Below, one piece after another: positions 1 to 64,000 of a DNA stretch of 64,000 bases. The stretch spans positions 3,104,001-3,168,000 of the forward strand of contig CAWCKH010000004.1 in NCBI GenBank assembly GCA_963796055.1, in the 5' to 3' direction. The position numbers and the translations under genes are program-made. Source of the stretch: an uncultured delta proteobacterium. Its GTDB lineage: Bacteria > Myxococcota > Myxococcia > Myxococcales > Myxococcaceae. Every line of letters begins with the position of its first letter. The stretch's first letter is position 1. Under the pieces are notes generated by a model. That model ran no database searches, was not told the origin of the DNA, and saw only the letters and a list, made by a program, of their open reading frames with translations.

Positions 1-876
1 GGACCGCTGGGCGGCAAGCTCGCCCCGGCGCCGGGCGAGGCCGGCAGGTCGTTGCTCGAGGCCGCCCTGGCCCGCGTCCCCGAGGTGGTCGAGGCCTACG
101 AGGCGCTCGACCTCCGCGCGGTCATCCGGACGACGGTGGAGGTCTCGCAGTCGGCGAACCAGTTCCTCCAGGCGCGGGCGCCGTGGGCGAAGGTGAAGAC
201 CGACCCCGAGGTGGCGCGGGCCGATCTCTCCGACGTGTCGGACGTGGTGGCGCTGCTGGCGACGTTCCTGACGCCCATCGTTCCCTCGCTGACCGAGAAG
301 CTCTTCGCCCAGCTGGGGACGGCGCCTCTGACCTTCGCCGACCTGGCGACGGCGCGGGTGCCACTGCTCCCGCGCGGCCGGGCGCTGGGGACCCCGGCTC
401 CGCTGCTGCCGCGGCTCGAGGAGGCGCAGGTGAACAGGCTCGTGCCGGCCGAGGAGCTCGCCCGCATGGCTGGGGAGTGGGCCCTGAAGCCCCGGACGCT
501 GGCACCCGCGCGCGAACCGGCACCCGCCCCGGCGGCGGAGGCGGAGCCCGGGGAGATCGACATCGACGCCTTCGCCCGGGTCGCGCTGCGGGTGGGCCAG
601 GTGCTGGCGGCCGAGCGGGTGCCCAAGGCGGACAAGCTCCTGAAGCTCACGGTGGACGTGGGCGAGGGCAGCCCCCGCACCGTGGTGGCGGGGATCGCCG
701 AGGCCTATGCGCCCGAGGCGCTGGTGGGACGGAAGGTGGTGGTGGTGGCGAACCTCAAGCCGCGCGCGCTCCGGGGCATCGAGTCGCGGGGCATGCTGCT
801 CGCGGCCGGGAGCGGTGGCGCGTCGTTGAAGCTCGTCGATCCCGGTGACCTTCCCCCCGGCAGCCCGGTGAAGTGA
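1..876 (+). CDS. metG: methionine--tRNA ligase, C-terminal part (anticodon-binding and tRNA-binding OB domain); 5'-truncated by the window edge
   Basis: ANQFLQARAPW helix bundle followed by IDIDAFARVALRVGQVLAAERVPKADKLLKLTVDVG...NLKPRALRGIESRGMLLAA, typical of the MetRS C-terminal domain. Confidence 0.93.
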   Translation, partial: GPLGGKLAPAPGEAGRSLLEAALARVPEVVEAYEALDLRAVIRTTVEVSQSANQFLQARAPWAKVKTDPEVARADLSDVSDVVALLATFLTPIVPSLTEKLFAQLGTAPLTFADLATARVPLLPRGRALGTPAPLLPRLEEAQVNRLVPAEELARMAGEWALKPRTLAPAREPAPAPAAEAEPGEIDIDAFARVALRVGQVLAAERVPKADKLLKLTVDVGEGSPRTVVAGIAEAYAPEALVGRKVVVVANLKPRALRGIESRGMLLAAGSGGASLKLVDPGDLPPGSPVK

Positions 877-1658
877 TGCGCCTGGTGGATGGGCACTGCC
901 ACCTCGAGCCGGACGACTACCCGGAGGTGGGCGAGGTCGTGGCCCGGATGGTGTCGGCGGGGGTGGTGCACGCGGTGGTGGTCGGTCAGTTTCAGGCGCC
1001 CGGTGACTTCGGGCACGCGGTCGCGATCGCCGCTGCGCATCCGGAGCGGCTGACCGCGACGCTGGGGATCCACCCCCACGAGGCGGCGCGGGCCACCGAG
1101 GCGGACTTCGCCTTCCTGGAGCGCGCGTGCGCCCGGCCCGGGGTGCACGCGGTGGGGGAGGCAGGGCTCGACTTCTATTACGACCGCTCACCGCGGGAGG
1201 TGCAGGACAGGGTGTTCCGGCGGCAGTGCGCGCTGTCGGTCGCGGTCGGCAAGCCGCTGGTGGTCCACGTCCGTGACGCGCACGTGGAATGTGCGGAGAT
1301 CCTCCGCGCCGAGCGCCCCACGGCGGGGGTCATCCACTGCTTCACCGGGGACCTCGCGGCGGCGCGGACGTACCTCGACCTCGGCTTCCACCTCTCCATC
1401 TCCGGGGTGGTGACCTACAAGAAGACCGAGGCCCTCGCCGAGGCGGTGCGGTTCGCCCCGCTGGAGCGGCTCCTGGTGGAGACGGACTCGCCGTACCTGG
1501 CGCCGGTTCCGTACCGGGGGAAGAAGAACCAGCCGGCCTACGTGGTCGAGACCGCCCGGCGGGTCGCCGAGCTGAAGGGCCTGCCCCTGGAGCAGCTCGC
1601 GGAGGCGACGAGCATCAACGCCGCGCGCGCGTACCGGTTCCAGCTGCCGGGTGCATGA
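876..1658 (+). CDS. tatD: TatD family hydrolase
   Basis: DGHCHL, GIHPH, VGEAGLDFYY, VHVRDA, HCFTG and ETDSPYLAP motifs; ATG overlaps the metG stop (TGATG); metG-tatD synteny. Confidence 0.93.
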   Translation: MRLVDGHCHLEPDDYPEVGEVVARMVSAGVVHAVVVGQFQAPGDFGHAVAIAAAHPERLTATLGIHPHEAARATEADFAFLERACARPGVHAVGEAGLDFYYDRSPREVQDRVFRRQCALSVAVGKPLVVHVRDAHVECAEILRAERPTAGVIHCFTGDLAAARTYLDLGFHLSISGVVTYKKTEALAEAVRFAPLERLLVETDSPYLAPVPYRGKKNQPAYVVETARRVAELKGLPLEQLAEATSINAARAYRFQLPGA

Positions 1659-1697
1659 GGCAGGGGCAGGCCGCCTCCGGGGAAGCGGGGTCGGCGC

Positions 1698-2810
1698 TCA
1701 GACCAGATAACCGGTGAAGAACAGCCGTCCCATCTCCTCGGCCAGCACCGCGAGCCAGACCAGCAGCGGCCCCAGCACCCAGACCGGCAGGTCGATCAAG
1801 AGGAGCAGCACCGGCAGCACCAGCGCGTCCGAGCGGTAGAGGCTCACGCCCCGGCCCACCACCAGCGGGAAGATCCAGGACACCAGCGCTGCCAGCCCCG
1901 CCCAGCACCGGACGGCACCCGCACGGCGGCGCATCGCCACCCCGCTCCCGAGCCCGAGCAGCACCAGCCCGGCGACGGTGAGCGTCTGGGCTCCGAGCGT
2001 TCTCGCCCGCGGGTCGGACGCGGGATCGAACGCCGGTCTGACCACCCCGAGGAACGCCTCCAGCGGCCGCGCCATCGCCGGGAAGCCCTTCCTGTGCACC
2101 CAGTAGAACGCATCCCAGCGCCCGAGCAGGAGCTGGTGCACCACCAGCACCAGCAGGAGCCCGCAGGCGGCGATGCCCCCGGCGACCACCGCCGGGCGGA
2201 GCGCGCGCGTCCGCAGCCACGCCGCCACTGCATTCGGGCCAGACACCAGCACGCCGGTGACGTAGGACAGCGCGACCCCTGCGCCGAACAGCCCGGCGAG
2301 CGCCCATCGCTCGCGCGCGATGCAGACCCCCACCAGCACCAGACACAACAACGCCAGCGAGGTGGGGAAGATTGCGTGCTGGTACACCGCGCCCGGGAAC
2401 GCCGCCGCCATTCCGAGTACCAGCCACCCGCGCGCCCCACGGGAGCGCAGGAACCCGTTCCACAGCGCCACCAGCATCCCCAGCGCGCCCAGCCCCGACA
2501 CCCAGACGCCTGCCGTGGCCGGCGCGACCCCGAGCGCGATCCACGGCCTCAGCATCCACGGGTACAGCGGAAACCATGCCGCGTTCCCGCAGACGTCCTC
2601 CGGTCGTCCGCCGATCCGTGCGCAGGAGAAGTACTCGTATCCCGTCGTGGCGATCGCCAGGTAGTGACCGCTGTCCCACCGGGACCAGCTCCCGGGCCGC
2701 CCGGCGTCGAACCCGACCGCCGCCGCGGCCTCCCGGAACAGGAGTCGAACGGCGATGAACACGGCGAGCGGCGGGAGAAGTGCCGCGCTCGCCCGCAGCG
2801 CTCGATTCAC
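1698..2810 (-). CDS. GT-C type membrane glycosyltransferase (mannosyltransferase/PIG-V-like)
   Basis: C-terminal half of ORF 1698..3839 is multi-TM with RWDSGHYLAIA and AWFPLYP motifs; GTG start at 2810 overlaps the upstream stop (GTGA). Confidence 0.7.
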   Translation of the reverse strand: MNRALRASAALLPPLAVFIAVRLLFREAAAAVGFDAGRPGSWSRWDSGHYLAIATTGYEYFSCARIGGRPEDVCGNAAWFPLYPWMLRPWIALGVAPATAGVWVSGLGALGMLVALWNGFLRSRGARGWLVLGMAAAFPGAVYQHAIFPTSLALLCLVLVGVCIARERWALAGLFGAGVALSYVTGVLVSGPNAVAAWLRTRALRPAVVAGGIAACGLLLVLVVHQLLLGRWDAFYWVHRKGFPAMARPLEAFLGVVRPAFDPASDPRARTLGAQTLTVAGLVLLGLGSGVAMRRRAGAVRCWAGLAALVSWIFPLVVGRGVSLYRSDALVLPVLLLLIDLPVWVLGPLLVWLAVLAEEMGRLFFTGYLV

Positions 2811-4729
2811 GCGGGCTCGAGCGCCCGCACCACCAGCTCGAGGTCCGTGTCCAGGTGGGGCAGCTCCATCAGGAGGGCGTCCGGATCGTAGACGAACTCC
2901 GTCGCCCGGGCCCGGAGGATCTGCGTCAACGCCTCCTCGCCACGGCCCTCGTCGGCTCCAGCCCACACCACCCGCCCGCGCTCGAACTGGAGCAGTCCCT
3001 CGGTCCCGTCGGCGCGGAGCACGAGGCGCCCCGACTTGCGTCCACTCCCCAGGATGCGGAGGACGTCCCGGGGCGGCAGCTCGTCGGCGGTGCCCTGGAC
3101 GATGCGCGCCGGCGCCCCCCGATCGATCCTCTCCCGGAGGGCCTCGACGACGCGGGCGGCGAGGTCGGGCGGCTCGTCCATCCCCAGCAGCGCGCTGACC
3201 CCGGACTGGAGCAGCCGCTCCGAGCCGGCCTCGTCCACCGGCCCAGTGACGAGGAGCGGCGTCCCTGCGAGTCGCGGATCGGATCGCAGCTGCACCGCCG
3301 CGTCCGCCAGCTCGGGGAGGCCGAGCGCCACCGAGAACAGCCACAGGTCCGTCCCCGGGGCTGCCTCCACCGCCCCGTCCAGTGTGCTGGTGGCGTGCAC
3401 CACCAGCCCCTTCCTCCCCAGCGCGTGCACCACTGCGTCGCGGCGTGCTGGCTCCGGGTCGGCGACCAGGACCTGCCGTCCGTCGCTCTCCAGCCGCCGG
3501 CGCAGCAGCTCGCCCGAGTGGAGCAGCTCGAGCATCTCCACCACCCGGGGGTCGAACAGCTTTCCGGCCTGCTCGGCCATGTAGCTGAGCGCCTGCTCGC
3601 GGGTGAAGAGCCGGCCGAAGCCGTTCCCCGGGTTCCGGGTGAGGTCCAGCCAGCTGTCCACCGCGGCGAGGATCCGCGCCCCGACGGCGATGTCCTCGCC
3701 GTGCGCGCCCTGCGGCGTCCCCGAGCCGTCCCAGGCCTCGTAGAGCTGGGCCAGGGTCGCGCCGACCTGCGCGGGGAGGTGCACCGACTCGAACATGTGC
3801 ACCGGCGCCAGCGCCAGCTTCTTGGCCTCGGCCTTCCACTCGGGGTTTCGCGCGGTGCCGGCCAGGGTGAGGTGCACCGCTCCCTTGCCCAGGTCGTGGA
3901 GGAACGCAGCCAGAGCCACGCAGGTGACCTCGCGGCCCGGAAGCGCCAGGCGCATCGCCACCAGAGAGGCCTGACGGGCCAGCTGTGCCGAGTGGCCCCG
4001 CATCTCCCCGCGGCTCCGCTCGAGCTGGTCCACCAGCACCCGGAGGGTTTCCAGATAATCGTTCTGGTCCACGGCGCCGCGGCCAGCGACCAGCCCGCTC
4101 TCGCCGGTGGTGGGGCGGCTGCTCCGGCCGGCCGGTGTGCGGGCCTGGCTGCTCTCGCCTCGAAGCCGCAGCGGGACGGGCGGAACCTGCCGGCTGCTGC
4201 CGGCCGACTCGTACGCTGCGGCGATGCCCGCGAGGTCGGCCCGGCTCGCCCGCGGCCCGGTGGTGAGCGAGGCGAAGGCGGTGTTGTCGGCGTAGTAGTG
4301 CTTCTGGATGCCGGCGCGCACCACGCTGCGCAGCGCGATGTACGCGTAGACCTCGTCCACGTCGGCGATCGAGGCCACGTCCCGCAGGAGCTTCTCGTTC
4401 TGGGGCTCGGCGGCGACGATGGAGAGGATGCGTCGCTCGTCGTCCACCGCCAGCGGCAGGAAGTGGTGGGCCTCGGCGAGGCGGACGGGGACCCTGTCCA
4501 GCAGCTCGCTGGGGATCTGCGCCCGGGAGAGCTTCTCCGCCGAGACGTAGCGGGTCTTCAGCTCCGAGGCGAGGAAGCGCAGGAGCGCGGCCTCACCGAG
4601 CAGCCCCATCTCCACCAGCGAGTCACCGAGTCGGTGGCCGGTCAGGCGCTGCTGCTCCAGCGCTTGCTCCACGGCCTCGCGCGACACCAGGCCGGCGGCG
4701 ACGAGGCGATCTCCGAGCTTCGGGCTCAT
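2807..4729 (-). CDS. MshEN (GSPII_N) + degenerate HD-GYP + receiver-like + DUF4388 signalling protein
   Basis: Tandem (K/R)LGxxLVxxG MshEN motifs at the N-terminus; LHDLGK, EAWDGSGTPQG and GARILAAVD; C-terminal DUF4388-like segment (LGSGRKSGRLVL...FERGRVVWA). Confidence 0.8.
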   Translation of the reverse strand: MSPKLGDRLVAAGLVSREAVEQALEQQRLTGHRLGDSLVEMGLLGEAALLRFLASELKTRYVSAEKLSRAQIPSELLDRVPVRLAEAHHFLPLAVDDERRILSIVAAEPQNEKLLRDVASIADVDEVYAYIALRSVVRAGIQKHYYADNTAFASLTTGPRASRADLAGIAAAYESAGSSRQVPPVPLRLRGESSQARTPAGRSSRPTTGESGLVAGRGAVDQNDYLETLRVLVDQLERSRGEMRGHSAQLARQASLVAMRLALPGREVTCVALAAFLHDLGKGAVHLTLAGTARNPEWKAEAKKLALAPVHMFESVHLPAQVGATLAQLYEAWDGSGTPQGAHGEDIAVGARILAAVDSWLDLTRNPGNGFGRLFTREQALSYMAEQAGKLFDPRVVEMLELLHSGELLRRRLESDGRQVLVADPEPARRDAVVHALGRKGLVVHATSTLDGAVEAAPGTDLWLFSVALGLPELADAAVQLRSDPRLAGTPLLVTGPVDEAGSERLLQSGVSALLGMDEPPDLAARVVEALRERIDRGAPARIVQGTADELPPRDVLRILGSGRKSGRLVLRADGTEGLLQFERGRVVWAGADEGRGEEALTQILRARATEFVYDPDALLMELPHLDTDLELVVRALEPA

Positions 4730-4794
4730 CCTTGATTGTCAGGGATTCTGCCGGATCCAGCCCGAAGGAAGAATTGCCGCCCCCCTGGTTTCTT

Positions 4795-6111
4795 TCACCC
4801 ATCCGGAGGTCGTTCCGACACGGGGGTCTCGGCCGACTCGGACGGTGGGGCCTGGCTCGTGGGTGGGGCGGTCTCTCCAGTGAGGGTCTCGAGGGGCTTG
4901 AAGCTCAGCTTGGCCCCGGTGGCCGGCGGCGGCGTCGTCGACGGAGCGGGTCCGCGCTGCCGCTTGCGCTTCTCGGTGCGCCGCCCCCGTCCCTCCACCG
5001 GCGAGCGCCCGCGGGCGGTGGGCGCCGGGCCCTTCCAGAGGTGCCGGTCGTAGAGCTTGGTCTGCTCGGTCCAGGTCTCGCCCGGATCACGGGCCATGAG
5101 ATCGAGCCAGCTGTCGATGCGCGAGTCGAGCGAGTCGATGGCATGGACCACGAACGCCTCGAGGGTCATCGGCACCTTGGGCGAGCCGTACTCGAGCTGC
5201 CCATGGTGGGCGAGGACCCCGTGCGTGAGGTGGGCCTCGAGCAGCGGCGGGAAGTCCGGGATGCGGGCGGCCTTCGCGCGAATGTCCTGCGCGGTGAGGA
5301 CGATGTGCCCGACCAGCCGACCCTCGTCGGTGTAGCGGGTGTTGCCGCCGTCCCAGGCGAGCTCGTGCACCTTGCCGATGTCGTGGAGCAGCGCCCCGGC
5401 GACCACCAGATCTCGATCCAGCATCGGGTAGTGATCCGCCACGCGATGGCCCAGGCGCATGACCGAGAGGATGTGCTCGGCGAGACCGCCGCGGTGTGCG
5501 TGGTGGATCCCCTTGGCCGCCGGGGCTGCAGGGAGCCGCTGGGCGACCACCGGATCGTCGAGGAAGGCGAGGAGGAGCGCCTTCACGTGCGGATCGCCCA
5601 CCCGCTCCACCAGCTCGCGGATCTGCCCCACCGCGCGGGCACCGTCCGCCGTCGGCCGGGGCGATTCGTGCCCGGGCCGCGTGGGGGCGGGAGCGGCGGG
5701 GTGGGCCGTGCTCGCGGCCGGGGGGCTCGGGGGCGGAGGAGGCGGTGGGGGAACCTCGAACTCCGCCGGGTCGATCGGCTCGGGGTCGAGCCGGTCCACG
5801 TGCTCGAGGAGGATCTGCGGCTTGCCCTGGAAATGGGTCACGTGACCGCGAACCAGGACCAGATCTCCGGCCTGGAACGTGGGCTCGACCGCGTCGACCT
5901 GGTCGAACACCCGGGCGTCCACCTCGCCGGTCCGGTCCCCGAGGCCCACCACCAGGAAGGCCTTTCCGCTCCGGGCGGTGGCGCGCGCCTTCCGGGTGAC
6001 CTTGAACACGGTGTGGACCGGCTGCTTGTCGCGCAGGTCGCGCACGTAGACCTTGCGCACCACCTCGTCGCCGGGTGCTGTCTCGCTGGAGCTCACGTCG
6101 TTCGGGGTCAC
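4795..6111 (-). CDS. YhaM/Cbf1 family 3'-5' exoribonuclease (OB fold + HD domain)
   Basis: LGDRTGEVDAR OB fold, PAAKGIHHAHRGGLAEH, LLHDIGK, HHGQLEYGSPKVP; start inferred at GTG 6111. Confidence 0.85.
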   Translation of the reverse strand: MTPNDVSSSETAPGDEVVRKVYVRDLRDKQPVHTVFKVTRKARATARSGKAFLVVGLGDRTGEVDARVFDQVDAVEPTFQAGDLVLVRGHVTHFQGKPQILLEHVDRLDPEPIDPAEFEVPPPPPPPPSPPAASTAHPAAPAPTRPGHESPRPTADGARAVGQIRELVERVGDPHVKALLLAFLDDPVVAQRLPAAPAAKGIHHAHRGGLAEHILSVMRLGHRVADHYPMLDRDLVVAGALLHDIGKVHELAWDGGNTRYTDEGRLVGHIVLTAQDIRAKAARIPDFPPLLEAHLTHGVLAHHGQLEYGSPKVPMTLEAFVVHAIDSLDSRIDSWLDLMARDPGETWTEQTKLYDRHLWKGPAPTARGRSPVEGRGRRTEKRKRQRGPAPSTTPPPATGAKLSFKPLETLTGETAPPTSQAPPSESAETPVSERPPDG

Positions 6112-6174
6112 GGGAGGGCGGACCCTACCAGACCCGTGCGCACCGGGGGTCTGGCGAGTTAGGAAGTCCGGAGG

Positions 6175-6900
6175 TTGATCCTCCCGCTCCGCGACAGCGT
6201 CCGGTCGAGCACCGCACCCGTGGTGGTGTGGGGGCTCATCGTCGTCAACGTGCTGGTGTTTCTCCACGAGCTGAGCCTGGGCAGACAGCTCGACGCCTTC
6301 ATCGAGGTGTTCGGTTTCATCCCGCTGCGCTTCTTCGGTTGGGAGCAGGCGGGCGGTGCGTCGCTCGATCCCTGGCGCTTCGTGCCCCTGCTCACCGCGA
6401 ACTTCCTGCACGGTGGCTGGCTCCACATCCTCGGCAACATGTGGTTCCTGGGCGTCTTCGGCGACAACGTCGAGGACGCGTTCGGCCACCTCCGCTTCCT
6501 CTTCTTCTATCTGTTCTGCGGCGCCTGCTCGATGCTGATCCAGGGCCTGGTGCTCCCCACGTCCAGCGTCCCGGCCCTGGGCGCCTCGGGCGCGATCGCC
6601 GGCGTGCTCGGGGCCTATCTGGTGCTCTACCCCGGAGCCCGGGTGCTGACCCTGGTCGTCATCTTCCCCGTCGAGCTGCCCGCGGTGGTCCTGCTCGGGC
6701 TGTGGTTCGTCAGCCAGCTCCTGAACGGATCCGCCTCACTGTCCCCGGGGGCAGGGGCTGCGGCGGCCGGAGTCGCCTGGTGGGCGCACGTCGGTGGGTT
6801 CGTGGTGGGGATGGCCCTGGCGGTGTTGCTGAGGAAGGACCGGGGGCCACGGCCACAGCGCGACTGGACGACCCGCCCGCCGCGCGGGCTGTGGACATAA
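6175..6900 (+). CDS. rhomboid family intramembrane serine protease
   Basis: FLHGGWLHILGNMWFL, GASGAIAG catalytic Ser, AWWAHVGG catalytic His. Confidence 0.92.
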   Translation: MILPLRDSVRSSTAPVVVWGLIVVNVLVFLHELSLGRQLDAFIEVFGFIPLRFFGWEQAGGASLDPWRFVPLLTANFLHGGWLHILGNMWFLGVFGDNVEDAFGHLRFLFFYLFCGACSMLIQGLVLPTSSVPALGASGAIAGVLGAYLVLYPGARVLTLVVIFPVELPAVVLLGLWFVSQLLNGSASLSPGAGAAAAGVAWWAHVGGFVVGMALAVLLRKDRGPRPQRDWTTRPPRGLWT

Positions 6901-6925
6901 GTCAAGGCGCCGCAGTCGCGGGTTG

Positions 6926-7555
6926 TCAGCGGCGCCACTCGAGCGGGATCGCTTCGCGGGCCGCGGCGCGCTCCAGGTCCTGCAGCTCCTCCCGCGCCGC
7001 CCCGAGGGCGTACTCATCCTCCTCGAGCTGGACCTTGAGGGAGGTGTAGCGGCTGTCCACCACCACGTTCCCCGCGTAGTCGTAGGAGGTGAGGTCCTGA
7101 CCCGGGAGCTTCGCCAGCGCCTCGCGGGTCCGCTGCGTCTTGCGCTCGGCCCGCTTCACCTTCTCGTTGGCCTTGCGAAACATCGTCCGCCACTGCTCCT
7201 CGGTGACCTTCTCGTCCTCGCGGGGAGCCCGGATCGTCTCCTCGATCGGCTGGGGCGGTGGAGGCTGCGGATCGGCAGGGGGCCTCTTCCCCTCCGGGGG
7301 TTCCGGCTCGCCCGGCTTGGCCCCCGGGCGGTCGACCTCGACGCCGGGGATCGCGCTGCGCGGGGCGACGGCGTCCGGGGTTCCGCCCTCGAGCTTCCGG
7401 ACGGTGCGCCGGGCCTTCTCCGGGATACTGGCGATGTCGTTGGTGTAGTGCGCCTCGCCCGAGGAGTCGGTCCAGACGTACACGTCGTCGGCGTGCGCGG
7501 TCGCGGCGTGCAGCACCAGCGCCAGCGCGGCGGAGCGGAGGAGACGGCGGCTCAT
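6926..7555 (-). CDS. secreted DUF4124 domain protein
   Basis: Signal peptide followed by VYVWTDSSGEAHYTND, a Pro-rich linker and a coiled coil ending IPLEWRR. Confidence 0.8.
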   Translation of the reverse strand: MSRRLLRSAALALVLHAATAHADDVYVWTDSSGEAHYTNDIASIPEKARRTVRKLEGGTPDAVAPRSAIPGVEVDRPGAKPGEPEPPEGKRPPADPQPPPPQPIEETIRAPREDEKVTEEQWRTMFRKANEKVKRAERKTQRTREALAKLPGQDLTSYDYAGNVVVDSRYTSLKVQLEEDEYALGAAREELQDLERAAAREAIPLEWRR

Positions 7556-7938
7556 CGACGGCGGGAGTCTACCCGGTTCGACGAGCGCACCCGCGCCGCC
7601 CGGAGCGCCAGCCGGGTCGACAGCCACACCGCGACCAGGAGGGCGACACCCACCACCCAGTAGCTCCAGCCGGAGAAGATGCCGGTGACCGCCACCAGCG
7701 CCGAGGCGAGCGTCGCCCCCAGCTCGAGGCCACCGAGGACGCTGCCCGGCCGGAGCCCGGCGGCGGGCCGGACGTGGGCCTTCAGCGCCGAGTGCTCCGC
7801 CACCCGGACCCAGGCGGTCTGCCCGGGGACGAGCAGCTCGTCCTCGCCACCGACCAGCCCGTGGCGGAGCGCGTTGGCGATCTCGTACAGCGAGGCGAAC
7901 TCCAGCTCGCCCTCCGGAGTGCGGATGCGGTAGCTCAC
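7552..7938 (-). CDS. small membrane protein (hypothetical)
   Basis: GTG 7938 coupled to the upstream stop; SYRIRTPEGELEFASL... followed by two TM helices. Confidence 0.65.
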   Translation of the reverse strand: MSYRIRTPEGELEFASLYEIANALRHGLVGGEDELLVPGQTAWVRVAEHSALKAHVRPAAGLRPGSVLGGLELGATLASALVAVTGIFSGWSYWVVGVALLVAVWLSTRLALRAARVRSSNRVDSRRR

Positions 7939-9536
7939 CCGAGCTCCTTCGCAATCTGCTCGGCGATGCGCAGCCCATCGATGGCGGAGCTCACGATGCC
8001 CCCGGCATACCCGCATCCCTCGCCCGAGGGGTAGAGGCCACCTACCGACACCGATTGCAGACGTTCGTCCCGGGGCAGCCGCACCGGGGAGCTGGTGCGG
8101 CTCTCGATGCCGATGAGCTTGCCCTCGGCGCTGACGAAGCCGCGCATCTTCTGGTCGAACCGGCGGAGCGCCGCCTTGATGGCGAGGGTCAGCTCGGGGG
8201 GGAAGAGCACGTTCAGGTCGGCGTGGGTGAGCCCGGGGCGGTAGCTCGTCGCGCCGGGCGGGGTTCCCTTCCGGCCGGCGAGGTAGTCGGGGATGGTCTG
8301 CGCCGGGGCGAAGAAGCGACCCCCGCCGAGCCGGTACGCCTGCTGCTCCCAGTGCCGCTGGAACTCCAGCCCGGCGAGCGGTCCGTGGAACCCGGCGCGG
8401 GCGAAGTCGGCAGGGGAGACCGAGACCACGATGCCGGCGTTGGCGAACCGGGCGTTGCGGCGGCTGTTGCTCATCCCGTTGGTGCACTGCAGCCCCTCCT
8501 CGGTGGGCGTGGGCACCACGAGGCCGCCCGGGCACATGCAGAAGGAGTAGACGCCGCGCATCTCCCCGCCGGCCTCGAAGTTCTCGGCCAGCTTGTAGTC
8601 GGCCGGGGGCAGCTCCGGATGCTGCGATGCGGCGCCGTACTGGATGGCGTCGATGAGGCCCTGCGGGTGCTCGGCACGAAAGCCGATGGCGAACGGCTTG
8701 GGCTCGATGGCCACCCGGTTGTCCCGGGCGAAGCGCTCGAAGAGCTCGCGGGCGCTGTTCCCCGGCGCGAGCACCACCCGGTCGCTGTCGAGCCGCGTGC
8801 CGTCGTGCAGGAGGACGCCGGCCGCCCGGCCCTCGGTGGAGAGCACGTCCTCCACCCGGGTCTCGAACCGGACCTCGCACCCGGCGGCGACCAGCTCGTC
8901 GCGGAGCCGGGCCACGGCGAAGGGCAGGAGGTCCGAGCCGATGTGCGGCTTGCCGTCCACCAGGATGCGCTCCGGCGCGCCGTAGCGGGCGAAGGTCTCG
9001 ATCACCTTGCGGACCAGCGGGTGGTTGATGCGGGTGCTGAGCTTTCCGTCGGTGTAGGCGCCCGCGCCGCCCTCGCCGAAGTTCATGTTGCTCTCGGGGT
9101 CGAGGCTCCCGTCGCGCATCAGGCGCGCCACGTCCTTGCGCCGCTGCACCACCTCGCGACCGCGCTCGAGGAGGACGGAGGGGACGCCGCGCTCGAGCAG
9201 CCCCAGCGCGCAGAACAGGCCCGCCGGACCCGTGCCCACGATGATCGGTCGGCGCTCGGGGGGTCGGACCTTCACCGGAGGGGGAGGGTCGGGCTCGGTC
9301 TCGGTCACTCCCGCCGGGAGCCGGACCGGCGCCCGGCCCTCGACGAACGTCACCTCGATGGTGTGGATGAACCGCGGTGCCCCCTTCTTCCGGGCATCGA
9401 GCACCGAGCGAACGGCCCGGACGGTGGCCAGGTCCTCGGGGCGGACGCCGAGCGACTCGGCCGCCCGGCGGCGAAGAAGCGTCTCCGGCTCGCCGAGCCA
9501 GAGCGGAACGTTGTGAATCCTGTAGGACAAGCCCAT
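7935..9536 (-). CDS. NAD(P)/FAD-dependent oxidoreductase (COG2509-like)
   Basis: IVGTGPAGLF dinucleotide fold, FGEGGAGAYTDGKL, FCMCPGG, GEGCGYAGGIVSSAIDG. Confidence 0.88.
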   Translation of the reverse strand: MGLSYRIHNVPLWLGEPETLLRRRAAESLGVRPEDLATVRAVRSVLDARKKGAPRFIHTIEVTFVEGRAPVRLPAGVTETEPDPPPPVKVRPPERRPIIVGTGPAGLFCALGLLERGVPSVLLERGREVVQRRKDVARLMRDGSLDPESNMNFGEGGAGAYTDGKLSTRINHPLVRKVIETFARYGAPERILVDGKPHIGSDLLPFAVARLRDELVAAGCEVRFETRVEDVLSTEGRAAGVLLHDGTRLDSDRVVLAPGNSARELFERFARDNRVAIEPKPFAIGFRAEHPQGLIDAIQYGAASQHPELPPADYKLAENFEAGGEMRGVYSFCMCPGGLVVPTPTEEGLQCTNGMSNSRRNARFANAGIVVSVSPADFARAGFHGPLAGLEFQRHWEQQAYRLGGGRFFAPAQTIPDYLAGRKGTPPGATSYRPGLTHADLNVLFPPELTLAIKAALRRFDQKMRGFVSAEGKLIGIESRTSSPVRLPRDERLQSVSVGGLYPSGEGCGYAGGIVSSAIDGLRIAEQIAKELG

Positions 9537-9680
9537 GGTGTTAGAGGCGAAGGTGGGTGGAAGCAATCCTCTGGGGTCCGGCGCACCCGGTTGGCAGTGC
9601 GCAGCGTCCTTCGCACCCCCGCGGCCCTGGTTCCGCGCACCTTTTGCGTGTTTCCAAGTGGTTACAATGATGGCCCACGG

Positions 9681-9696
9681 TGGCACGGGTGTGGCA
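9681..9696 (+). promoter_or_regulatory. putative sigma54 (-24/-12) promoter
   Basis: TGGCACG-GGTG-TGGCA: exact GG-N10-GC spacing, one mismatch to TGGCACG-N4-TTGCW, 15 nt before GTG 9711. Confidence 0.5.
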
Positions 9697-9710
9697 GCCT
9701 GCATTCGCCC

Positions 9711-9908
9711 GTGAGCACAGACGCCAAGGCCACCAAGATCCTCGCCAGGACGTTCTTCAACCAGCTGCGTTCGAGCGGTTACACCCCGACGCAGGTGATT
9801 GCAGTGGCGACGGAGTTGATCGACCTCGTCGCCACGGACATCCGGGATGCAGACAAGGCCCCGGTTGCCCCCTCGACAACTTCGGAGGAGAGCCGCCTGG
9901 CCGGCTAG
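9711..9908 (+). CDS. small (65 aa) helical protein, hypothetical
   Basis: MSTDAKATKILARTFFNQLRSSGYTPTQVIAVATELIDLV...; the plausibly coding end of shadow ORF 8055..9908; recalled as a myxobacterial conserved hypothetical (unverified). Confidence 0.65.
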   Translation: MSTDAKATKILARTFFNQLRSSGYTPTQVIAVATELIDLVATDIRDADKAPVAPSTTSEESRLAG

Positions 9909-10033
9909 ACATCGGCGGGTGGTGCGTTAAGCTTTTGAAGGTTTCCCTCGACCGGACGCGCGCGTTCCGGACCGGTTCCGGGGCATAGGCCCGGGCGAGA
10001 GGAAGCAGTTTTTGGAAGGTGACCCTGCAGCCG

Positions 10034-10735
10034 TCACGTGGCCGCAGGGTTTTTTGTTGCCCGGTTGTTCCCGGCTTGCCCGGTCGCAGCGCGCGCCAGG
10101 GCCCGCTCCCGTGCGGCAGCGAGAGCCAGGACCAGGAGCCCCACCGTCATCGCGCTGAACACCGCGCTGGTGGTCCAGGTCGCCATCACCCCGGCCAGCC
10201 CGAGGCCCGCGGCGAAGGCCAGCGCGTCCTGGATCCAGGGCCGTGGACGATCGCGCATCAAGAGTGCCGCGCAGCCGGCCAGTGGCAGGCCAAACGCCAC
10301 CTGTCGCTGGATGCGGGGGACGTTGGCCACCACCGTGCCCCAGTTGTGCACCACCAGCGCGGCGAAGATGACCGCTGAGCCGATGGAGAGGACCAGCACC
10401 GCGGCGGCGGCGGCGTCCTTGGTGACCCGGGCCTTCTCGTCGAACTCCTGGGTGGCCAGATCGACCAACGTCTCCAGCGCGCTGTTGAGGATCTCGGCGA
10501 AGAACACCAGCAGCACGCAGAAGATGAGCGTGACCTTCTCCGCCAGGCCGAGCGGCAGCCCGCTCCCCACCAGGCCCACCAGGATGGCGGAGACGACGTG
10601 GACCTTCATGTTCGGCTGGTGCACCACCGTGTGGACCAGACCGTTCCAGGCGTGGCGGGCCGACGCCCAGAAGCCCTCACCCCGCCGGGGCGGGTAGGGC
10701 GGCTTGCGGAGGGGGACTGGGACCGGCGCGGTCAT
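10034..10735 (-). CDS. dgkA: diacylglycerol/undecaprenol kinase family protein with extra C-terminal TM helices
   Basis: HAWNGL...QPNMKVH, AEILNSALETLVDL, AxxxKDAAAAAVLV. Confidence 0.8.
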   Translation of the reverse strand: MTAPVPVPLRKPPYPPRRGEGFWASARHAWNGLVHTVVHQPNMKVHVVSAILVGLVGSGLPLGLAEKVTLIFCVLLVFFAEILNSALETLVDLATQEFDEKARVTKDAAAAAVLVLSIGSAVIFAALVVHNWGTVVANVPRIQRQVAFGLPLAGCAALLMRDRPRPWIQDALAFAAGLGLAGVMATWTTSAVFSAMTVGLLVLALAAARERALARAATGQAGNNRATKNPAAT

Positions 10736-10834
10736 GGAGCGAGCGGCACAGAGTGAGTCCGTGGCAGGGAAGCAGTCAACGCGTCCCCTCCGGAGCGTTG
10801 AATTCCAGGCCCGCTTCTCCTAGAGGACCGCCTC

Positions 10835-11845
10835 ATGGCCACCATGAAAGTTGCGATCAACGGTTTTGGTCGGATCGGGCGCTGCATCCTCCGGGCGGCG
10901 CTGGCGCGGAAGGAGAACATCGACTTCGTCGCCATCAACGACCTCGACCCGGCAGCGACCATGGCCCACCTCTTCAAGTACGACTCGGTGCACCGCACCT
11001 GGCCGGGCGCGGTGTCGGCGACCGACAAATCGATGACCGTGGACGGGAAGACCATCGCCTTCACCGCCGAGAAGGATCCGACCAAGCTGCCCTGGAAGGC
11101 GATGGGCGTCGATCTCGTCCTGGAGTGCACCGGCCGGTTCGCCGACCGTGAGGGCGCCAGCCACCACCTGGCCGCGGGGGCGAAGAAGGTGATCATCTCT
11201 GCGCCGGCGAAAGGGCCGGACGTGACCCTGGCGTTCGGCGTGAACTCCGAGGCGTACGATCCGGCCAAGCACCAGATCCTCTCCGCCGCATCCTGCACCA
11301 CCAACTGCCTCGCTCCGACGGCGAAGGTCCTGCTCGACACCTTCGGCATCGAGAAGGGCCTGATGACCACTGTGCACAGCTACACCAACGACCAGCGCAT
11401 CCTGGACCTGACCCACAAGGATCTCCGGCGGGCCCGGGCGGCAGCGCTGTCGATGATTCCCACCAGCACCGGGGCGGCGAAGGCGATCGGCGACGTGCTC
11501 CCGGCGCTCAAGGGCAAGATGCACGGGGTGAGCGTCCGCGTGCCGACCCCGAACGTGAGCCTGGTGGACCTGACGGTCGTGCTGGGCAAGAAGGTCACCG
11601 CGGAGGAGATCAACGCCGCGTACCGGAAGGCGGCCGAGGGCGCGCTGAAGGGCGTGCTGGAGTACAGCGAGGCCCAGACGGTCTCGGTGGACTACAACGG
11701 CAACGCGCACTCGGCGATCCTCGACGCGACCAACACCTTCGTGGTCGACGGCAACCTGGCCAAGGTGATGGCCTGGTACGACAACGAGTGGGGCTTCAGC
11801 AACCGCATGGTGGACCTGACCAGGCTCGTGATCGCCAAGGGCTAG
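10835..11845 (+). CDS. gap: type I glyceraldehyde-3-phosphate dehydrogenase
   Basis: INGFGRIGR, ASCTTNCLAP, WYDNEWGFS. Confidence 0.98.
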   Translation: MATMKVAINGFGRIGRCILRAALARKENIDFVAINDLDPAATMAHLFKYDSVHRTWPGAVSATDKSMTVDGKTIAFTAEKDPTKLPWKAMGVDLVLECTGRFADREGASHHLAAGAKKVIISAPAKGPDVTLAFGVNSEAYDPAKHQILSAASCTTNCLAPTAKVLLDTFGIEKGLMTTVHSYTNDQRILDLTHKDLRRARAAALSMIPTSTGAAKAIGDVLPALKGKMHGVSVRVPTPNVSLVDLTVVLGKKVTAEEINAAYRKAAEGALKGVLEYSEAQTVSVDYNGNAHSAILDATNTFVVDGNLAKVMAWYDNEWGFSNRMVDLTRLVIAKG

Positions 11846-11862
11846 CGCCAGGGGAGGAGCCC

Positions 11863-13053
11863 ATGTCCTTCCGCTCCATCGACGATCTGCAGCTGACCGG
11901 GAAGCGGGTCTTCGTCCGGGTGGACTTCAACGTCCCGCTCGACGAGCAGCAGAAGGTGACCGACGACACCCGCATCCGCGAGGCGGTGCCCACCTTGAAG
12001 CGGGTGTTGCAGATGGGCGGCAAGCTCATCGTGGCCTCGCACCTGGGGCGGCCGAAGGGGGTGGACCCCAAGCTGTCGCTCGAGCCGGCGGCGCGCGTGC
12101 TGTCGGACCTGCTCGGAAAGCCATACGAGGTCCTGCTCGCCGACGATTGCGTGGGCGACGGCGTACGGAAGATGGTGAAGGACCAGACGCCGACCCAGGT
12201 GGTGGTCCTGGAGAACCTGCGCTTCCACAAGGAGGAGGAGGCGAACGATCCGGCCTTCGCCCGGGCGCTGGCGGAGAACGCCGACGTGTGGGTGATGGAC
12301 GCGTTCGGCACCGCGCACCGGGCCCATGCCTCGACCGCCGGGATGGCCGCGTTCGTGAAGGAGCGGGCCGCCGGGTATTTGATGGTGAAGGAGCTCGAGT
12401 TCCTGGGAAGGCTGCTCAGGTCGCCGTCGATGCCCTACGTGGCGGTGCTCGGCGGAGCGAAGGTCTCGGACAAGATCAAGGTCATCGAGAATCTGCTGCC
12501 CCGGGTGAGCTCGCTCCTGGTCGGCGGGGCGATGGCGTACACCTTCCTCAAGGCGCAGGGCATCGAGGTGGGGAAGAGCCGGGTCGAGGCGGACAAGCTG
12601 GACGTGGCCCGGCGGGCGCTCGAGGCGGCGGACCGGCTGGGGAAGCCCCTGGTGCTGCCGATCGATCACATCGCCAGCACCGATGCGACCGGGAAGACGC
12701 CGATCCGCGAGGTGAAGGAGCGGGCGTTGCCGCCGGAGCTGATGGGGCTGGACATCGGGCCGCGGACCCGGTCGCTTTTTGCCGAGCACCTGCGCCCTGC
12801 ACACACCGTGCTCTGGAACGGGCCGATGGGGATGTTCGAGCTGCCGGCGTTCGCCGCCGGGACGCGGGCGGTGGCCGAGACGATCGCCGGGCTGCCCCAC
12901 GCGACCACCGTGGTGGGTGGCGGGGACAGCGCCGCGGCGGTGCAGGAGTTCGGGCTGGCGAAGAAGATGTCGCACGTGTCGACGGGTGGTGGCGCCTCGC
13001 TCGAATTTCTCGAGGGGAAGGAGCTGCCCGGAGTGAAGGCGCTCGAGTCCTGA
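11863..13053 (+). CDS. pgk: phosphoglycerate kinase
   Basis: [54 protein letters not shown] before ATG 11863. Confidence 0.98.
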
Positions 13054-13066
13054 GCGGGGAGGGCGG

Positions 13067-13831
13067 ATGACCTCGCCACGCCGCCGGCCGCTGGTGGCCG
13101 GCAACTGGAAGATGCACCGGACGGGACCGGAGGCGGTGGAGCTGATCCAGCAGCTCCGCGATGGCCTTCCGCGCGTGCGCGCGGAGGTGATGGTCGCCCC
13201 CCCGTTCACCGCGCTGGAGGCCGCATCGCGGGCGCTCGAGGGGAGCGGAATCGCGCTCGGCGCCCAGAACGTGCACTGGGAGCCGCAGGGCGCGTTCACC
13301 GGGGAGATCTCGGTGGGGATGCTGAAGGCGCTGGGGGTGACCCACGTCATCGTCGGCCACTCCGAGCGGCGGCAGCTCTTCTGCGAGACGGACGCCTGGG
13401 TGAGCAAGAAGGCGCGGGCGGTGCTGCACGCGGGGATGCGCCCGGTGGTGTGCATCGGCGAGACCCTGGCCGACCGCGACGGCGGGAAGACGCTCGAGGT
13501 GTGCACCCACCAGCTGACCGGAAGCCTGGCCGGGGTGGCGGTCGAGGAGATGTCGCACCTGGCGCTGGCCTACGAGCCGGTCTGGGCCATCGGGACGGGG
13601 CGGAACGCGACGCCCGCGCAGGCGCAGGAGGTCCACGCGCACCTCCGCGAGATGCTGGTCCGGCTGTTCGGCCGCCCGGTGGGGGAGATGGTGCGGATCC
13701 TCTACGGCGGGTCGGTGAAGGCGGACAACGCCGCGGAGCTGCTCGGGCAGGCGGACGTGGACGGCGCGCTGGTGGGTGGGGCGAGCCTCAAGGCCCAGGA
13801 ATTCCTGGCGATCGTGGCAGCGGCGGGTTAG
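13067..13831 (+). CDS. tpiA: triose-phosphate isomerase
   Basis: [36 protein letters not shown]. Confidence 0.98.
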
Positions 13832-13846
13832 GTTTCGCGCCCCCTC

Positions 13847-14242
13847 ATGGTCGTCTTCTTCACCATCGTCCACGTCCTGCTGTGCGTCTTCATGATCTTC
13901 GTGATCCTCCTCCAGCCGGGGAAGGACGCCGGGATGGGTGCGGCGCTCGGCGGCGGTGCAGCGACCTCGGCGTTCGGCGGCCGCGGGGCGGTGACCTTCC
14001 TGAGCAAGCTGACCGCGGTGTGCGCGGGGCTGTTCTTCCTGACGTCGCTGGGGCTGTCGTTGGTGGGCGTGCGGGCTTCGGTGGCGACCAGCGTGACGTC
14101 GAAGGCGGCGGCGAAGCCGGCCCCGGCGACTCCTGCCCCGGGGAGCTCGGCGGCTCCGGACGTGGCGCCGAAGGCGAGCGACGCCGAGACTGCCCCGGCG
14201 ACCCCGGCGGCCGCTCCCACTCCCGCTCCCGCGCAGAAGTAG
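13847..14242 (+). CDS. secG: preprotein translocase subunit SecG
   Basis: Two TM helices around LLQPGKDAGMGAALGGG; tpiA-secG-tRNA-Leu synteny. Confidence 0.93.
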   Translation: MVVFFTIVHVLLCVFMIFVILLQPGKDAGMGAALGGGAATSAFGGRGAVTFLSKLTAVCAGLFFLTSLGLSLVGVRASVATSVTSKAAAKPAPATPAPGSSAAPDVAPKASDAETAPATPAAAPTPAPAQK

Positions 14243-14260
14243 GGAGCCAGTTCCCGGGCC

Positions 14261-14947
14261 GTGCACGACGGCCTGCTCGTCGTCCTCTGGTCAGCGGTGT
14301 TCGCCGGGGGTCTCGGCGCCTGTCTATGGCTCTCGGATCGCGGGCTGCCGCGGACGTACGTGCGCGACGTGCTGCACGTCGGGGCCGGGGCGTGGCCCCT
14401 CGGGTGGAAGGCCTGGCACTCGCCGTGGGCGCCGGTGCTGGTGGCGCTGACGGGATTCGGGCTGCTGCTCGTGGTGCCGCTGCTCGGGCGACAGATCGCG
14501 GCGGCACGGGCGCTCGAGCGGGCGGTCTCCGGCGAGGACGAGGCCTGGTCGGGACTGGTCCTGTACGGGCTCTCGGCCGCGGGGCTCACCGCGGTGGCGT
14601 TCTTTTTCAACGCGCCGTTCCCCGCCGCGGCCGGGCTGCTCGCGCTCGCGCTCGGCGACGGAATCGGCGGTCTGGTGGGCCGGCTGTGGGGGAAGCACCG
14701 TTACCGGGTGCCGTGGGCGAAGCTGAAGAGCGTCGAGGGTTCGGTGGCGGTGGCGATGCTCGCAGCGCTCGGGACGGGGATGGCGGGGCTGCTGTTCGAG
14801 GTGCCGCTGAGCGCGAGCCGGGTTCTCGCGGCCAGTCTGGCGGCGGCGGTCGCGGAGGCGGTGGCGCCCCGGGCGACGGACAACCTCCTGGTCCCGCTCG
14901 CGGTGTGGCTGGTCATGGGGGGACTGGAAAGCGCCGGGGCTCCCTGA
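14261..14947 (+). CDS. phytol/dolichol kinase-like (CTP transferase family) membrane protein
   Basis: RDVLHVG, ALGDGIGGLVGRLWG, KSVEGS, AEA...DNLLVP. Confidence 0.8.
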   Translation: MHDGLLVVLWSAVFAGGLGACLWLSDRGLPRTYVRDVLHVGAGAWPLGWKAWHSPWAPVLVALTGFGLLLVVPLLGRQIAAARALERAVSGEDEAWSGLVLYGLSAAGLTAVAFFFNAPFPAAAGLLALALGDGIGGLVGRLWGKHRYRVPWAKLKSVEGSVAVAMLAALGTGMAGLLFEVPLSASRVLAASLAAAVAEAVAPRATDNLLVPLAVWLVMGGLESAGAP

Positions 14948-14969
14948 TACGTAGACCGTCCTCTTTCAA

Positions 14970-15051
14970 GCCCAGGTGGTGGAACTGGTAGACACACCAT
15001 CTTGAGGGGGTGGCGCCGAAAGGTGTGCGGGTTCGAATCCCGCCCTGGGCA
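14970..15051 (+). tRNA. tRNA-Leu(GAG), canonical class II; CCA not encoded
   Basis: GCCCAGG/CCTGGGC acceptor stem, CCATC-TTGAGGG-GGTGG anticodon arm, long variable arm, GCGGG-TTCGAAT-CCCGC T arm. Confidence 0.96.
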
Positions 15052-15054
15052 CTC

Positions 15055-15240
15055 TCAGTCCCTCGGAACTGCAGAGCAAATCTCGGAGCCGGTGGTCGAT
15101 TGACCCCTCGTTGACCCTGACTCCGAGCCCTCCGCGGTCCAGTGCTGATCCAGCGCCGCCACTGCCTCTCGCCGGCTGTCCGGAGACAGGTGCGAGTAGC
15201 GCGTCGTCATCTCGATGGTCGCGTGCCCGAGCAGCTCCTG
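15055..15240 (-). pseudogene. tyrosine integrase C-terminal remnant
   Basis: QELLGHATIEMTTRYSHL (box II His and catalytic Tyr), pointing toward tRNA-Leu; no N-terminal part. Confidence 0.8.
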
Positions 15241-15297
15241 TGGCTTAGGCATCGAACTCGCGGCCGCTACCATCCCTTCCTCTCCTCGTGGACCGTC

Positions 15298-15589
15298 ATG
15301 CTCTTCGCCGTGCTCTTCACCGACAAGACAGATCGTGCCGAACTCAGAGCCGAGCATTCTCGATGCGCACATTCGGTGGATAGCCGAGCACCAGGACCTC
15401 ATTCTCGTGGCTGGTTCGCTTCGTGCCGAGCCACAGGAAGTGCCCAAGGGAGGGCTTTGGATCGTCGAGGCAGAGTCAAAGGCTGCAGTGATGGAATTGA
15501 TGAAATCGAACCCGTTCTTCACCTGCGGCCTGCGCCAAAGCTTTGAAGTTCTGCACTGGAGCAAGCGCTTCAGGACCGAAAGGCTCTAG
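15298..15589 (+). pseudogene. YciI family protein with one +1 frameshift
   Basis: MLFAVLFTDKTDRAELRAEH continues as LDAHIRWIAEH..VAGSL..GGLWIVEAES..NPFF if one T of CATT (15355-15358) is removed, giving 96 aa. Confidence 0.75.
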
Positions 15590-15859
15590 TCTGATGCCGG
15601 GCTCGAGGAGCTTGCCGTGGAGCGAACGGACCCAACCTCCGAACAGCGCGGTGTTCAGGTCGTAGAGGCGCGCCCGACTGCCTTGCCTCTGGCTCGACGT
15701 GCTCCGGACCAACGCCGGTGCGCGCCGGTTCTACCATCTCCACGGGTTTCAGGTCCGGGCGGAGCTGCCGTTCTCCACGGATATCGCCTATCCGGGATTG
15801 CTGGTGATGGTCCGATAGCATCCGGGCAGGGGACGGGTGAGCTGAAGAGGAACCTCACT

Positions 15860-16012
15860 CGGCTCTCCGCTGACGCCGAGAGACGCATCGCCTCGCTGGT
15901 GCTGGGCAACCTGAACGAGGATGGCTACCTCAAGCTGCCTGACGTCGAGGGCGACTCGCTCATCCGTCGGGCCAGCAAGGCGGACGTGCCCATGCTGGTG
16001 GCCGAGCGGACC
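15860..16012 (+). pseudogene. rpoN: internal fragment of RNA polymerase sigma54 (core-binding region)
   Basis: DAERRIASLVLGNLNEDGYLKLPDVEGDSLIR...ADVPMLVAERT resembles the IGNLDDDGYL region of myxobacterial RpoN; only ~50 codons. Confidence 0.65.
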
Positions 16013-16093
16013 ACCATGGTTTCGACAACGACAATCACGCCTCGCTACGACAAGGCCGCGGCCCAGCTGGCGTGGCGGCACTTGGTTTCCTGG
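16012..16093 (+). pseudogene. dienelactone hydrolase C-terminal fragment
   Basis: HHGFDND(+1)ITPRYDKAAAQLAW matches the HGFxNDxTPRYDxAAAxLAW end of this family. Confidence 0.6.
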
Positions 16094-16155
16094 GCATTTC
16101 GCCACAGGGGCGGCCATTCCCCAGCGATTCTCATCGCCGAGCTCCCCACCCCGTC

Positions 16156-16184
16156 TTGACTCCACGTGGTGACGGGCGTACCTA
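16156..16184 (+). promoter_or_regulatory. possible sigma70-type promoter for leader plus tRNA array
   Basis: TTGACT-17 bp-TACCTA; good -35, weak -10. Confidence 0.3.
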
Positions 16185-16218
16185 CCTCACCGCAATCGAA
16201 GTCGGAGCAGCGCAGACG

Positions 16219-16389
16219 ATGAACACTCGAACCCAAGTGCTGGCAGTCGCCGCGGTGGTCAATGCCCACCGGCGGATCGGCTCGCGCTCGTGCGGGTGGG
16301 TGTCGTCCGCCGTGCCCTCGATCGAACTCGCACTGGCGATGAGCCAGCGCGGAGGCGATCGCGGCACACCCGACTTCATGCGTCGCTGA
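16219..16389 (+). CDS. putative leader peptide (56 aa) of the tRNA-array attenuator
   Basis: ATG preceded by GGAG; MNTRTQVLAVAAVVNAHRRIGSRSCGWVSSAVPSIELALAMSQRGGDRGTPDFMRR*; stop lies 24 nt before the terminator stem. Confidence 0.55.
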   Translation: MNTRTQVLAVAAVVNAHRRIGSRSCGWVSSAVPSIELALAMSQRGGDRGTPDFMRR

Positions 16390-16413
16390 TCCGGAACATC
16401 GGATCGGGGCTCA

Positions 16414-16454
16414 GGAGGCCGGGTGACCATCAGGGGTCCCCGGCCTTTTTCTTT
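16414..16454 (+). terminator. intrinsic terminator (attenuator 3:4 hairpin) directly upstream of the tRNA array
   Basis: GGAGGCCGGG(T)GACC-ATCAGG-GGTC-CCCGGCCTTT stem with a TTTTTCTTT tract (16446-16454). Confidence 0.85.
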
Positions 16455-16473
16455 CCTGGACACCCCACCGAAT

Positions 16474-16541
16474 AGGCCGCGCGCTGGGCGCAGGTGGGTC
16501 TCCAAAGCCTGCCGACGAGGGTTCGATTCCTTCACGGCCTG
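16474..16541 (+). tRNA. tRNA-Trp(CCA), atypical (short D arm, weak anticodon stem)
   Basis: AGGCCGC/ACGGCCT acceptor (1 mismatch), loop CTCCAAA, GAGGG-TTCGATT-CCTTC T arm, G73. Confidence 0.7.
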
Positions 16542-16582
16542 CACGCCCCCGTCCCTGCAGGGGCTCTGAAGCCTGACGGCGC

Positions 16583-16594
16583 TGTTCTGTGACA
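16583..16594 (+). promoter_or_regulatory. boxA-like antitermination element
   Basis: TGTTCTGTGACA resembles rrn boxA (TGCTCTTTAACA / TGTTCTTTGAAA); preceded by a GCCCC...GGGGC hairpin at ~16545-16564. Confidence 0.4.
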
Positions 16595-16660
16595 TCGAAC
16601 AATAGAAGCGACATTCGGGCTACCCGTCTGCCCTGGCTTGCTCCCCTCCATCCGCTCTGA

Positions 16661-16732
16661 TGGGGCGTCGTCTAGTCGGCAGGACCCTGGGCTCTGACCC
16701 CAGCGAGGGAGGTTCGACTCCTCCCGCCCCAG
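16661..16732 (+). tRNA. tRNA-Gln(CUG)
   Basis: TGGGGCG/CGCCCCA, CTGGG-CTCTGAC-CCCAG, GGAGG-TTCGACT-CCTCC; U1-A72 and G73 Gln identity. Confidence 0.92.
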
Positions 16733-16751
16733 CAATCTGAAGCAAAGTGAA

Positions 16752-16824
16752 GGCGCCGTCGGCCAGTGGTCAGGCCACCAGACTCTCGATCTGGGAACGG
16801 AGGGTTCGATTCCCCCCGGCGCTG
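16752..16824 (+). tRNA. tRNA-Glu(CUC)
   Basis: GGCGCCG/CGGCGCT, GGCC D stem, CCAGA-CTCTCGA-TCTGG, GAGGG-TTCGATT-CCCCC. Confidence 0.9.
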
Positions 16825-16829
16825 CTCAT

Positions 16830-16913
16830 GGCGGCCGACAATCAATGGCCGATCAGCGGGTTGTGACCCCGTGGGGCGAGAGCCCCGAAGGAGTTCGATT
16901 CTCCTCGACCGCC
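16830..16913 (+). tRNA. tRNA-His(GUG) with G-1:C73 and an abnormal long variable arm
   Basis: G-GCGGCCG/CGACCGC-C, GCGGG-TTGTGAC-CCCGT, extra arm GGGGC-GAGA-GCCCC, AGGAG-TTCGATT-CTCCT. Confidence 0.8.
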
Positions 16914-16918
16914 CTGAT

Positions 16919-16990
16919 GCCTCGTTGTCCCTCTGGTGAAGGTCTCCGGCTGTCTACCGGACGAGACGGGTTCGATTCCCGTACGGGGCG
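16919..16990 (+). tRNA. tRNA-Asp(GUC), U37
   Basis: GCCTCGT/ACGGGGC, TCCGG-CTGTCTA-CCGGA, ACGGG-TTCGATT-CCCGT, G73. Confidence 0.88.
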
Positions 16991-16992
16991 CT

Positions 16993-17064
16993 GGGCCGTG
17001 TGTCACTGGGGTGCAGCTCGGTCTCGCACACCGAGCGTGCCGGGTTCGATTCCCGGGCGGTCCA
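16993..17064 (+). tRNA. tRNA-Ala(CGC)
   Basis: GGGCCGT/GCGGTCC with G3:U70, CTCGGT-CTCGCAC-ACCGAG, CCGGG-TTCGATT-CCCGG, A73. Confidence 0.88.
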
Positions 17065-17083
17065 CACGTCGTTCTACGTTGCT

Positions 17084-17152
17084 GCCCCGTCCAGCGGATC
17101 TGGACCCCGCTCTCCGAAGGCGAGCGAGACCGTTCGACTCGGTCACGGGGTA
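17084..17152 (+). tRNA. tRNA-Arg(CCG), minimal D arm
   Basis: GCCCCGT/ACGGGGT, CCAG-CGGAT-CTGG, loop CTCCGAA, GACCG-TTCGACT-CGGTC. Confidence 0.8.
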
Positions 17153-17158
17153 CTGCCG

Positions 17159-17227
17159 GCCCCCATCGGTGGAACCGGACTCGCGGCTACGAACCGTGAT
17201 GAGAGCGTTCGATTCGTTCTGGGGGTG
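17159..17227 (+). tRNA. tRNA-Arg(ACG), minimal D arm
   Basis: GCCCCCA/TGGGGGT, CGGT-GGA-ACCG, TCGCGG-CTACGAA-CCGTGA, GAGCG-TTCGATT-CGTTC. Confidence 0.82.
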
Positions 17228-17232
17228 CTTCG

Positions 17233-17304
17233 CGTGGCGTCGCCAGGTGGGAAGGCAGCGGTCTCATGAACCGCCGATCGCAGGTTCGACTCCTGCCGCC
17301 ACGA
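17233..17304 (+). tRNA. tRNA-Met/Ile2(CAU), elongator type
   Basis: CGTGGCG/CGCCACG fully paired, GCGGT-CTCATGA-ACCGC, GCAGG-TTCGACT-CCTGC; lacks the initiator C1:A72 mismatch and GGG/CCC. Confidence 0.88.
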
Positions 17305-17307
17305 TAT

Positions 17308-17380
17308 GCCGGACAGTTCACCTGAAGGTGATGCCGCTCTCACACGGCGGAGGCGCAGGGTTTGATTCCCTGGTCCGGTA
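17308..17380 (+). tRNA. tRNA-Val(CAC), atypical D arm and T loop
   Basis: GCCGGAC/GTCCGGT, TCACC-TGAA-GGTGA, CCGCT-CTCACAC-GGCGG, CAGGG-TTTGATT-CCCTG, A73. Confidence 0.78.
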
Positions 17381-17387
17381 CATCAGA

Positions 17388-17461
17388 GCCGAGGTAGCCC
17401 AACCGGTAGAGGCACTGGTCTCAGACACCAGCAAGTGAGGGTTCGAATCCCTCTCTCGGTA
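17388..17461 (+). tRNA. tRNA-Leu(CAG) lacking the long variable arm
   Basis: GCCGAGG/TCTCGGT, CTGGT-CTCAGAC-ACCAG, 5-nt variable loop CAAGT, GAGGG-TTCGAAT-CCCTC, A73. Confidence 0.9.
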
Positions 17462-17526
17462 CAGCGGCCGGAAAGCCAGGTCCGTTGTCCAATCTTCCCT
17501 GGGGTCGAATCCTGTCCGACTCGCAC

Positions 17527-18000
17527 TCAGGGCTTCTCCCGCTCGTCTCGAGCGCGCGCCTCGGCGATCGCTCTCACATCGTCAAGGTATCGTCCTGCGT
17601 GAGGGCCCGTGGGGAGCGCCTCCTGGGCCCGGCGACAATCGGCCGTTCGCCCGTACCCGGTGATCGCCGAACTGAGGGCCAGAGTCCCCAAGGCGGTCAT
17701 TGTCGCCCCGATCGCGATTGCCTCTCCTGAGCTCGGGCCGACGCACCAACCGGTGCAGCTCCCGCTGGCTGCACCTGCCACGATCCCAAGCACGCCAACC
17801 CCGATAAGAGGAACCGCGAGAAAGGTGTCGACAGCCGGGACGGCATTGGAGGACGTGCACTCCAGCTTCGTCGGCTCCGGCTGCTCTGTCTCGTGGGCGG
17901 AGATCTCGGCTGAATGAGGTCCGTGAACGAAGGCGTACGAGCAGCCGGAGTTGCCCAGGGTCAAGAGCATCACCCCCGCAATGCACACCGCTCTCGCCAT
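17527..18000 (-). CDS. hypothetical lipoprotein/membrane protein
   Basis: Hydrophobic N-terminus with GNSGC lipobox-like site, two further TM segments and paired Cys; start could be 18051. Confidence 0.65.
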   Translation of the reverse strand: MARAVCIAGVMLLTLGNSGCSYAFVHGPHSAEISAHETEQPEPTKLECTSSNAVPAVDTFLAVPLIGVGVLGIVAGAASGSCTGWCVGPSSGEAIAIGATMTALGTLALSSAITGYGRTADCRRAQEALPTGPHAGRYLDDVRAIAEARARDEREKP

Positions 18001-18479
18001 CACCGAGGACGACGTTCGACAGTCGTGTTCAACATCTCCGTCGACACCCATGACTCACCCCCTTGGTTCGACGCGGCGGTCCTCGAAGAATGCCGCACGA
18101 AATTCTGAACAGCTTCATGTTGCATTCAATGGACCGCAAGGCGGACTCCGTAGTCTGCGCGTAGCCGCCGTCCCCTCGTGCGAGGCACTGCACACCCGTG
18201 CAATCAATTGCACGAGATACATGGCAGATGAGGGCAGAGTTGAGCGTGCTTGAAACCCCACTTACATGCGTGCGCGCGGCGTCCTCGAGGAGGAGGCCGT
18301 CCCGGACACCGCGCTCGACGTCCTGCAGCTCGAAAGCATCCAGGTGTCGCGGAGCGGGGGGCCGGCACCTCACCAGGAGCGTGCGAGAGGAGTACGCTCT
18401 CGGAGTCGCTGAGCCACGGCGCGGAGCGCACAGCCCCCGAGCGCCACCTGCTCGGGGGCGCGGTGCAGGACGGCTGTGC

Positions 18480-19244
18480 TCACTGCGCGCCGCTCGCCTC
18501 CATGTCGCGGGCGACCTGGAGCGCGATGGCCTTCACCCGTTCCTCCTCGGGACAATCGCCATCGATGTGTCCTTCGCGGACGCGCTCCAGCTCGGTGAGG
18601 GCGGCGGCGACGTTGCCTTCGCGCCACAGCGTCTCGGCGAGCCAGGCCATCGCGCGGAGGTTCCGCGGGTCATCAGCGAGGGCGTGCTGGTACCAGGCGG
18701 CCGACTTCGCCAGGCTCCGCTTCGGCCAGGGCATCTCGAAGAAGTAGCGGCCCTTTGCCAGGCGGGGCCCCTGGTGCTCGAACCGGGGGTCGAGCGCGAG
18801 CGCCCGCTCGAGGCGCTCGTTGAACTTGGAGTCGAGCCCCTCGCCGAGCGCGCTCAGGATTCCGGCCCCGCTGCAGTACAGGCCGATGCCCACGGCGGCG
18901 AAGTAGTGTCCGGCGACCCACTCGGGCTTTGCTCGCGAGAGCTGGTCCCCGACATCCCAAGCCTCGCGGCCGAGCCGCTTCCTTTCCTTGGGGTCGGTGA
19001 CGCTGTCACCGACCCAGAGTGCGAACCGCGCCTTCCAGAACATGCGCTCCGGAGCGTCGGGGCGCTCGGCGAGCGCAGCCGTCGCCAGGCGCAGCGCTTC
19101 GTCGGCCTTCGCCGGGTCCCTGCGCTCGGCCCAGAGTGAGGCGAGTCTGGCGACCTGTCCGGCTGCACGGACGGGCTCGCGTGCAGCCTCCTCGGCGAGT
19201 CCCAGGCCGGGGCAGAGCAGAAGGAGCAGAGCAACCCAGCGCAT
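18480..19244 (-). CDS. secreted TPR protein (TRAP TatT-component-like)
   Basis: Signal peptide MRWVALLLLLCPGLGLA, helical repeats, LERALALDPRFEHQGPRLAKGRYFFEMPWPKR. Confidence 0.7.
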   Translation of the reverse strand: MRWVALLLLLCPGLGLAEEAAREPVRAAGQVARLASLWAERRDPAKADEALRLATAALAERPDAPERMFWKARFALWVGDSVTDPKERKRLGREAWDVGDQLSRAKPEWVAGHYFAAVGIGLYCSGAGILSALGEGLDSKFNERLERALALDPRFEHQGPRLAKGRYFFEMPWPKRSLAKSAAWYQHALADDPRNLRAMAWLAETLWREGNVAAALTELERVREGHIDGDCPEEERVKAIALQVARDMEASGAQ

Positions 19245-19341
19245 CGCGTGTGAAGGAGAGCACGCGGGCGCCCAGATGAGAAGGACCGCGGGCCCGTGAC
19301 CCCCTTCCTGTCCAGGCGGTACTGCACGCTGAGCGCCGGCA

Positions 19342-19605
19342 TCACCCCGGTCGCTCGAGCGCCATGCGCACGGCAAGGACTCCGCCCATCGACTGCGCAA
19401 TGACGGCGCTCGGTTCGACTGGCAGCTGCTCCACGAGCCACCTGAAGAGATCGTCCAGTGACTCGATCGTGGGATCGACCGGGCAGTCGCCAAAGCCCGG
19501 ATAGCCGAACACGTGGTTGCGACCGAGGTCAGCCAATCTATCGGCGACAGGGCGCCAGAAGGACGCGGTTCCACCAGCGCCGGGCAGAAACACCTGAGGT
19601 GACAT
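19342..19605 (-). pseudogene. truncated alpha/beta hydrolase
   Basis: FLPGAGG, YPGFG and nucleophile elbow AQSMGG, then a stop after 87 aa; catalytic Asp/His region absent. Confidence 0.7.
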
Positions 19606-19812
19606 GCAACGACCTTATTAGCGGAGACCGGGCACGGTGGTCCGTTCCACGAACTTCCGGACGAAGTTGACCCTGCAGCTACGCTCACCAGAGGGAGGGT
19701 CGGACACATCCACGGCAGTCGTGACAACCGTCGTGAGTACCAGGCTGTCCGCGCGATCTGGCCTGCAACGTTCGACGTCGGAAGGTTCCGGAGTGGCGGA
19801 GGTCACGCACGC

Positions 19813-20370
19813 ATGAAGCGGTCGTTCGTTTCGGCGGTTCTGCTGCTCAGCTTGGTCCACGGCTCCACGGCACTCGCCGACGATTCCGGCCTGACCTTCG
19901 TCACCGTCGATGGAGTCCAGGGCGAATCCACGCGGACGGGGCACGAGGGCCAGATCGAGGCCTCGAACTTCTCCCAAACCTTTCGCCTGGCGGTGGCCAC
20001 GGGCGGAGCAGGCGGCGGCGTCGGCAAGCCGACCCTCGGTCCGGTGGTCTTCGAGAAGGCCCAGGGAGCGGCCAGCATCAAGCTCCTGAAGGCGCTGCTC
20101 TCCGGTCAGGCCATCGCGAAGGTGTTCGTCGACTTCTCCGCCCAGCAGCCCGATGGCAAGAGCGCTGTCACCTACAGGATCACGCTCCTGAACGTGATGG
20201 TCGTGGGCCTCAACGAGAAGAGCGTCGATGGCAGGCTCGTCGACGAGGTCCAGCTCACGTTCGAGTCCGGGATCTGGGAAGTCTTCGACCCGGCCGACTC
20301 GACGAGCTTCGACGGCAAGACCGGCAAGGTGAACGTGATCGCGCCTTCCGGCAGCCGCAGCACCCGGTGA
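19813..20370 (+). CDS. Hcp-like (T6SS tube fold) protein with N-terminal Sec signal peptide
   Basis: VDGVQGES..GHEGQIE, GGAGGGVGKP, FEKAQGAASIKLLKALLSG, YRITLLNVMV, DEVQLTF; MKRSFVSAVLLLSLVHGSTALA signal; GGAGG RBS. Confidence 0.8.
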   Translation: MKRSFVSAVLLLSLVHGSTALADDSGLTFVTVDGVQGESTRTGHEGQIEASNFSQTFRLAVATGGAGGGVGKPTLGPVVFEKAQGAASIKLLKALLSGQAIAKVFVDFSAQQPDGKSAVTYRITLLNVMVVGLNEKSVDGRLVDEVQLTFESGIWEVFDPADSTSFDGKTGKVNVIAPSGSRSTR

Positions 20371-20377
20371 GGCGATC

Positions 20378-20905
20378 GTGAACGGCTGGTGGAGCACCGT
20401 TCCCGCGCTGGTCGCGGCCTCGGCAGTGGTCATCGCCTGCGGCACAGGGACGACAGCGCCGTCCCGATCGCCCTCGAACGCGCAGCCGGTCCCGGAGGAC
20501 ACGCCCCCCAGCGACGCGCTCGAGACCCCCGGCCCCTGGGCTCCAAGCCGTGCGCTCCAGCTCGACCGGTTCGCGCTCGAGACTGCCCTCGGGGTCGCCC
20601 TCGTCGGACCCGCGGGGGCTGAGCTCGGCAGCTCCACCCGATGGACGCTCGCCGGCGGGGACACCGAGCTCCGCTTCGACGTGCGCACCGGGTTCAATGG
20701 CGCCGAGGCCGAGGTCCAGTGCCGCGGGCTCGCGGGCGACGGAGCGGTGCAGTCCCTGAGCCTCGGCACCCCGGTCTGGAGCGCAGCGAACGACGTCTAC
20801 TTGACCCAGGGGGCGTCCTGCATCCGCGTGCGCGTGACCCGGAGCGGCCGCGCCGACCCCGCCGGTGCAGCTGCGGTCGCCGGAGCGCTCGTGCGCGCCG
20901 ACTAG
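20378..20905 (+). CDS. hypothetical lipoprotein
   Basis: AVVIAC lipobox, Pro-rich linker, beta-rich domain with 2 Cys; 7 nt after the Hcp-like gene. Confidence 0.6.
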   Translation: MNGWWSTVPALVAASAVVIACGTGTTAPSRSPSNAQPVPEDTPPSDALETPGPWAPSRALQLDRFALETALGVALVGPAGAELGSSTRWTLAGGDTELRFDVRTGFNGAEAEVQCRGLAGDGAVQSLSLGTPVWSAANDVYLTQGASCIRVRVTRSGRADPAGAAAVAGALVRAD

Positions 20906-21274
20906 ACCGAGGTGGTGCGCACGTCGCGAACGGCCCAGCCAATCGCAGGCCGCAGGCCCAGCGTCGCCCGGTCCTGCGAAACGCCGACGAATCCGCCGAG
21001 CAGTTCCATCGCGGTGCTCTCGGTCAGGTACTGCCAGGTGAAGCCCACCCGGGACAGCCCGGAGGGGAAGTCAGTGGCCTTGGGCCCCTCACCAAACTGC
21101 TGCTCGTGCATCTCGCGCCAGCTCTCGACGTAGGCGTTTCGCTGCCACCCATCCTGCTGGAGATACGGAAAGAGGACGTTGATCCAACCGGTCACCCAGG
21201 GACCTCCGGAGACCTCGCTCAGCTTGTAACGGGTCACCCGGGGTCTGGACGTCCGAGACGGAGAAAGTGATCAT
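20902..21274 (-). pseudogene. DUF4419-like protein with a large internal deletion
   Basis: GGAGG RBS and MITFSVSDVQTP N-terminus joined out of frame to C-terminal SGGPWVTGWINVLFPY...PSGLSRV...GGFVGVSQ...LRPAIGWAV. Confidence 0.65.
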
Positions 21275-21394
21275 GGTCACCTCCGCAAACCCAAGGGCTG
21301 CCGGGCGGGCTCGAAACGCCGAGCCCCGAAGAAACAGGCTGCGCTTACGCCCGGGCCAGGAAGGGTACAAGCCTAGGGTAGCAGATTCTCGAAC

Positions 21395-22390
21395 CTAGCC
21401 TGGAGCCGCACGCGGCAACGAACTCGGCGATGATTCGCGCCGCCACGCTTCGCGGGGCATGGCGCTCGCGAGTAGGAGAACGGCGCCACAAAACATCAGC
21501 GTATCTGCGAGGTAATTGAGGCCGTCGTCGAGGCTCGCGCGATGGACCACTCCGATCGGCACATAGACGACCAGCACCAGCAAGAGCACGGTCAAGCCAA
21601 GCCACGTTGCGGCTGCGCGGGCCTTCTTGCCAACAAGCAAGAGGGAACCAGCGCATGCGTAAACCACGGCGGTCAGATAGGTCCAAATGGCGTGTCCGTA
21701 GACGTAGTGCGGAGTCAAGCGGTTCAGCGGAACGCCGGGAAGGTGATCGCCGTGCATGAATTGTTCGAGGCTGAAGACCAGCACGGGTAGGGCGACGAAG
21801 TATCGCCCAATTGTCCCGAGGACGTCCCTGCCGCGCCACGGTGCCGTGAGGCTGGCTGCCAGCGCCAGGGCACCACCGCTGAAGGAGAGTTCACGCAGCG
21901 CGAGCGTGAGCGCAAACCGGTCTCGCGGGTCTTGTGCCCAGGCTGGGACGTCCATCAGCACCACGAAACAAAAGAACGTCAAGGCAAGCAAGGCTGCCGC
22001 AAGCCGTGCCTGAATCCTTGTCACCAGGCTCAGCGCGGCGGCAATGAAGCAAGCACCCACGAAGTACGCCCAGAATTCATGCCACGGAATCCACGCCGGT
22101 ACGATGGATGCGATGGCATCCGTCCGCGTGAAGTGTTCTGTGCCAAATGCCGCGAGTGGCGCTGCGAAAAACAGTGGCCCCACGAGAAGCAGCTTTTCGG
22201 CTCCCCGCGCTCTTGACCAGTCGTGACGAAGAAGAGTGGCAACGAACCAAATCGCAAGAACAACTCCGCCGACACCATACGACCAGATCACGTCGCTCGG
22301 AATCACGAGGATCGTCGACGATCTCAGCAAGCTACCGCTCACGACGACCCCCTTCGCTCCTCTCACCCCCGAGCTCGAGGCGATGTCCAT
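21395..22390 (-). CDS. DoxX-like multi-pass membrane protein (duplicated domain); start uncertain
   Basis: FGTEHF..IVPAWIPWHEFWAYFVG repeated as FSLEQF..TPHYVYGHAIWTYLT; visibly lower GC. Confidence 0.7.
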   Translation of the reverse strand: MDIASSSGVRGAKGVVVSGSLLRSSTILVIPSDVIWSYGVGGVVLAIWFVATLLRHDWSRARGAEKLLLVGPLFFAAPLAAFGTEHFTRTDAIASIVPAWIPWHEFWAYFVGACFIAAALSLVTRIQARLAAALLALTFFCFVVLMDVPAWAQDPRDRFALTLALRELSFSGGALALAASLTAPWRGRDVLGTIGRYFVALPVLVFSLEQFMHGDHLPGVPLNRLTPHYVYGHAIWTYLTAVVYACAGSLLLVGKKARAAATWLGLTVLLLVLVVYVPIGVVHRASLDDGLNYLADTLMFCGAVLLLASAMPREAWRRESSPSSLPRAAPG

Positions 22391-22532
22391 CGGCGACTTG
22401 CTCAGGCACACCGGAGGGCGGGCACTTACTCAGCCGGGCCGGCGTCGTCCAGGGGCTACGTCAAGAAGTCCGTCAGCGGGGCTGCGACCGCAGCGAAGTG
22501 CAGCGCCTTCAGCCGGAGAATCAGAATACTTC

Positions 22533-23858
22533 TCACGGAAATAGAAACTGCGGAACGTAGCTGAGCCTCAGCGTGATCGCACGACCTTCGTGGAACGCGG
22601 CCATGGAGGCGTCGTACTGTATCGTGGGGCAAAACTGCGCTCGACCCTGCATTGCAGCATTCTGCAGACAACGTAGACCCAGAGCACGGCGTCGTTCTTC
22701 GGCACCGTACGCCGAGTCATAATCGTAGTGCGTCAAGAACGGACCCAGGAGCGTCAGGTAGAGAGCCACGGCAGCAACGCCAGAAAAGCGTGACGGGAGG
22801 CGAGTGAGGAGATTCCTCCATACAAGCAGACAAAGCGGCAGGACCAGGAAAGTAGCGACGTACAAGTATCTGCCGCTCAGAGCACCACCAACTCCGGCCC
22901 AAGCCCGGGCGTGACTGATCGAGCCCAGAGCGAGCAACAGACAGGACGTCCAGGAGAGAAGAGCCACCGAATGGAGCCTCTCGGGGGCCCCCGCCGCCTT
23001 GAGCCTCCTTGCCTCGAGGCAGCCAACCCCAAGAAGGAGAACCAGCGCAGCCCAGCCTATCATTGGTCGTGGCGTCGAAGCGCCGATCCCCAGCCCTCCT
23101 GCGACCAAGGAACCATAATGATCCCAGAAGAGTGAAGAGGTGAGGGACGTCACCTCTTCACGCTGACCGGGATAGCCAACAAACCAGAGAGAGACTCCGA
23201 GTAGATAAATGATGGCATGGGTGGCAGCGCGCCGTCGGCTCTCAGGGCGCCATGCAGCGACGAAGGCCAGCAGGATCGGGTACGACAGCGAGAGAATCAG
23301 GCCCATTCCCATGGCATAGGTTGCCGCAAGCGCAAAAAATGGCGCGAGGCGACCAATGCCACCAGCCTTCAACTCGAACGCCAAGGCAAGCATCGAGAAC
23401 AGAAGACCAAACGTCCACTGCCCGTTGCTTGCGTGAAGATGAACTTCCGCCGGAATCGATGTGGCAAATAAGGGGAGCAGATGAGCAAGCCTGATGGCAA
23501 AGGCGCTCTCGAGCCATCGGATCATGCTCATTATAGTAAGGACGAAGAGGGTGAAATTCAGTGCCACGTGAACGTTGATGTTCCAGGCGCAGACCCGATA
23601 GAGCGTCCAAATTGATAAGTTGGTCCAGACGGTTCGATGAACGTTGTGGAAAGAAAAGAGCCATTTGAGATCCAGGTCTGAGTTGAGCCCACCGGGATCC
23701 AAGGCGGCCCAGTCGTCCCAATGCAGAACATTGACCGAGTGGCCCAGGACAGCCATTCCGTCGAGCGCGAGGAGAGAGATGCCCAAGAAGAGCGCGGCGA
23801 GGCGTACTGCGCGCTGAAGCAGCCGGACGCGGGCGGCCCCCGGGGAGGAGAGCCTCAC
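22533..23858 (-). CDS. multi-pass membrane protein, probable GT-C glycosyltransferase-like; lower GC
   Basis: First periplasmic loop WDDW...FHNVHR, about 11 TM segments, late SGRY motif; start uncertain. Confidence 0.55.
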   Translation of the reverse strand: MRLSSPGAARVRLLQRAVRLAALFLGISLLALDGMAVLGHSVNVLHWDDWAALDPGGLNSDLDLKWLFSFHNVHRTVWTNLSIWTLYRVCAWNINVHVALNFTLFVLTIMSMIRWLESAFAIRLAHLLPLFATSIPAEVHLHASNGQWTFGLLFSMLALAFELKAGGIGRLAPFFALAATYAMGMGLILSLSYPILLAFVAAWRPESRRRAATHAIIYLLGVSLWFVGYPGQREEVTSLTSSLFWDHYGSLVAGGLGIGASTPRPMIGWAALVLLLGVGCLEARRLKAAGAPERLHSVALLSWTSCLLLALGSISHARAWAGVGGALSGRYLYVATFLVLPLCLLVWRNLLTRLPSRFSGVAAVALYLTLLGPFLTHYDYDSAYGAEERRRALGLRCLQNAAMQGRAQFCPTIQYDASMAAFHEGRAITLRLSYVPQFLFP

Positions 23859-23878
23859 GGAAGCCCCCCGCTCCCGGT

Positions 23879-24286
23879 CTGATCGAGGAGTCGACCGGGC
23901 AGAGCAGCGGTGGAGACGAGGAGGCCACGCTGGAGATTCCTCCACCGAGGACGCTGCCCGATCACCCGCGTCTGGTCGTCCGACCCGAGGAGGCGCTCAC
24001 CGGGGAGGCGGTGGAGATCGTCGGAGCGGTGCTCGCCGAGAAGGGGCTCCTCGCCGAGCGGACGCCCCGCCCGCCCACGGTCTGGCCTGCGCTGGGTCGC
24101 TTCCAGGACTCGCAGGGGCTCGCTGCCACCGGCTTTCCCGACCGGCTCACTCTCCACCGGCTCGGGGTGGATCCGTCGCACGTCCTCCTGCCGCTCGGCC
24201 GAAGAAACGGCTCGTCGGCGCCTCCGACGAGACAGCCGGTGAAGAACAGCTCCGGATTGGTGTCGAAACGTCACCCTGGCGGTTAG
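23879..24286 (+). CDS. peptidoglycan-binding domain protein, apparently 5'-truncated
   Basis: ALGRFQDSQGLAATGFPDRLTLHRLGVDP is PG_binding_1-like; frame is open upstream of GTG 24011 with no good start. Confidence 0.45.
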   Translation: MIEESTGQSSGGDEEATLEIPPPRTLPDHPRLVVRPEEALTGEAVEIVGAVLAEKGLLAERTPRPPTVWPALGRFQDSQGLAATGFPDRLTLHRLGVDPSHVLLPLGRRNGSSAPPTRQPVKNSSGLVSKRHPGG

Positions 24287-24299
24287 TCTCCGCCGTCTC

Positions 24300-25508
24300 A
24301 TGTCGAAGCTGAAGATCTTGCTGCTGGAGTCGATCCACCCGGTGGCCGATGGGCTGCTCGAGTCCGAGGGCTTCGAGGTCCACCGTGCCGACGGTGCCCT
24401 CAAGGAGGACCAGCTCTCCGAGCGTCTGAAGGGCTTCCACCTGCTCGGCATCCGCAGCAAGACCCAGGTCACCCGCCGGGTCCTCGATGCGGCGGATTCG
24501 CTGGTCGGCATCGGGGCGTTCTGCATCGGCACCAACCAGATCGCGCTCGACCACGCCATGAAGCGTGGAGTGGCCGTCTTCAACGCGCCGTTCTCCAACA
24601 CCCGCAGCGTCGCAGAGATGGTCATCGCGGAGATCATCATGCTCTCCCGCCATCTCGGTGACCGGTCGCGCGAGATGCACCACGGGGTCTGGAAGAAAGT
24701 GGCCACCGGCTCGCGTGAGGTGCGGGCCAAGACGCTGGGCGTCGTCGGCTACGGCCACATCGGCAGCCAGGTGTCGATTCTCGCCGAAGATCTCGGAATG
24801 CGGGTCATCTTCTTCGACACCTCGGCCAAGCTGCCCCTGGGCAACTCGCAGCCGGTGAAGTCGCTGGATGCCCTCCTCGAGCAGAGCGACTTCGTGACCC
24901 TCCACGTCCCCGAGACGCCGCAGACCAAGGGGATGATCGGTGCCGCCCAGCTCGCCCGGATGAAGAAGGGCGCCTGCCTGATCAACGCCAGCCGCGGGAC
25001 GGTGGTGGACCTCGACGCGCTCGCCCATGCCTTGCAAGAGAAGAGGCTGGACGGCGCGGCGCTGGACGTCTACCCGGAGGAGCCCGAGGCCAACAACGCC
25101 GAGGGCTTCGAGACGCCGCTGCGGGGCCTGTCCAACGTCATCCTCACCCCGCACGTCGGCGGCTCCACGGCGGAGGCCCAGGAGGCGATCGGCCGGGAGG
25201 TCTCGGCCAGCCTCGCCCGCTTCGCTCACACCGGGACGACCGTGGGCTCGGTGAACTTCCCCCAGGTGGAGCTCGCGCGTACGCCGGACACCTGGCGGGT
25301 GATCAACGTCCACCAGAACGTTCCCGGCGTGATGCGCGACGTGAACAAGATCGTCTCCGACCGCGAGGCCAACATCCACGCCCAGGTCCTCTCCACCAAC
25401 GCGTCGATCGGCTACCTGATCATGGACCTGGATTCGGACGTGGCGGCGCAGGTGGTGGAAGACATGCGCCGGCTCCCGACCAGCATCTCGGCGAGGACGG
25501 TGGTGTGA
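24300..25508 (+). CDS. serA: D-3-phosphoglycerate dehydrogenase
   Basis: GIRSKT, FCIGTNQ, NAPFSNTRSVAE, GYGHIG, TPHVGGST, C-terminal ACT domain. Confidence 0.96.
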   Translation: MSKLKILLLESIHPVADGLLESEGFEVHRADGALKEDQLSERLKGFHLLGIRSKTQVTRRVLDAADSLVGIGAFCIGTNQIALDHAMKRGVAVFNAPFSNTRSVAEMVIAEIIMLSRHLGDRSREMHHGVWKKVATGSREVRAKTLGVVGYGHIGSQVSILAEDLGMRVIFFDTSAKLPLGNSQPVKSLDALLEQSDFVTLHVPETPQTKGMIGAAQLARMKKGACLINASRGTVVDLDALAHALQEKRLDGAALDVYPEEPEANNAEGFETPLRGLSNVILTPHVGGSTAEAQEAIGREVSASLARFAHTGTTVGSVNFPQVELARTPDTWRVINVHQNVPGVMRDVNKIVSDREANIHAQVLSTNASIGYLIMDLDSDVAAQVVEDMRRLPTSISARTVV

Positions 25509-25514
25509 GCCGGA

Positions 25515-25846
25515 TCATGTCGCGCGAGCGACCTGCCGCAGCAGGCGTCGGGTCACGAGCCCGTGGCCGCCGCTTCCGATGACCGCGGCGCGGTATAGGC
25601 GGCCCAGGAGGCCGGGAACCGTGCATGCGTCTGCGCGCGCAGGCGCGCCATCATCGAGGATGAAGGTCAAGGCGTAATCCGAGAATCGGTGGCGCCCGCG
25701 CAGCTCGAGCCGCCGGCCGGGCTCGGCCTCCACCACCTGGAATCCCGCCACCGCGTCCCCTGGGCGACCTGAGAACTCGGCCGTCCCCTCGAGGGGGTCG
25801 CAGCCCAGAAGTCGAGCGAGCGCTGAGTGGCGCCCGGGCTGCTCAC
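25515..25846 (-). pseudogene. degenerate hypothetical protein (SRPBCC/DUF2867-like remnant)
   Basis: GFQVVEAEPGRRLELRGRHRFSDYAL...PGLLGRLYRAAVIGSGGH; an alternative frame gives RLRAQTHARFP, suggesting compensating indels; no clear start. Confidence 0.4.
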
Positions 25847-26565
25847 GGCCCGGGCATGCCTGCCCGCACCGTGAGGTCACGAAAGTAGGCCTCGGTCGTG
25901 CGGTGGGCCCAGAGCGCCACTCCGCCGCTCACCGCCCCGAGTTTGAGATCCCGGACGATGAGCACCGGCTGCTCTGCGCCGTTGAGGTAGAGCTCGGCGC
26001 CGGCGCCCGAGACCTTCACCCGCATTCGCGTCCAGACGCCTGGCTGCAGATCGGCATAGGACTCGTACTGCCCGGGGCTCTCGTCGCGAAGCCGCTTCCA
26101 CCCGAACTCCGGGGAGGATTGGTACTGCACCGCGTGGTTGCGCCGGAGCTGGTCGTCGGCGCGGCCATTCGCCGGTCTCAGGTAGACGTCCTCCGACCTC
26201 ACTCCGTCCGGCGACACGTGGAAGGACAGGCCAATGAAGCCACGCATCTCTGGATCCGCGCCTGGGCGGGGCGCACCGGCTAACTCGAGCTCGATCTCCC
26301 CGTCCCGGAACTCCAGGCCGGAGACGATGGCCAGAGCCACGTCCTCGGGTCCGACCTCGTCGAGCGCCTGGAGCCGGATCCCGCTTCGTCCCGCGTGGGT
26401 CACGGGCTCGGCGCGCGCATGTACGAGCGTGAGGCCCTCGGCGGAATCGAGCGACAGCACTCGCGCTCCGCCGGTGGCAGGGGCAGGTCGGGCTCCGTTG
26501 GTCGCGCACCCGGCCAGCCCGAAACGACCGCTCGCTGCGGCGGTGCAGCGGATCGGACCTCCCAC
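25843..26565 (-). CDS. DUF1080-like (3-keto-disaccharide hydrolase/concanavalin fold) protein; start uncertain
   Basis: FRDGEIELE, RGFIGLSF, YLRPANGRADDQLRRNHAVQY, YESYADL, AYFRDL. Confidence 0.7.
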   Translation of the reverse strand: MGGPIRCTAAASGRFGLAGCATNGARPAPATGGARVLSLDSAEGLTLVHARAEPVTHAGRSGIRLQALDEVGPEDVALAIVSGLEFRDGEIELELAGAPRPGADPEMRGFIGLSFHVSPDGVRSEDVYLRPANGRADDQLRRNHAVQYQSSPEFGWKRLRDESPGQYESYADLQPGVWTRMRVKVSGAGAELYLNGAEQPVLIVRDLKLGAVSGGVALWAHRTTEAYFRDLTVRAGMPGP

Positions 26566-26579
26566 GCCGGGAATCGTGC

Positions 26580-27233
26580 TCAGCCCGGGGCGGCGAGGCC
26601 GGGGGCGCTCCCGGTGGGGGCGACGCCGACGGCCGCGAGCTGCCGATCGTGCCACCGCGACAGCAGGACCAGCGCAGCGATCGCCCCCACCAGGCAGGTG
26701 GCCATGTCCTCCTGGGTGTCCCAGGGGTCTCCCTGCGTCCCGAGGAACGCCTCGGCGCCCTGGTGCAGCGTCACCGCCGCGCCCCATTCGACCAGCTCGT
26801 AGAGCGCGCTGATGGCCAGGCACACCGAGAGGACGAGCACCGCCAGCCATCCACCCCGACGAAGCGGGGTCATCCGGAGGAGCACCTCCCGGGTGACCAG
26901 CGCGGGGACGAAGCCCTGGAAGAAGTGGCCCACCCGGTCGTAGTCGTTGCGCGCCAGCCCGAGCACCCGCTGCGCCCAGTACCCCAGCGGGACCTCGGCA
27001 TAGGTGTAATGCCCCCCGAGGAAGAGCACGCAGGCGTGCACCGCGATCAGCACGTAGACCAGGTCGGTGAAGCGGAACCGCCGGTAGGTCGCGAGCAGGA
27101 AGGGGAGCACGAGCAGGAACGGCGCCACCTCCATCCACCAGGTCAGGCGGTCCTTCGGCCCGATGCCGGAGATGACCAGGGCGACCAGGTCGACCCCGAG
27201 CAGGATGAGCGGTAACCGGTCCTCGCGCCGCAC
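26580..27233 (-). CDS. DUF2238 (YjdF) family membrane protein
   Basis: TWWMEVAP, GGHYTYAEVP, RNDYDRVGHF, FLGTQGDPWDTQEDM. Confidence 0.9.
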   Translation of the reverse strand: MRREDRLPLILLGVDLVALVISGIGPKDRLTWWMEVAPFLLVLPFLLATYRRFRFTDLVYVLIAVHACVLFLGGHYTYAEVPLGYWAQRVLGLARNDYDRVGHFFQGFVPALVTREVLLRMTPLRRGGWLAVLVLSVCLAISALYELVEWGAAVTLHQGAEAFLGTQGDPWDTQEDMATCLVGAIAALVLLSRWHDRQLAAVGVAPTGSAPGLAAPG

Positions 27234-27260
27234 CAGGCCGGCCAGTCTAGGCGGTCCTGG

Positions 27261-28151
27261 TCAGGGGAAGGTGGAGCTCTGCTCCAGCGTGCTCTGGAAC
27301 TCCACTGGGATGGGATCTCCCCGCGCCCCGGCGAAGGTGACCTTCGCCGTCTGCGAGAAGCTCGCCGCGTGGTCCACCAGGGTCCCCGGCTCGACCAGCA
27401 GCTCGTCGCGGTAGTCCATGCTGGCGTCGATCACCTCCGCCTCGGCCGGGTTCACCCCGTTCCGGGCGAGGAACGCCGCTGCCCTGTGCATCGCCCGGCG
27501 CGCGGCCGCCCGTGGGTTCACCTCGTAGTGCGCGCTGACCCGGGCGCACCGCGTAGCCCCGCAGGGCTCGATCCGGTCCACGGTCATCGTCTTCCGGGTC
27601 CCCGTCGAATCCGGCTCGCCGGCCGGCCAGGTCGACCCGGGCGCGGTCGGATGGCCCACCACGTCGCGGACCAGCATCTCGAAGCGCGCGACCGCCAGGT
27701 CCTTCACCTGCTCGGTGCTGACCATCGATGCCGAGCCCCCCTCGGCGCCTGGAACCAGGAGCGCGGAGAGGACCTCCGCAGCCCGCTCGGCGCCCCGCAC
27801 CTCGACCACCCGCGGCTCGGCGCTCACCACCAGGTCCACCGACAGCCCGCTCCCCGGCACCCGCTCGCCGTCGAGGACGTCGGCGCCGTTGATCCGGAGC
27901 GCCACCCGCTGCAGCTGGTGGCTCACCACGGTGCGGTCCCCCTCCCGGGTGAACCCCACGTTCCACACGAACTCCTGCTCCTCGCGCTGCCGGAAGGGGC
28001 TGCCGACGAGCCGGGTCTCGCTCACCAGCTTGACCGTGCGCACGAACCGGGTCCCGGACGGGGGCGCGTAGGTGAACGTCGGGGCGACCGCCGAGGTCGT
28101 TGCGCACCCGGCGCCGAGCGCCGCCACCAGCAGACAGCACCGTCGAACCAT
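27261..28151 (-). CDS. hypothetical lipoprotein
   Basis: MVRRCCLLVAALGAGC lipobox; beta-rich body. Confidence 0.7.
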   Translation of the reverse strand: MVRRCCLLVAALGAGCATTSAVAPTFTYAPPSGTRFVRTVKLVSETRLVGSPFRQREEQEFVWNVGFTREGDRTVVSHQLQRVALRINGADVLDGERVPGSGLSVDLVVSAEPRVVEVRGAERAAEVLSALLVPGAEGGSASMVSTEQVKDLAVARFEMLVRDVVGHPTAPGSTWPAGEPDSTGTRKTMTVDRIEPCGATRCARVSAHYEVNPRAAARRAMHRAAAFLARNGVNPAEAEVIDASMDYRDELLVEPGTLVDHAASFSQTAKVTFAGARGDPIPVEFQSTLEQSSTFP

Positions 28152-28297
28152 CGCCAGACCCTCCACCCGGGGGAGCGGCGGACCGTACCACCCTCGCCAT
28201 TCGCCCCGAGAATGGTCGCCCTTCGCTGCACGATGTTTCGGCAAGGGTGCGCGGACCGGTGGATGTGTGGTGGAACCAGCACCGGGGAGGACACGGG

Positions 28298-28729
28298 ATG
28301 AAGCCACAGGCGTGGTGGGGAGTCGCCCTCTCGACCCTGATGCTCGGCGCCGCGCCAGCGTCTCTGGACGGCGGCGCGGACCCGCCTCCATCGATGGAGC
28401 GCTACAGCCTGGTCATCCTCAAGCGCCCGGCGAACGGCGGAGCGAAGGTGGCAGACCCCGAGGCGCTCCAGCGCCAGCACCTCGGACACCTGACGGCCAT
28501 GGCCCGGGCGGGGAAGCTGGTCGTCGCCGGCCCGTTCGACGATCAGACCGACCCGAGGATGCGCGGGCTGTGCCTGTACCGTGCCTCGCTCGAGGAGGCG
28601 CGGCGTCTGGCCCAGGACGACCCGGCGGTCAAGGCGGGCCGGCTCGAGGTCGAGGTGCTCAGCTGGTGGGTGGAGAAGGGCGCGATGACCTTCCCCATCT
28701 CCGAGGCCATGGTGCAGGGAAAGCGGTAG
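28298..28729 (+). CDS. YciI family protein with signal peptide
   Basis: QRQHLGHL..GKLVVAGPF..DPAVKAGRL; GGAGG RBS. Confidence 0.85.
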   Translation: MKPQAWWGVALSTLMLGAAPASLDGGADPPPSMERYSLVILKRPANGGAKVADPEALQRQHLGHLTAMARAGKLVVAGPFDDQTDPRMRGLCLYRASLEEARRLAQDDPAVKAGRLEVEVLSWWVEKGAMTFPISEAMVQGKR

Positions 28730-28736
28730 CGCTCAA

Positions 28737-29387
28737 TCAGGGGACGGCGTCGGCCTGGGCGAGCAGCTCCGGGACGCTGCCCGAGAGCGACCGGGCCGGC
28801 GGCGGGCCACCCCGGAAGGCGAAGCGGCCCTCGTTCCAGCAGAGCACCTCGAACAGCGCGCTCGCTCCGGTGCGGCTGCCGCAGGCTGCGTGCACCAGGT
28901 CGCCGTCCTCGAACCAGACCGAGCCGGTGCGCGCCGGGGCCCGGACGTCCAGCACCCCGGTCCTGCCGGCGCGGGCGTACAGCGACAGCACGTCGGACAG
29001 CAACGTGGTGGCGATGGTGCCCGCGCCGGCGCCCGGAACCCAGCGGCCGACCTCCATGCGGAGCCGCACCGGATCGACCGGGGCGGGGAGGTGGGCCACG
29101 GGAGGAGGCAGCGCATTGCACCCGGGGCCGTGGGTCAGCACCACGGGCACGGGTCCCCAGCGACCGCGCAACTCGTCCAGCAGAGACGCACCCGCGGCGC
29201 TCGCGGTGTCGGCCGGTATGACCAGCACGGGGGGCCGCTCGCACGCGATCCAGCCCGCGGCGTCCTCGGGTTCCGTCGTGCCTCGAACCGAGGCGGGTCC
29301 AAAGGCGTGCCGGAGCACCGCCACCGTGGCGCGGAGCCGCTCTGCAGACGCGTCGACGACCAGGATGGGACCGGGACGGGCGCTCAC
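28737..29387 (-). CDS. degenerate receiver + DUF4388 domain protein
   Basis: ILVVD N-terminus; LSDVLSLY..RTGVL..GSVWFEDGDLVHA..W.EGRF. Confidence 0.75.
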   Translation of the reverse strand: MSARPGPILVVDASAERLRATVAVLRHAFGPASVRGTTEPEDAAGWIACERPPVLVIPADTASAAGASLLDELRGRWGPVPVVLTHGPGCNALPPPVAHLPAPVDPVRLRMEVGRWVPGAGAGTIATTLLSDVLSLYARAGRTGVLDVRAPARTGSVWFEDGDLVHAACGSRTGASALFEVLCWNEGRFAFRGGPPPARSLSGSVPELLAQADAVP

Positions 29388-29465
29388 GCCCCGTTCACGG
29401 AGCACCACCCGTGCCAGCCGGCGAGGACGGGTGAGGGGGTGTGGTGCTCGCGGTGGTGGAGGTGC

Positions 29466-30659
29466 CTACGGCACCCCGGGTCGGAAGGCCGGGTGCGGGC
29501 GGGGGAGGGATCGCTGCCGGGCACTCGCCGGAACCCGCGCGGCGCGAACCAGCTCCTCGAACGCCTTGACCCAGAGCTGCTCGCCGCCGGTCCGCGGGGG
29601 CGGGGATGTCCGGCCACGGGCGGTGAGCTCGCCGGCCGCGACGGCGATGGCCGATGCCAGGTCCGGGTCCCCCACCAGCACCGAGCGCAGCGCGAGCTCG
29701 GGCGAGCGACGCATCAGCTCGGCGACGTTCCGCTCCTGCTCGGGCTGATCGCCGAGCAACACCAGCAGCGGCGTTCCCGAGCTGCGCGCCAGCTCGAGCG
29801 CGCCCATTCCCGCGCCGGAGACGAAGAGCTCGGCGGCGTGCACCACGTCGCCGAAGCGGCCGTCGGTCCCGACCCAGCCCGGGCGCCCGTGGTAGCCCTC
29901 GCCCACCGCGTGGACGTGGAACCCGCGGTGGCCCAGCCCGTCCTCGAGCGCCAGGGCGATCACCGGGTCCTTGAAGTGCGGGTTCAGGTACACCGCCGCC
30001 AGGGGCACGCCCTCGGGGACGTCGAGCTCGGCGCGCACCTGCGCCCGGGTCCGCGCCGGCCGGGCGATGACCGGGGCGAGGCGGTAGGTCCGCGGCGCGC
30101 TGCCCGGGTCGGGCTCGGTGCTCCCCAGGGTGTGGATGATCCGGGCGAAGGCGCGCTCCAGCACCGCCCGGATGGCGCGGCGGTACCGGTGGGCGACCCA
30201 GTCGGGCACGCGGTGGTCCAGGTTCTCCTCCGTGGCCCGCCAGAGGTTCTCGCCGTAGAGCTGCACCACCGGATGAGGAAACCCGAGCGCCGGCGCGAGC
30301 AGGAGCGCGGGGTGGAGCGAGTCGTTCACCACCAGGTCCGCGCCTCGGGCGAGCAGCTCGAGCCGTCGCAGGTCGGCCAGCGCGCGCCAGGGGAGGACCA
30401 GGTAATTGAAGATGCGGGCGTCGGTTCGGGCCCGTGACATGTCGTGCCTCTCGCCGAACTCCACCCGAAAGTGCTCGGAGAGGAGCCGGGAGCGCACGCC
30501 CATGGACTCGAGGAAGCGGACCCCATCCCGGGCGGTGGTGACGACGTCCACGCTGAGGCCTGCCTCGCCGAGCGCGCGCGAGAGGAGGTTGGCGCGCATC
30601 AGGTGCCCACGTGCATCGGCCAGGGCGAGGTAGAGGATCCGACCGGCTGGGGTGCTCAA
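29466..30659 (-). CDS. GT-B fold glycosyltransferase-like protein
   Basis: ILYLALADARGHLMRA, DLVVND, AELFVSGAG, QPEQERN. Confidence 0.65.
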   Translation of the reverse strand: MSTPAGRILYLALADARGHLMRANLLSRALGEAGLSVDVVTTARDGVRFLESMGVRSRLLSEHFRVEFGERHDMSRARTDARIFNYLVLPWRALADLRRLELLARGADLVVNDSLHPALLLAPALGFPHPVVQLYGENLWRATEENLDHRVPDWVAHRYRRAIRAVLERAFARIIHTLGSTEPDPGSAPRTYRLAPVIARPARTRAQVRAELDVPEGVPLAAVYLNPHFKDPVIALALEDGLGHRGFHVHAVGEGYHGRPGWVGTDGRFGDVVHAAELFVSGAGMGALELARSSGTPLLVLLGDQPEQERNVAELMRRSPELALRSVLVGDPDLASAIAVAAGELTARGRTSPPPRTGGEQLWVKAFEELVRAARVPASARQRSLPRPHPAFRPGVP

Positions 30660-30796
30660 GGGTCGTTCGAACGCTCGTCCCGGGCGGGCCTACCGCGGCG
30701 AGGTCCTCTGCCCGGGACGGTCCGAGGGCTCGCCTCGGGAGGAGGAGCTTCCGCCACGCGCGTGACGGAACGGGACGTGGACCTGTGACGTCTCGG

Positions 30797-31420
30797 TCAG
30801 ACGCCGGTGACGAACCAGCGCCCCAGGCCCACGGTGAACAGCAGGCACCCGTAGGCAGCGTGCTCCACCGCGGTGGCGACCAAGGAGCGGGTGCGCAGGT
30901 ACGTGCGGGCGAACAGCCATCCACCGAGCAAGGTGAGCACCACCGCCAGGCCGTTGAGCAGCACCACGTGCGCCCAGGAGAACGCCAGCGCGCTGGCCGC
31001 CGTCGCCACCCACGGGCCACCGAAGAGGCGGCCGTAACGGTGGAAGAAGAAGGTGCGGAACACCAGCTCCTGGGGGACGACGGAGAGCGTGGGGTAGAGC
31101 ACCATCACCAGCAGCCAGCGCCAGGGCGCATCGCGCGGCAGGTCGAAGAGGTGCCGGGGCTCGAGCAGGTACAGGCCCACGGCGAGCAGGGTGCACACCC
31201 CGAGCGCCAGCGCGAGCGGGCCTCGCAGCCAGGTCCAGAGCTGCTCCCGCCGCCAGAGCTGGTCCCGCTGGAAGGTGGGGTCACGCCAGAGCACCACCAG
31301 GCAGACCCAGGCGGTCACGAAGAGGAAGGGGAGTGACAGCCCGCGGGCCCAGCCCGCGAGCGCGGCGGGAACCGCGCCGAAGAGCGTCACCAGCTCGATC
31401 CACCTCACTGCGTGCTTCAC
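30797..31420 (-). CDS. CPBP (CAAX/Abi) family intramembrane metalloprotease
   Basis: PQELVFRTFF, FSWAH, EHAAYG motifs; multi-TM. Confidence 0.85.
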   Translation of the reverse strand: MKHAVRWIELVTLFGAVPAALAGWARGLSLPFLFVTAWVCLVVLWRDPTFQRDQLWRREQLWTWLRGPLALALGVCTLLAVGLYLLEPRHLFDLPRDAPWRWLLVMVLYPTLSVVPQELVFRTFFFHRYGRLFGGPWVATAASALAFSWAHVVLLNGLAVVLTLLGGWLFARTYLRTRSLVATAVEHAAYGCLLFTVGLGRWFVTGV

Positions 31421-31535
31421 CACACCCCCGGCTCGACCTGCACCACGAGTCTGCCAGAATGTGGCGGCCGTGTGACGGCGGCAAGCGTCGAATGCCGAAC
31501 CCTCGGACTTCCTGGAAGGCCTACCCTCGCCCGCG

Positions 31536-34500
31536 ATGATGCTTCCCCTGGCCCTGGTCCTCGTCACCACCGCCTCCGCTCCGCAGGACGAGGCCCGGCT
31601 GGAGGATGGCTACGCGCTCACGCTCAGCGGAGGGGTGAGCCTCGGAAGCTACGAGGCCGGGCTGAACTGGACGCTGGTGCGCCTGTTCCGCGCCCGGATG
31701 GGGGAGATGCTGCTGCGGCGCCGGCCACAGCTGGTGGGGGTCACCGGCGCGTCGGCCGGAAGCATCAACGCCCTGCTGGTTGCCGCCCTGTACTGCGAGA
31801 CCGATGAGTCCGCCGCCCGCTCCAGCGTCGACGACAACCTCCTGAGGAGCGCGTGGCTGCACGTCGGGCTGGACTCGCTCCTCCCCGAGGACCCGCGCGC
31901 CTACAGGCCCGACGACGCGGTGCTGGCCTCGGCCGCGCTCGAGCCGGTGGTGGTCGAGGTCCGAAACGCGCTCTTCGACGGGGGGATGAAGTTCCGCCCG
32001 CGCTGCCGGCTCCCGATGGGCCTGACCGTCACGCGCGTCCGTCCGCTGGAGCAGGACGTGGGCGGGCTCCGGGTCACCTCCCAGCGGGCGGTGTTGCCCC
32101 TGCTGTTCGACACCGGCGCCGCGGGGAAGGTCCACTTCGAGCGCCAGCCACTCCCCGGAGCGCCCGAAGCGACCGACAGCCGGCTGGCGCTGGCCGACTT
32201 CGCCGAGATGGGAAGGTTGGGCGTGCACCCCGAGGTGGTGCTCCAGTCGCTGCTCGCCTCCGCGGCCTTTCCCGTCGCCTTCCGCCCTCGCGTGCTCTGC
32301 GAGTGTGCCACCGACTGCGGTCTGGACCCGGAGGCGCCCGAGGGCACCTGCCCCGGGCCGCAGGGCACGCCGCTCACCGGGCTGTCGTGCCAGGCGCACT
32401 CCGCGGCCCAGGGTGGGCGGGCGCTGAAGATCTGCATGCGTCGGTTCGTGGACGGCGGCGTCTTCGACAACGCACCGGTCGGGCTGGCGCTCGAGCAGTC
32501 CGAGGCCTTCTGGCGCCCCGGGGTGCTGAAGCCGCTCACCGCGCTCTTCGTCGACCCCGACATCCGGCGGCTCCAGCCGTTCAAGCGACGGGCGGAGGAG
32601 GACCCGGTCCGGGGCACCGGAGCCTTCACCACCTTCGCCGCCGACCTGGTACAGACCGCGCGCAATCGCGAGCTGTCCCGCGCGGCGCAGGCGGGCCGCT
32701 GGAATCGCACCACACGGCGGCTGCTGCTCACCACCTCGGGCCACATCCGCGACTACCTCCAGCTGCTCGGCGAGCTGCTCGACCTCGACGGTCCGCCGCC
32801 GAGCCCGGCGCTTCCCCCGGCCCTGCGCGGAACGCCACCGGAGAGGGCCCGGTTCGCGCGGACCCTGCAGAGCTGTCTGGTCCGGCTTGCCCCGCGCCCG
32901 CTCGACGCCTCGTCCGATGCGCTCGGACGGCAGTGCGCCGGCTATCTTCCGGGGCGAGGCGGTGGCCGACCCGCTCCAGGCCGACCCGGTGCTCCGGGCC
33001 CGGGCGACCGAGCCGCTGTCCGAGACGGAGCTCGTCGACCTGGTGGCGCTGGTCAGCAAGACTTTTGGAAACCCGAGCAGCCCTGCCCGGGAGAGCGCGG
33101 AGCGGAAGATGCTCGACGCCTCGACCCCCCCGCGGACGCGCATCGAGATGGGGCGCACGCTCGCCGACCGGCTGGAGATCGTCTCGCTGTTCGAGATCTA
33201 CCTCGCCGAGCAGCTGGGCTTCCTGAGCCACGGCGAGCTGCCGGAGGCGCGCCTGCTGCAGCTCCGGCGGGACGTGCTCGGGTCCCTGACCCAGGCGGAG
33301 GCGCTCGGGCCCTCCTCGGCACGGGTCGCGACGGCCCAGCTCGAGGAGGCGCTGCTGGCCCTGGCCGGGCGCTCCGGGCCCGGGACCATCCCCGCCGAGG
33401 CGCGGCGGGTGCTGGCCGAGGTCCGCTCCGAGCCGCCGGGGACGCTGTTCGGCATCTCGCAGGCTGCTCCCGCTGCTCACCGCGCTCGACGAGCTGCAAC
33501 CGTCGCAGATCGACACCCCGTTGCTCCACGCCTGGCAGCGGCTCGACCGGCTGGTGCAGCTGCGGCCGCGGCTCCAGAGCCTGGCGGCGGACACGGTGCC
33601 GGTGGCCCAGGACGCCCGGGCCCTGCTCTCCGAGGGCACCGCGGAGCGGACGCTCGCTCTGTCCACCCGCTTCAGCCCGCTCGCCGGCGCGCAGCTGGCC
33701 AACTTCGCCGGCTTCCTCGACCAGCCGCTGCGCGAGTTCGACTACTACGCCGGAATCTACGACGGCCTCCATTCGGCGGCGCTGTTCGTTTGCCGGGAGC
33801 AGGACCCGGCCGAGCCGACGCGGCCGGCGCCGGTCCGGCTGCCGAACAGCTGGGATCTGGACCCCTCTCAGCTCGAGACCCAGCGGTGCGTGGGCGCGGC
33901 GATGGGGCAGGTCGCGGCGATGCTCGGCATCCCGAGCTCCGAGAAGGCGTCGGCGATCGTCGCCTGGCTCGCCCGGGCCGAGCTCGGGGCCTCGCTCGGG
34001 AGCAGCGCCCAGGCCGAGAAGGAGCTGGCCCGGCCGGAATGGAGCTGGCTCGGTCCGCCGCGAGATCCGCGCTCGCTCGGCTCGCTGGGCATCGTGGGCC
34101 AGGTGCTGCTCTCGCCGAAGTCCCCCTGCACCGAGCACGACCGAGAGGCGCTCTGCATCTCGGACCTCACCTTCGACCAGTTCCTCACCGCGCTCGCCCG
34201 GGCGGGCTACCAGCCCGAGTCTCGCGCCATGCGGCTGGCAGTCGAGGACCCGAAACAGTTCTGGCGCGAGACCGTGCAGCGGGTGCTCGACCGTGCGACC
34301 ACCATCGAGCTCACCTCGGGACCGTCCGAGACGGGCCAGAGCAAAGGCATCCTCTTCGCGCTCTCCGCCGGGGAGGTCTGGACCCGCGGCGACGTGAGCG
34401 GCTCGTCGGTGCGCCTCACCTTCGACCCCTCGACCATCCCCACCGTTCCCCTGGCCGACGGCCCGGAGTGGGCGATCTGGGCGGCGCACGTGCTGCCGTA

Positions 34501-34921
34501 CCGGGCGGCGGTGGACGTGGCGCGCGGAGGGCTCGCACTGTCGTGGGTCGAGCCCGCGCTCCGGCTCGGGCCGCACTTCTCGGTGCTCTCCACCTTGCAG
34601 CTGGTGGACATCGAGTTCGGGAATCGGACCAGCAGTACGATTGGTGTGCGCCCCGCGCTCCACGTCGGCGGTCTGACGGTCTCGGTGGGCCCGCGCCTCG
34701 CGGTGCACTGGAACGGTGGCGCGGACTGGGGCGGCGAGGTGGGGGTGGCGGTCCTCCAGGATCGGCTGGGCCTCTCGGTGGGCGTCCGGCAGCTCTCGGG
34801 GTTCAGCGACCTCTTTGTGGCCCTGTCGATCTCGGACCTGAACGGGATGGTCTACTGGCTCACGCCCTGGGCGGAGCGGAAGAAGGTCACCGTCACCGAC
34901 CCCGCACGTCCGGCACCGTGA
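31536..34921 (+). CDS. large secreted patatin-like phospholipase with C-terminal beta-strand region; two +1 frameshifts (~32947, ~33462)
   Basis: Signal peptide, GGVSLG, GASAG, DGG motifs; three consecutive ORFs join into 1127 aa when one base is removed at TATCTTCC and at CAGGCTG. Confidence 0.75.
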
Positions 34922-35447
34922 GCACGAAGTCGAGCTGCTGGTTCAGCGAGGCGAGCGACCCGCCGCACTTCACCGCGTTGAACTCGACCTTCGAGACCAG
35001 CGCGTAGCGGTAGTCGGGGATGGAGAGGGCCACCACCTTGCCGGAGAAAGTGGCGCCGCCGGGCGGGACGTCGGTGACCTGGTAGTGGCACTCACCCCAG
35101 CCGCCGGCGAGCACCCCGTCGGCGTGCACCAGCTTGGTGCTCCCGTCGTCGGTCTTCATCACCAGCACCACATTGTCGCAGCCGATGCTCGCCAGCTCGT
35201 CGGCCGTCGACTGGGCGCGCAGAGACTGGTCGAGCGTGATGCGGCCGCCCACCCAGCAGGGCCCATCGGTGCGGACGAAGGCTGGCGCCGCGCCCGGGCT
35301 GGTGGCCGACGCCCCCGCCGACTCGCTCCGGCCCGAGGCGCAGGCGGCCATCGCGAAGGCGATCAGGGGAGCGAGAAAGCTGCGGTGCCGTTGCGCGCGG
35401 CCGGCGGCGATTGGGCGCGCGGATGTCGTCTCGTGCACGGCGGCCAT
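34893..35447 (-). CDS. hypothetical lipoprotein
   Basis: AMAAC lipobox, Cys-containing beta-rich domain. Confidence 0.6.
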   Translation of the reverse strand: MAAVHETTSARPIAAGRAQRHRSFLAPLIAFAMAACASGRSESAGASATSPGAAPAFVRTDGPCWVGGRITLDQSLRAQSTADELASIGCDNVVLVMKTDDGSTKLVHADGVLAGGWGECHYQVTDVPPGGATFSGKVVALSIPDYRYALVSKVEFNAVKCGGSLASLNQQLDFVLTVPDVRGR

Positions 35448-35553
35448 GACAGCCCGCGGCTCGGTCCGGGGTCAACTGACATCTGCTGGACGGCTCGGTC
35501 CTGCCGCGGCGGGGTGGGGTGTCTAGCTTTCTGCCCGGAGGTCGACACGAGGA

Positions 35554-38484
35554 ATGGGGAGGGTACTTCGGCGCACGTGCTGGGTGCTGGTGTGTGTGCT
35601 CGCCGCTTGCGGGGATCGGAACACGGTGAGTGTGGACGGGGCCCTGGAGCTCGCTCCGGGCACGCTCGACTTTCAGCAGGTCGCGGTCCACGACCAGCGC
35701 ACCTTGCCGGTCACCCTCCGCAACCGCGGTCGCGGACGGCTGGACCTCACCGGAATCAGCATCCAGGGCGCTTCGGGGACGAGCTGGCGCGTCGACGTCC
35801 CCGACGGCACGGCCGTCCTCCCGGGACAGACGGTCCAGGGCTCCGTCGCGTTCCAGCCCGCTGCAGCGGGACCGGTCACCGGGACGCTCCTCGTCACCAC
35901 CGACAGTGCCCTTTCTCCCCAGGGCACCGTCGCCCTGAAGGGAGAAGGCATCGAGGCGGAGGCGGCGGTCAAGGAGGAGGCGCTCGACTTCGGGAAGATC
36001 GAGGTCGGGGCCGACAAGCGGCTCCCCCTCAGCCTCTCCAACCCCTCCGCGCTGCCGGTGCAGGTGAGCGCGCGCGTGGTGGGCGCCGGCGCCGACGAGT
36101 TCTCGATGGACGCCGTGACCCTCGCCCCGGGCGAGACCCGTCTACAGGACGTGAGCTTTCATCCCCAGCGAGCGGGGGTGAAGCGGAGCGCGCTGGCCAT
36201 CACTCCCTGCAAGGGGTGCGGCGACCTTCTGGTGACGCTCGGAGGCGAGGGCCTGGAACGGGCGCTGGTCGCCATCCCTGCGACGCTCGACTTCGGGCTC
36301 GTGCCGACCGACTACACCCTCACCCAACCGGTCCTGCTCCAGAACCTCTCCACCGAACCGGTGACGGTGGAGGCACTGGCCGTGACCGGGCCGGCCGGGA
36401 ACTTCGCCGCCGGGGGAACTCCGGTACCGTTCACCCTCGCCGGCGGGGCCACGGCCACGGTGGACCTGAGCTTCACCAGCACGCAGCTCCCGCAGCTGCA
36501 GGGCAACGTCCGCTTCTCCACCATGACCCTGGGCCACCCCAACACGCTCGACGTCCCGCTGACCGGCACCGGCGGCGGCTCGAAGCTGTGCGTCGCCCCG
36601 CTGCTCCTCGAGTACGGCCAGCATGCGATCGGCACCCGGACCGATGCCTCGGTGACGGTGCGCAACTGCGGGGCGCCGGGTGACGTCTTCACGGTGAACT
36701 CCGCCACGCTCGTCTCCGGAGACACGAGCCAGTTCCAGATCGGCGCCGTGCCTTTCCCGGTGACCTTGACGCAGGGTGGACCGGTGGACTCGGTGGACAT
36801 CCCGGTGAGCTTCGTTCCCACCGTCGCCAAGGACCCGGTCGCGGCGCAGCTGCAGATCACCAGCTCACTGGCGGGCGGAACCGCGGTGGTGCAGCTGCAG
36901 AGCACCGCCGCCGCCTCCTCGCCGTGTAACCTCGAGGTCTCGCCGGGCACCCTGGACTTCGGGACCGTGGTCCCCGGCGCTCAGGCGCTCCTGGGGGTCA
37001 AGGTCCTCAATCCCGGCCCGGACGTCTGCGTGCTCAATCAGCTGACCCTGACCGACACCGGAGGCAACGTGTTCGGCCTCCCCGCGGGCAGCCTGGTCGC
37101 GTTCACCATGGGGCCCGGCTCCTACTTCACCAGCGAGGTGCAGTTCTCGGCCCCACAAACAGCGGGGAGCTTCACCGGAAACCTGCGGGTGCGGGGCAAC
37201 GGACAGGCAGACATCGACGTCCCACTCGAGGCGACCACGCAGAGTAGCTGCCTGGTGGCGAATCCCGGGTACGTCGACTTCGGCGTGGCCAGCCCGGCCT
37301 GTCCGGCCTCCACGCGACAGATCAGCGTCACCAACGGCTGCTCGGCGGCAGTGACCGTCAACTCGGCGGTGATCGGAGCCGGGAGCACCGACGGGGAGTT
37401 CCTCTTCGCCGTCGCGCCGCCCGTTCCTCAGAGCCTGGCCCCGGGGAGCCAGCTCACGCTGGAGGTGAAGTACCTGGCCAAGGTGTCCGGGCTGAACGTC
37501 TCTCCGCTGCTGATCGACAACTCGCTCTTCGCCCCGCCCTTGCTGGTCTCGCTGGTGGGGGAATCGAGCGCGACGGCCGTCCAGACCGATCGCTTCCTCC
37601 AGGGGAACCCCAGCCAGGTGGACGTGCTCTTCGTCGTCGACAACACAGCCTCGATGCTGGAGGAGAGCCCGAGACTGGTGGGCGCAATGCCGGCCTTCGC
37701 GAGCGCCGCGCTGGCCACCGGGACCGACGTGCACATCGGCGTGACCACCACCGGCATCGACCCCACCAACCCGGCGTGCCCAGGAGGCGCGGGCGGCGGG
37801 GAAGCGGGACGGCTGTTCCCGGCGAACAACAGCGCGCCTCGCCTCTTCACCTCGGCCACGCCCAACCTGGGCCAGGCGCTCCAGCAAGCGGTGCAGGTGG
37901 GCGAGTGCGGCTTCGAGCAGCAGGGGCTGGAGGCCATGCGACGCGCGCTCACCCCACCGCTGGTGAACCAGGCGGACGACCCGCTCACCTCGCTCTCCTC
38001 GGATGGGAACGCGGGTTTCTACCGAGACACGGCCTCCCTGGCGGTCGTGGTGGTGAGCGATGACGACGACACCTCACCGGACGCGGTGGCGACTTACGTC
38101 CGCTTCCTGCAGCAGCTCAAGGGGGCAGGGGCCGCCGGGCGTGCGTCGCTCTACGCCATCGTCCCCTCGGGGCAGAGCTGTCCCAGCGCCTCCGGGCAGG
38201 GCCTGCGCTACGCCGAGGCCGCGAGCCGGAGCGGCGGGGCGATCGAGTCGATCTGCGCCTCCGACTTCGGGCCGCTGCTGCAGGACGTGGTGGGCCGCGC
38301 CTTCTCGCCGCAGACCCGGTTCCCGCTGAGCGGAACGCCGGACGCGGCGGGGGTGACGGTGACGGTGAACGGCACTCCCGCCGCCGGCTGGGTCTACGAC
38401 GCGGCATCCAACACGGTGGTCTTCGCCGCCCCGCCGCCGCCGGGCGCCGAGATCAAGGTCAGCTACACCCGAGGCTGTGGCTGA
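35554..38484 (+). CDS. surface lipoprotein with tandem Ig-like (choice-of-anchor D/ASH) repeats and C-terminal vWA-like domain
   Basis: VLAAC lipobox; about 6 repeats beginning P..LDFG; DVLFVVDNTASM MIDAS-like motif and VVVSDDDD. Confidence 0.8.
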   Translation: MGRVLRRTCWVLVCVLAACGDRNTVSVDGALELAPGTLDFQQVAVHDQRTLPVTLRNRGRGRLDLTGISIQGASGTSWRVDVPDGTAVLPGQTVQGSVAFQPAAAGPVTGTLLVTTDSALSPQGTVALKGEGIEAEAAVKEEALDFGKIEVGADKRLPLSLSNPSALPVQVSARVVGAGADEFSMDAVTLAPGETRLQDVSFHPQRAGVKRSALAITPCKGCGDLLVTLGGEGLERALVAIPATLDFGLVPTDYTLTQPVLLQNLSTEPVTVEALAVTGPAGNFAAGGTPVPFTLAGGATATVDLSFTSTQLPQLQGNVRFSTMTLGHPNTLDVPLTGTGGGSKLCVAPLLLEYGQHAIGTRTDASVTVRNCGAPGDVFTVNSATLVSGDTSQFQIGAVPFPVTLTQGGPVDSVDIPVSFVPTVAKDPVAAQLQITSSLAGGTAVVQLQSTAAASSPCNLEVSPGTLDFGTVVPGAQALLGVKVLNPGPDVCVLNQLTLTDTGGNVFGLPAGSLVAFTMGPGSYFTSEVQFSAPQTAGSFTGNLRVRGNGQADIDVPLEATTQSSCLVANPGYVDFGVASPACPASTRQISVTNGCSAAVTVNSAVIGAGSTDGEFLFAVAPPVPQSLAPGSQLTLEVKYLAKVSGLNVSPLLIDNSLFAPPLLVSLVGESSATAVQTDRFLQGNPSQVDVLFVVDNTASMLEESPRLVGAMPAFASAALATGTDVHIGVTTTGIDPTNPACPGGAGGGEAGRLFPANNSAPRLFTSATPNLGQALQQAVQVGECGFEQQGLEAMRRALTPPLVNQADDPLTSLSSDGNAGFYRDTASLAVVVVSDDDDTSPDAVATYVRFLQQLKGAGAAGRASLYAIVPSGQSCPSASGQGLRYAEAASRSGGAIESICASDFGPLLQDVVGRAFSPQTRFPLSGTPDAAGVTVTVNGTPAAGWVYDAASNTVVFAAPPPPGAEIKVSYTRGCG

Positions 38485-38639
38485 GCTAACGTTGAGCGCA
38501 TGGACGGAAGGGGGCGGGGTGGGGCCCCTCCAGGCTGGTGCGTCGGTGTGGGTCGGCAGGGCCCGCCCGTTTGACCCCCGAAGAACGCCGCCGGTACCGT
38601 AGGCAGCTCGCTTCGCCAACCCGTGCCACGACCTTCGCG

Positions 38640-40274
38640 ATGACGCTCGCCGCCGGGACGCCCATCGGCAAGTACGTCGTCCGGCGCAAGCTCGCCGAGG
38701 GCGGAATGGCGGAGATCTACCTCGCCGCGGCGCTCGGCCCCGAGGGGTTCGAGAAGGACGTGGTCATCAAGCGCGTCCGCCCCGGGCTGGCCGGCGATCC
38801 GGACTTCGTGCGGATGTTCATCGCCGAGGCGAGGGTGGCCAGCCGGCTCAACCACGCCAACCTGGTCCACATCTTCGACTTCGACAAGCACGAGGACACC
38901 TACTACCTGGCGATGGAGTACGTGCGCGGCCACTCGCTCTGGGAGCTGCGCCGCCGGTGCCAGGAACGCGGCGTGGCCATCCCGCCGATCCTCGTCGCCC
39001 AGATCGGCATGGAGGTCGCGCGCGGGCTCGCCTACGCCCACCGGCTGAGCGACAACGGACACAGCCTGAACCTCGTCCACCGGGACGTCACCCCGCACAA
39101 CGTCCTCCTCAGCTTCGACGGCGCGGTGAAGCTCACCGACTTCGGCATTGCCAAGGCCGGTGGTCGCGTCACCACCTCGGGGATGCTGAAGGGGAAGTTC
39201 GCCTACATGTCGCCGGAGCAGGCACGGGGCGACGTGGTGGATGCCCGCACCGACGTCTTCGCCCTCGGGGTCACGCTGTGGGAGCTGCTCACCGGTGCCC
39301 GGCTGTTCGAGGGCGACGGCGACGTGGCGGTGCTGCGCGCGGTGCAGGAGCGCCTCATCGTCCCGCCCGCCAGGCTCAACCCGGCGGTCGCCGCGCAGCT
39401 CGACGCCGCGGTGATGCGTGCGCTGGAGCGGAACCGCACCCGCCGCTGGCCCACCGCGCACGGGCTGGAGCGCGCCCTCGCCGAGGTCCTCCTCACCGGG
39501 GCCCGCTCGCTGGAGGACACCGACGTCGGCGCCTTCCTTCGGCGGATGTTCCCCGAGGAAGCCGGGGTGGCCGAGCCGGTGGCTGGCACGACGTCGATCC
39601 CCATCTCGCTGTCCGTCTCGGCCCCGCCGGGCGCCCCCACCCCCGAGCGCGCTCCGGGCGAGTCCGTGGCACAGCCGACGGAGCTCGCTACGCCCGCGGC
39701 GGTCGAGCCCGTGGAGACCGAGGTCATCCCCGGCGCCGCGCGGACGCCCCGGCCTTGGCCGGCGGTGCTGCTCGCCCTCGGGGCGATCGCCGCGGCGACG
39801 ATCCTCGGGGTGCGCTCCGGACCGGGGCTGGTGGCCCGCTGGCGCGGGCAGGAGACGCCCGTCCCCGCCGCAGCGGCTCCGGCCGTCCTGCCGGCGGTGA
39901 CCAGCGCCGAGACCGGGCAGCCGGCGCCCCCTGAAGCGACGACAGCCTCCGCCACGCAGCCGGCGACGGCGGCGCCCGCGCCCCCCACTCCCCGGGCTGC
40001 GTCGACCGAGCCGGATGCCGCCGCGCGGAGCGGGGGAGGGGTGCCGGGCTCCGCCGTGGTCCGGGCGCGCCTGGTCATCCGCGCCAAGCCGTGGGCCGAG
40101 CTCCGGGTCGACGGAAGGCGCGCGGGGTACGTGCAGGGCTCCAGGACGGTGCGGCTCCCGGCCGGGCGTCACCTGGTCGAGCTCACCGGGCCCGACGGCG
40201 TCGCCGGCACCTACACGGTGCAGCTCGTCCAGGGCCGCACGGCCACGCTCGAGCATCCGCCCGGCGATCGCTGA
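38640..40274 (+). CDS. Hanks-type Ser/Thr protein kinase with TM helix and C-terminal PEGA-like domain
   Basis: LAEGGMAEIY, VIKR, HRDVTPHN, DFGIAK, YMSPEQ; PWAELRVDG. Confidence 0.93.
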   Translation: MTLAAGTPIGKYVVRRKLAEGGMAEIYLAAALGPEGFEKDVVIKRVRPGLAGDPDFVRMFIAEARVASRLNHANLVHIFDFDKHEDTYYLAMEYVRGHSLWELRRRCQERGVAIPPILVAQIGMEVARGLAYAHRLSDNGHSLNLVHRDVTPHNVLLSFDGAVKLTDFGIAKAGGRVTTSGMLKGKFAYMSPEQARGDVVDARTDVFALGVTLWELLTGARLFEGDGDVAVLRAVQERLIVPPARLNPAVAAQLDAAVMRALERNRTRRWPTAHGLERALAEVLLTGARSLEDTDVGAFLRRMFPEEAGVAEPVAGTTSIPISLSVSAPPGAPTPERAPGESVAQPTELATPAAVEPVETEVIPGAARTPRPWPAVLLALGAIAAATILGVRSGPGLVARWRGQETPVPAAAAPAVLPAVTSAETGQPAPPEATTASATQPATAAPAPPTPRAASTEPDAAARSGGGVPGSAVVRARLVIRAKPWAELRVDGRRAGYVQGSRTVRLPAGRHLVELTGPDGVAGTYTVQLVQGRTATLEHPPGDR

Positions 40275-40320
40275 GCGCGTGCTCCGACCAGCGCACACCA
40301 TCCTGAACGGCCGACCCCCC

Positions 40321-40350
40321 TTGACGGGAGTAGAAACCACTCAATACCAT
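40321..40350 (+). promoter_or_regulatory. sigma70-type promoter
   Basis: TTGACG-18 bp-TACCAT in an AT-rich intergenic region. Confidence 0.6.
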
Positions 40351-40385
40351 CTTGTCAGTAGCAGATATTCTCAATCCATCATTCA

Positions 40386-40913
40386 ATGGATTATCTCGAC
40401 CCGGGAGAGCTGGCGCGCATCGAGAGCGAGTTCGCCCGCGGCCTGTCCGCCGGGGCGATCGTCGAGATCTTCCGCCCCAAGGGCGTTCGCCTCTCCGAGG
40501 CCACCTTCCGCAAGTACGTGCAGGCGGGCCTCCTGCCCCGCAGTCGCCGGGTGGGCCGCAAGGGCAAGCACCGCGGCAGCCACGGGCTCTACCCCGTCGA
40601 GTCGGTGCGGCGGATCAACGCCATCAAGAAGATGATGGCTGCCGGCCTCACCCTGGAGGAGATCCGCCGCTCCTTCGTCGGGGTGAAGAACCACATCGAC
40701 CAGGTGGAGCGCAGCCTGGACGAGACGCTGAGCGGGCTCGAGTCCGAGCTCGGCGAGCGGGCCCTGGCCACCGCTCAGAAGCGGAGCCTGCAGGGAGAGC
40801 TCACCGGCCTGCGCCGGCGCGCCGAGGATCTGGTGGCCGACCTCTCACGGGTCGGTAGCGCGCTCACCGCGCAGCGGGCCCTCGGCTCCCTCGAGCGGAG
40901 CGATCTGTCGTGA
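40386..40913 (+). CDS. MerR-like HTH regulator with coiled coil
   Basis: SEATFRKYVQAGLLP..GLYP..RINAIKKMMAAGLTLEEI. Confidence 0.8.
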   Translation: MDYLDPGELARIESEFARGLSAGAIVEIFRPKGVRLSEATFRKYVQAGLLPRSRRVGRKGKHRGSHGLYPVESVRRINAIKKMMAAGLTLEEIRRSFVGVKNHIDQVERSLDETLSGLESELGERALATAQKRSLQGELTGLRRRAEDLVADLSRVGSALTAQRALGSLERSDLS

Positions 40914-40961
40914 CACCACTGGCGACCAGTTCGCCGTCGAGCGGTCCGGAGGAGGGAAGCA

Positions 40962-41438
40962 ATGAGTGAGGCCAAGCCCGAGTGGACGGCGGAACCCGGC
41001 GGGGAGCCACAGGGCGCTCCCGCGGCGCCTGCGGAGCGCCGCCGCTCCAAGACCATGTCCCGGAAGGAGATGGCTCGCGAGCTGCGCCGGCGCCGCCTCT
41101 CCGGCGAGGTGGACCCCGAGGAGCAAGAGCTGCTCCGGAGCGTCGAGGACAACCGGCCTCGCACCCGGGCGGACTGCATCAACGGCCCGCGCCCCTGCCT
41201 CTTCGTCTCCTGCAAGCACAACCTCTACCTGGACGTGAACCCGGAAACCGGGTCCATCAAGCTCAACTTTCCGGACAAGGAGATCTGGGAGCTCGAGCAC
41301 ACCTGCGCACTGGACGTGGCGGAGAAGGGCGGCATCACCCTCGAGGAGGTGGGGGAGATCATGAATCTCACCCGCGAGCGCATCCGCCAGGTGGAGACCC
41401 GCGGCCTCGCCAAGCTGCGCGAGGCCACCGAGGACTGA
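40962..41438 (+). CDS. asgB: AsgB-like DNA-binding protein (Cys cluster + sigma70 region-4 HTH)
   Basis: [20 protein letters not shown] region-4 HTH in a 158 aa protein; position before purH matches recalled M. xanthus synteny. Confidence 0.7.
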
Positions 41439-41627
41439 CCAGCAGCCCATGCCGTTCTTCTGCATGCGGAGCGCTGAAGCGCGGCTGGGCCCCGTGCCGC
41501 GGGCCGCCTGCGCCGGGGCCGGGGCAGGGTGGACCCCCCGGTGCCGCCGGGCAGCGCTCGTTCGTTGACACTCGGGAGGGCTGCGGTGTTTCGTCCCGGT
41601 GCCCTCCCGCCGCACTCCCCAGGACCC

Positions 41628-43166
41628 GTGATCGCCCTTCTCAGCGTCTCCGACAAGCGGGGACTCGTTCCCTTCGCCCGTGGTCTGGTCGACCTCGGAT
41701 TCCAGCTCCTCAGCACCGGCGGAACCCTGCAGGCACTGAAAGAGGCGGGGCTCCCTGCGGGCAAGGTGTCCGAGCACACCGGAAGCCCGGAGATCCTCGG
41801 CGGCCGGGTGAAGACGCTCCATCCCCGGATCCACGGCGGGCTGCTCGGGCGCCCGGACCTCGCGTCGGACCGCGCAGAGATGGAGGCCGGGGGCATCGCC
41901 CCCATCTCGGTCCTGGCGGTGAACCTCTACCCGTTCCGCGAGACGGTGGCCAAGGGACTCGGGGAGCAGGAGATCCTGGAGAACATCGACATCGGGGGGC
42001 CGGCGATGATCCGCGCCGGGGCCAAGAACGCCGCCTCGGTCACGGTGGTCGTCGACCCCGAGGATTACCCGGCGGTGCTGGAGGAGCTGCGCCGGGGTGG
42101 CACCTCGCCGGAGACCCGTCGCCGCCTCCAGCGCAAGGCCTACGCCCACACCGCGGCCTACGACGCGAGCATCGCCGGGTGGATGGCGGAGCGAGACGGG
42201 GTCCCCTTCCCAGACGAGCTGGCGCTCGGGTTCCGGAAGGTCCAGGAGCTGCGCTACGGCGAGAACCCGCACCAGCGCGGCGCCTGGTACCGCGGCTACC
42301 GCGAGCCGCCCGGTCCTTCGGTCTCCTTCGCCGAGGTGCTGCAGGGCAAGGAGCTCTCGTACAACAACCTGCTCGATCTGGACGCCGCGCTGGCCCTGGC
42401 GCTGGAGTTCCCGGAGCGACCGGCGGCGGTCATCATCAAGCACAACACCCCCTGCGGCGTGGCACAGGACGAGGTGCTGGAGAAGGCCTACCGGGTCGCG
42501 CGCGCAGTGGACGAGGTTTCGGCCTTCGGGGGGATCGTCGCCTGCAACCGCGAGGTGGACGAGCCCACCGCCCGGGCGATGGCCGAGACCTTCCTCGAGG
42601 CGGTGATCGCGCCGGGGTACTCGGACGCCGCCCGCGCGGTGCTCGGGGGCAAGAAGAATCTCCGGTTGCTCGACGCCCGGAAGGCCTGGGCCCCGGTGGC
42701 CCGCCCCTTCGCCTCGTTCGAGCTGCGGAGCATCTCCGGAGGGCTGCTGGTGCAGGACCGCGACGCGGTCGAGCCTTCCACTGAATGGAAGGTGGTGACC
42801 CGGCGTTCGCCCACCGCCGCCGAGCTCGCCGCCCTGCGCTTCGGATGGCGGGTGTGCAAGCACGTGAAGAGCAACGCCATCGTCTTCTCCACCGCCGAGC
42901 GGATCCTCGCCGTGGGCGGCGGCCAGACCAGCCGGGTGGAGTCAGTGAAGATCGCTGCCGCCCGTGGGGGCGAGGCGCTCCGCGGGAGCGCGGTGGCGTC
43001 CGACGCCTTCTTCCCCTTCCGGGACGGCATGGACGCGCTGGCCCAGGCCGGCGCCCGGGCGGTGGCCCAGCCCGGAGGCAGCGTCCGGGATGCCGAGGTC
43101 ATCGCCGCTGCCGATGAGCACGACGTGGCAATGGTCTTCACCGGCGTGCGGCACTTCCGGCACTGA
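41628..43166 (+). CDS. purH: bifunctional AICAR transformylase/IMP cyclohydrolase
   Basis: [50 protein letters not shown]. Confidence 0.97.
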
Positions 43167-43179
43167 CGCGCCGCCCCGA

Positions 43180-46167
43180 ATGCGCCTCCGATGTGAACAG
43201 TGCGGTACCGAGTACTCGCTGCCGGACGAGTCGGTCGCCCGGGCGACGCGCGCCCGCTGTCCGCGGTGCAAGCACGCGCAGGCCCTGGGGCCTGGGGGCG
43301 TGCCGCTCAGCACGCCACCGGGGGGCAAGAGCCACATCGGCCGGGTGGTGCTGACCACCCTCCCCGTCGAGCCCACTCCCCAGCCCCCGCAGGAGGAGGA
43401 GCTCTTCGGTGAGCTGGAGTGGGAGACGGACAGCGAGCTCGAGTTCGTGGTGGGCCGGAGCCACGTCCAGTTCGAGGAGTTCCCGCCTGCCGCGCCTCCG
43501 AGCGTTCCTCCGGTGAGCCAGCCGGGCGGGAGCGCTCCAGGCCCGCTCCAGGCCCCGAGCTCCGCGCCCATCGACTTCAGCGACATCCACATCGAGGAGG
43601 ACGGGGCGACGCCCGGCGCCGCGCGGAGCGGGCCAGAAGCGGACGCGTGGCCGGAGACCGAGCGGTCGGATCCATGGAGGACCACGCCGCTTCCCCCCCT
43701 GCAGCAGCCCCTCTCGCCTGCGGCGCGGAGCACCCAGGGACAGCACCGCCCGGTGCAGCCGGCCCCCGCCGTCCCGGCCACCACCCCGACCGGCGCACCA
43801 TCGCCGTCTGACCTCGCTCCCACCACGCCCCGCCCGGCTCCGGGCCCGGCGATGACGCCCACCGCCGGCGGCACCCCGGCGGGTCCAGCCCCGGTGCCGG
43901 TCGCGTCTGCCGAGCCGTGTGGCGCCTGCGGCGGGAAGCTGGTCGACGCCGATGACCTGGCCAGCGGAGTCTGCGGCGCGTGCCGGGCCCGCACTGCCGC
44001 CGCGCTCGGCCGGGGTCTGCCGGTCTACGGTCCGGTCACCCCGGCCGGATCGAAGCCCCCGGCCATGTCCGAGCCGGTCACGGTGGACCTCACCGGGCGC
44101 ACCCCCGCGCCCTCGGCGCGCCCGCGCCGTGCCTTCCGGACCATGCCCGAGCCGGAGCGACGAGGTCGGGTCTGGATCCTGCTCGGGGTGCTGGGCATTG
44201 CCGCTGCCGTCTCCGCGGTGCTCTGGTACCTGCGCGTGCGGCCGGACCCGGCGGATCTGGAGCGCGTGGCCGAGGTCCTTCCCCGTCCGGGCAAGAGGAA
44301 GCCCCCCACCGAGGCCCGGCTTCCCGAGGGGCTGGAGGTGCGGCTGGCATCCTGGAAGGCGCCGGCCGAGCCCCGCCCTGTCCCCGACCTCCTCGGCTCG
44401 GCCCAGCTCGACCTGGCGAAGGACACCGAGGTCTCCGAGCTCTCCGCCGAGCACACCCTGGAGTCGGCCCTCCTCCAGGAGCCCCGCAACCCGGAGGCGC
44501 TCGGCCTGTGGATGGAGGCCATCGCTCGTGGACGGGGAAGTCACCTCGCCGCGGGCGAGCTCGATGCGCTGGTGCGGCTCGGCGAGAGCGCGCTGGAGCG
44601 GCTGGGCCGGCGTCCTCCGCTCCAGGTCGGGCTGGCCAGCCTGTTGCTGGTGCGGGGCGCTGCCCAGGACATCGAGCGTGCCCGGACCCTGGGACAGGCC
44701 GCGGTGGACGCCACTCGACCGCCGCCGTCTCCTCCGCCGGGGACGCCGCCACCGCCGAGCCCCACCGCTGGCCCGCCGGCCGTCTGGGGAACCCGCGCCC
44801 GGCTGGTGCTGGCGGAGGCCTACGCGCCCTCGTCGGCCGCGCTCGCGCTCTCCCTCCTGCAGGAGGTCCAGCAGCGAGACCCGGGCCAGAGACGGGTGTT
44901 CAACGTCCGCGCGGTGACGCACGAGGCTGCGGGGTCGCCGCGCGCGGCCGGGGGGGACCTCCAGTCGCGCCTGGCAGTGGACCCCGACGAGCCGCGTACC
45001 GCGCGGGCACTGGCCCGGCTCTGGGGGCAGGTGGGCGAGACGGCGCAGGCGCGGCGCCTCTACGAGCGGCTGCAGGCGAACCCGGCGACCCAGGACGGGC
45101 CGGCGGTCATCGAGATGGCCGCGCTGCGGGCCGGCGCCGAGCGGGCCCCCGCCGAGGCGGTGAAGCTCGTCCAGCACGCGTTGCAGCGCGGGCGGCTGGA
45201 GGGCTCGGACCTGCTCCGGGCGCAGCTCTGCCTGGCCCGGGTGGCCCGTGCCGCGGGCGACCTTCCGGTGGCGGTGCAGGCGGTCACCGCGGCCCTGGCG
45301 ATCGCCCCCGACGATGTGCAGGCGCACCTCCAGGCACTGCTGGTCGATCTGGACCGGGGAGAGGCGGACCGCGCCAGCGCGCACCTCGGCCCGGTCGTCG
45401 ACCACCTCGGCGATGCCGGGCTGGCCGCGCTGCTCGAGGGAAGGGTCCGGGCGGCCCAGCAGCGCTGGCAGCCCGCCGCCGAGGCCTTCGACCGCGCCGC
45501 CTCGACGGACGCCCGCCGCACCGACGCTCGGCTCTGGGCCGGTGCCGCGTGGGCCATGACCGGGACGCGCGAGCGGGCGCTCCAGAGCGTGGCCCCGGCG
45601 CTCCAGGCGGACCCTTTCCGCGATGGCCCCGGTGTTCCGCCGCTCTGGCCCGGCGACGGGCTCAAGGGCGCCGCCGAGCGACTGGTGCTGCTCAGCAAGG
45701 AGGACCGCGACGGACAGCCCTTGCTGGCGGAGGCCGTGCTTCGGGTGCACCAGGGAGACGCGCCGGCCGCCGAGGCCCTCATCGATCGCATCCTGAAGAC
45801 CGGCACCACCCAGGCGGTGGTGCTGGGGTGGAAGTCCATCCTCGTGGCCGCGCGGGGAGACACCGCCGGGGCGCTCGCCCGCGCCCAGGAAGCGGTCGCG
45901 GCGGGGGGGCGCACCAGCGGCTTCGCCCAGTACGCGCTGGGCTCGGCGCTCCTCGCCACGGGCGACCTCGAGGGCGCCCAGCGCGCACTTCGCGAGGCCC
46001 AGACCCTGAGCCCAGGGTTGCTCGCGGCCCAGGTGCGGCTCGCCGAGGTGGAGGCTCGCCTGGGGGCAATCGTGTCCGCCCGGGAACGACTCCAGCGTGT
46101 CATCGTGCTCGATCCGGAGTACGCCTCGGCCCGGCGGGCCTTGTACCTTCTGCCGCCAGAGGGTTGA
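43180..46167 (+). CDS. zinc-ribbon (MJ0042-like) + TM + TPR protein
   Basis: CEQC...CPRC and CGAC...CGAC, Pro-rich linker, single TM, TPR-like repeats. Confidence 0.8.
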   Translation: MRLRCEQCGTEYSLPDESVARATRARCPRCKHAQALGPGGVPLSTPPGGKSHIGRVVLTTLPVEPTPQPPQEEELFGELEWETDSELEFVVGRSHVQFEEFPPAAPPSVPPVSQPGGSAPGPLQAPSSAPIDFSDIHIEEDGATPGAARSGPEADAWPETERSDPWRTTPLPPLQQPLSPAARSTQGQHRPVQPAPAVPATTPTGAPSPSDLAPTTPRPAPGPAMTPTAGGTPAGPAPVPVASAEPCGACGGKLVDADDLASGVCGACRARTAAALGRGLPVYGPVTPAGSKPPAMSEPVTVDLTGRTPAPSARPRRAFRTMPEPERRGRVWILLGVLGIAAAVSAVLWYLRVRPDPADLERVAEVLPRPGKRKPPTEARLPEGLEVRLASWKAPAEPRPVPDLLGSAQLDLAKDTEVSELSAEHTLESALLQEPRNPEALGLWMEAIARGRGSHLAAGELDALVRLGESALERLGRRPPLQVGLASLLLVRGAAQDIERARTLGQAAVDATRPPPSPPPGTPPPPSPTAGPPAVWGTRARLVLAEAYAPSSAALALSLLQEVQQRDPGQRRVFNVRAVTHEAAGSPRAAGGDLQSRLAVDPDEPRTARALARLWGQVGETAQARRLYERLQANPATQDGPAVIEMAALRAGAERAPAEAVKLVQHALQRGRLEGSDLLRAQLCLARVARAAGDLPVAVQAVTAALAIAPDDVQAHLQALLVDLDRGEADRASAHLGPVVDHLGDAGLAALLEGRVRAAQQRWQPAAEAFDRAASTDARRTDARLWAGAAWAMTGTRERALQSVAPALQADPFRDGPGVPPLWPGDGLKGAAERLVLLSKEDRDGQPLLAEAVLRVHQGDAPAAEALIDRILKTGTTQAVVLGWKSILVAARGDTAGALARAQEAVAAGGRTSGFAQYALGSALLATGDLEGAQRALREAQTLSPGLLAAQVRLAEVEARLGAIVSARERLQRVIVLDPEYASARRALYLLPPEG

Positions 46168-46177
46168 TCGAACGCCG

Positions 46178-47437
46178 ATGCGGGTTCTGGTCCTGGGAAG
46201 TGGTGGGCGGGAGCACGCGCTCGCCTGGAAGCTGGCGCAGAGCCCGAGGCTCTCGGCGCTGATCTGCGCTCCGGGCAATCCGGGCACGGCCTCCATCGCC
46301 GAGAACTGGCCGGTGGCCGCCGAGCGTCCCGAGGCCGTGGTGGGGCTCGCCCGGGATGTCCGTGCGGACCTGGTGGTGGTCGGTCCGGAGGCCCCGCTGG
46401 TCGCTGGCGTGGCCGACGCGCTCCGGGCCGCGGGGATCTCGGTCTTCGGTCCCGACGCCGCAGCTGCGCGGCTCGAAGGCAGCAAGGCGTTCGCCAAGGA
46501 GGTGATGCTCGCCTCGGGAGTCCGCACGGCCGCCGGGCGGGCGTTCGCCTCGGCGCAGGAGGCGGAAGCCTGGGCCCGCCTCCGCGGTTCGGTGGTGGTG
46601 AAGGCGGACGGGCTCGCGGCAGGCAAGGGCGTCATCGTCGCCCGCGGCGTGGACGAGGCGGTGGAGGCGGTGCGCGCGCTCGCCGCGCTGGGCGAGGCGG
46701 GGCGCACCCTGGTGCTCGAGGAGGTGCTGGACGGCGAGGAGGTGAGTGTCATCGCGCTGTGCGACGGCGCCCGGTACGTGCTGCTCCCGCCGGCCCAGGA
46801 CCACAAGCGGCTCCTCGACGGGGACCAGGGCCCCAACACCGGGGGCATGGGCGCCTACTGTCCGGCGCCGGTGCTCGACGCGGTGGCGCTCGCCCGGGTG
46901 GGCGAGGAGGTCATCGCCCCGGTGCTCCGGACCATGACCGCACGCGGGACGCCGTTCCGGGGCGCGCTGTACGCCGGCCTGATGGTGGGGGAGGGCGGCC
47001 CGGCGGTGCTCGAGTTCAACGCCCGCTTCGGGGACCCGGAGGCACAGGTGGTGGCGATGTCGCTGGGGGAGGACCTGCTGCCCTGGCTCGACGCCTGCGC
47101 CCGCGGCACGCTCGTGCCCCGGCCGCTGGCGGTGCTGCCCGGCGCCTCGGTGGGCGTGGTGCTGGCCAGCCCGGGCTATCCGGCGGCCCCGGTGACCGGT
47201 GCCCGCATCTCGGGGGTGGACCGCATCGGCGGCAGCTGCCAGGTCTTCCACGCCGGCACCGCGCTGCGTGACGGGGCGCTGGTGACCGCCGGCGGCCGGG
47301 TGCTCACCGTGTGCGCCCGCGGGCCGACGCTGGCCGAGGCGCGGGCCAACGCCTACGGGGCGGTGAGCCGCATCTCCTTCGAGGGAATGCAGTTCCGGCG
47401 GGACATCGGCAGCAAGGGGCTCGGTTCGCGCGCGTGA
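46178..47437 (+). CDS. purD: phosphoribosylamine--glycine ligase
   Basis: GSGGREHAL, KADGLAAGKGV, QDHKR, GPNTGGMG, EFNARFGDPE. Confidence 0.97.
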   Translation: MRVLVLGSGGREHALAWKLAQSPRLSALICAPGNPGTASIAENWPVAAERPEAVVGLARDVRADLVVVGPEAPLVAGVADALRAAGISVFGPDAAAARLEGSKAFAKEVMLASGVRTAAGRAFASAQEAEAWARLRGSVVVKADGLAAGKGVIVARGVDEAVEAVRALAALGEAGRTLVLEEVLDGEEVSVIALCDGARYVLLPPAQDHKRLLDGDQGPNTGGMGAYCPAPVLDAVALARVGEEVIAPVLRTMTARGTPFRGALYAGLMVGEGGPAVLEFNARFGDPEAQVVAMSLGEDLLPWLDACARGTLVPRPLAVLPGASVGVVLASPGYPAAPVTGARISGVDRIGGSCQVFHAGTALRDGALVTAGGRVLTVCARGPTLAEARANAYGAVSRISFEGMQFRRDIGSKGLGSRA

Positions 47438-48558
47438 GGTGGCCCGAGCTCCCCCTGCTCGTCCGGTATCTGCTCCGCGAGCTGCTGGTCCCGCTCTCGC
47501 TGTGGGTGGTGTTCCTCTTCCTGCTGCTCTTCGTGATGCAGTTCCTCCGGGGCACCGAGGTGCTGCTCGGCTCGGCGATGACGCCCTGGGACTTCGTCAG
47601 GCTGGTGGTGCACCTGAGCCCGCACCTGCTCGTCATGTCGCTGCCGGTGGGCTTCCTGCTGGCCATCTTGCTCGGGCTCGGCCGCCTCGGGGAGGACCGC
47701 GAGCTGCTGGCCCTGCTCTCGCTGGGGGCCACGCCCTGGCAGCTGGCGCGGGTGCCGCTCGCGGTGGGTGGGGCGCTGGGGGTGCTGGTCCTGCTGCTCG
47801 CCTCGACCGCCGAGCCGTGGGGGCTGAAGCAGGTGAAGGTGCAGGTGAGCGAGGTCATCAAGCGAAACGTGCTCGGCGACGTCCGCCCGGGTGTCTTCTA
47901 CGAGGACCTGACCAATCTCACCCTCTACGCCCAGGAGGTGGACCGGGAGCGCGGGGTCTGGACCCACGTGCTGGTCCACGACGACCGGGACCCGCGGGCA
48001 CCACTGCTGGTGCTGGCGCACGAGGGGACGGTGAACCCCTCCGGCCGGGGTGCCTCGCTGTCGGTGGGCCTCCGGGCGGGCGAGGTGCACCGGGCCGAGC
48101 AGACCGGGACCGACTACGCCATCCTCACCTTTCGCGACGGCAACCTCTCGGTGGGCGTCGAGGACTCCATCCTCCGGAAGAACCACTTCCGCTCGCCGAA
48201 GGAGGAGCTCACCCCGCGAGAGCTGCTCGCCGCGGCCGACGAGGCGCGCGGCGGGGGGAGGAGCGCGGCCCCGTTCCTGACCGCGTTCCACGTCCGGCTG
48301 GCCCAGGGGCTGACCCCGCTGGCCTTCGCCCTGTTCGGGGTGCCGCTGGCCATGTCCTCGCGCGCAGCCAGGACGCGAGGCTATCTCCTCGCCCTGGGGG
48401 TCTACGTCGCCTACTACATCGTGGAGCGCAGCTTCGAGAACCTCGGCACCGCGGGACGGCTCGTGCCGTGGCTCTCCGGAATGGCACCCAATCTGGTGTT
48501 CGGCGCCTTCGGCACCTGGCTCTTCGTCCGGCTCACCCGCAAGGGGCTGGTGGCCTGA
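47434..48558 (+). CDS. lptF: LPS export ABC transporter permease LptF
   Basis: RYLLREL, GRLGEDREL, TM-periplasmic beta jellyroll-TM layout; first of the pair. Confidence 0.85.
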   Translation: MRWPELPLLVRYLLRELLVPLSLWVVFLFLLLFVMQFLRGTEVLLGSAMTPWDFVRLVVHLSPHLLVMSLPVGFLLAILLGLGRLGEDRELLALLSLGATPWQLARVPLAVGGALGVLVLLLASTAEPWGLKQVKVQVSEVIKRNVLGDVRPGVFYEDLTNLTLYAQEVDRERGVWTHVLVHDDRDPRAPLLVLAHEGTVNPSGRGASLSVGLRAGEVHRAEQTGTDYAILTFRDGNLSVGVEDSILRKNHFRSPKEELTPRELLAAADEARGGGRSAAPFLTAFHVRLAQGLTPLAFALFGVPLAMSSRAARTRGYLLALGVYVAYYIVERSFENLGTAGRLVPWLSGMAPNLVFGAFGTWLFVRLTRKGLVA

Positions 48559-49685
48559 TGCGCGGGCTCCTGGCGCGACATCTGCTGGTCCGCTACCTGG
48601 TCATCGTCGGCGCGGTGCTGGCGGGCCTGCTGGTGGTCTTCCTGGTGGCGGACTTCGTCGACCGCGCCCGCTCGTACACGGGGCCCAACTGGGTGCGGGA
48701 CGTGGCCGAGCTCTACGGGTGGAAGTCGGTGGTGGCGGCGCACCAGCTCGCCCCGGCTGCCCTGCTGCTGGCCAGCGCCGCGCTGGTCTCGCTGCTCCGG
48801 CGCCGCGGGGAGCTCACCGCCATCCTCGCCCTGGGGTTCGGGCGGAGGGTGCTCTTCCTGCCGGTGGCGGCGGTGGCGCTCGTCGCGGCGCTGGTGCTCG
48901 GGTTGCTCGACGAGTTCGTGGTGGGGCATGCCAGCCGGCGGGTGGACGAGATCACCGCGCTCCGCTTCCATCGCTGGGGCGACTGGCGGTCGTTCTACGA
49001 GCGCAAGCAGTGGTTCCGGCACGACGACCGCATCCTCCACCTCGAGGGCGGGGACGTGGAGTCGGGCTTCCGGGGCGTCACCGTGCTCCGCCTCACCCCG
49101 GACTTCGACCTCGCCGAGCGGGTGGACGCGCAGCGGATGGAGCACGCCGGCGGCACCCGGTGGCGGCTGGTGGGGGTGACGCGGCGGGTGTTCGACCGGC
49201 GGGGTGGCCTGAAGCTGACCACGCTCCCGGAGGAGACGCTGGACCTGGGCATCACCCGGGCGCTGCTGGGCATCCGGCCGGGGCGGCCCGAGCAGATGCG
49301 GGTCCCCGTCCTCCGGCAGCAGATCCGCGCGCGGCGGGAGGTGGGCCTCTCCGACCGGCTGTATCTCCTGGCGCTGGGCAATCGCTTCACCTACCCGCTG
49401 GCCGGCGTTCCAGCGGCGCTGCTGGCCCTGGTGCTCGCGATGCGCCCCGGCCGCGGCGGCTCGCTGACCGGAGCGCTGGTGGAGGGGCTGGCGGTCACCA
49501 TGGGCCTGTGGGGCCTCACGGTCATCGCCCGGGCGCTGGTGAACGCCGGACGCATCGCCCCGCTGTTCGCCGCCGCGGTTCCGCTGCTCGCGCTCAGCCT
49601 GGCCCTGGTGGCGCTGCTCTGGGTCCCCCCCGGAGCAGGTCGGCGGGTCCTCCGGCGGGGAGGGTGGTCCGGGGCGCGGGCGTGA
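48558..49685 (+). CDS. lptG: LPS export ABC transporter permease LptG
   Basis: LRRRGELTAILALG, same layout, TGATG coupling to lptF. Confidence 0.85.
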   Translation: MRGLLARHLLVRYLVIVGAVLAGLLVVFLVADFVDRARSYTGPNWVRDVAELYGWKSVVAAHQLAPAALLLASAALVSLLRRRGELTAILALGFGRRVLFLPVAAVALVAALVLGLLDEFVVGHASRRVDEITALRFHRWGDWRSFYERKQWFRHDDRILHLEGGDVESGFRGVTVLRLTPDFDLAERVDAQRMEHAGGTRWRLVGVTRRVFDRRGGLKLTTLPEETLDLGITRALLGIRPGRPEQMRVPVLRQQIRARREVGLSDRLYLLALGNRFTYPLAGVPAALLALVLAMRPGRGGSLTGALVEGLAVTMGLWGLTVIARALVNAGRIAPLFAAAVPLLALSLALVALLWVPPGAGRRVLRRGGWSGARA

Positions 49686-50986
49686 GCCCGGCGCGGGTCG
49701 CCACGGTGCTGGTGGCCGGCTGGGCCGCCGCGTTCTGGCTGGCGGAGGGGCTGCTCCAGGCGGTGGCGGACGTCGCGCTGGTCGCCTCGGCGGTGCTCGT
49801 CCTCCGCGGCGCATCCCTTCCGGGCGAGGCCAGGCTTCCGGCCGGTGCGGCGCTCGGGCTCGCCGGGTGGCAGGCACTCTCGCCGCTCGTGGCGCGTGCG
49901 TTCGGCGCCCCGGCGTTCCCCCCGGCCGCGCTGTGGCTGCACTGCCTCGACACCGCCGCCCTCGCCGCCGCGGCGCTCCTCTCGGCGCAGGTCGTCCGCT
50001 GGACCTGGCCCGAGGCGCTCTTCCTCGCCGGGGGTTTGCTCTCGCTCGGGCTCTCGGCGGTGCAGCACCTCGTCCGCTGGTCCGTCCCCGTCCCGCGGTT
50101 CCTGCGGCTTCCCGTCGACCGGGTGCACGAGACGTTCGGCGGCGAGGACCGTTACGCGGCGGGCGGGTTCTTCTTCCACCGTCTCCGGCTGGCCCACGCC
50201 TCCATTGCCGCGCTCGGCCCGGCAGTGGCCACCGCGCTCCGTCCCGCTGCGGCCCGGACCCGGGCGCTGGCCGCTGCGCTGGCGTTCGCCTGCGTGGGGT
50301 GCATCGTCTTCGCCTACGCCCGGGCGGCGCTCCTCACCGCGGTCCTGCTCGTGCTCCTGGCCGGAGTGGTGGTCACCCGGAGCGCACGCGTCCGGACCGC
50401 GGTGGGCGCGCTGGTGCTCGCGGTGGCGGTGGCGGCGCTGGCGAGCCCGGGTTGGCACGTCCGGCTGGGCCAGGGGGCCGAGAACTTCGTCGGAGGGGAG
50501 CGGGCGCTGGCGCGGGCCGCGGGGTGGGACCTGGTCCACCAGCACCCGTGGCTGGGGGTGGGCTACGGCAACTACCGGACGGCGGCGCTCGCCCGGCGGG
50601 AGGTCACCGGCATCACCGACATGCTCTCGCGGGACGCGCACTCCATCGCCCTCACCGTCTGGGCGGAGACGGGGCTCCCCGGCCTCATGCTGTGGGTGCT
50701 GCTCCACGCCGCGCTCCTTCGCGTGCTGCTCCTCCGGGCACGCGGCGGGAACACGGTGGCCCTGGGAGCGGCGCTCTCCTGGGTGGGGTACCAGACCCTG
50801 GGCATCGCCCACTACCTGCCGTTCCACCCCAGTGCGGCCCTCGGGTTCGCGCTCGTCTGGGGCGTGGGCCTGGTGCGCCCCGGCTCACAGGGCCGATCGG
50901 TAGAGCGCGAGGGTATGGCGGGCGCAGCGGTCCCAGGTGAAGGCCCGGGCGCGCTCGCGGCCGGCGGAGGCCCAGCGGGCGCGTAG
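49682..50986 (+). CDS. waaL: O-antigen ligase family protein
   Basis: Multi-TM; ARAA, HPWLGVGYGNY, DAHSIAL..WAETGLPG. Confidence 0.8.
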   Translation: MSPARVATVLVAGWAAAFWLAEGLLQAVADVALVASAVLVLRGASLPGEARLPAGAALGLAGWQALSPLVARAFGAPAFPPAALWLHCLDTAALAAAALLSAQVVRWTWPEALFLAGGLLSLGLSAVQHLVRWSVPVPRFLRLPVDRVHETFGGEDRYAAGGFFFHRLRLAHASIAALGPAVATALRPAAARTRALAAALAFACVGCIVFAYARAALLTAVLLVLLAGVVVTRSARVRTAVGALVLAVAVAALASPGWHVRLGQGAENFVGGERALARAAGWDLVHQHPWLGVGYGNYRTAALARREVTGITDMLSRDAHSIALTVWAETGLPGLMLWVLLHAALLRVLLLRARGGNTVALGAALSWVGYQTLGIAHYLPFHPSAALGFALVWGVGLVRPGSQGRSVEREGMAGAAVPGEGPGALAAGGGPAGA

Positions 50987-51950
50987 CAGCGGGTCACCGA
51001 CGAGGGCGTTGCTCGCGGCGATCCACGCCTCGGGGACGTCGGGATCCAGCAGCTCGGCGGCACCGCCGGTCACCTCGGGAAGGGCGCCGGCGCTGGCGGC
51101 GAGGACCGGCGTGCCAGTGGCCATCGCCTCGAGCGCGGGCAGTCCGAAGCCCTCGTGGCGCGAGGGGAGCAGCAGGGCCTCGGCCCCGCCGTAGAGCGCC
51201 GGCAGGTGCGCCTCGTCCACCCCGGTGAGCACCCGGGTGGGCCGGGGGAAGACGCGCGCAGCAGCGTCGCCGGCCAGCAGCACCAGCGGGACGGGGAGCC
51301 GGGTGGCGATGCGCACCAGGAGGGCGAGGTTCTTGTGCGGCTTGGGGTTGCCCACCGCCAGGAGGTAGCGCGGCGGCAAGCCCAGCCGTGCCCGGATCTG
51401 GAGCCGCTCCTCGGCGGAGGGGGGCCGGAAGCGCGCGTCCACCCCGGGAGGGACGACGGTCCAGCGCGACTCGGGGACCGCCAGCCGTCTGGCGAGCTCG
51501 CCGCGCGCGAACTCGGACACGGTGAGCAGCCCCCGGGCGCGGCGCACCGTCGGGCGCACCACCACCCGGTAGTACAGGGCGGTGAGTCGCCCGAACTCCT
51601 CGCTCCTGACGAGGTGGGCGGCGTCGTGCAGGGTCGCCACCAGCGGCCCGTGCCAGAGGAGCGGCACCGAGAACGAGGTCGCATGGAAGAGGTCCGGCCG
51701 GAGCCGGCGCAGGACGGCGGCGAGCGCGGGCTGCTCGAGCGGGGAGAGGAACCCGGCGGGGGAGGCGTGCACCGGAAAGCCCGGGGCGAGCGGTCCGAGG
51801 TCCGGCAGGCCGCCTGGCGGACCGAGGCCCTCGAATGCCAGAATCTGGCGCGAGCGCGGGGAGCACCCGGGCCAGCTCCAGCGCGTACCGGGCGATGCCG
51901 TGCAGCCGGCCGGACACCATCCGAAGATCGATGAGCACCCGGGAGGCCAT
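50885..51950 (-). CDS. GT4 glycosyltransferase with one +1 frameshift (~51842)
   Basis: HGIARYALEL N-terminus joins TLHD, PHKN and EGFGLPALEAM when one T of GATTCTG is removed (354 aa). Confidence 0.8.
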
Positions 51951-52000
51951 CTAGAGCCGCCGGGGCATGCTACACCCCATCGGCCCGAACGCCCTTCCTG

Positions 52001-53131
52001 ATGCGCGTCGCTCTCGTCCATGACTGGCTCACCGGGCGCCGCGGCGGAGAGCTGGTGCTCGCCCAGCTGGTGCGGCTCTTCCCCGACTCGGAGATCTTCA
52101 CCCTGCTGCACGTGCCGGGGAGCGTCGGGCCGGACGTGGAGTCGCGGCCGATCCACACCTCGCCGCTGCAGCGGCTGCCCGGAATCGCGCACCGCTACCG
52201 GGCCGCGCTGCCCCTGATGCCGGCGGCGCTGCGCTTCCTCGACACCCGCGGGTTCGACCTGGTCGTCTCCTCCAGCCACTGCGTGGCCAAGGGGGCGCGG
52301 GTGGCGCCGGGGACGCCGCACCTGGCCTACGTCCACTCGCCCATGCGTTACATGTGGGACCAGTTCGACGTCTACTTCGGTCCCGGCCGGGCGAGCCTCC
52401 CGGTCAGGCTCGCGGCGGCGGTGAGCCGTCCGGCGCTGCAGGCCTGGGACCGGCGCACCGCGGCCGACCCGGATGTGCTGGTGGCCAACAGCCACCACGT
52501 CGCCCGGCGCATCGCGCGGTTCTGGGGCCGCGAGGCGGAGGTCATCCACCCGCCGGTGGACCTCGCCCGCTTCGGGACTCGGTCCCCCGCAGCGGGCCGG
52601 GGCGGGTACTTCCTCTGGCTCGGGGCGCTCGCGCCCTACAAGCGGGTGGACCTCGCGGTGGAGGCCTTCCGCCGGACGGGGCAGGCGCTGTGGATCGCCG
52701 GCGACGGGCAGGACGCGCGGCTGCTCCGCTCGGGGCTCCCCCCCAACGTCCGCTGGCTCGGGAAGGTGCCCGACGCCGAGGTGCCGGAGCTGTACCGAGG
52801 AGCGCGGGCGCTGGTCTTCCCGGGCGAGGAGGACTTCGGCATCGCCCCGCTCGAGGCGCTCGCCTCCGGCCGCCCGGTCATCGCCCTCGGCCGGGGCGGG
52901 GCCCTGGAGACCCTCACCCCCGAGACGGGACTGTTCTTCGACGGCCCGACGCCGGAGGCCCTGGTCGACGCGCTGGGGCGGTTCGAGGCGTTCGAGCGCG
53001 GCTTCGAGCCCGCGGCCGCCCGTGAGCGCGCCGGGCTCTTCTCCGAGGAGCGCTTCCGGGCGGCCATCCGTTCGAGGGTGGACGCGCTGTTCGCGGGTCG
53101 TCCCGACCTGCCCACGCGAGTTCCGTGGTAG
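52001..53131 (+). CDS. GT4 glycosyltransferase
   Basis: VHDWLTGRRGGE, SSSHCVAK, YKRVDLA, EDFGIAPLEA. Confidence 0.92.
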   Translation: MRVALVHDWLTGRRGGELVLAQLVRLFPDSEIFTLLHVPGSVGPDVESRPIHTSPLQRLPGIAHRYRAALPLMPAALRFLDTRGFDLVVSSSHCVAKGARVAPGTPHLAYVHSPMRYMWDQFDVYFGPGRASLPVRLAAAVSRPALQAWDRRTAADPDVLVANSHHVARRIARFWGREAEVIHPPVDLARFGTRSPAAGRGGYFLWLGALAPYKRVDLAVEAFRRTGQALWIAGDGQDARLLRSGLPPNVRWLGKVPDAEVPELYRGARALVFPGEEDFGIAPLEALASGRPVIALGRGGALETLTPETGLFFDGPTPEALVDALGRFEAFERGFEPAAARERAGLFSEERFRAAIRSRVDALFAGRPDLPTRVPW

Positions 53132-53140
53132 GGCAGGGAC

Positions 53141-54526
53141 GTGTTCAACCGGCTGCAGCGGTTCTGGACATCGATCAAGGTCGCCATCGACGTCGCGATG
53201 CTCACCCTCGCGTTCGCCCTGGCATACGCGACGCGCTTCGACGCCTTCACCGCGACGAGGCCGCCGCTGCGCGAGACGCTGGTGACCCTGGCGCTGGTCC
53301 TGGTGCTGTTCCCGGTGGCCTACCGCCAGTCCCGCCTCTACGCCACCAACCGGGTGCGGACGCACCTGGAGGAGGTCTTCGAGCTCTTCAAGGCCACCAT
53401 CACCGGGAGCCTGGTCCTGGTCGCCCTCACCTACTTCGGTCGCGAGCGGTACTCGCGGCTCACCCTGTTCTTCTTCGCCGGCTACTCTTTCGTCCTGGTG
53501 GCGGCGACGCGGGTCGCCTTCCGGATGTGGCTCGAGTCGCTGCGCCGGAAGGGCCTGAACCTCAAGTCCATCCTTCTGGTGGGGGCGGGGGAGCTGGGGG
53601 AGCGGGTGGTGGAGACCATCGAGCACCACCGAGAGCTCGGCTTCCGGGTGACGGGGGTGCTCTCCCGGGACCTCCTGCTCCCCGGGACCACGGTGCGGGG
53701 CGCGCCGGTGATCGGCACCACGGACGAGCTGGAGCGGGTGCTCGGCCAGCAGAGCGTGGATCAGGTCATCCTCGCCCTGCCGTCGGAGGACATGTCGCTG
53801 ATGAAGTCGCTGATGGAACGGCTGGCGCTGCACACGGTGGACGTGAAGATCGTCCCCGACCTCTTCCAGTACGTGACGCTCTATGGCGGGCTGGAGGAGT
53901 TCGGCGGGCTGCCCATCGTCAGCCTGCAGGGCGGGCCGCTCGAGGGCTGGAACCTGGTGGCCAAGCGCGCCTTCGACGTCCTGTTCTCGGCGGTGGCGCT
54001 GCTGCTGGTCTCACCGGTGATGCTCGGGGTCGTCCTGGCGGTGAAGCTGACCAGCCGCGGGCCGATGCTCTACCGGCAAGAGCGGATGGGCATGGACGGA
54101 GCGGTGTTCTCCATCCTCAAGTTCCGCACCATGCGGACGGACTCCGAGCCGGCGGGGCCGCGGATGGCCACCGCCGGGGACGACCGGCGCACCCCGGTGG
54201 GGGCCTTTCTCCGCCGGACCTCGCTCGACGAGCTGCCGCAGCTGTTCAACGTGCTGCGCGGGGACATGAGCCTGGTCGGTCCACGCCCCGAGCGGCCGGT
54301 CTTCATCGAGGAGTTCAAGCGGCAGATCCCCAAGTACCACCTGCGCCACAAGGTGAAGGCCGGCATCACCGGCTGGGCGCAGATCAACGGGCTCCGGGGG
54401 CAGACGTCGATCCAGAAGCGGATCGAGTACGACCTCTACTACATCGAGAACTGGTCGCTGCTGCTGGACCTGAAGATTCTGGTCCGCACGGCGCTGGGCG
54501 GGTTCCTGTCGCGCAACGCGTACTGA
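53141..54526 (+). CDS. wbaP: undecaprenyl-phosphate hexose-1-phosphate transferase (WbaP/WcaJ type)
   Basis: KRAFD, KFRTM, SLDELPQLFNVLRGDMSLVGPRPE, GITGWAQING, DLYYIENWS. Confidence 0.9.
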   Translation: MFNRLQRFWTSIKVAIDVAMLTLAFALAYATRFDAFTATRPPLRETLVTLALVLVLFPVAYRQSRLYATNRVRTHLEEVFELFKATITGSLVLVALTYFGRERYSRLTLFFFAGYSFVLVAATRVAFRMWLESLRRKGLNLKSILLVGAGELGERVVETIEHHRELGFRVTGVLSRDLLLPGTTVRGAPVIGTTDELERVLGQQSVDQVILALPSEDMSLMKSLMERLALHTVDVKIVPDLFQYVTLYGGLEEFGGLPIVSLQGGPLEGWNLVAKRAFDVLFSAVALLLVSPVMLGVVLAVKLTSRGPMLYRQERMGMDGAVFSILKFRTMRTDSEPAGPRMATAGDDRRTPVGAFLRRTSLDELPQLFNVLRGDMSLVGPRPERPVFIEEFKRQIPKYHLRHKVKAGITGWAQINGLRGQTSIQKRIEYDLYYIENWSLLLDLKILVRTALGGFLSRNAY

Positions 54527-54682
54527 GCGGCGAGAGGGGCGCTACCGGGGGACGGGCGAGCGTCCCTCGGTCGAGGGCCGAGCGCGGTCCGCTTGAGGTA
54601 CGCTCGGCCGCCTTCGGGTCAGGGGGCCCAGGGCGTGAGGTCGTTCGGCGACACAGCCAAGTCGGGCCCCGGAGCAGGGGCG

Positions 54683-56299
54683 GTGAAGGTCGGGGCGCTC
54701 GCCCACACCTCCGAGCTGCTGGTCCTCGGGGTGGTCTACGTCATCTCGGCGCGGCTGGGGCTGTCGCTGGGCCCGGTGAGCGGGTTCGCCGCGCTGGTCT
54801 GGCCACCGACCGGGATCGCCCTGGCCGCCTTGCTCCTCCGGGGCGTCCGCGTCTGGCCGGCGGTGACGCTCGGAGCCGTCGTGGCCAACGTCTTGACCGG
54901 AGCCAGCTTCTGGGTGGCATTGGGGATCGGGATCGGGAACACGCTGGAGGCGGTTCTGGCGGTATCCCTCCTCAAGCGCTTCACGGGCTTTCGTCTTGGC
55001 CTGGACCGCCTGGGCGACGTCGTCGCGCTGGTCACCCTCGCTGCCGGCCTGAGCACCATCGTCAGCGCGTCGCTCGGGGTGCTGGCGCTCCGGGCGGGGG
55101 GCATCGTCCAGCCCGGCCATGTCGGCGACACCTGGCGAGCGTGGTGGGTGGGAGACGCTCTGGGCGATCTGGTCGTGGCTCCGGTCCTGCTGACCTGGAG
55201 CGCCCTGGGTGGGATGACCCTCTCACCTCGACGGCTCCTCGAGGCGGTGGCGCTGGCGGTGGCTTCGGTGGGGCTGAGCTGCTTCCTGTTCCTGGTCGGT
55301 CCACCTCTGGATCCGGCTCCTTTCCGACAGGTCTACATGCTGTTCCCGGTCCTGATCTGGGCGGCGATCCGCTTTGGACCGAGGGGCGGAACGGCGACCA
55401 TTCTGATCATCTCCGTCTTCGCGATCTGGGGGACGCTCGTCGGCCACGGTCCATTCGTCGGCCAGACGCTGGGCTCGAGCCTCCTGAAGCTCCAGCTCTT
55501 CATGGCAGTGGCAGCCCTCACCACCCTCGTGCTGGCGGCAACCAGCGCGGAGCGTCTGGAAGCCCTGAAGGCGGAGAAGGAGATCCTGGCCATCGTTTCC
55601 CATGACATGAAGAACCCGCTGGGAGCCCTGCGAATCACCGCCCGGAATCTCCTGAAGCGGCCCTCCTCCGAGCTCGGTCCCGCTGCGCGCAAGCAAGGCG
55701 AGTTCATCGCCAGGTGTGCCCAGCGGATGGAATCGCTGATCACCAATCTCCTGGATGCGGCGACGATTCGCACCGGCCACCTGTCGCTGGTCCGCGAGCC
55801 ACAGGATCTGAGCGCGCTGATCAACGACGCCGCAGAGACTCTCCGGCCACTGCTGGAGGAGAAGTCACAGACCCTCAGGCTCGAGGTGCCGCCGGTCATC
55901 CAGGTGAATGCAGACCGGGAGCGCCTGCTTCAGGTCCTTTCCAATCTCCTGGGCAACGCCAGCAAGTTCGCTCCGCCCGAGGGGCACATCACCGCCAGGG
56001 CGACGGTGATCGACGGGTGGGCGCATTGCTTCATCTCGGATGATGGCCCCGGCATCGAGCCGGAGGAGCTCGATCAGGTCTTCGAGCCGTACTGGAGTGG
56101 AGCCACGGGGAAGGGCACGGGGCTGGGCCTCTCGATCGTCAAGGGCATCGTCGAGGCGCATGGCGGAAGGACGTCGATCGAGAGCAAGCCCGGGTCGGGC
56201 ACGACCATCGCCTTCGTCCTCCCCCTTACCTCGGGGGCGCCCTCCTCTCCCGCAGTGCTGATGCCGAGAGTCCTGTCGCGGCGCCCGAAGGAGGGATGA
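54683..56299 (+). CDS. MASE1 domain sensor histidine kinase
   Basis: VWPPTGI, WWVGDALG, WAAIRFG; SHDMKNPL H-box, NLLGNASKF, DDGPGI, GTGLGL; start approximate. Confidence 0.92.
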   Translation: MKVGALAHTSELLVLGVVYVISARLGLSLGPVSGFAALVWPPTGIALAALLLRGVRVWPAVTLGAVVANVLTGASFWVALGIGIGNTLEAVLAVSLLKRFTGFRLGLDRLGDVVALVTLAAGLSTIVSASLGVLALRAGGIVQPGHVGDTWRAWWVGDALGDLVVAPVLLTWSALGGMTLSPRRLLEAVALAVASVGLSCFLFLVGPPLDPAPFRQVYMLFPVLIWAAIRFGPRGGTATILIISVFAIWGTLVGHGPFVGQTLGSSLLKLQLFMAVAALTTLVLAATSAERLEALKAEKEILAIVSHDMKNPLGALRITARNLLKRPSSELGPAARKQGEFIARCAQRMESLITNLLDAATIRTGHLSLVREPQDLSALINDAAETLRPLLEEKSQTLRLEVPPVIQVNADRERLLQVLSNLLGNASKFAPPEGHITARATVIDGWAHCFISDDGPGIEPEELDQVFEPYWSGATGKGTGLGLSIVKGIVEAHGGRTSIESKPGSGTTIAFVLPLTSGAPSSPAVLMPRVLSRRPKEG

Positions 56300-56304
56300 G
56301 ACCC

Positions 56305-57540
56305 TCAGGGGCTCGGCGGTGAGGCCCGGCGCTCGTCGCGGCTCGTGCGCAGCGCCGCGGGGGTGGACCGCAGCTCGGCCAGCGTCTGCCCCAGCCGGGC
56401 CATGCCGAGCTCGATGTTGGCGACGCTCTGGTTGGAGAAGTTGAGTCGCAGGAAGCCGTGCTCGGGCGGGCCGACGAAGAAGCCGCTTCCGGGGACCACG
56501 GCCACCGCGTGCTCGATCGCCGCGAGGAACACCTCGTCGTCGCGCAGGCCTGATGGCAGCTCGAGCCAGAGAAAGAGGCCGCCGTCCGGTCTCGACCACC
56601 GCGTGCCGGCCGGCATGCTGCGCTCCAGGGCGCGGAGCATCGCGTCGCAGCGCCGGCGGTACTCGGCGCGGATGGCCTCGAGATGTGCCTGGTAGTCGAA
56701 GGTCTCCAGCAGCTCGACCACCGCGTGCTGGGTCAGGGTGGCGGTGTGCAGATCGCAGGCCTGCTTGGCAATGGTCAGGGTGCGAATGAGCGCCTTGGGT
56801 CCGTGGATCCAGCCGAGCCGCAGCCCGGGGGCGAGGGTCTTGGAGAAGGTGCCGAGGTAGAAGGTGAGCCCGTCGGCGAGCGCGGCGATGGGCGTGGAGG
56901 ACGTTCCGCGGAACCGCAGGGCGCCATAGGGGTCGTCCTCGAGTACCGGGACGCCGTGGCGGGTGGCCACCCGGGTGAGCTCGCGCCGGCGGCTCTCGGC
57001 GAGCGTGGTGCCCCTGGGGTTCTGGAACTCGGGCACCAGGTAAATGAGCGCGGGCCGGTGCGCGCGCACGGCCTCCTCCAGCAGCTCGGTGCGAAGGCCG
57101 TCGTCGTCCCCCGGGAGCGCCACGACCTTGGCCTCGCAGGCGGCGAACGCCTGAAGGGCGGCGAGGTAGGTAGGGTTCTCGACCAGCACCGTGGCGCCGG
57201 GGTCGAGGAGCACGCGGGACACGAGGTCGATGCCCTGCTGGCTGCCGCTCACCACCATCACGCTCTCGGCCGTCGCCGGGATGCCCTGGCCGCGGAGCCG
57301 CGCCGCCAGCCACTCCCGCAGCGGGAGGAATCCCTCGGTGATGCCGTACTGCAGCGCAGCGCCGGGGTTCTTCCGCAGCGCCGCCTGGTAGGCCTGGCTC
57401 AGCGCCTCGGCGGGAAAGAGCTCCGGCGCCGGCAGGCCTCCAGCGAAGGACAGCACGTCGGGCCGCTCGGCCACCTTGAGGATCTCCCGGACCGCCGAGG
57501 GCACCACACCCCGCATTCGCCTCGCAGTCTCGATGCTCAT
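56305..57540 (-). CDS. PLP-dependent aminotransferase (class I/II, LysN/ARO8-like)
   Basis: SFAGGLP, GSQQGIDL, FQNPRG, EDDPY, GTFSKTLAPGLRLG. Confidence 0.92.
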   Translation of the reverse strand: MSIETARRMRGVVPSAVREILKVAERPDVLSFAGGLPAPELFPAEALSQAYQAALRKNPGAALQYGITEGFLPLREWLAARLRGQGIPATAESVMVVSGSQQGIDLVSRVLLDPGATVLVENPTYLAALQAFAACEAKVVALPGDDDGLRTELLEEAVRAHRPALIYLVPEFQNPRGTTLAESRRRELTRVATRHGVPVLEDDPYGALRFRGTSSTPIAALADGLTFYLGTFSKTLAPGLRLGWIHGPKALIRTLTIAKQACDLHTATLTQHAVVELLETFDYQAHLEAIRAEYRRRCDAMLRALERSMPAGTRWSRPDGGLFLWLELPSGLRDDEVFLAAIEHAVAVVPGSGFFVGPPEHGFLRLNFSNQSVANIELGMARLGQTLAELRSTPAALRTSRDERRASPPSP

Positions 57541-58001
57541 GGCGCCGACTCCTTCCTCGGCGCGACGTGGGTCTCTTCCTTCACCGAGCAGAGGACGATG
57601 GTGGTGTAGGTCCGGGTGACTCCGGGCAACGTGCGCAGCTCCTCCGTCAGCAGACGGTCGAGCGTTCCGGTGTTCTCGGTGCGCACCTTGAGGAGGTAGC
57701 TGTCCTGGCCAGCCACCCGATGGCACTCGAGGACCTCTTCCAGCCCCATCACCTTCTTGGCGAAGCCGTCGAAGTACCTGGGGTGCTCGATGCCCACCCC
57801 GATGAAGGCGGTGATGTCCTTGCCGAGCTTCCGGGGGTCCACCTTGGCCGTGTAGCCGGTGATGATCCGCTGCTCCTCGAGCTTGCGGATGCGGTCAGCC
57901 ACCGAGGGCTGCGAGAGCCCCACCTTCTTGGCGATCTGCGCCTGGGTGAGCCGCGCATCCGCCTGGAGCAGGTCCACGATGCCGGCGTCCACGTCGTCCA
58001 T
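57537..58001 (-). CDS. Lrp/AsnC family regulator
   Basis: IVDLLQADAR..VGLSQPSVADRIRKLE..ECHRVAG. Confidence 0.93.
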   Translation of the reverse strand: MDDVDAGIVDLLQADARLTQAQIAKKVGLSQPSVADRIRKLEEQRIITGYTAKVDPRKLGKDITAFIGVGIEHPRYFDGFAKKVMGLEEVLECHRVAGQDSYLLKVRTENTGTLDRLLTEELRTLPGVTRTYTTIVLCSVKEETHVAPRKESAP

Positions 58002-58080
58002 GGAAACCGCATATTGCGCCGGCAGCTCGGATATTCAATAGGAGAAATAGGAGTCAGCCTATACATTATCGGTAAGTGAG

Positions 58081-58578
58081 CTACTGGACGGCGGCGGCCG
58101 TCACGGTCGGCGACTGCCTCCGGGGCGCCCGGAGAGCCAGGATCGACGTGCCCGCGACGTGCAGCGCAGCGCCGAGGAGCACCACGTCCTTGAGGATGAA
58201 CCCTGCGCCGTCGTTGTCGGGGGCGAGGAGCCCGGGCGTGCTGGCGAGGAAGGACAAGGTGGTCAGGAAGGTCCCGGTGGCGACGAGTCCCCCGATGGCC
58301 CCCAGCCGTGGCCACCAGGGCGCCAGCAGCAGCCCGAGCGCCGCGGCCAGCTCCACCACGCCGATGAGCGCCGAGGCGGCCCGGATGCTGAACAACGCGT
58401 ACAGCCAGCCCACCAGCGGCGAGTGACTCACCAGTGGCTGGATGGCGTCGGCCTCGAACTGGAAGAACTTGAAGGTGCCGAAGAGGGCGAGGAGGAAGGC
58501 CAGGCCGATGCGGAGCATGGCGTCTCCGAGGGTCTGGATCCGTTGTCCGCGTCGCGGGTCGAGCAGGTGGGGGGTCAT
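58081..58578 (-). CDS. DUF417 (YkgB/RclC) family membrane protein
   Basis: KFFQFEADAIQPLVSHSP, TTLSFL..TPG, FILKD. Confidence 0.88.
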   Translation of the reverse strand: MTPHLLDPRRGQRIQTLGDAMLRIGLAFLLALFGTFKFFQFEADAIQPLVSHSPLVGWLYALFSIRAASALIGVVELAAALGLLLAPWWPRLGAIGGLVATGTFLTTLSFLASTPGLLAPDNDGAGFILKDVVLLGAALHVAGTSILALRAPRRQSPTVTAAAVQ

Positions 58579-58750
58579 CCGAGCGGCCTCCTGCCGGTGA
58601 GTACGCCCACCCCCGCGGAGGGGTTACTCCGGCAGGTGCCGTCACCCTGAATGACAAGCAAACGGGCTCTCGAAGGGGCCGCGTCACCTCCACCCACTCC
58701 CGGTCATCACTTCGGGCGGCTTCATCCCACGGGGCCGAACTGGAGCGGAC

Positions 58751-60148
58751 ATGCGTGCCGGGTGGACGAGGGTGGTGGTTCTCGGAGGATTCCTGATCGC
58801 GGCCTTCTGGTGGATGGGATGCAGCGGTCGAGCAAGCGTGGACCCTGCCACCCTGGCCTCTGCCCGGAGCGAGGAGCAAGAGCACGACGCGTCGGGAGCG
58901 AACGACAAGGATGGGAACGGCCGGCTCGATGGCCTGTTCCGGGATGCGATCGGGACCCTCCGGGAAGGGCGGCGCACGTTCCGCTTCGACACCTTCGGCG
59001 ACGAGGACTTCTGGGGCGGGCAGCTCCGGATTCACGAAGCGATCGAGGGTGCCCGCCTGGGCGGGGTCGGCGCGGGCGTGGGCCCGAAGGCAGCGCTCGC
59101 GGTCGGCCTGAAGGTGGACGTCGACGCGCTGCCACGCGCAACCATTCGCGCGTTGAAGGCGGGAACGGTGGACCTCGACGATCCCGCGGTGACCGTGGCG
59201 CTCCTCACCAGCAACGCCGTCCTGGGCGTCACCGGATTTCCGGATGGAAAGGGCGGGCTCCGGTCCATCGGCATCCAGTGCGCGCTGTGTCATTCGACGG
59301 TCGACGACTCGCTCGCCCCTGGCATCGGCCACCGGCTGGACGGCTGGCCCAACCAGGATCTGAACGTCGGCGCCATCGTCAACCTCTCGCCGGATCTCAG
59401 CTCCGTGGCCGCGCTCCTCGGCGTGCCCGAGGACACCGTGCGCCAGGTGCTCCTGGGTTGGGGACCAGGCAAGTTCGACGCCGAGGTCTTCCTGGATGGG
59501 AAGGGATTCCGTCCCGACGGACGATCCGCAGCCACCCTCATTCCCCCGGCGTTCGGTCTCGCCGGAGTGAACCTCCACACCTGGACCGGGTGGGGTTCGG
59601 TGACGCACTGGAACGCGTTCGTCGCCAATCTCGAGATGCACGGGAAGGGGACCTTCTTCGACCCCCGGATCGACGACCCGACCCGGTTCCCCGTCGGGGC
59701 GAAGAACGGTTTCGGGCACGTCCGGAACGATCCGGATCTCATCACCCCCAAGCTCGGTGCCTTGCACCTCTACCAGCTGGCCATCGAGGCTCCCCCTCCT
59801 CCTGCATCCAGCTTCGATGCATCCGCGGCGGTGCGCGGGAAGACGCTGTTCACCGGACGTGCACGGTGCTCGGAGTGCCACGTTCCGCCGCTGTTCACCG
59901 AGCCGGGGTGGAACCTCCACACCCCGGAGGAGATGGGCATCGACGACTTCCAGGCGAACCGCGCACCCGACGCGCGCTACCGGACGACGCCGCTCAAGGG
60001 GCTGTGGACCCACATGCGGCGCGGGTTCTACCACGACGGTCGGTTCGCGACGCTCCGTGACGTGCTGGCGCACTACGACGCGCGTTTCTCGCTCGGGCTG
60101 TCTTCCGCCGAGAGGAGCGACCTCGCCGAGTACCTCAAGTCGCTCTGA
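58751..60148 (+). CDS. exported di-heme c-type cytochrome (cytochrome c peroxidase-like C-terminus)
   Basis: CALCH and CSECH; YRTTPLKGLW..FYHDGRFATL; N-terminal lipoprotein-like signal. Confidence 0.8.
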   Translation: MRAGWTRVVVLGGFLIAAFWWMGCSGRASVDPATLASARSEEQEHDASGANDKDGNGRLDGLFRDAIGTLREGRRTFRFDTFGDEDFWGGQLRIHEAIEGARLGGVGAGVGPKAALAVGLKVDVDALPRATIRALKAGTVDLDDPAVTVALLTSNAVLGVTGFPDGKGGLRSIGIQCALCHSTVDDSLAPGIGHRLDGWPNQDLNVGAIVNLSPDLSSVAALLGVPEDTVRQVLLGWGPGKFDAEVFLDGKGFRPDGRSAATLIPPAFGLAGVNLHTWTGWGSVTHWNAFVANLEMHGKGTFFDPRIDDPTRFPVGAKNGFGHVRNDPDLITPKLGALHLYQLAIEAPPPPASSFDASAAVRGKTLFTGRARCSECHVPPLFTEPGWNLHTPEEMGIDDFQANRAPDARYRTTPLKGLWTHMRRGFYHDGRFATLRDVLAHYDARFSLGLSSAERSDLAEYLKSL

Positions 60149-60209
60149 CGGCGCGCCAGGTCGACCCGCATCCGATCACCATCGCCCGCGCCCTGCTCCG
60201 GCCCCAGCG

Positions 60210-61064
60210 CTAGGTCGGGATCGCTCTCAGCGCGAGGGTGTCGAAGTGCGCGTCCGGGTCCTCCATCCATTCGCGCAGCACCTTGGCGATCCGGGCGGCA
60301 TGGACCCCGTCGATGACGCGGTGATCGATGGTCGCGTTCACGCTCATCGCCATCCGGACGGCAGGCACACCGTTCTCCACCAGCACGTGCTCCCTGGCCT
60401 CGCCGAGGGCGAAGAGCATGGGCACGCGCGAGAACGGGACCAGCGGCGCATAGGCCGTGTCGAGGCCCAGGCTCCCGACATTGGTGATCATCAGGCTCCC
60501 GAAGGGATCCGAGGCGATCCCCAGAGCGCGTAGATCCAGGTTCAAGGTGAAGCTGAGGAACGAGAGCACCTTGAGAAACGCGTTCAGGAGGAGGAACGGG
60601 ATCCGCTGGAACGTTCCGCGCGTCTTCTCCAGCGCAGGATCTTTCCGTTCGCGGACCAGCCTCACCTTGGTCTCGAACTCGTCGACGATCTCCAGCAGCG
60701 ACTTCTGCTCGACGTCGTACAGCGTCGCGCCGGAGAGATCCGCCTTGCCCTCGCCTTCATCCGTCATCAGCACCTGGAAGAACACGCCGATGCGTTGCCG
60801 CAGGTAGATGCGGTTCCAGCGGAGGATGGCGTTCGCCTCGGGGCAGGCCTGGAGCGCCATCGCCGAGGCCTTGGCCATCAGATGGCTGACGGTGAGCCGA
60901 CGACCGGTGCACGCCCGAAACCGGGCGATGTAATCGAGCGCCCGGTCCATGCGGAGGAGGAGCGTGCCGTAGATGGAGGGGTCGTACGCCGTCTCCCACG
61001 TGCCGAGCGCGATCTTCCGGAAGGACGAGAGTTCCTTCAGCCTGACCAGGGAAAGGTTCGGCAT
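60210..61064 (-). CDS. 2-oxoacid dehydrogenase E2 catalytic-domain-only acyltransferase
   Basis: ITNVGSLG, TIDHRVIDG; no lipoyl or E3-binding domain. Confidence 0.85.
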   Translation of the reverse strand: MPNLSLVRLKELSSFRKIALGTWETAYDPSIYGTLLLRMDRALDYIARFRACTGRRLTVSHLMAKASAMALQACPEANAILRWNRIYLRQRIGVFFQVLMTDEGEGKADLSGATLYDVEQKSLLEIVDEFETKVRLVRERKDPALEKTRGTFQRIPFLLLNAFLKVLSFLSFTLNLDLRALGIASDPFGSLMITNVGSLGLDTAYAPLVPFSRVPMLFALGEAREHVLVENGVPAVRMAMSVNATIDHRVIDGVHAARIAKVLREWMEDPDAHFDTLALRAIPT

Positions 61065-61197
61065 GAGCTCGACCGTACACCCGGTCCGCACGCAGGCCGC
61101 CGCCTCGCGGGGCTGCCGGCGGGTGTACGCCCTCGGTCCAACTGGCGCCGCTCCCGCGGCGGTGCCCACGCGGGAACGGCCGTTCTCTCCGGTGTGA

Positions 61198-61953
61198 TCA
61201 GCGCGCCGTGAAGCCTCCGTCCACCGTCAGGACCTGCCCCACGACGAAGCGCGCCTCGGGTGAGGCCAGGTAGAGCACGGCCTCGGCGACGTCCTCCACC
61301 GCCCCGGGGGTGCCCGCCGGCACCGTCGCCTTGGTGACCTCCCGGAGGGCCTCCAGCGAGCCGAATGCCCGCGCCGCCATGTCGGTCTCGATGGGCCCGG
61401 GAGCCACCGCATTCACCCGGATTCCCTGGGGGATGAACTCCATCGCCGCCGCGCGGGTGAGCGCGCTCACCGCGCCCTTGCTCCCCGAATAGATGCTGAA
61501 GTTCGGAAAGCCGGCCTCGGCGGCCACCGAGCTGTTGTTGACGATGTTTCCCTTGGTCTTCGCCAGGTGGGGGAGGGCGTGCTTCATCGCCAGCCAGGCG
61601 CCGCGGACGTTGACCCCGAAGGTCTCGTCGAAGTCGGCGGCACTCAGCCCGGCGATGGGGCCGTTCTTGCCCTCGATGCCCGCGTTGTTGAACAGCACGT
61701 CCAGCCGTCCGTACTCCTTGACCGTTCCGTCGATGGCCGCCTGGACGTCGGCCTCCTTCGCCACGTCGGCGCGGATGAACTTCGCCGTCCCGCCGGCCTT
61801 CTGGATGCCCTGCACCACCGCCACGCCCTGGTCCTCTCGCCGGGCCGAGACCACCACCGTGGCCCCCTCGCGGGCGAATGCCTCCGCCGCCGCCCGGCCG
61901 ATGCCAGCGTTTCCGCCCAGCACCAGCACCACCTTGGAATTGAAGCGCTTCAT
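61198..61953 (-). CDS. SDR family oxidoreductase
   Basis: GGNAGIG, NNAG, YSGSK, PGPIET. Confidence 0.94.
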   Translation of the reverse strand: MKRFNSKVVLVLGGNAGIGRAAAEAFAREGATVVVSARREDQGVAVVQGIQKAGGTAKFIRADVAKEADVQAAIDGTVKEYGRLDVLFNNAGIEGKNGPIAGLSAADFDETFGVNVRGAWLAMKHALPHLAKTKGNIVNNSSVAAEAGFPNFSIYSGSKGAVSALTRAAAMEFIPQGIRVNAVAPGPIETDMAARAFGSLEALREVTKATVPAGTPGAVEDVAEAVLYLASPEARFVVGQVLTVDGGFTAR

Positions 61954-62026
61954 GACCTGTGCTCCCTCGTCACCCCCCGGAGCGAAAGGCCCCGGGACCG
62001 GATGCGGCGTCTTGGATGCGGATATT

Positions 62027-62040
62027 GGAACGAGCGTTCC
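62027..62040. promoter_or_regulatory. putative TetR operator
   Basis: GGAACG-AG-CGTTCC inverted repeat between the divergent SDR and TetR genes. Confidence 0.6.
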
Positions 62041-62099
62041 GAAACATCTGTGTGACGAGAGCTGCCGCCCGGATATCCGGGAGTTACAATCCGGGCGTC

Positions 62100-62726
62100 A
62101 TGGCCAGGCCGCGTGAATTCGACCTCGACGAGGTGCTCGACCGGGCGACGGAGCTCTTCTGGACCCGGGGCTACGAGGCGACCAGCGTTCAGGATCTCGT
62201 CGACGCGCTCGGCGTCAACCGCGCCAGCCTCTACGCCACCTTCGGAGACAAGGCCCAGCTCTTCGAGGCGGTGCTCCACCGCTACGGCGAGCGGGTCAAC
62301 GGCGCGCTGACGGAGGTGCTCGCCGCTCCGGCGACCGGAGCGGAGGGGGTCCGGGCCTGGTTCAAGGTGCTGATCGAGAAGGCGACCCAGCCGGGCGGCC
62401 CGCGAGGCTGCCTGATGCTGAACACGCTGACCGGCTGCACCACGGTGCCCGAGCCGCTGATGGAACGGGTGGTTGCCGGCGTGCGGGCGTCGACCGAGCG
62501 CCTCCACGAGGCGCTGGTGCGCGATCCCGAGCTGGCGGCCCGGGAGAATGTGCGGACCCTGGCGCGCTTCTTCGCCGCCGAGGGGCACGGGCTGGCGGTG
62601 CTGGCCCGCGCCGGCGTGCGCCGCGCCGAGCTGGAAGCGGCGGCGGAGGTGGCGCTGCGGGTGCTCGAGCCGACCCCTGCTCAGGGGAGGAGAGGACCTG
62701 CGGTGAAGCCCTCCGGGCACGGGTGA
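62100..62726 (+). CDS. TetR/AcrR family regulator (NemR/ComR-like)
   Basis: MARPREFD..FWTRGYEATS..GVNRASLYATFGDK..GCLMLN. Confidence 0.93.
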   Translation: MARPREFDLDEVLDRATELFWTRGYEATSVQDLVDALGVNRASLYATFGDKAQLFEAVLHRYGERVNGALTEVLAAPATGAEGVRAWFKVLIEKATQPGGPRGCLMLNTLTGCTTVPEPLMERVVAGVRASTERLHEALVRDPELAARENVRTLARFFAAEGHGLAVLARAGVRRAELEAAAEVALRVLEPTPAQGRRGPAVKPSGHG

Positions 62727-62787
62727 TCGGACGCCCCGGCGCCTGACGAGAGAAGCAGCGAAACCGTCACTTGCGCGCCGGTGCGCG

Positions 62788-62826
62788 TGCGTATAGATAT
62801 GCAGGCTCAATGCATAAGTATGCCAT
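62788..62826 (+). promoter_or_regulatory. tandem ARG boxes (ArgR operator)
   Basis: CGTATAGATATGCA (62790-62803) and TGCATAAGTATGCC (62811-62824), 21 bp apart start to start, overlapping the argC ATG. Confidence 0.75.
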
Positions 62827-63874
62827 CGGGGTGGTCGGGGCCTCCGGCTACTCCGGCATCGAGCTCTGCCGCGTCCTCGCCGCCCACCCGGGGGTGGAGG
62901 TCCGCTTCGTCGCCAGCGACCGGTGGGAGGGCGCCACCGTCCGGGCGAAGACCGGCCTCGGCGGGCCCGTCGGCGCCCTGGCCTACGTTCCGAACGTCCA
63001 GGCGTTGAAGGCCTCGGAGGGCTGCGCGGCGGTGCTGCTGGCCACCCCGGCCGAGGCGTCGCTGGAGCTGGCGCCGGCCCTGCTCGAGCGCGGGGTGAAG
63101 GTCATCGACCTCTCGGGCGCCTTCCGGCTCGCCGACGCCGCTGCCTACCCGCGGCACTACGGCTTCGAGCACCGGCTTCCGGCGCTGCTGGAGTCGGCGG
63201 TGTACGGGCTGCCGGAGCTCGTGGACCGCAAGGCCATCGCCTCGGCGCGGCTGGTGGCCAACCCCGGCTGTTACCCCACCGCCGCGGCCCTGGCCCTCGT
63301 GCCGCTGCTCCGGGCGGGGCTCCTCGCCGACGAGTCCATCGTCATCGACGCCGCGTCGGGCGTCTCCGGAGCCGGGCGGCAGGCCTCCGAGGCTTACAGC
63401 TTCTGCGAGGTCGCCGACGACGTCCGGCCGTACAAGGTCCTCCGGCACCAGCACACCCCCGAGATCGCCCAGTCGCTCGCCCGCGGGGCGGGCAGGGCCG
63501 TGCGCCTCACGTTCACCCCGCACCTGCTTCCCATCAGGCGAGGCATCCTCTCCACCGCCTCGGCGCGGCTCGCCCCGGGCGCGGCCCCTGGCGCGCTGGC
63601 CGAGGTGCTCCGCGCCGCCTACCGGGACGAGCCCCTGGTGGAGATGCTCGAGACGCCGGAGCAGGTGTCCATCGCCAGGGTCGTCGGCACGCCGCGCGCC
63701 GCGGTGGCCGTCTCCGCCGCCGAGTCGGGCTTCGACCCGGGCCGGGTGGTGGTCGTCTCCTCCATCGACAACCTCCTCAAGGGTGCCGCGAGCCAGGCGG
63801 TGCAGAACCTCAACCTCGTGCTCGGGCTCCCCGAGCGCACCGCGCTCGAGCCGAGCCCCGGAGTCCGCTCATGA
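62810..63874 (+). CDS. argC: N-acetyl-gamma-glutamyl-phosphate reductase
   Basis: GASGYSG, DLSGAFRL, ANPGCYPT, SGVSGAG, HQHTPEI, DNLLKGAA. Confidence 0.96.
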   Translation: MHKYAIGVVGASGYSGIELCRVLAAHPGVEVRFVASDRWEGATVRAKTGLGGPVGALAYVPNVQALKASEGCAAVLLATPAEASLELAPALLERGVKVIDLSGAFRLADAAAYPRHYGFEHRLPALLESAVYGLPELVDRKAIASARLVANPGCYPTAAALALVPLLRAGLLADESIVIDAASGVSGAGRQASEAYSFCEVADDVRPYKVLRHQHTPEIAQSLARGAGRAVRLTFTPHLLPIRRGILSTASARLAPGAAPGALAEVLRAAYRDEPLVEMLETPEQVSIARVVGTPRAAVAVSAAESGFDPGRVVVVSSIDNLLKGAASQAVQNLNLVLGLPERTALEPSPGVRS

Positions 63875-64000
63875 TGGTGCAGGGCTTCCGGTTCGCCGGG
63901 CTCCATGCAGGCATCAAGCCGGCGAAGAAGGACCTGGCGCTGGTGGTGAGCGACGTGCCCGCCTCGGGCGCCGGCTGCTTCACCATCAACCGCGCTCAGG
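63871..64000 (+). CDS. argJ: glutamate N-acetyltransferase ArgJ, 5' end (runs off the window)
   Basis: MMVQGFRFAGLHAGIKPAKKDLALVVSD...GCFTIN; ATGA overlap with argC. Confidence 0.85.
   Translation, partial: MMVQGFRFAGLHAGIKPAKKDLALVVSDVPASGAGCFTINRAQ

Follow-up and report, generated by a model that had tools for sequence, protein, structure and literature searches.

A candidate ribosome-mediated attenuator between a promoter-like site and a tRNA array in the Myxococcaceae

A tRNA array in a low-GC stretch

The window, a stretch of 64,000 nucleotides, contains an array of tRNA genes preceded by a short leader ORF and a GC-rich hairpin (Table 1). At its default threshold, ARAGORN calls eight tRNAs between 16474 and 17462, and a lower threshold adds a ninth, Val(cac); Rfam gives poor tRNA scores for several members. 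The genome itself (about 70% GC) has 59 tRNA genes, and all eight anticodons of the default calls have further copies elsewhere in it. The genes of the array are clustered, supernumerary and horizontally acquired, as in the definition of L-arrays (PMC8421152). Of 20 public sequencing runs, none contains half of the sequence words; four runs examined more closely consist of metagenome contigs and show no transcript ends, and one RNA run matched only parts of the tRNAs, with less than 95% likeness.

Table 1. Features of the locus, with positions in the window.
Feature	Position	Strand	Remarks
tRNA-Leu(gag)	14970..15052	+	start of the lower-GC stretch carrying the module
Recombinase-like C-terminal fragment	15055..15564	-	similar locus beside another tRNA gene of the same genome
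Promoter-like site	16156..16184	+	TTGACT 16156-16161, 17-nt spacer, TACCTA 16179-16184
SD region	16198..16207	+	GGAG at 16204-16207; RNAalifold consensus
Leader ORF (uORF)	16219..16389	+	56 codons, ATG 16219, stop TGA 16387-16389
Switch segment (segment 2), CACCCGACTTC	16367..16377	+	nearly invariant in homologous loci
Small hairpin GATCCG / CGGATC	16388..16405	+	overlaps the stop codon
Predicted terminator	16415..16454	+	hairpin 16415-16447, T-run 16446-16454
tRNA array	16474..17462	+	ARAGORN and Rfam
Array order, first half	from 16474	+	Trp-like(cca), Gln(ctg), Glu(ctc), His-like gene
His-like gene	16830..16913	+	Rfam match, without ARAGORN call
Array order, second half	to 17462	+	Asp(gtc), Ala(cgc), Arg(acg), Met(cat), Val(cac), Leu(cag)
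Val(cac)	17308..17381	+	ARAGORN at low threshold only

Right after tRNA-Leu(gag), the GC content drops from 0.71-0.75 to 0.59-0.67, and the array lies inside this low-GC stretch. Between the tRNA-Leu gene and the module there are the recombinase-like fragment, an ORF with a YCII domain and a 58-residue piece with paralogues at two further places in the same genome. A Pfam search with the minus-strand fragment gave no match; from a motif we take it to be the C-terminus of a recombinase. A search for an att-type direct repeat of the tRNA-Leu 3' end revealed only T-arm similarity to the last tRNA of the array. The array was not found by BLAST in the other 12 genomes of the genus.

In seven out of seven related loci examined, a gene for an HNH endonuclease is located directly behind the array on the same strand, and in five related loci a divergent SPFH/Band_7 gene is present upstream. 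Neither gene adjoins the window array; their homologues are about 440 kb (HNH, the nearest in this genome, 65.6% identical) and 310 kb (SPFH/Band_7) away. The window array contains 8-10 tRNA-like genes, compared with 15-22 in the relatives. The loss of the HNH gene and of about half of the tRNAs suggests that the window copy of the module may be in decay.

The leader, its hairpins and their pairings

The leader ORF of 56 codons described in an earlier note on this DNA is present in the sequence, as the end of a longer, GTG-started ORF (16072-16389). The GGAG motif is 11 nt from the ATG, which is rather long for an SD motif, and GAAGTCGG at 16198-16205 includes half of it. The peptide contains 18 of the 20 amino acids, with Lys and Tyr missing and without a codon run, and the only Trp codon is TGG at 16297-16299; in this, too, the earlier description was accurate. 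A sigma-70 scan of the window made no call at the promoter-like site, of which the first hexamer and the GTGACG..TACCT motif are invariant in 13 out of 13 homologous loci. From this site the transcript would start near 16190-16192, about 28 nt before the ATG.

A Pfam search assigned the leader peptide to no family, and no paralogues of the leader were found in its own genome. Among 1.84 billion protein representatives, the search returned the query itself, three true relatives and two repetitive proteins, which we take as spurious. The three relatives are metagenomic, align end-to-end with 58-65% identity and share the same C-terminus. With no Pfam family and so few relatives, a conserved small protein was rejected as an explanation.

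BLAST of 363 genomes of the order identified the leader together with an array in four genomes of another genus, with arrays of 15-17 tRNAs. An exact hairpin pattern retrieved the same four genomes from a species collection, plus nine metagenome contigs; there were no matches in viral contigs, and a phage origin was discarded. BLAST of 401 genomes in the phylum yielded the same three g44 genomes and a single 36-nt match in G204, rejected because it is antisense inside a 520-aa ORF and shows no real protein similarity.

The 13 full loci of this type have a mean column identity of 82% and the same order: promoter-like site, SD, ATG, uORF, small hairpin, GC hairpin and tRNA array. Kept are TTGACT-N17/18-TACCT, the SD region (GGAG in 11 loci, GGAA in two), an ATG invariant in all 13, the stop and both hairpins. 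Upstream of about 16085-16134 the similarity to the relatives fades. The uORFs are 54-58 codons long, and start and stop are kept in 12 of the 13 loci, L036 having a 1-nt insertion; homologous loci thus share the leader ORF, as would be expected from the earlier note. The window leader is intact and close to the leaders of relatives with full arrays.

The GC-rich hairpin and the T-run that had been proposed as a strong terminator were found in the expected place. The outer stem is formed by GAGGCCGGG and CCCGGCC, the T-run is TTTTTCTTT at 16446-16454, and it ends 19 nt before the Trp-like tRNA at 16474. The GC stem has 13 base pairs, with a calculated folding energy of -26.0 kcal/mol for the stem alone. 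A terminator scan of the window gave one site, with 1.7 expected in shuffled sequences; support for the site therefore comes from conservation and not from a simple scan. The stem is invariant in the four genomes found by BLAST, that is, independently of the hairpin pattern. Between groups of modules the inner stem varies but its pairing is kept, which favours an RNA element over a DNA operator. With nine Ts in 12 nt, the window tail is the most T-rich of the 47 modules scored (4-9 Ts, mean 5.9; background T frequency 0.17). Most relatives have tails of the form TCTCGC.TTT, with 4-7 Ts in 12 and a run displaced by 4-6 nt, and a good U-run directly after the stem is present only in the window, L025 and three g6 loci. 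A strong terminator that keeps the array off by default is therefore not supported as a trait of the family. We predict, from the sequence, that hairpin and T-run of the window form an intrinsic terminator between the leader and the tRNA genes.

The region 16200-16470 folds better than shuffled sequences (z = -3.47). In the RNAalifold consensus of 13 leaders, a long-range helix, P1, is formed by GAAGTCGG (16198-16205) and CCGACTTC (16370-16377). Two sub-domains lie inside this helix, and the small hairpin and then the GC hairpin come after it. P1 is paired in 99% of the cells in 12 distinct rows, with six of its eight pairs never varying, and P1 plus terminator is the MFE structure in 9 of 13 sequences. 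The outer pair of the small hairpin is G-C in eight rows and A-U in four, including a change of the stop codon from TGA to TAA, and in every other group there is a hairpin of different sequence at this position. The T-rich tail pairs with purines before the hairpin in the consensus fold (helix 10). Overall, 97.2% of the consensus structure is paired and ten pairs are changed on both sides; its covariation score, calculated on the same alignment from which the structure was derived, is 0.183, compared with 0.120 in shuffles (none of 500 reach the observed value) and at most 0.062 when slid. In all groups, the SD and start region is base-paired in the consensus fold, with a downstream segment as the partner of the SD region.

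All pairings named in the earlier note are complementary in the window sequence, but they are not equally conserved. Across the loci, segment 2 keeps its pairing with the SD region 16198-16205 and not with the segment 1 proposed before: in the proposed 1:2 set only 70.4% of cells are paired, the figure for its main helix, GGGTGT/ACACCC, is 63.9%, and 485 out of 500 shuffles reach its covariation score. As it is not conserved, the 1:2 pairing was dropped. Alternatively to P1, the switch segment can pair with 16414-16425, the 5' arm of the terminator. This 2:3 antiterminator fared better, being paired in 94.2% of cells over 13 loci, but it lacks covariation, because both strands are invariant, and its energy is near that of controls (mean duplex energy -19.4 kcal/mol, against -18.4 for reversed arms and -17.1 for shuffled arms). 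In 23 of 45 leaders, the segment that pairs best with the 5' arm is at the uORF end; in groups A and B it is located 35-45 nt upstream of the stop. Inspected by eye, the base that varies after CCGGG in the arm did not covary consistently with the box. In the window, the helix energies are -9.2 (P1), -11.8 (antiterminator) and -26.0 kcal/mol (terminator), presumably resembling those of the E. coli trp leader.

Refolding with masked ribosomes, assuming footprints of 31 nt, makes the antiterminator respond in the nascent leader. For the leader transcribed to 16428 and free of ribosomes, the antiterminator forms with a probability of 0.47. This rises to 0.99-1.0 if the SD is occupied or a ribosome is stalled near codon 43, is 0.53 if the only stall is on the Trp codon, and drops to 0 if a ribosome stands at the stop codon, where it would cover 16369-16399. 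With the full leader, on the other hand, the terminator forms in every masked state (probability about 1.0), and the antiterminator state loses by 13-17 kcal/mol in 12 of the 13 sequences and by about 7 in the remaining one. As the terminator wins at equilibrium, any switch must be kinetic. The special role suggested for the single Trp codon did not survive: the codon lies inside a conserved helix and most uORFs of group B have no Trp, so Trp-specific sensing was rejected.

The module in other Myxococcaceae

A pattern for the outer stem of the hairpin matches in 112 of 208 genomes of the family, while a reversed control pattern gives 0-2 matches per strand per genome. Of the roughly 400 pattern matches, 30 loci were inspected, and in 27 a tRNA gene is found 23-50 nt downstream on the same strand. 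Loci found with the pattern carry the stem by construction; 14 of 15 loci found through the Trp-like tRNA instead also have the module. These have another gene order in the array, an analogous leader, the same outer stem and a different, paired inner stem.

In total, 52 modules were collected, with the hairpin 23-50 nt before the tRNA genes. In 51 of them the uORF is intact and its stop is 24-40 nt before the hairpin, only that of L036 being broken. A first rule detected a uORF preceded by an SD in 47 of the 52; the frames of L055 and L065 were corrected by eye and are intact. Four g6 loci (L072, L073, L075 and L076) have short uORFs of 20-26 codons, read by eye, two of them without an SD-like motif. 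In the family as a whole, uORFs range from 20 to 62 codons. The SD motif of other groups is GAAAGGAGCGG-N-ATG, and SD and ATG are kept in groups whose leaders otherwise share little sequence. Order and spacing of uORF, hairpin and tRNA genes are kept in 51 of the 52 modules, from many genera, although such counts overstate independence, the loci being related by descent. None of the conclusions depends on the unpublished genome G281. A CCCG box resembling the 3' arm of the hairpin is located 9-18 nt before the stop; with the exception of one group, it is always found at the end of the uORF. Most groups have its first base at codon position 1, most of group A at position 3, so the box is conserved as RNA and not as peptide.

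The amino acid content of the leaders follows that of the arrays. His, Phe and Arg abound in the four short g6 uORFs, which stand before His-Phe-Arg(-Leu) arrays; a leader block HFHHFFRR, for instance, precedes a His-Phe-Arg array. In L075, Trp, Tyr and Asp are extra both in the uORF and in the array. Leaders of group B are rich in Leu, Asp, Gly and Glu and precede Glu-Asp-Gly-Leu-Leu arrays. The fraction of own-array amino acids is 0.40-0.60 in the short g6 leaders, compared with 0.12-0.22 for the same sets in the uORFs of other groups, and 0.29-0.54 in the leaders of group B, compared with 0.15-0.20. Composition was analysed for 28 distinct leader/array pairs with complete arrays of up to seven tRNAs, from eight groups. 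When each of the eight groups is represented by a single pair, the mean is 0.329, a value that 14,833 derangements never attain (maximum 0.268). The excess is positive in all eight groups, reaching +0.34 in g6, with almost none in groups D (+0.011) and E (+0.001). Of the codons in the four g6 leaders, the three to six downstream tRNAs can read 7 of 20, 7 of 19, 8 of 22 and 14 of 25; in the window leader, 20 of 55 codons are readable by tRNAs of the array. The feedback logic put forward in the earlier note is supported, by comparison, in the small-array leaders of relatives, which match the amino acids of the downstream tRNAs; the window leader has no codon run.

A proposed attenuation mechanism

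From these observations, we think it probable that transcription of the tRNA array is gated by a ribosome-mediated attenuator, the region 16156-16454. The layout is shared by related soil bacteria, which suggests induction of the spare tRNAs by slow or stalled ribosomes. We infer that the leader is translated, that the hairpin terminates transcription and that the two are coupled by a switch, as follows. Once transcription has started about 28 nt before the ATG, a ribosome would load at the SD motif and read the 56 codons. On reaching the stop codon it would cover the switch segment (16367-16377), the hairpin with its U-run would form and transcription would end before the first tRNA. If no ribosome were loaded, the switch segment would pair with the SD region (P1) and the terminator would form again. 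If a ribosome were slow or stalled in the leader and the SD were occupied by the next one, the switch segment would be free as the 5' arm of the hairpin emerges; it would then pair with this arm, and RNA polymerase would read into the array. A leader with 18 different amino acids and no codon run would sense general translation trouble, not shortage of Trp.

The extensive pairing would also suit a structured RNA that regulates in cis without being translated, either like a riboswitch or through binding of a protein or tRNA, with an incidental open frame; P1 would then close a sensor domain of about 180 nt and decide between antiterminator and terminator. The paired consensus with its covariation above shuffled and slid controls and the pairing of the SD and ATG region fit such an RNA, and so does the lack of constraint on the peptide. 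In same-type relatives (12 rows, leaving out L036 and the duplicate row G259_C7) the dN/dS of the uORF is 0.60-1.96 and 29, 36 and 29 of 54 columns are variable at the three codon positions; in five further groups the pooled values are 0.72-1.87 and the variable columns are likewise flat over codon positions. Frame +3 is free of stops in 12 of 14 rows, and since other frames are open too, an open frame alone proves nothing. What argues for translation is the distribution of gaps. All eight gap runs in the uORF (3, 36, 48, 3, 6, 24, 6 and 6 nt) are multiples of three, compared with 4 of 27 outside it; same-type uORFs contribute two internal runs of 6 nt each, and L036, L055, L065, the g6 loci and singletons were left out of the count. 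A dN/dS of about 1 means that only the frame is kept and not the peptide, and together these data are indirect evidence that the reading frame is under selection and, as predicted from sequence comparison, translated. A non-translated RNA would also not account for SD and ATG being kept across groups with otherwise dissimilar leaders, nor for leader amino acids that track the array. Furthermore, Rfam gave no match, T-boxes included, for positions 16150-16470 at E up to 1, nor, at E up to 5, for the leaders of three relatives (L042, L043 and L046), and the consensus structure was scored on the very alignment that had yielded it. We therefore consider a non-translated RNA unlikely.

About equally unlikely, in our view, is the absence of any regulated switch, with the uORF being a small gene or relic followed by an ordinary terminator and the array a silent, decaying passenger of an island. 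The reduced number of tRNA-like genes, several of them poorly scored, the missing HNH gene, the lower-GC stretch beside a recombinase-like fragment and the strongest T-run of all modules scored agree with such a passenger. However, the kept order and spacing in nearly all modules of many genera argue against it, as does a window leader that is intact and near that of relatives with full arrays, and the distance of 23-50 nt from hairpin to tRNA leaves no room for a separate promoter. Least probable of the alternatives is that the GC hairpin does not terminate transcription but serves, at the head of the tRNA precursor, in RNA processing or stabilisation or as a palindrome bound by a protein, with the uORF otherwise employed. 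In favour of this, its outer stem is invariant, palindromic and matches both strands at many sites, and the U-run is interrupted in most relatives and the T-rich tail paired in the consensus fold. Tails well above the background T frequency and the changing, still paired inner stem speak against it, and it does not account for the constant spacing between uORF stop and hairpin or for the box, similar to the hairpin arm, at the end of the uORF.

With attenuation as the preferred reading, it is quite possible, though short of probable, that each spare array of the Myxococcaceae is wired to a leader that samples the codons of its own tRNAs, so that loss of a tRNA would call up its replacements, large arrays having a generalist leader. 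If this is true, starvation or anticodon nucleases of competitors, phages or defence systems would directly switch on replacement tRNAs, giving a cis-acting supply-and-demand loop for decoding capacity, and the generalist leaders of large arrays, including that of the window, would report the overall speed of translation. Leader-peptide attenuation is the textbook way of matching amino acid synthesis to demand; confirmation of the attenuator would place the same device on tRNA genes, form a direct loop between decoding shortage and tRNA supply and provide a regulatory logic for widespread but poorly understood spare tRNA arrays. The leaders would be natural, tunable sensors of codon-specific or general translation stress, and the attenuator model is directly testable with reporters in laboratory myxobacteria.

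Our search of the literature on tRNA arrays with attenuation or leader peptides, and on Myxococcus tRNA arrays, found no control of this kind, in agreement with the earlier note, the author of which knew of no described attenuator on a tRNA array. The closest parallels are the attenuators of amino acid operons (trp, his, phe, leu, thr and ilv), which share with the window a promoter-proximal short ORF with a ribosome-binding site, a terminating ribosome that covers the 5' strand of the antiterminator (as proposed here) and a U-tailed terminator hairpin next to it. Runs of cognate codons, as these operons have, are present in the small-array relatives and absent from the window. The module differs in that its targets are tRNAs and not biosynthetic enzymes, in its long leader (54-58 codons; 20-62 in the family) and in segment 1 being the SD region itself. 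T-box riboswitches, which need no translation and regulate genes for aminoacyl-tRNA synthetases and amino acid metabolism, likewise couple tRNA status to antitermination by a cis-acting leader; the leader studied here has no T-box match in Rfam.

Among translated leaders, stalling in the whiB7 uORF of mycobacteria is believed to cause antitermination, and the coding sequence decides which starvation is sensed; the uORF varies in sequence between species but keeps a composition bias (alanine), and its target is a transcription factor (PMC10274678). The peptide of our module is comparably free (dN/dS about 1) with a composition that follows the target, while the module controls tRNA genes and its bias varies from array to array. 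The bmrB-bmrCD operon of Bacillus subtilis is reported to have a small leader ORF with alternative stem-loops, the translation of which is necessary for induction by antibiotics that hit protein synthesis (PMC4191407). On that description it is a model for a general sensor of translation stress like the window leader, although it controls a drug-efflux transporter and its terminator is inside the leader ORF.

L-arrays are reported to be supernumerary, horizontally spread, linked to HNH genes and induced by translational stress via promoter repeats (PMC8421152); the terms "attenuat", "leader" and "terminator" are absent from its text. The relatives of the window array resemble them in having an HNH gene behind the array, which does not imply orthology of the two HNH genes. 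The Anabaena array is controlled by the repressor TrcR (PMC10272220), which acts on direct repeats at the promoter; the window array has no adjoining HNH gene. The logic proposed for the Myxococcaceae thus differs from the cyanobacterial repressor control, though the same stress would be answered.

Shortening of the array and its tRNA forms

The tRNA array of the window is a shortened version of that in relatives (window 16552–17016 compared with loci L032, L041 and L048). It lacks the Thr, Lys, Gly, Gln(ttg), Asn, Cys, Pro, Ile and Phe genes that relatives carry, and the HNH endonuclease gene past the last tRNA has, unlike in relatives, been lost. In seven out of seven related loci (L032, L033, L034, L035, L044, L046 and L047), the HNH gene lies directly 3' of the array and shares its strand, in agreement with the HNH link reported for cyanobacterial L-arrays (PMC8421152). 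Five loci have an SPFH/Band_7 gene upstream of the array, divergently transcribed. In the window, an ORF with an Hcp (type VI secretion) domain is located about 2.3 kb past the array (19813–20370; Pfam E = 5e-21).

The Trp-like tRNA (16474–16542) has a D stem of three pairs with a loop of 4 nt, and its anticodon at position 29, and is not picked up by the Rfam tRNA model. The same unusual form is kept in arrays of several genera (L018, L024, L025 and others); therefore, it is not a local defect. The His(gtg)-like gene (16830–16913), with a long variable arm, is not called by ARAGORN in the window but is called in relatives, at 84 nt. The Leu(cag) gene (17388–17462) is 75 nt long, versus 89 nt in three relatives from another genus (g44), and thus seems to be without the long variable arm that Leu tRNAs carry.

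The stretch upstream of the leader

Past tRNA-Leu(gag), the GC content drops by about 8 points (14970–16150), and this stretch looks like a patchwork island. A motif in its 58-residue fragment may resemble one of sigma-54.

Features between tRNA-Leu(gag) and the leader
Feature	Position	Strand	Remark
Recombinase-like C-terminal fragment	15055–15564	minus	
YCII-domain ORF	15215–15589		
58-residue fragment	about 15872–16045		68–69% identity to two other loci of its own genome

Promoter-like motifs, terminator tail and leader

About 60–90 nt upstream of the leader uORFs, the other groups (L016, L019, L024–L026 and L072–L076) share TGTCAGG followed, after about 17 nt, by CGTC or CGTA, ahead of the Shine-Dalgarno sequence. 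We take this arrangement to resemble an ECF-type sigma-factor promoter. In its place, TTGACT-N17-TACCTA is present in the group of the window.

Despite the shortening of the array, the terminator tail of the window is the most T-rich among all modules scored. A 105-nt soil-metagenome contig (run X4) is identical to the window in the hairpin and in the first part of the Trp-like tRNA, with eight differences in the spacer that separates the two (window 16447–16468) and a TCTCG-type tail as in the relatives.

A 36-nt stretch of a BLAST-matched locus in genome G204 (L053, 1353–1389) is 92% identical to leader positions 16346–16381; it runs antisense within a 520-aa ORF that has no tRNA in its vicinity. 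This match may reflect where the leader came from or be due to chance.

Among the group E modules, L078, compared here with L016–L023, is the only one whose array consists of a single tRNA-Tyr. At two positions where its relatives encode Phe or His, its uORF encodes Tyr, giving three Tyr codons, versus one in most relatives and none in two.
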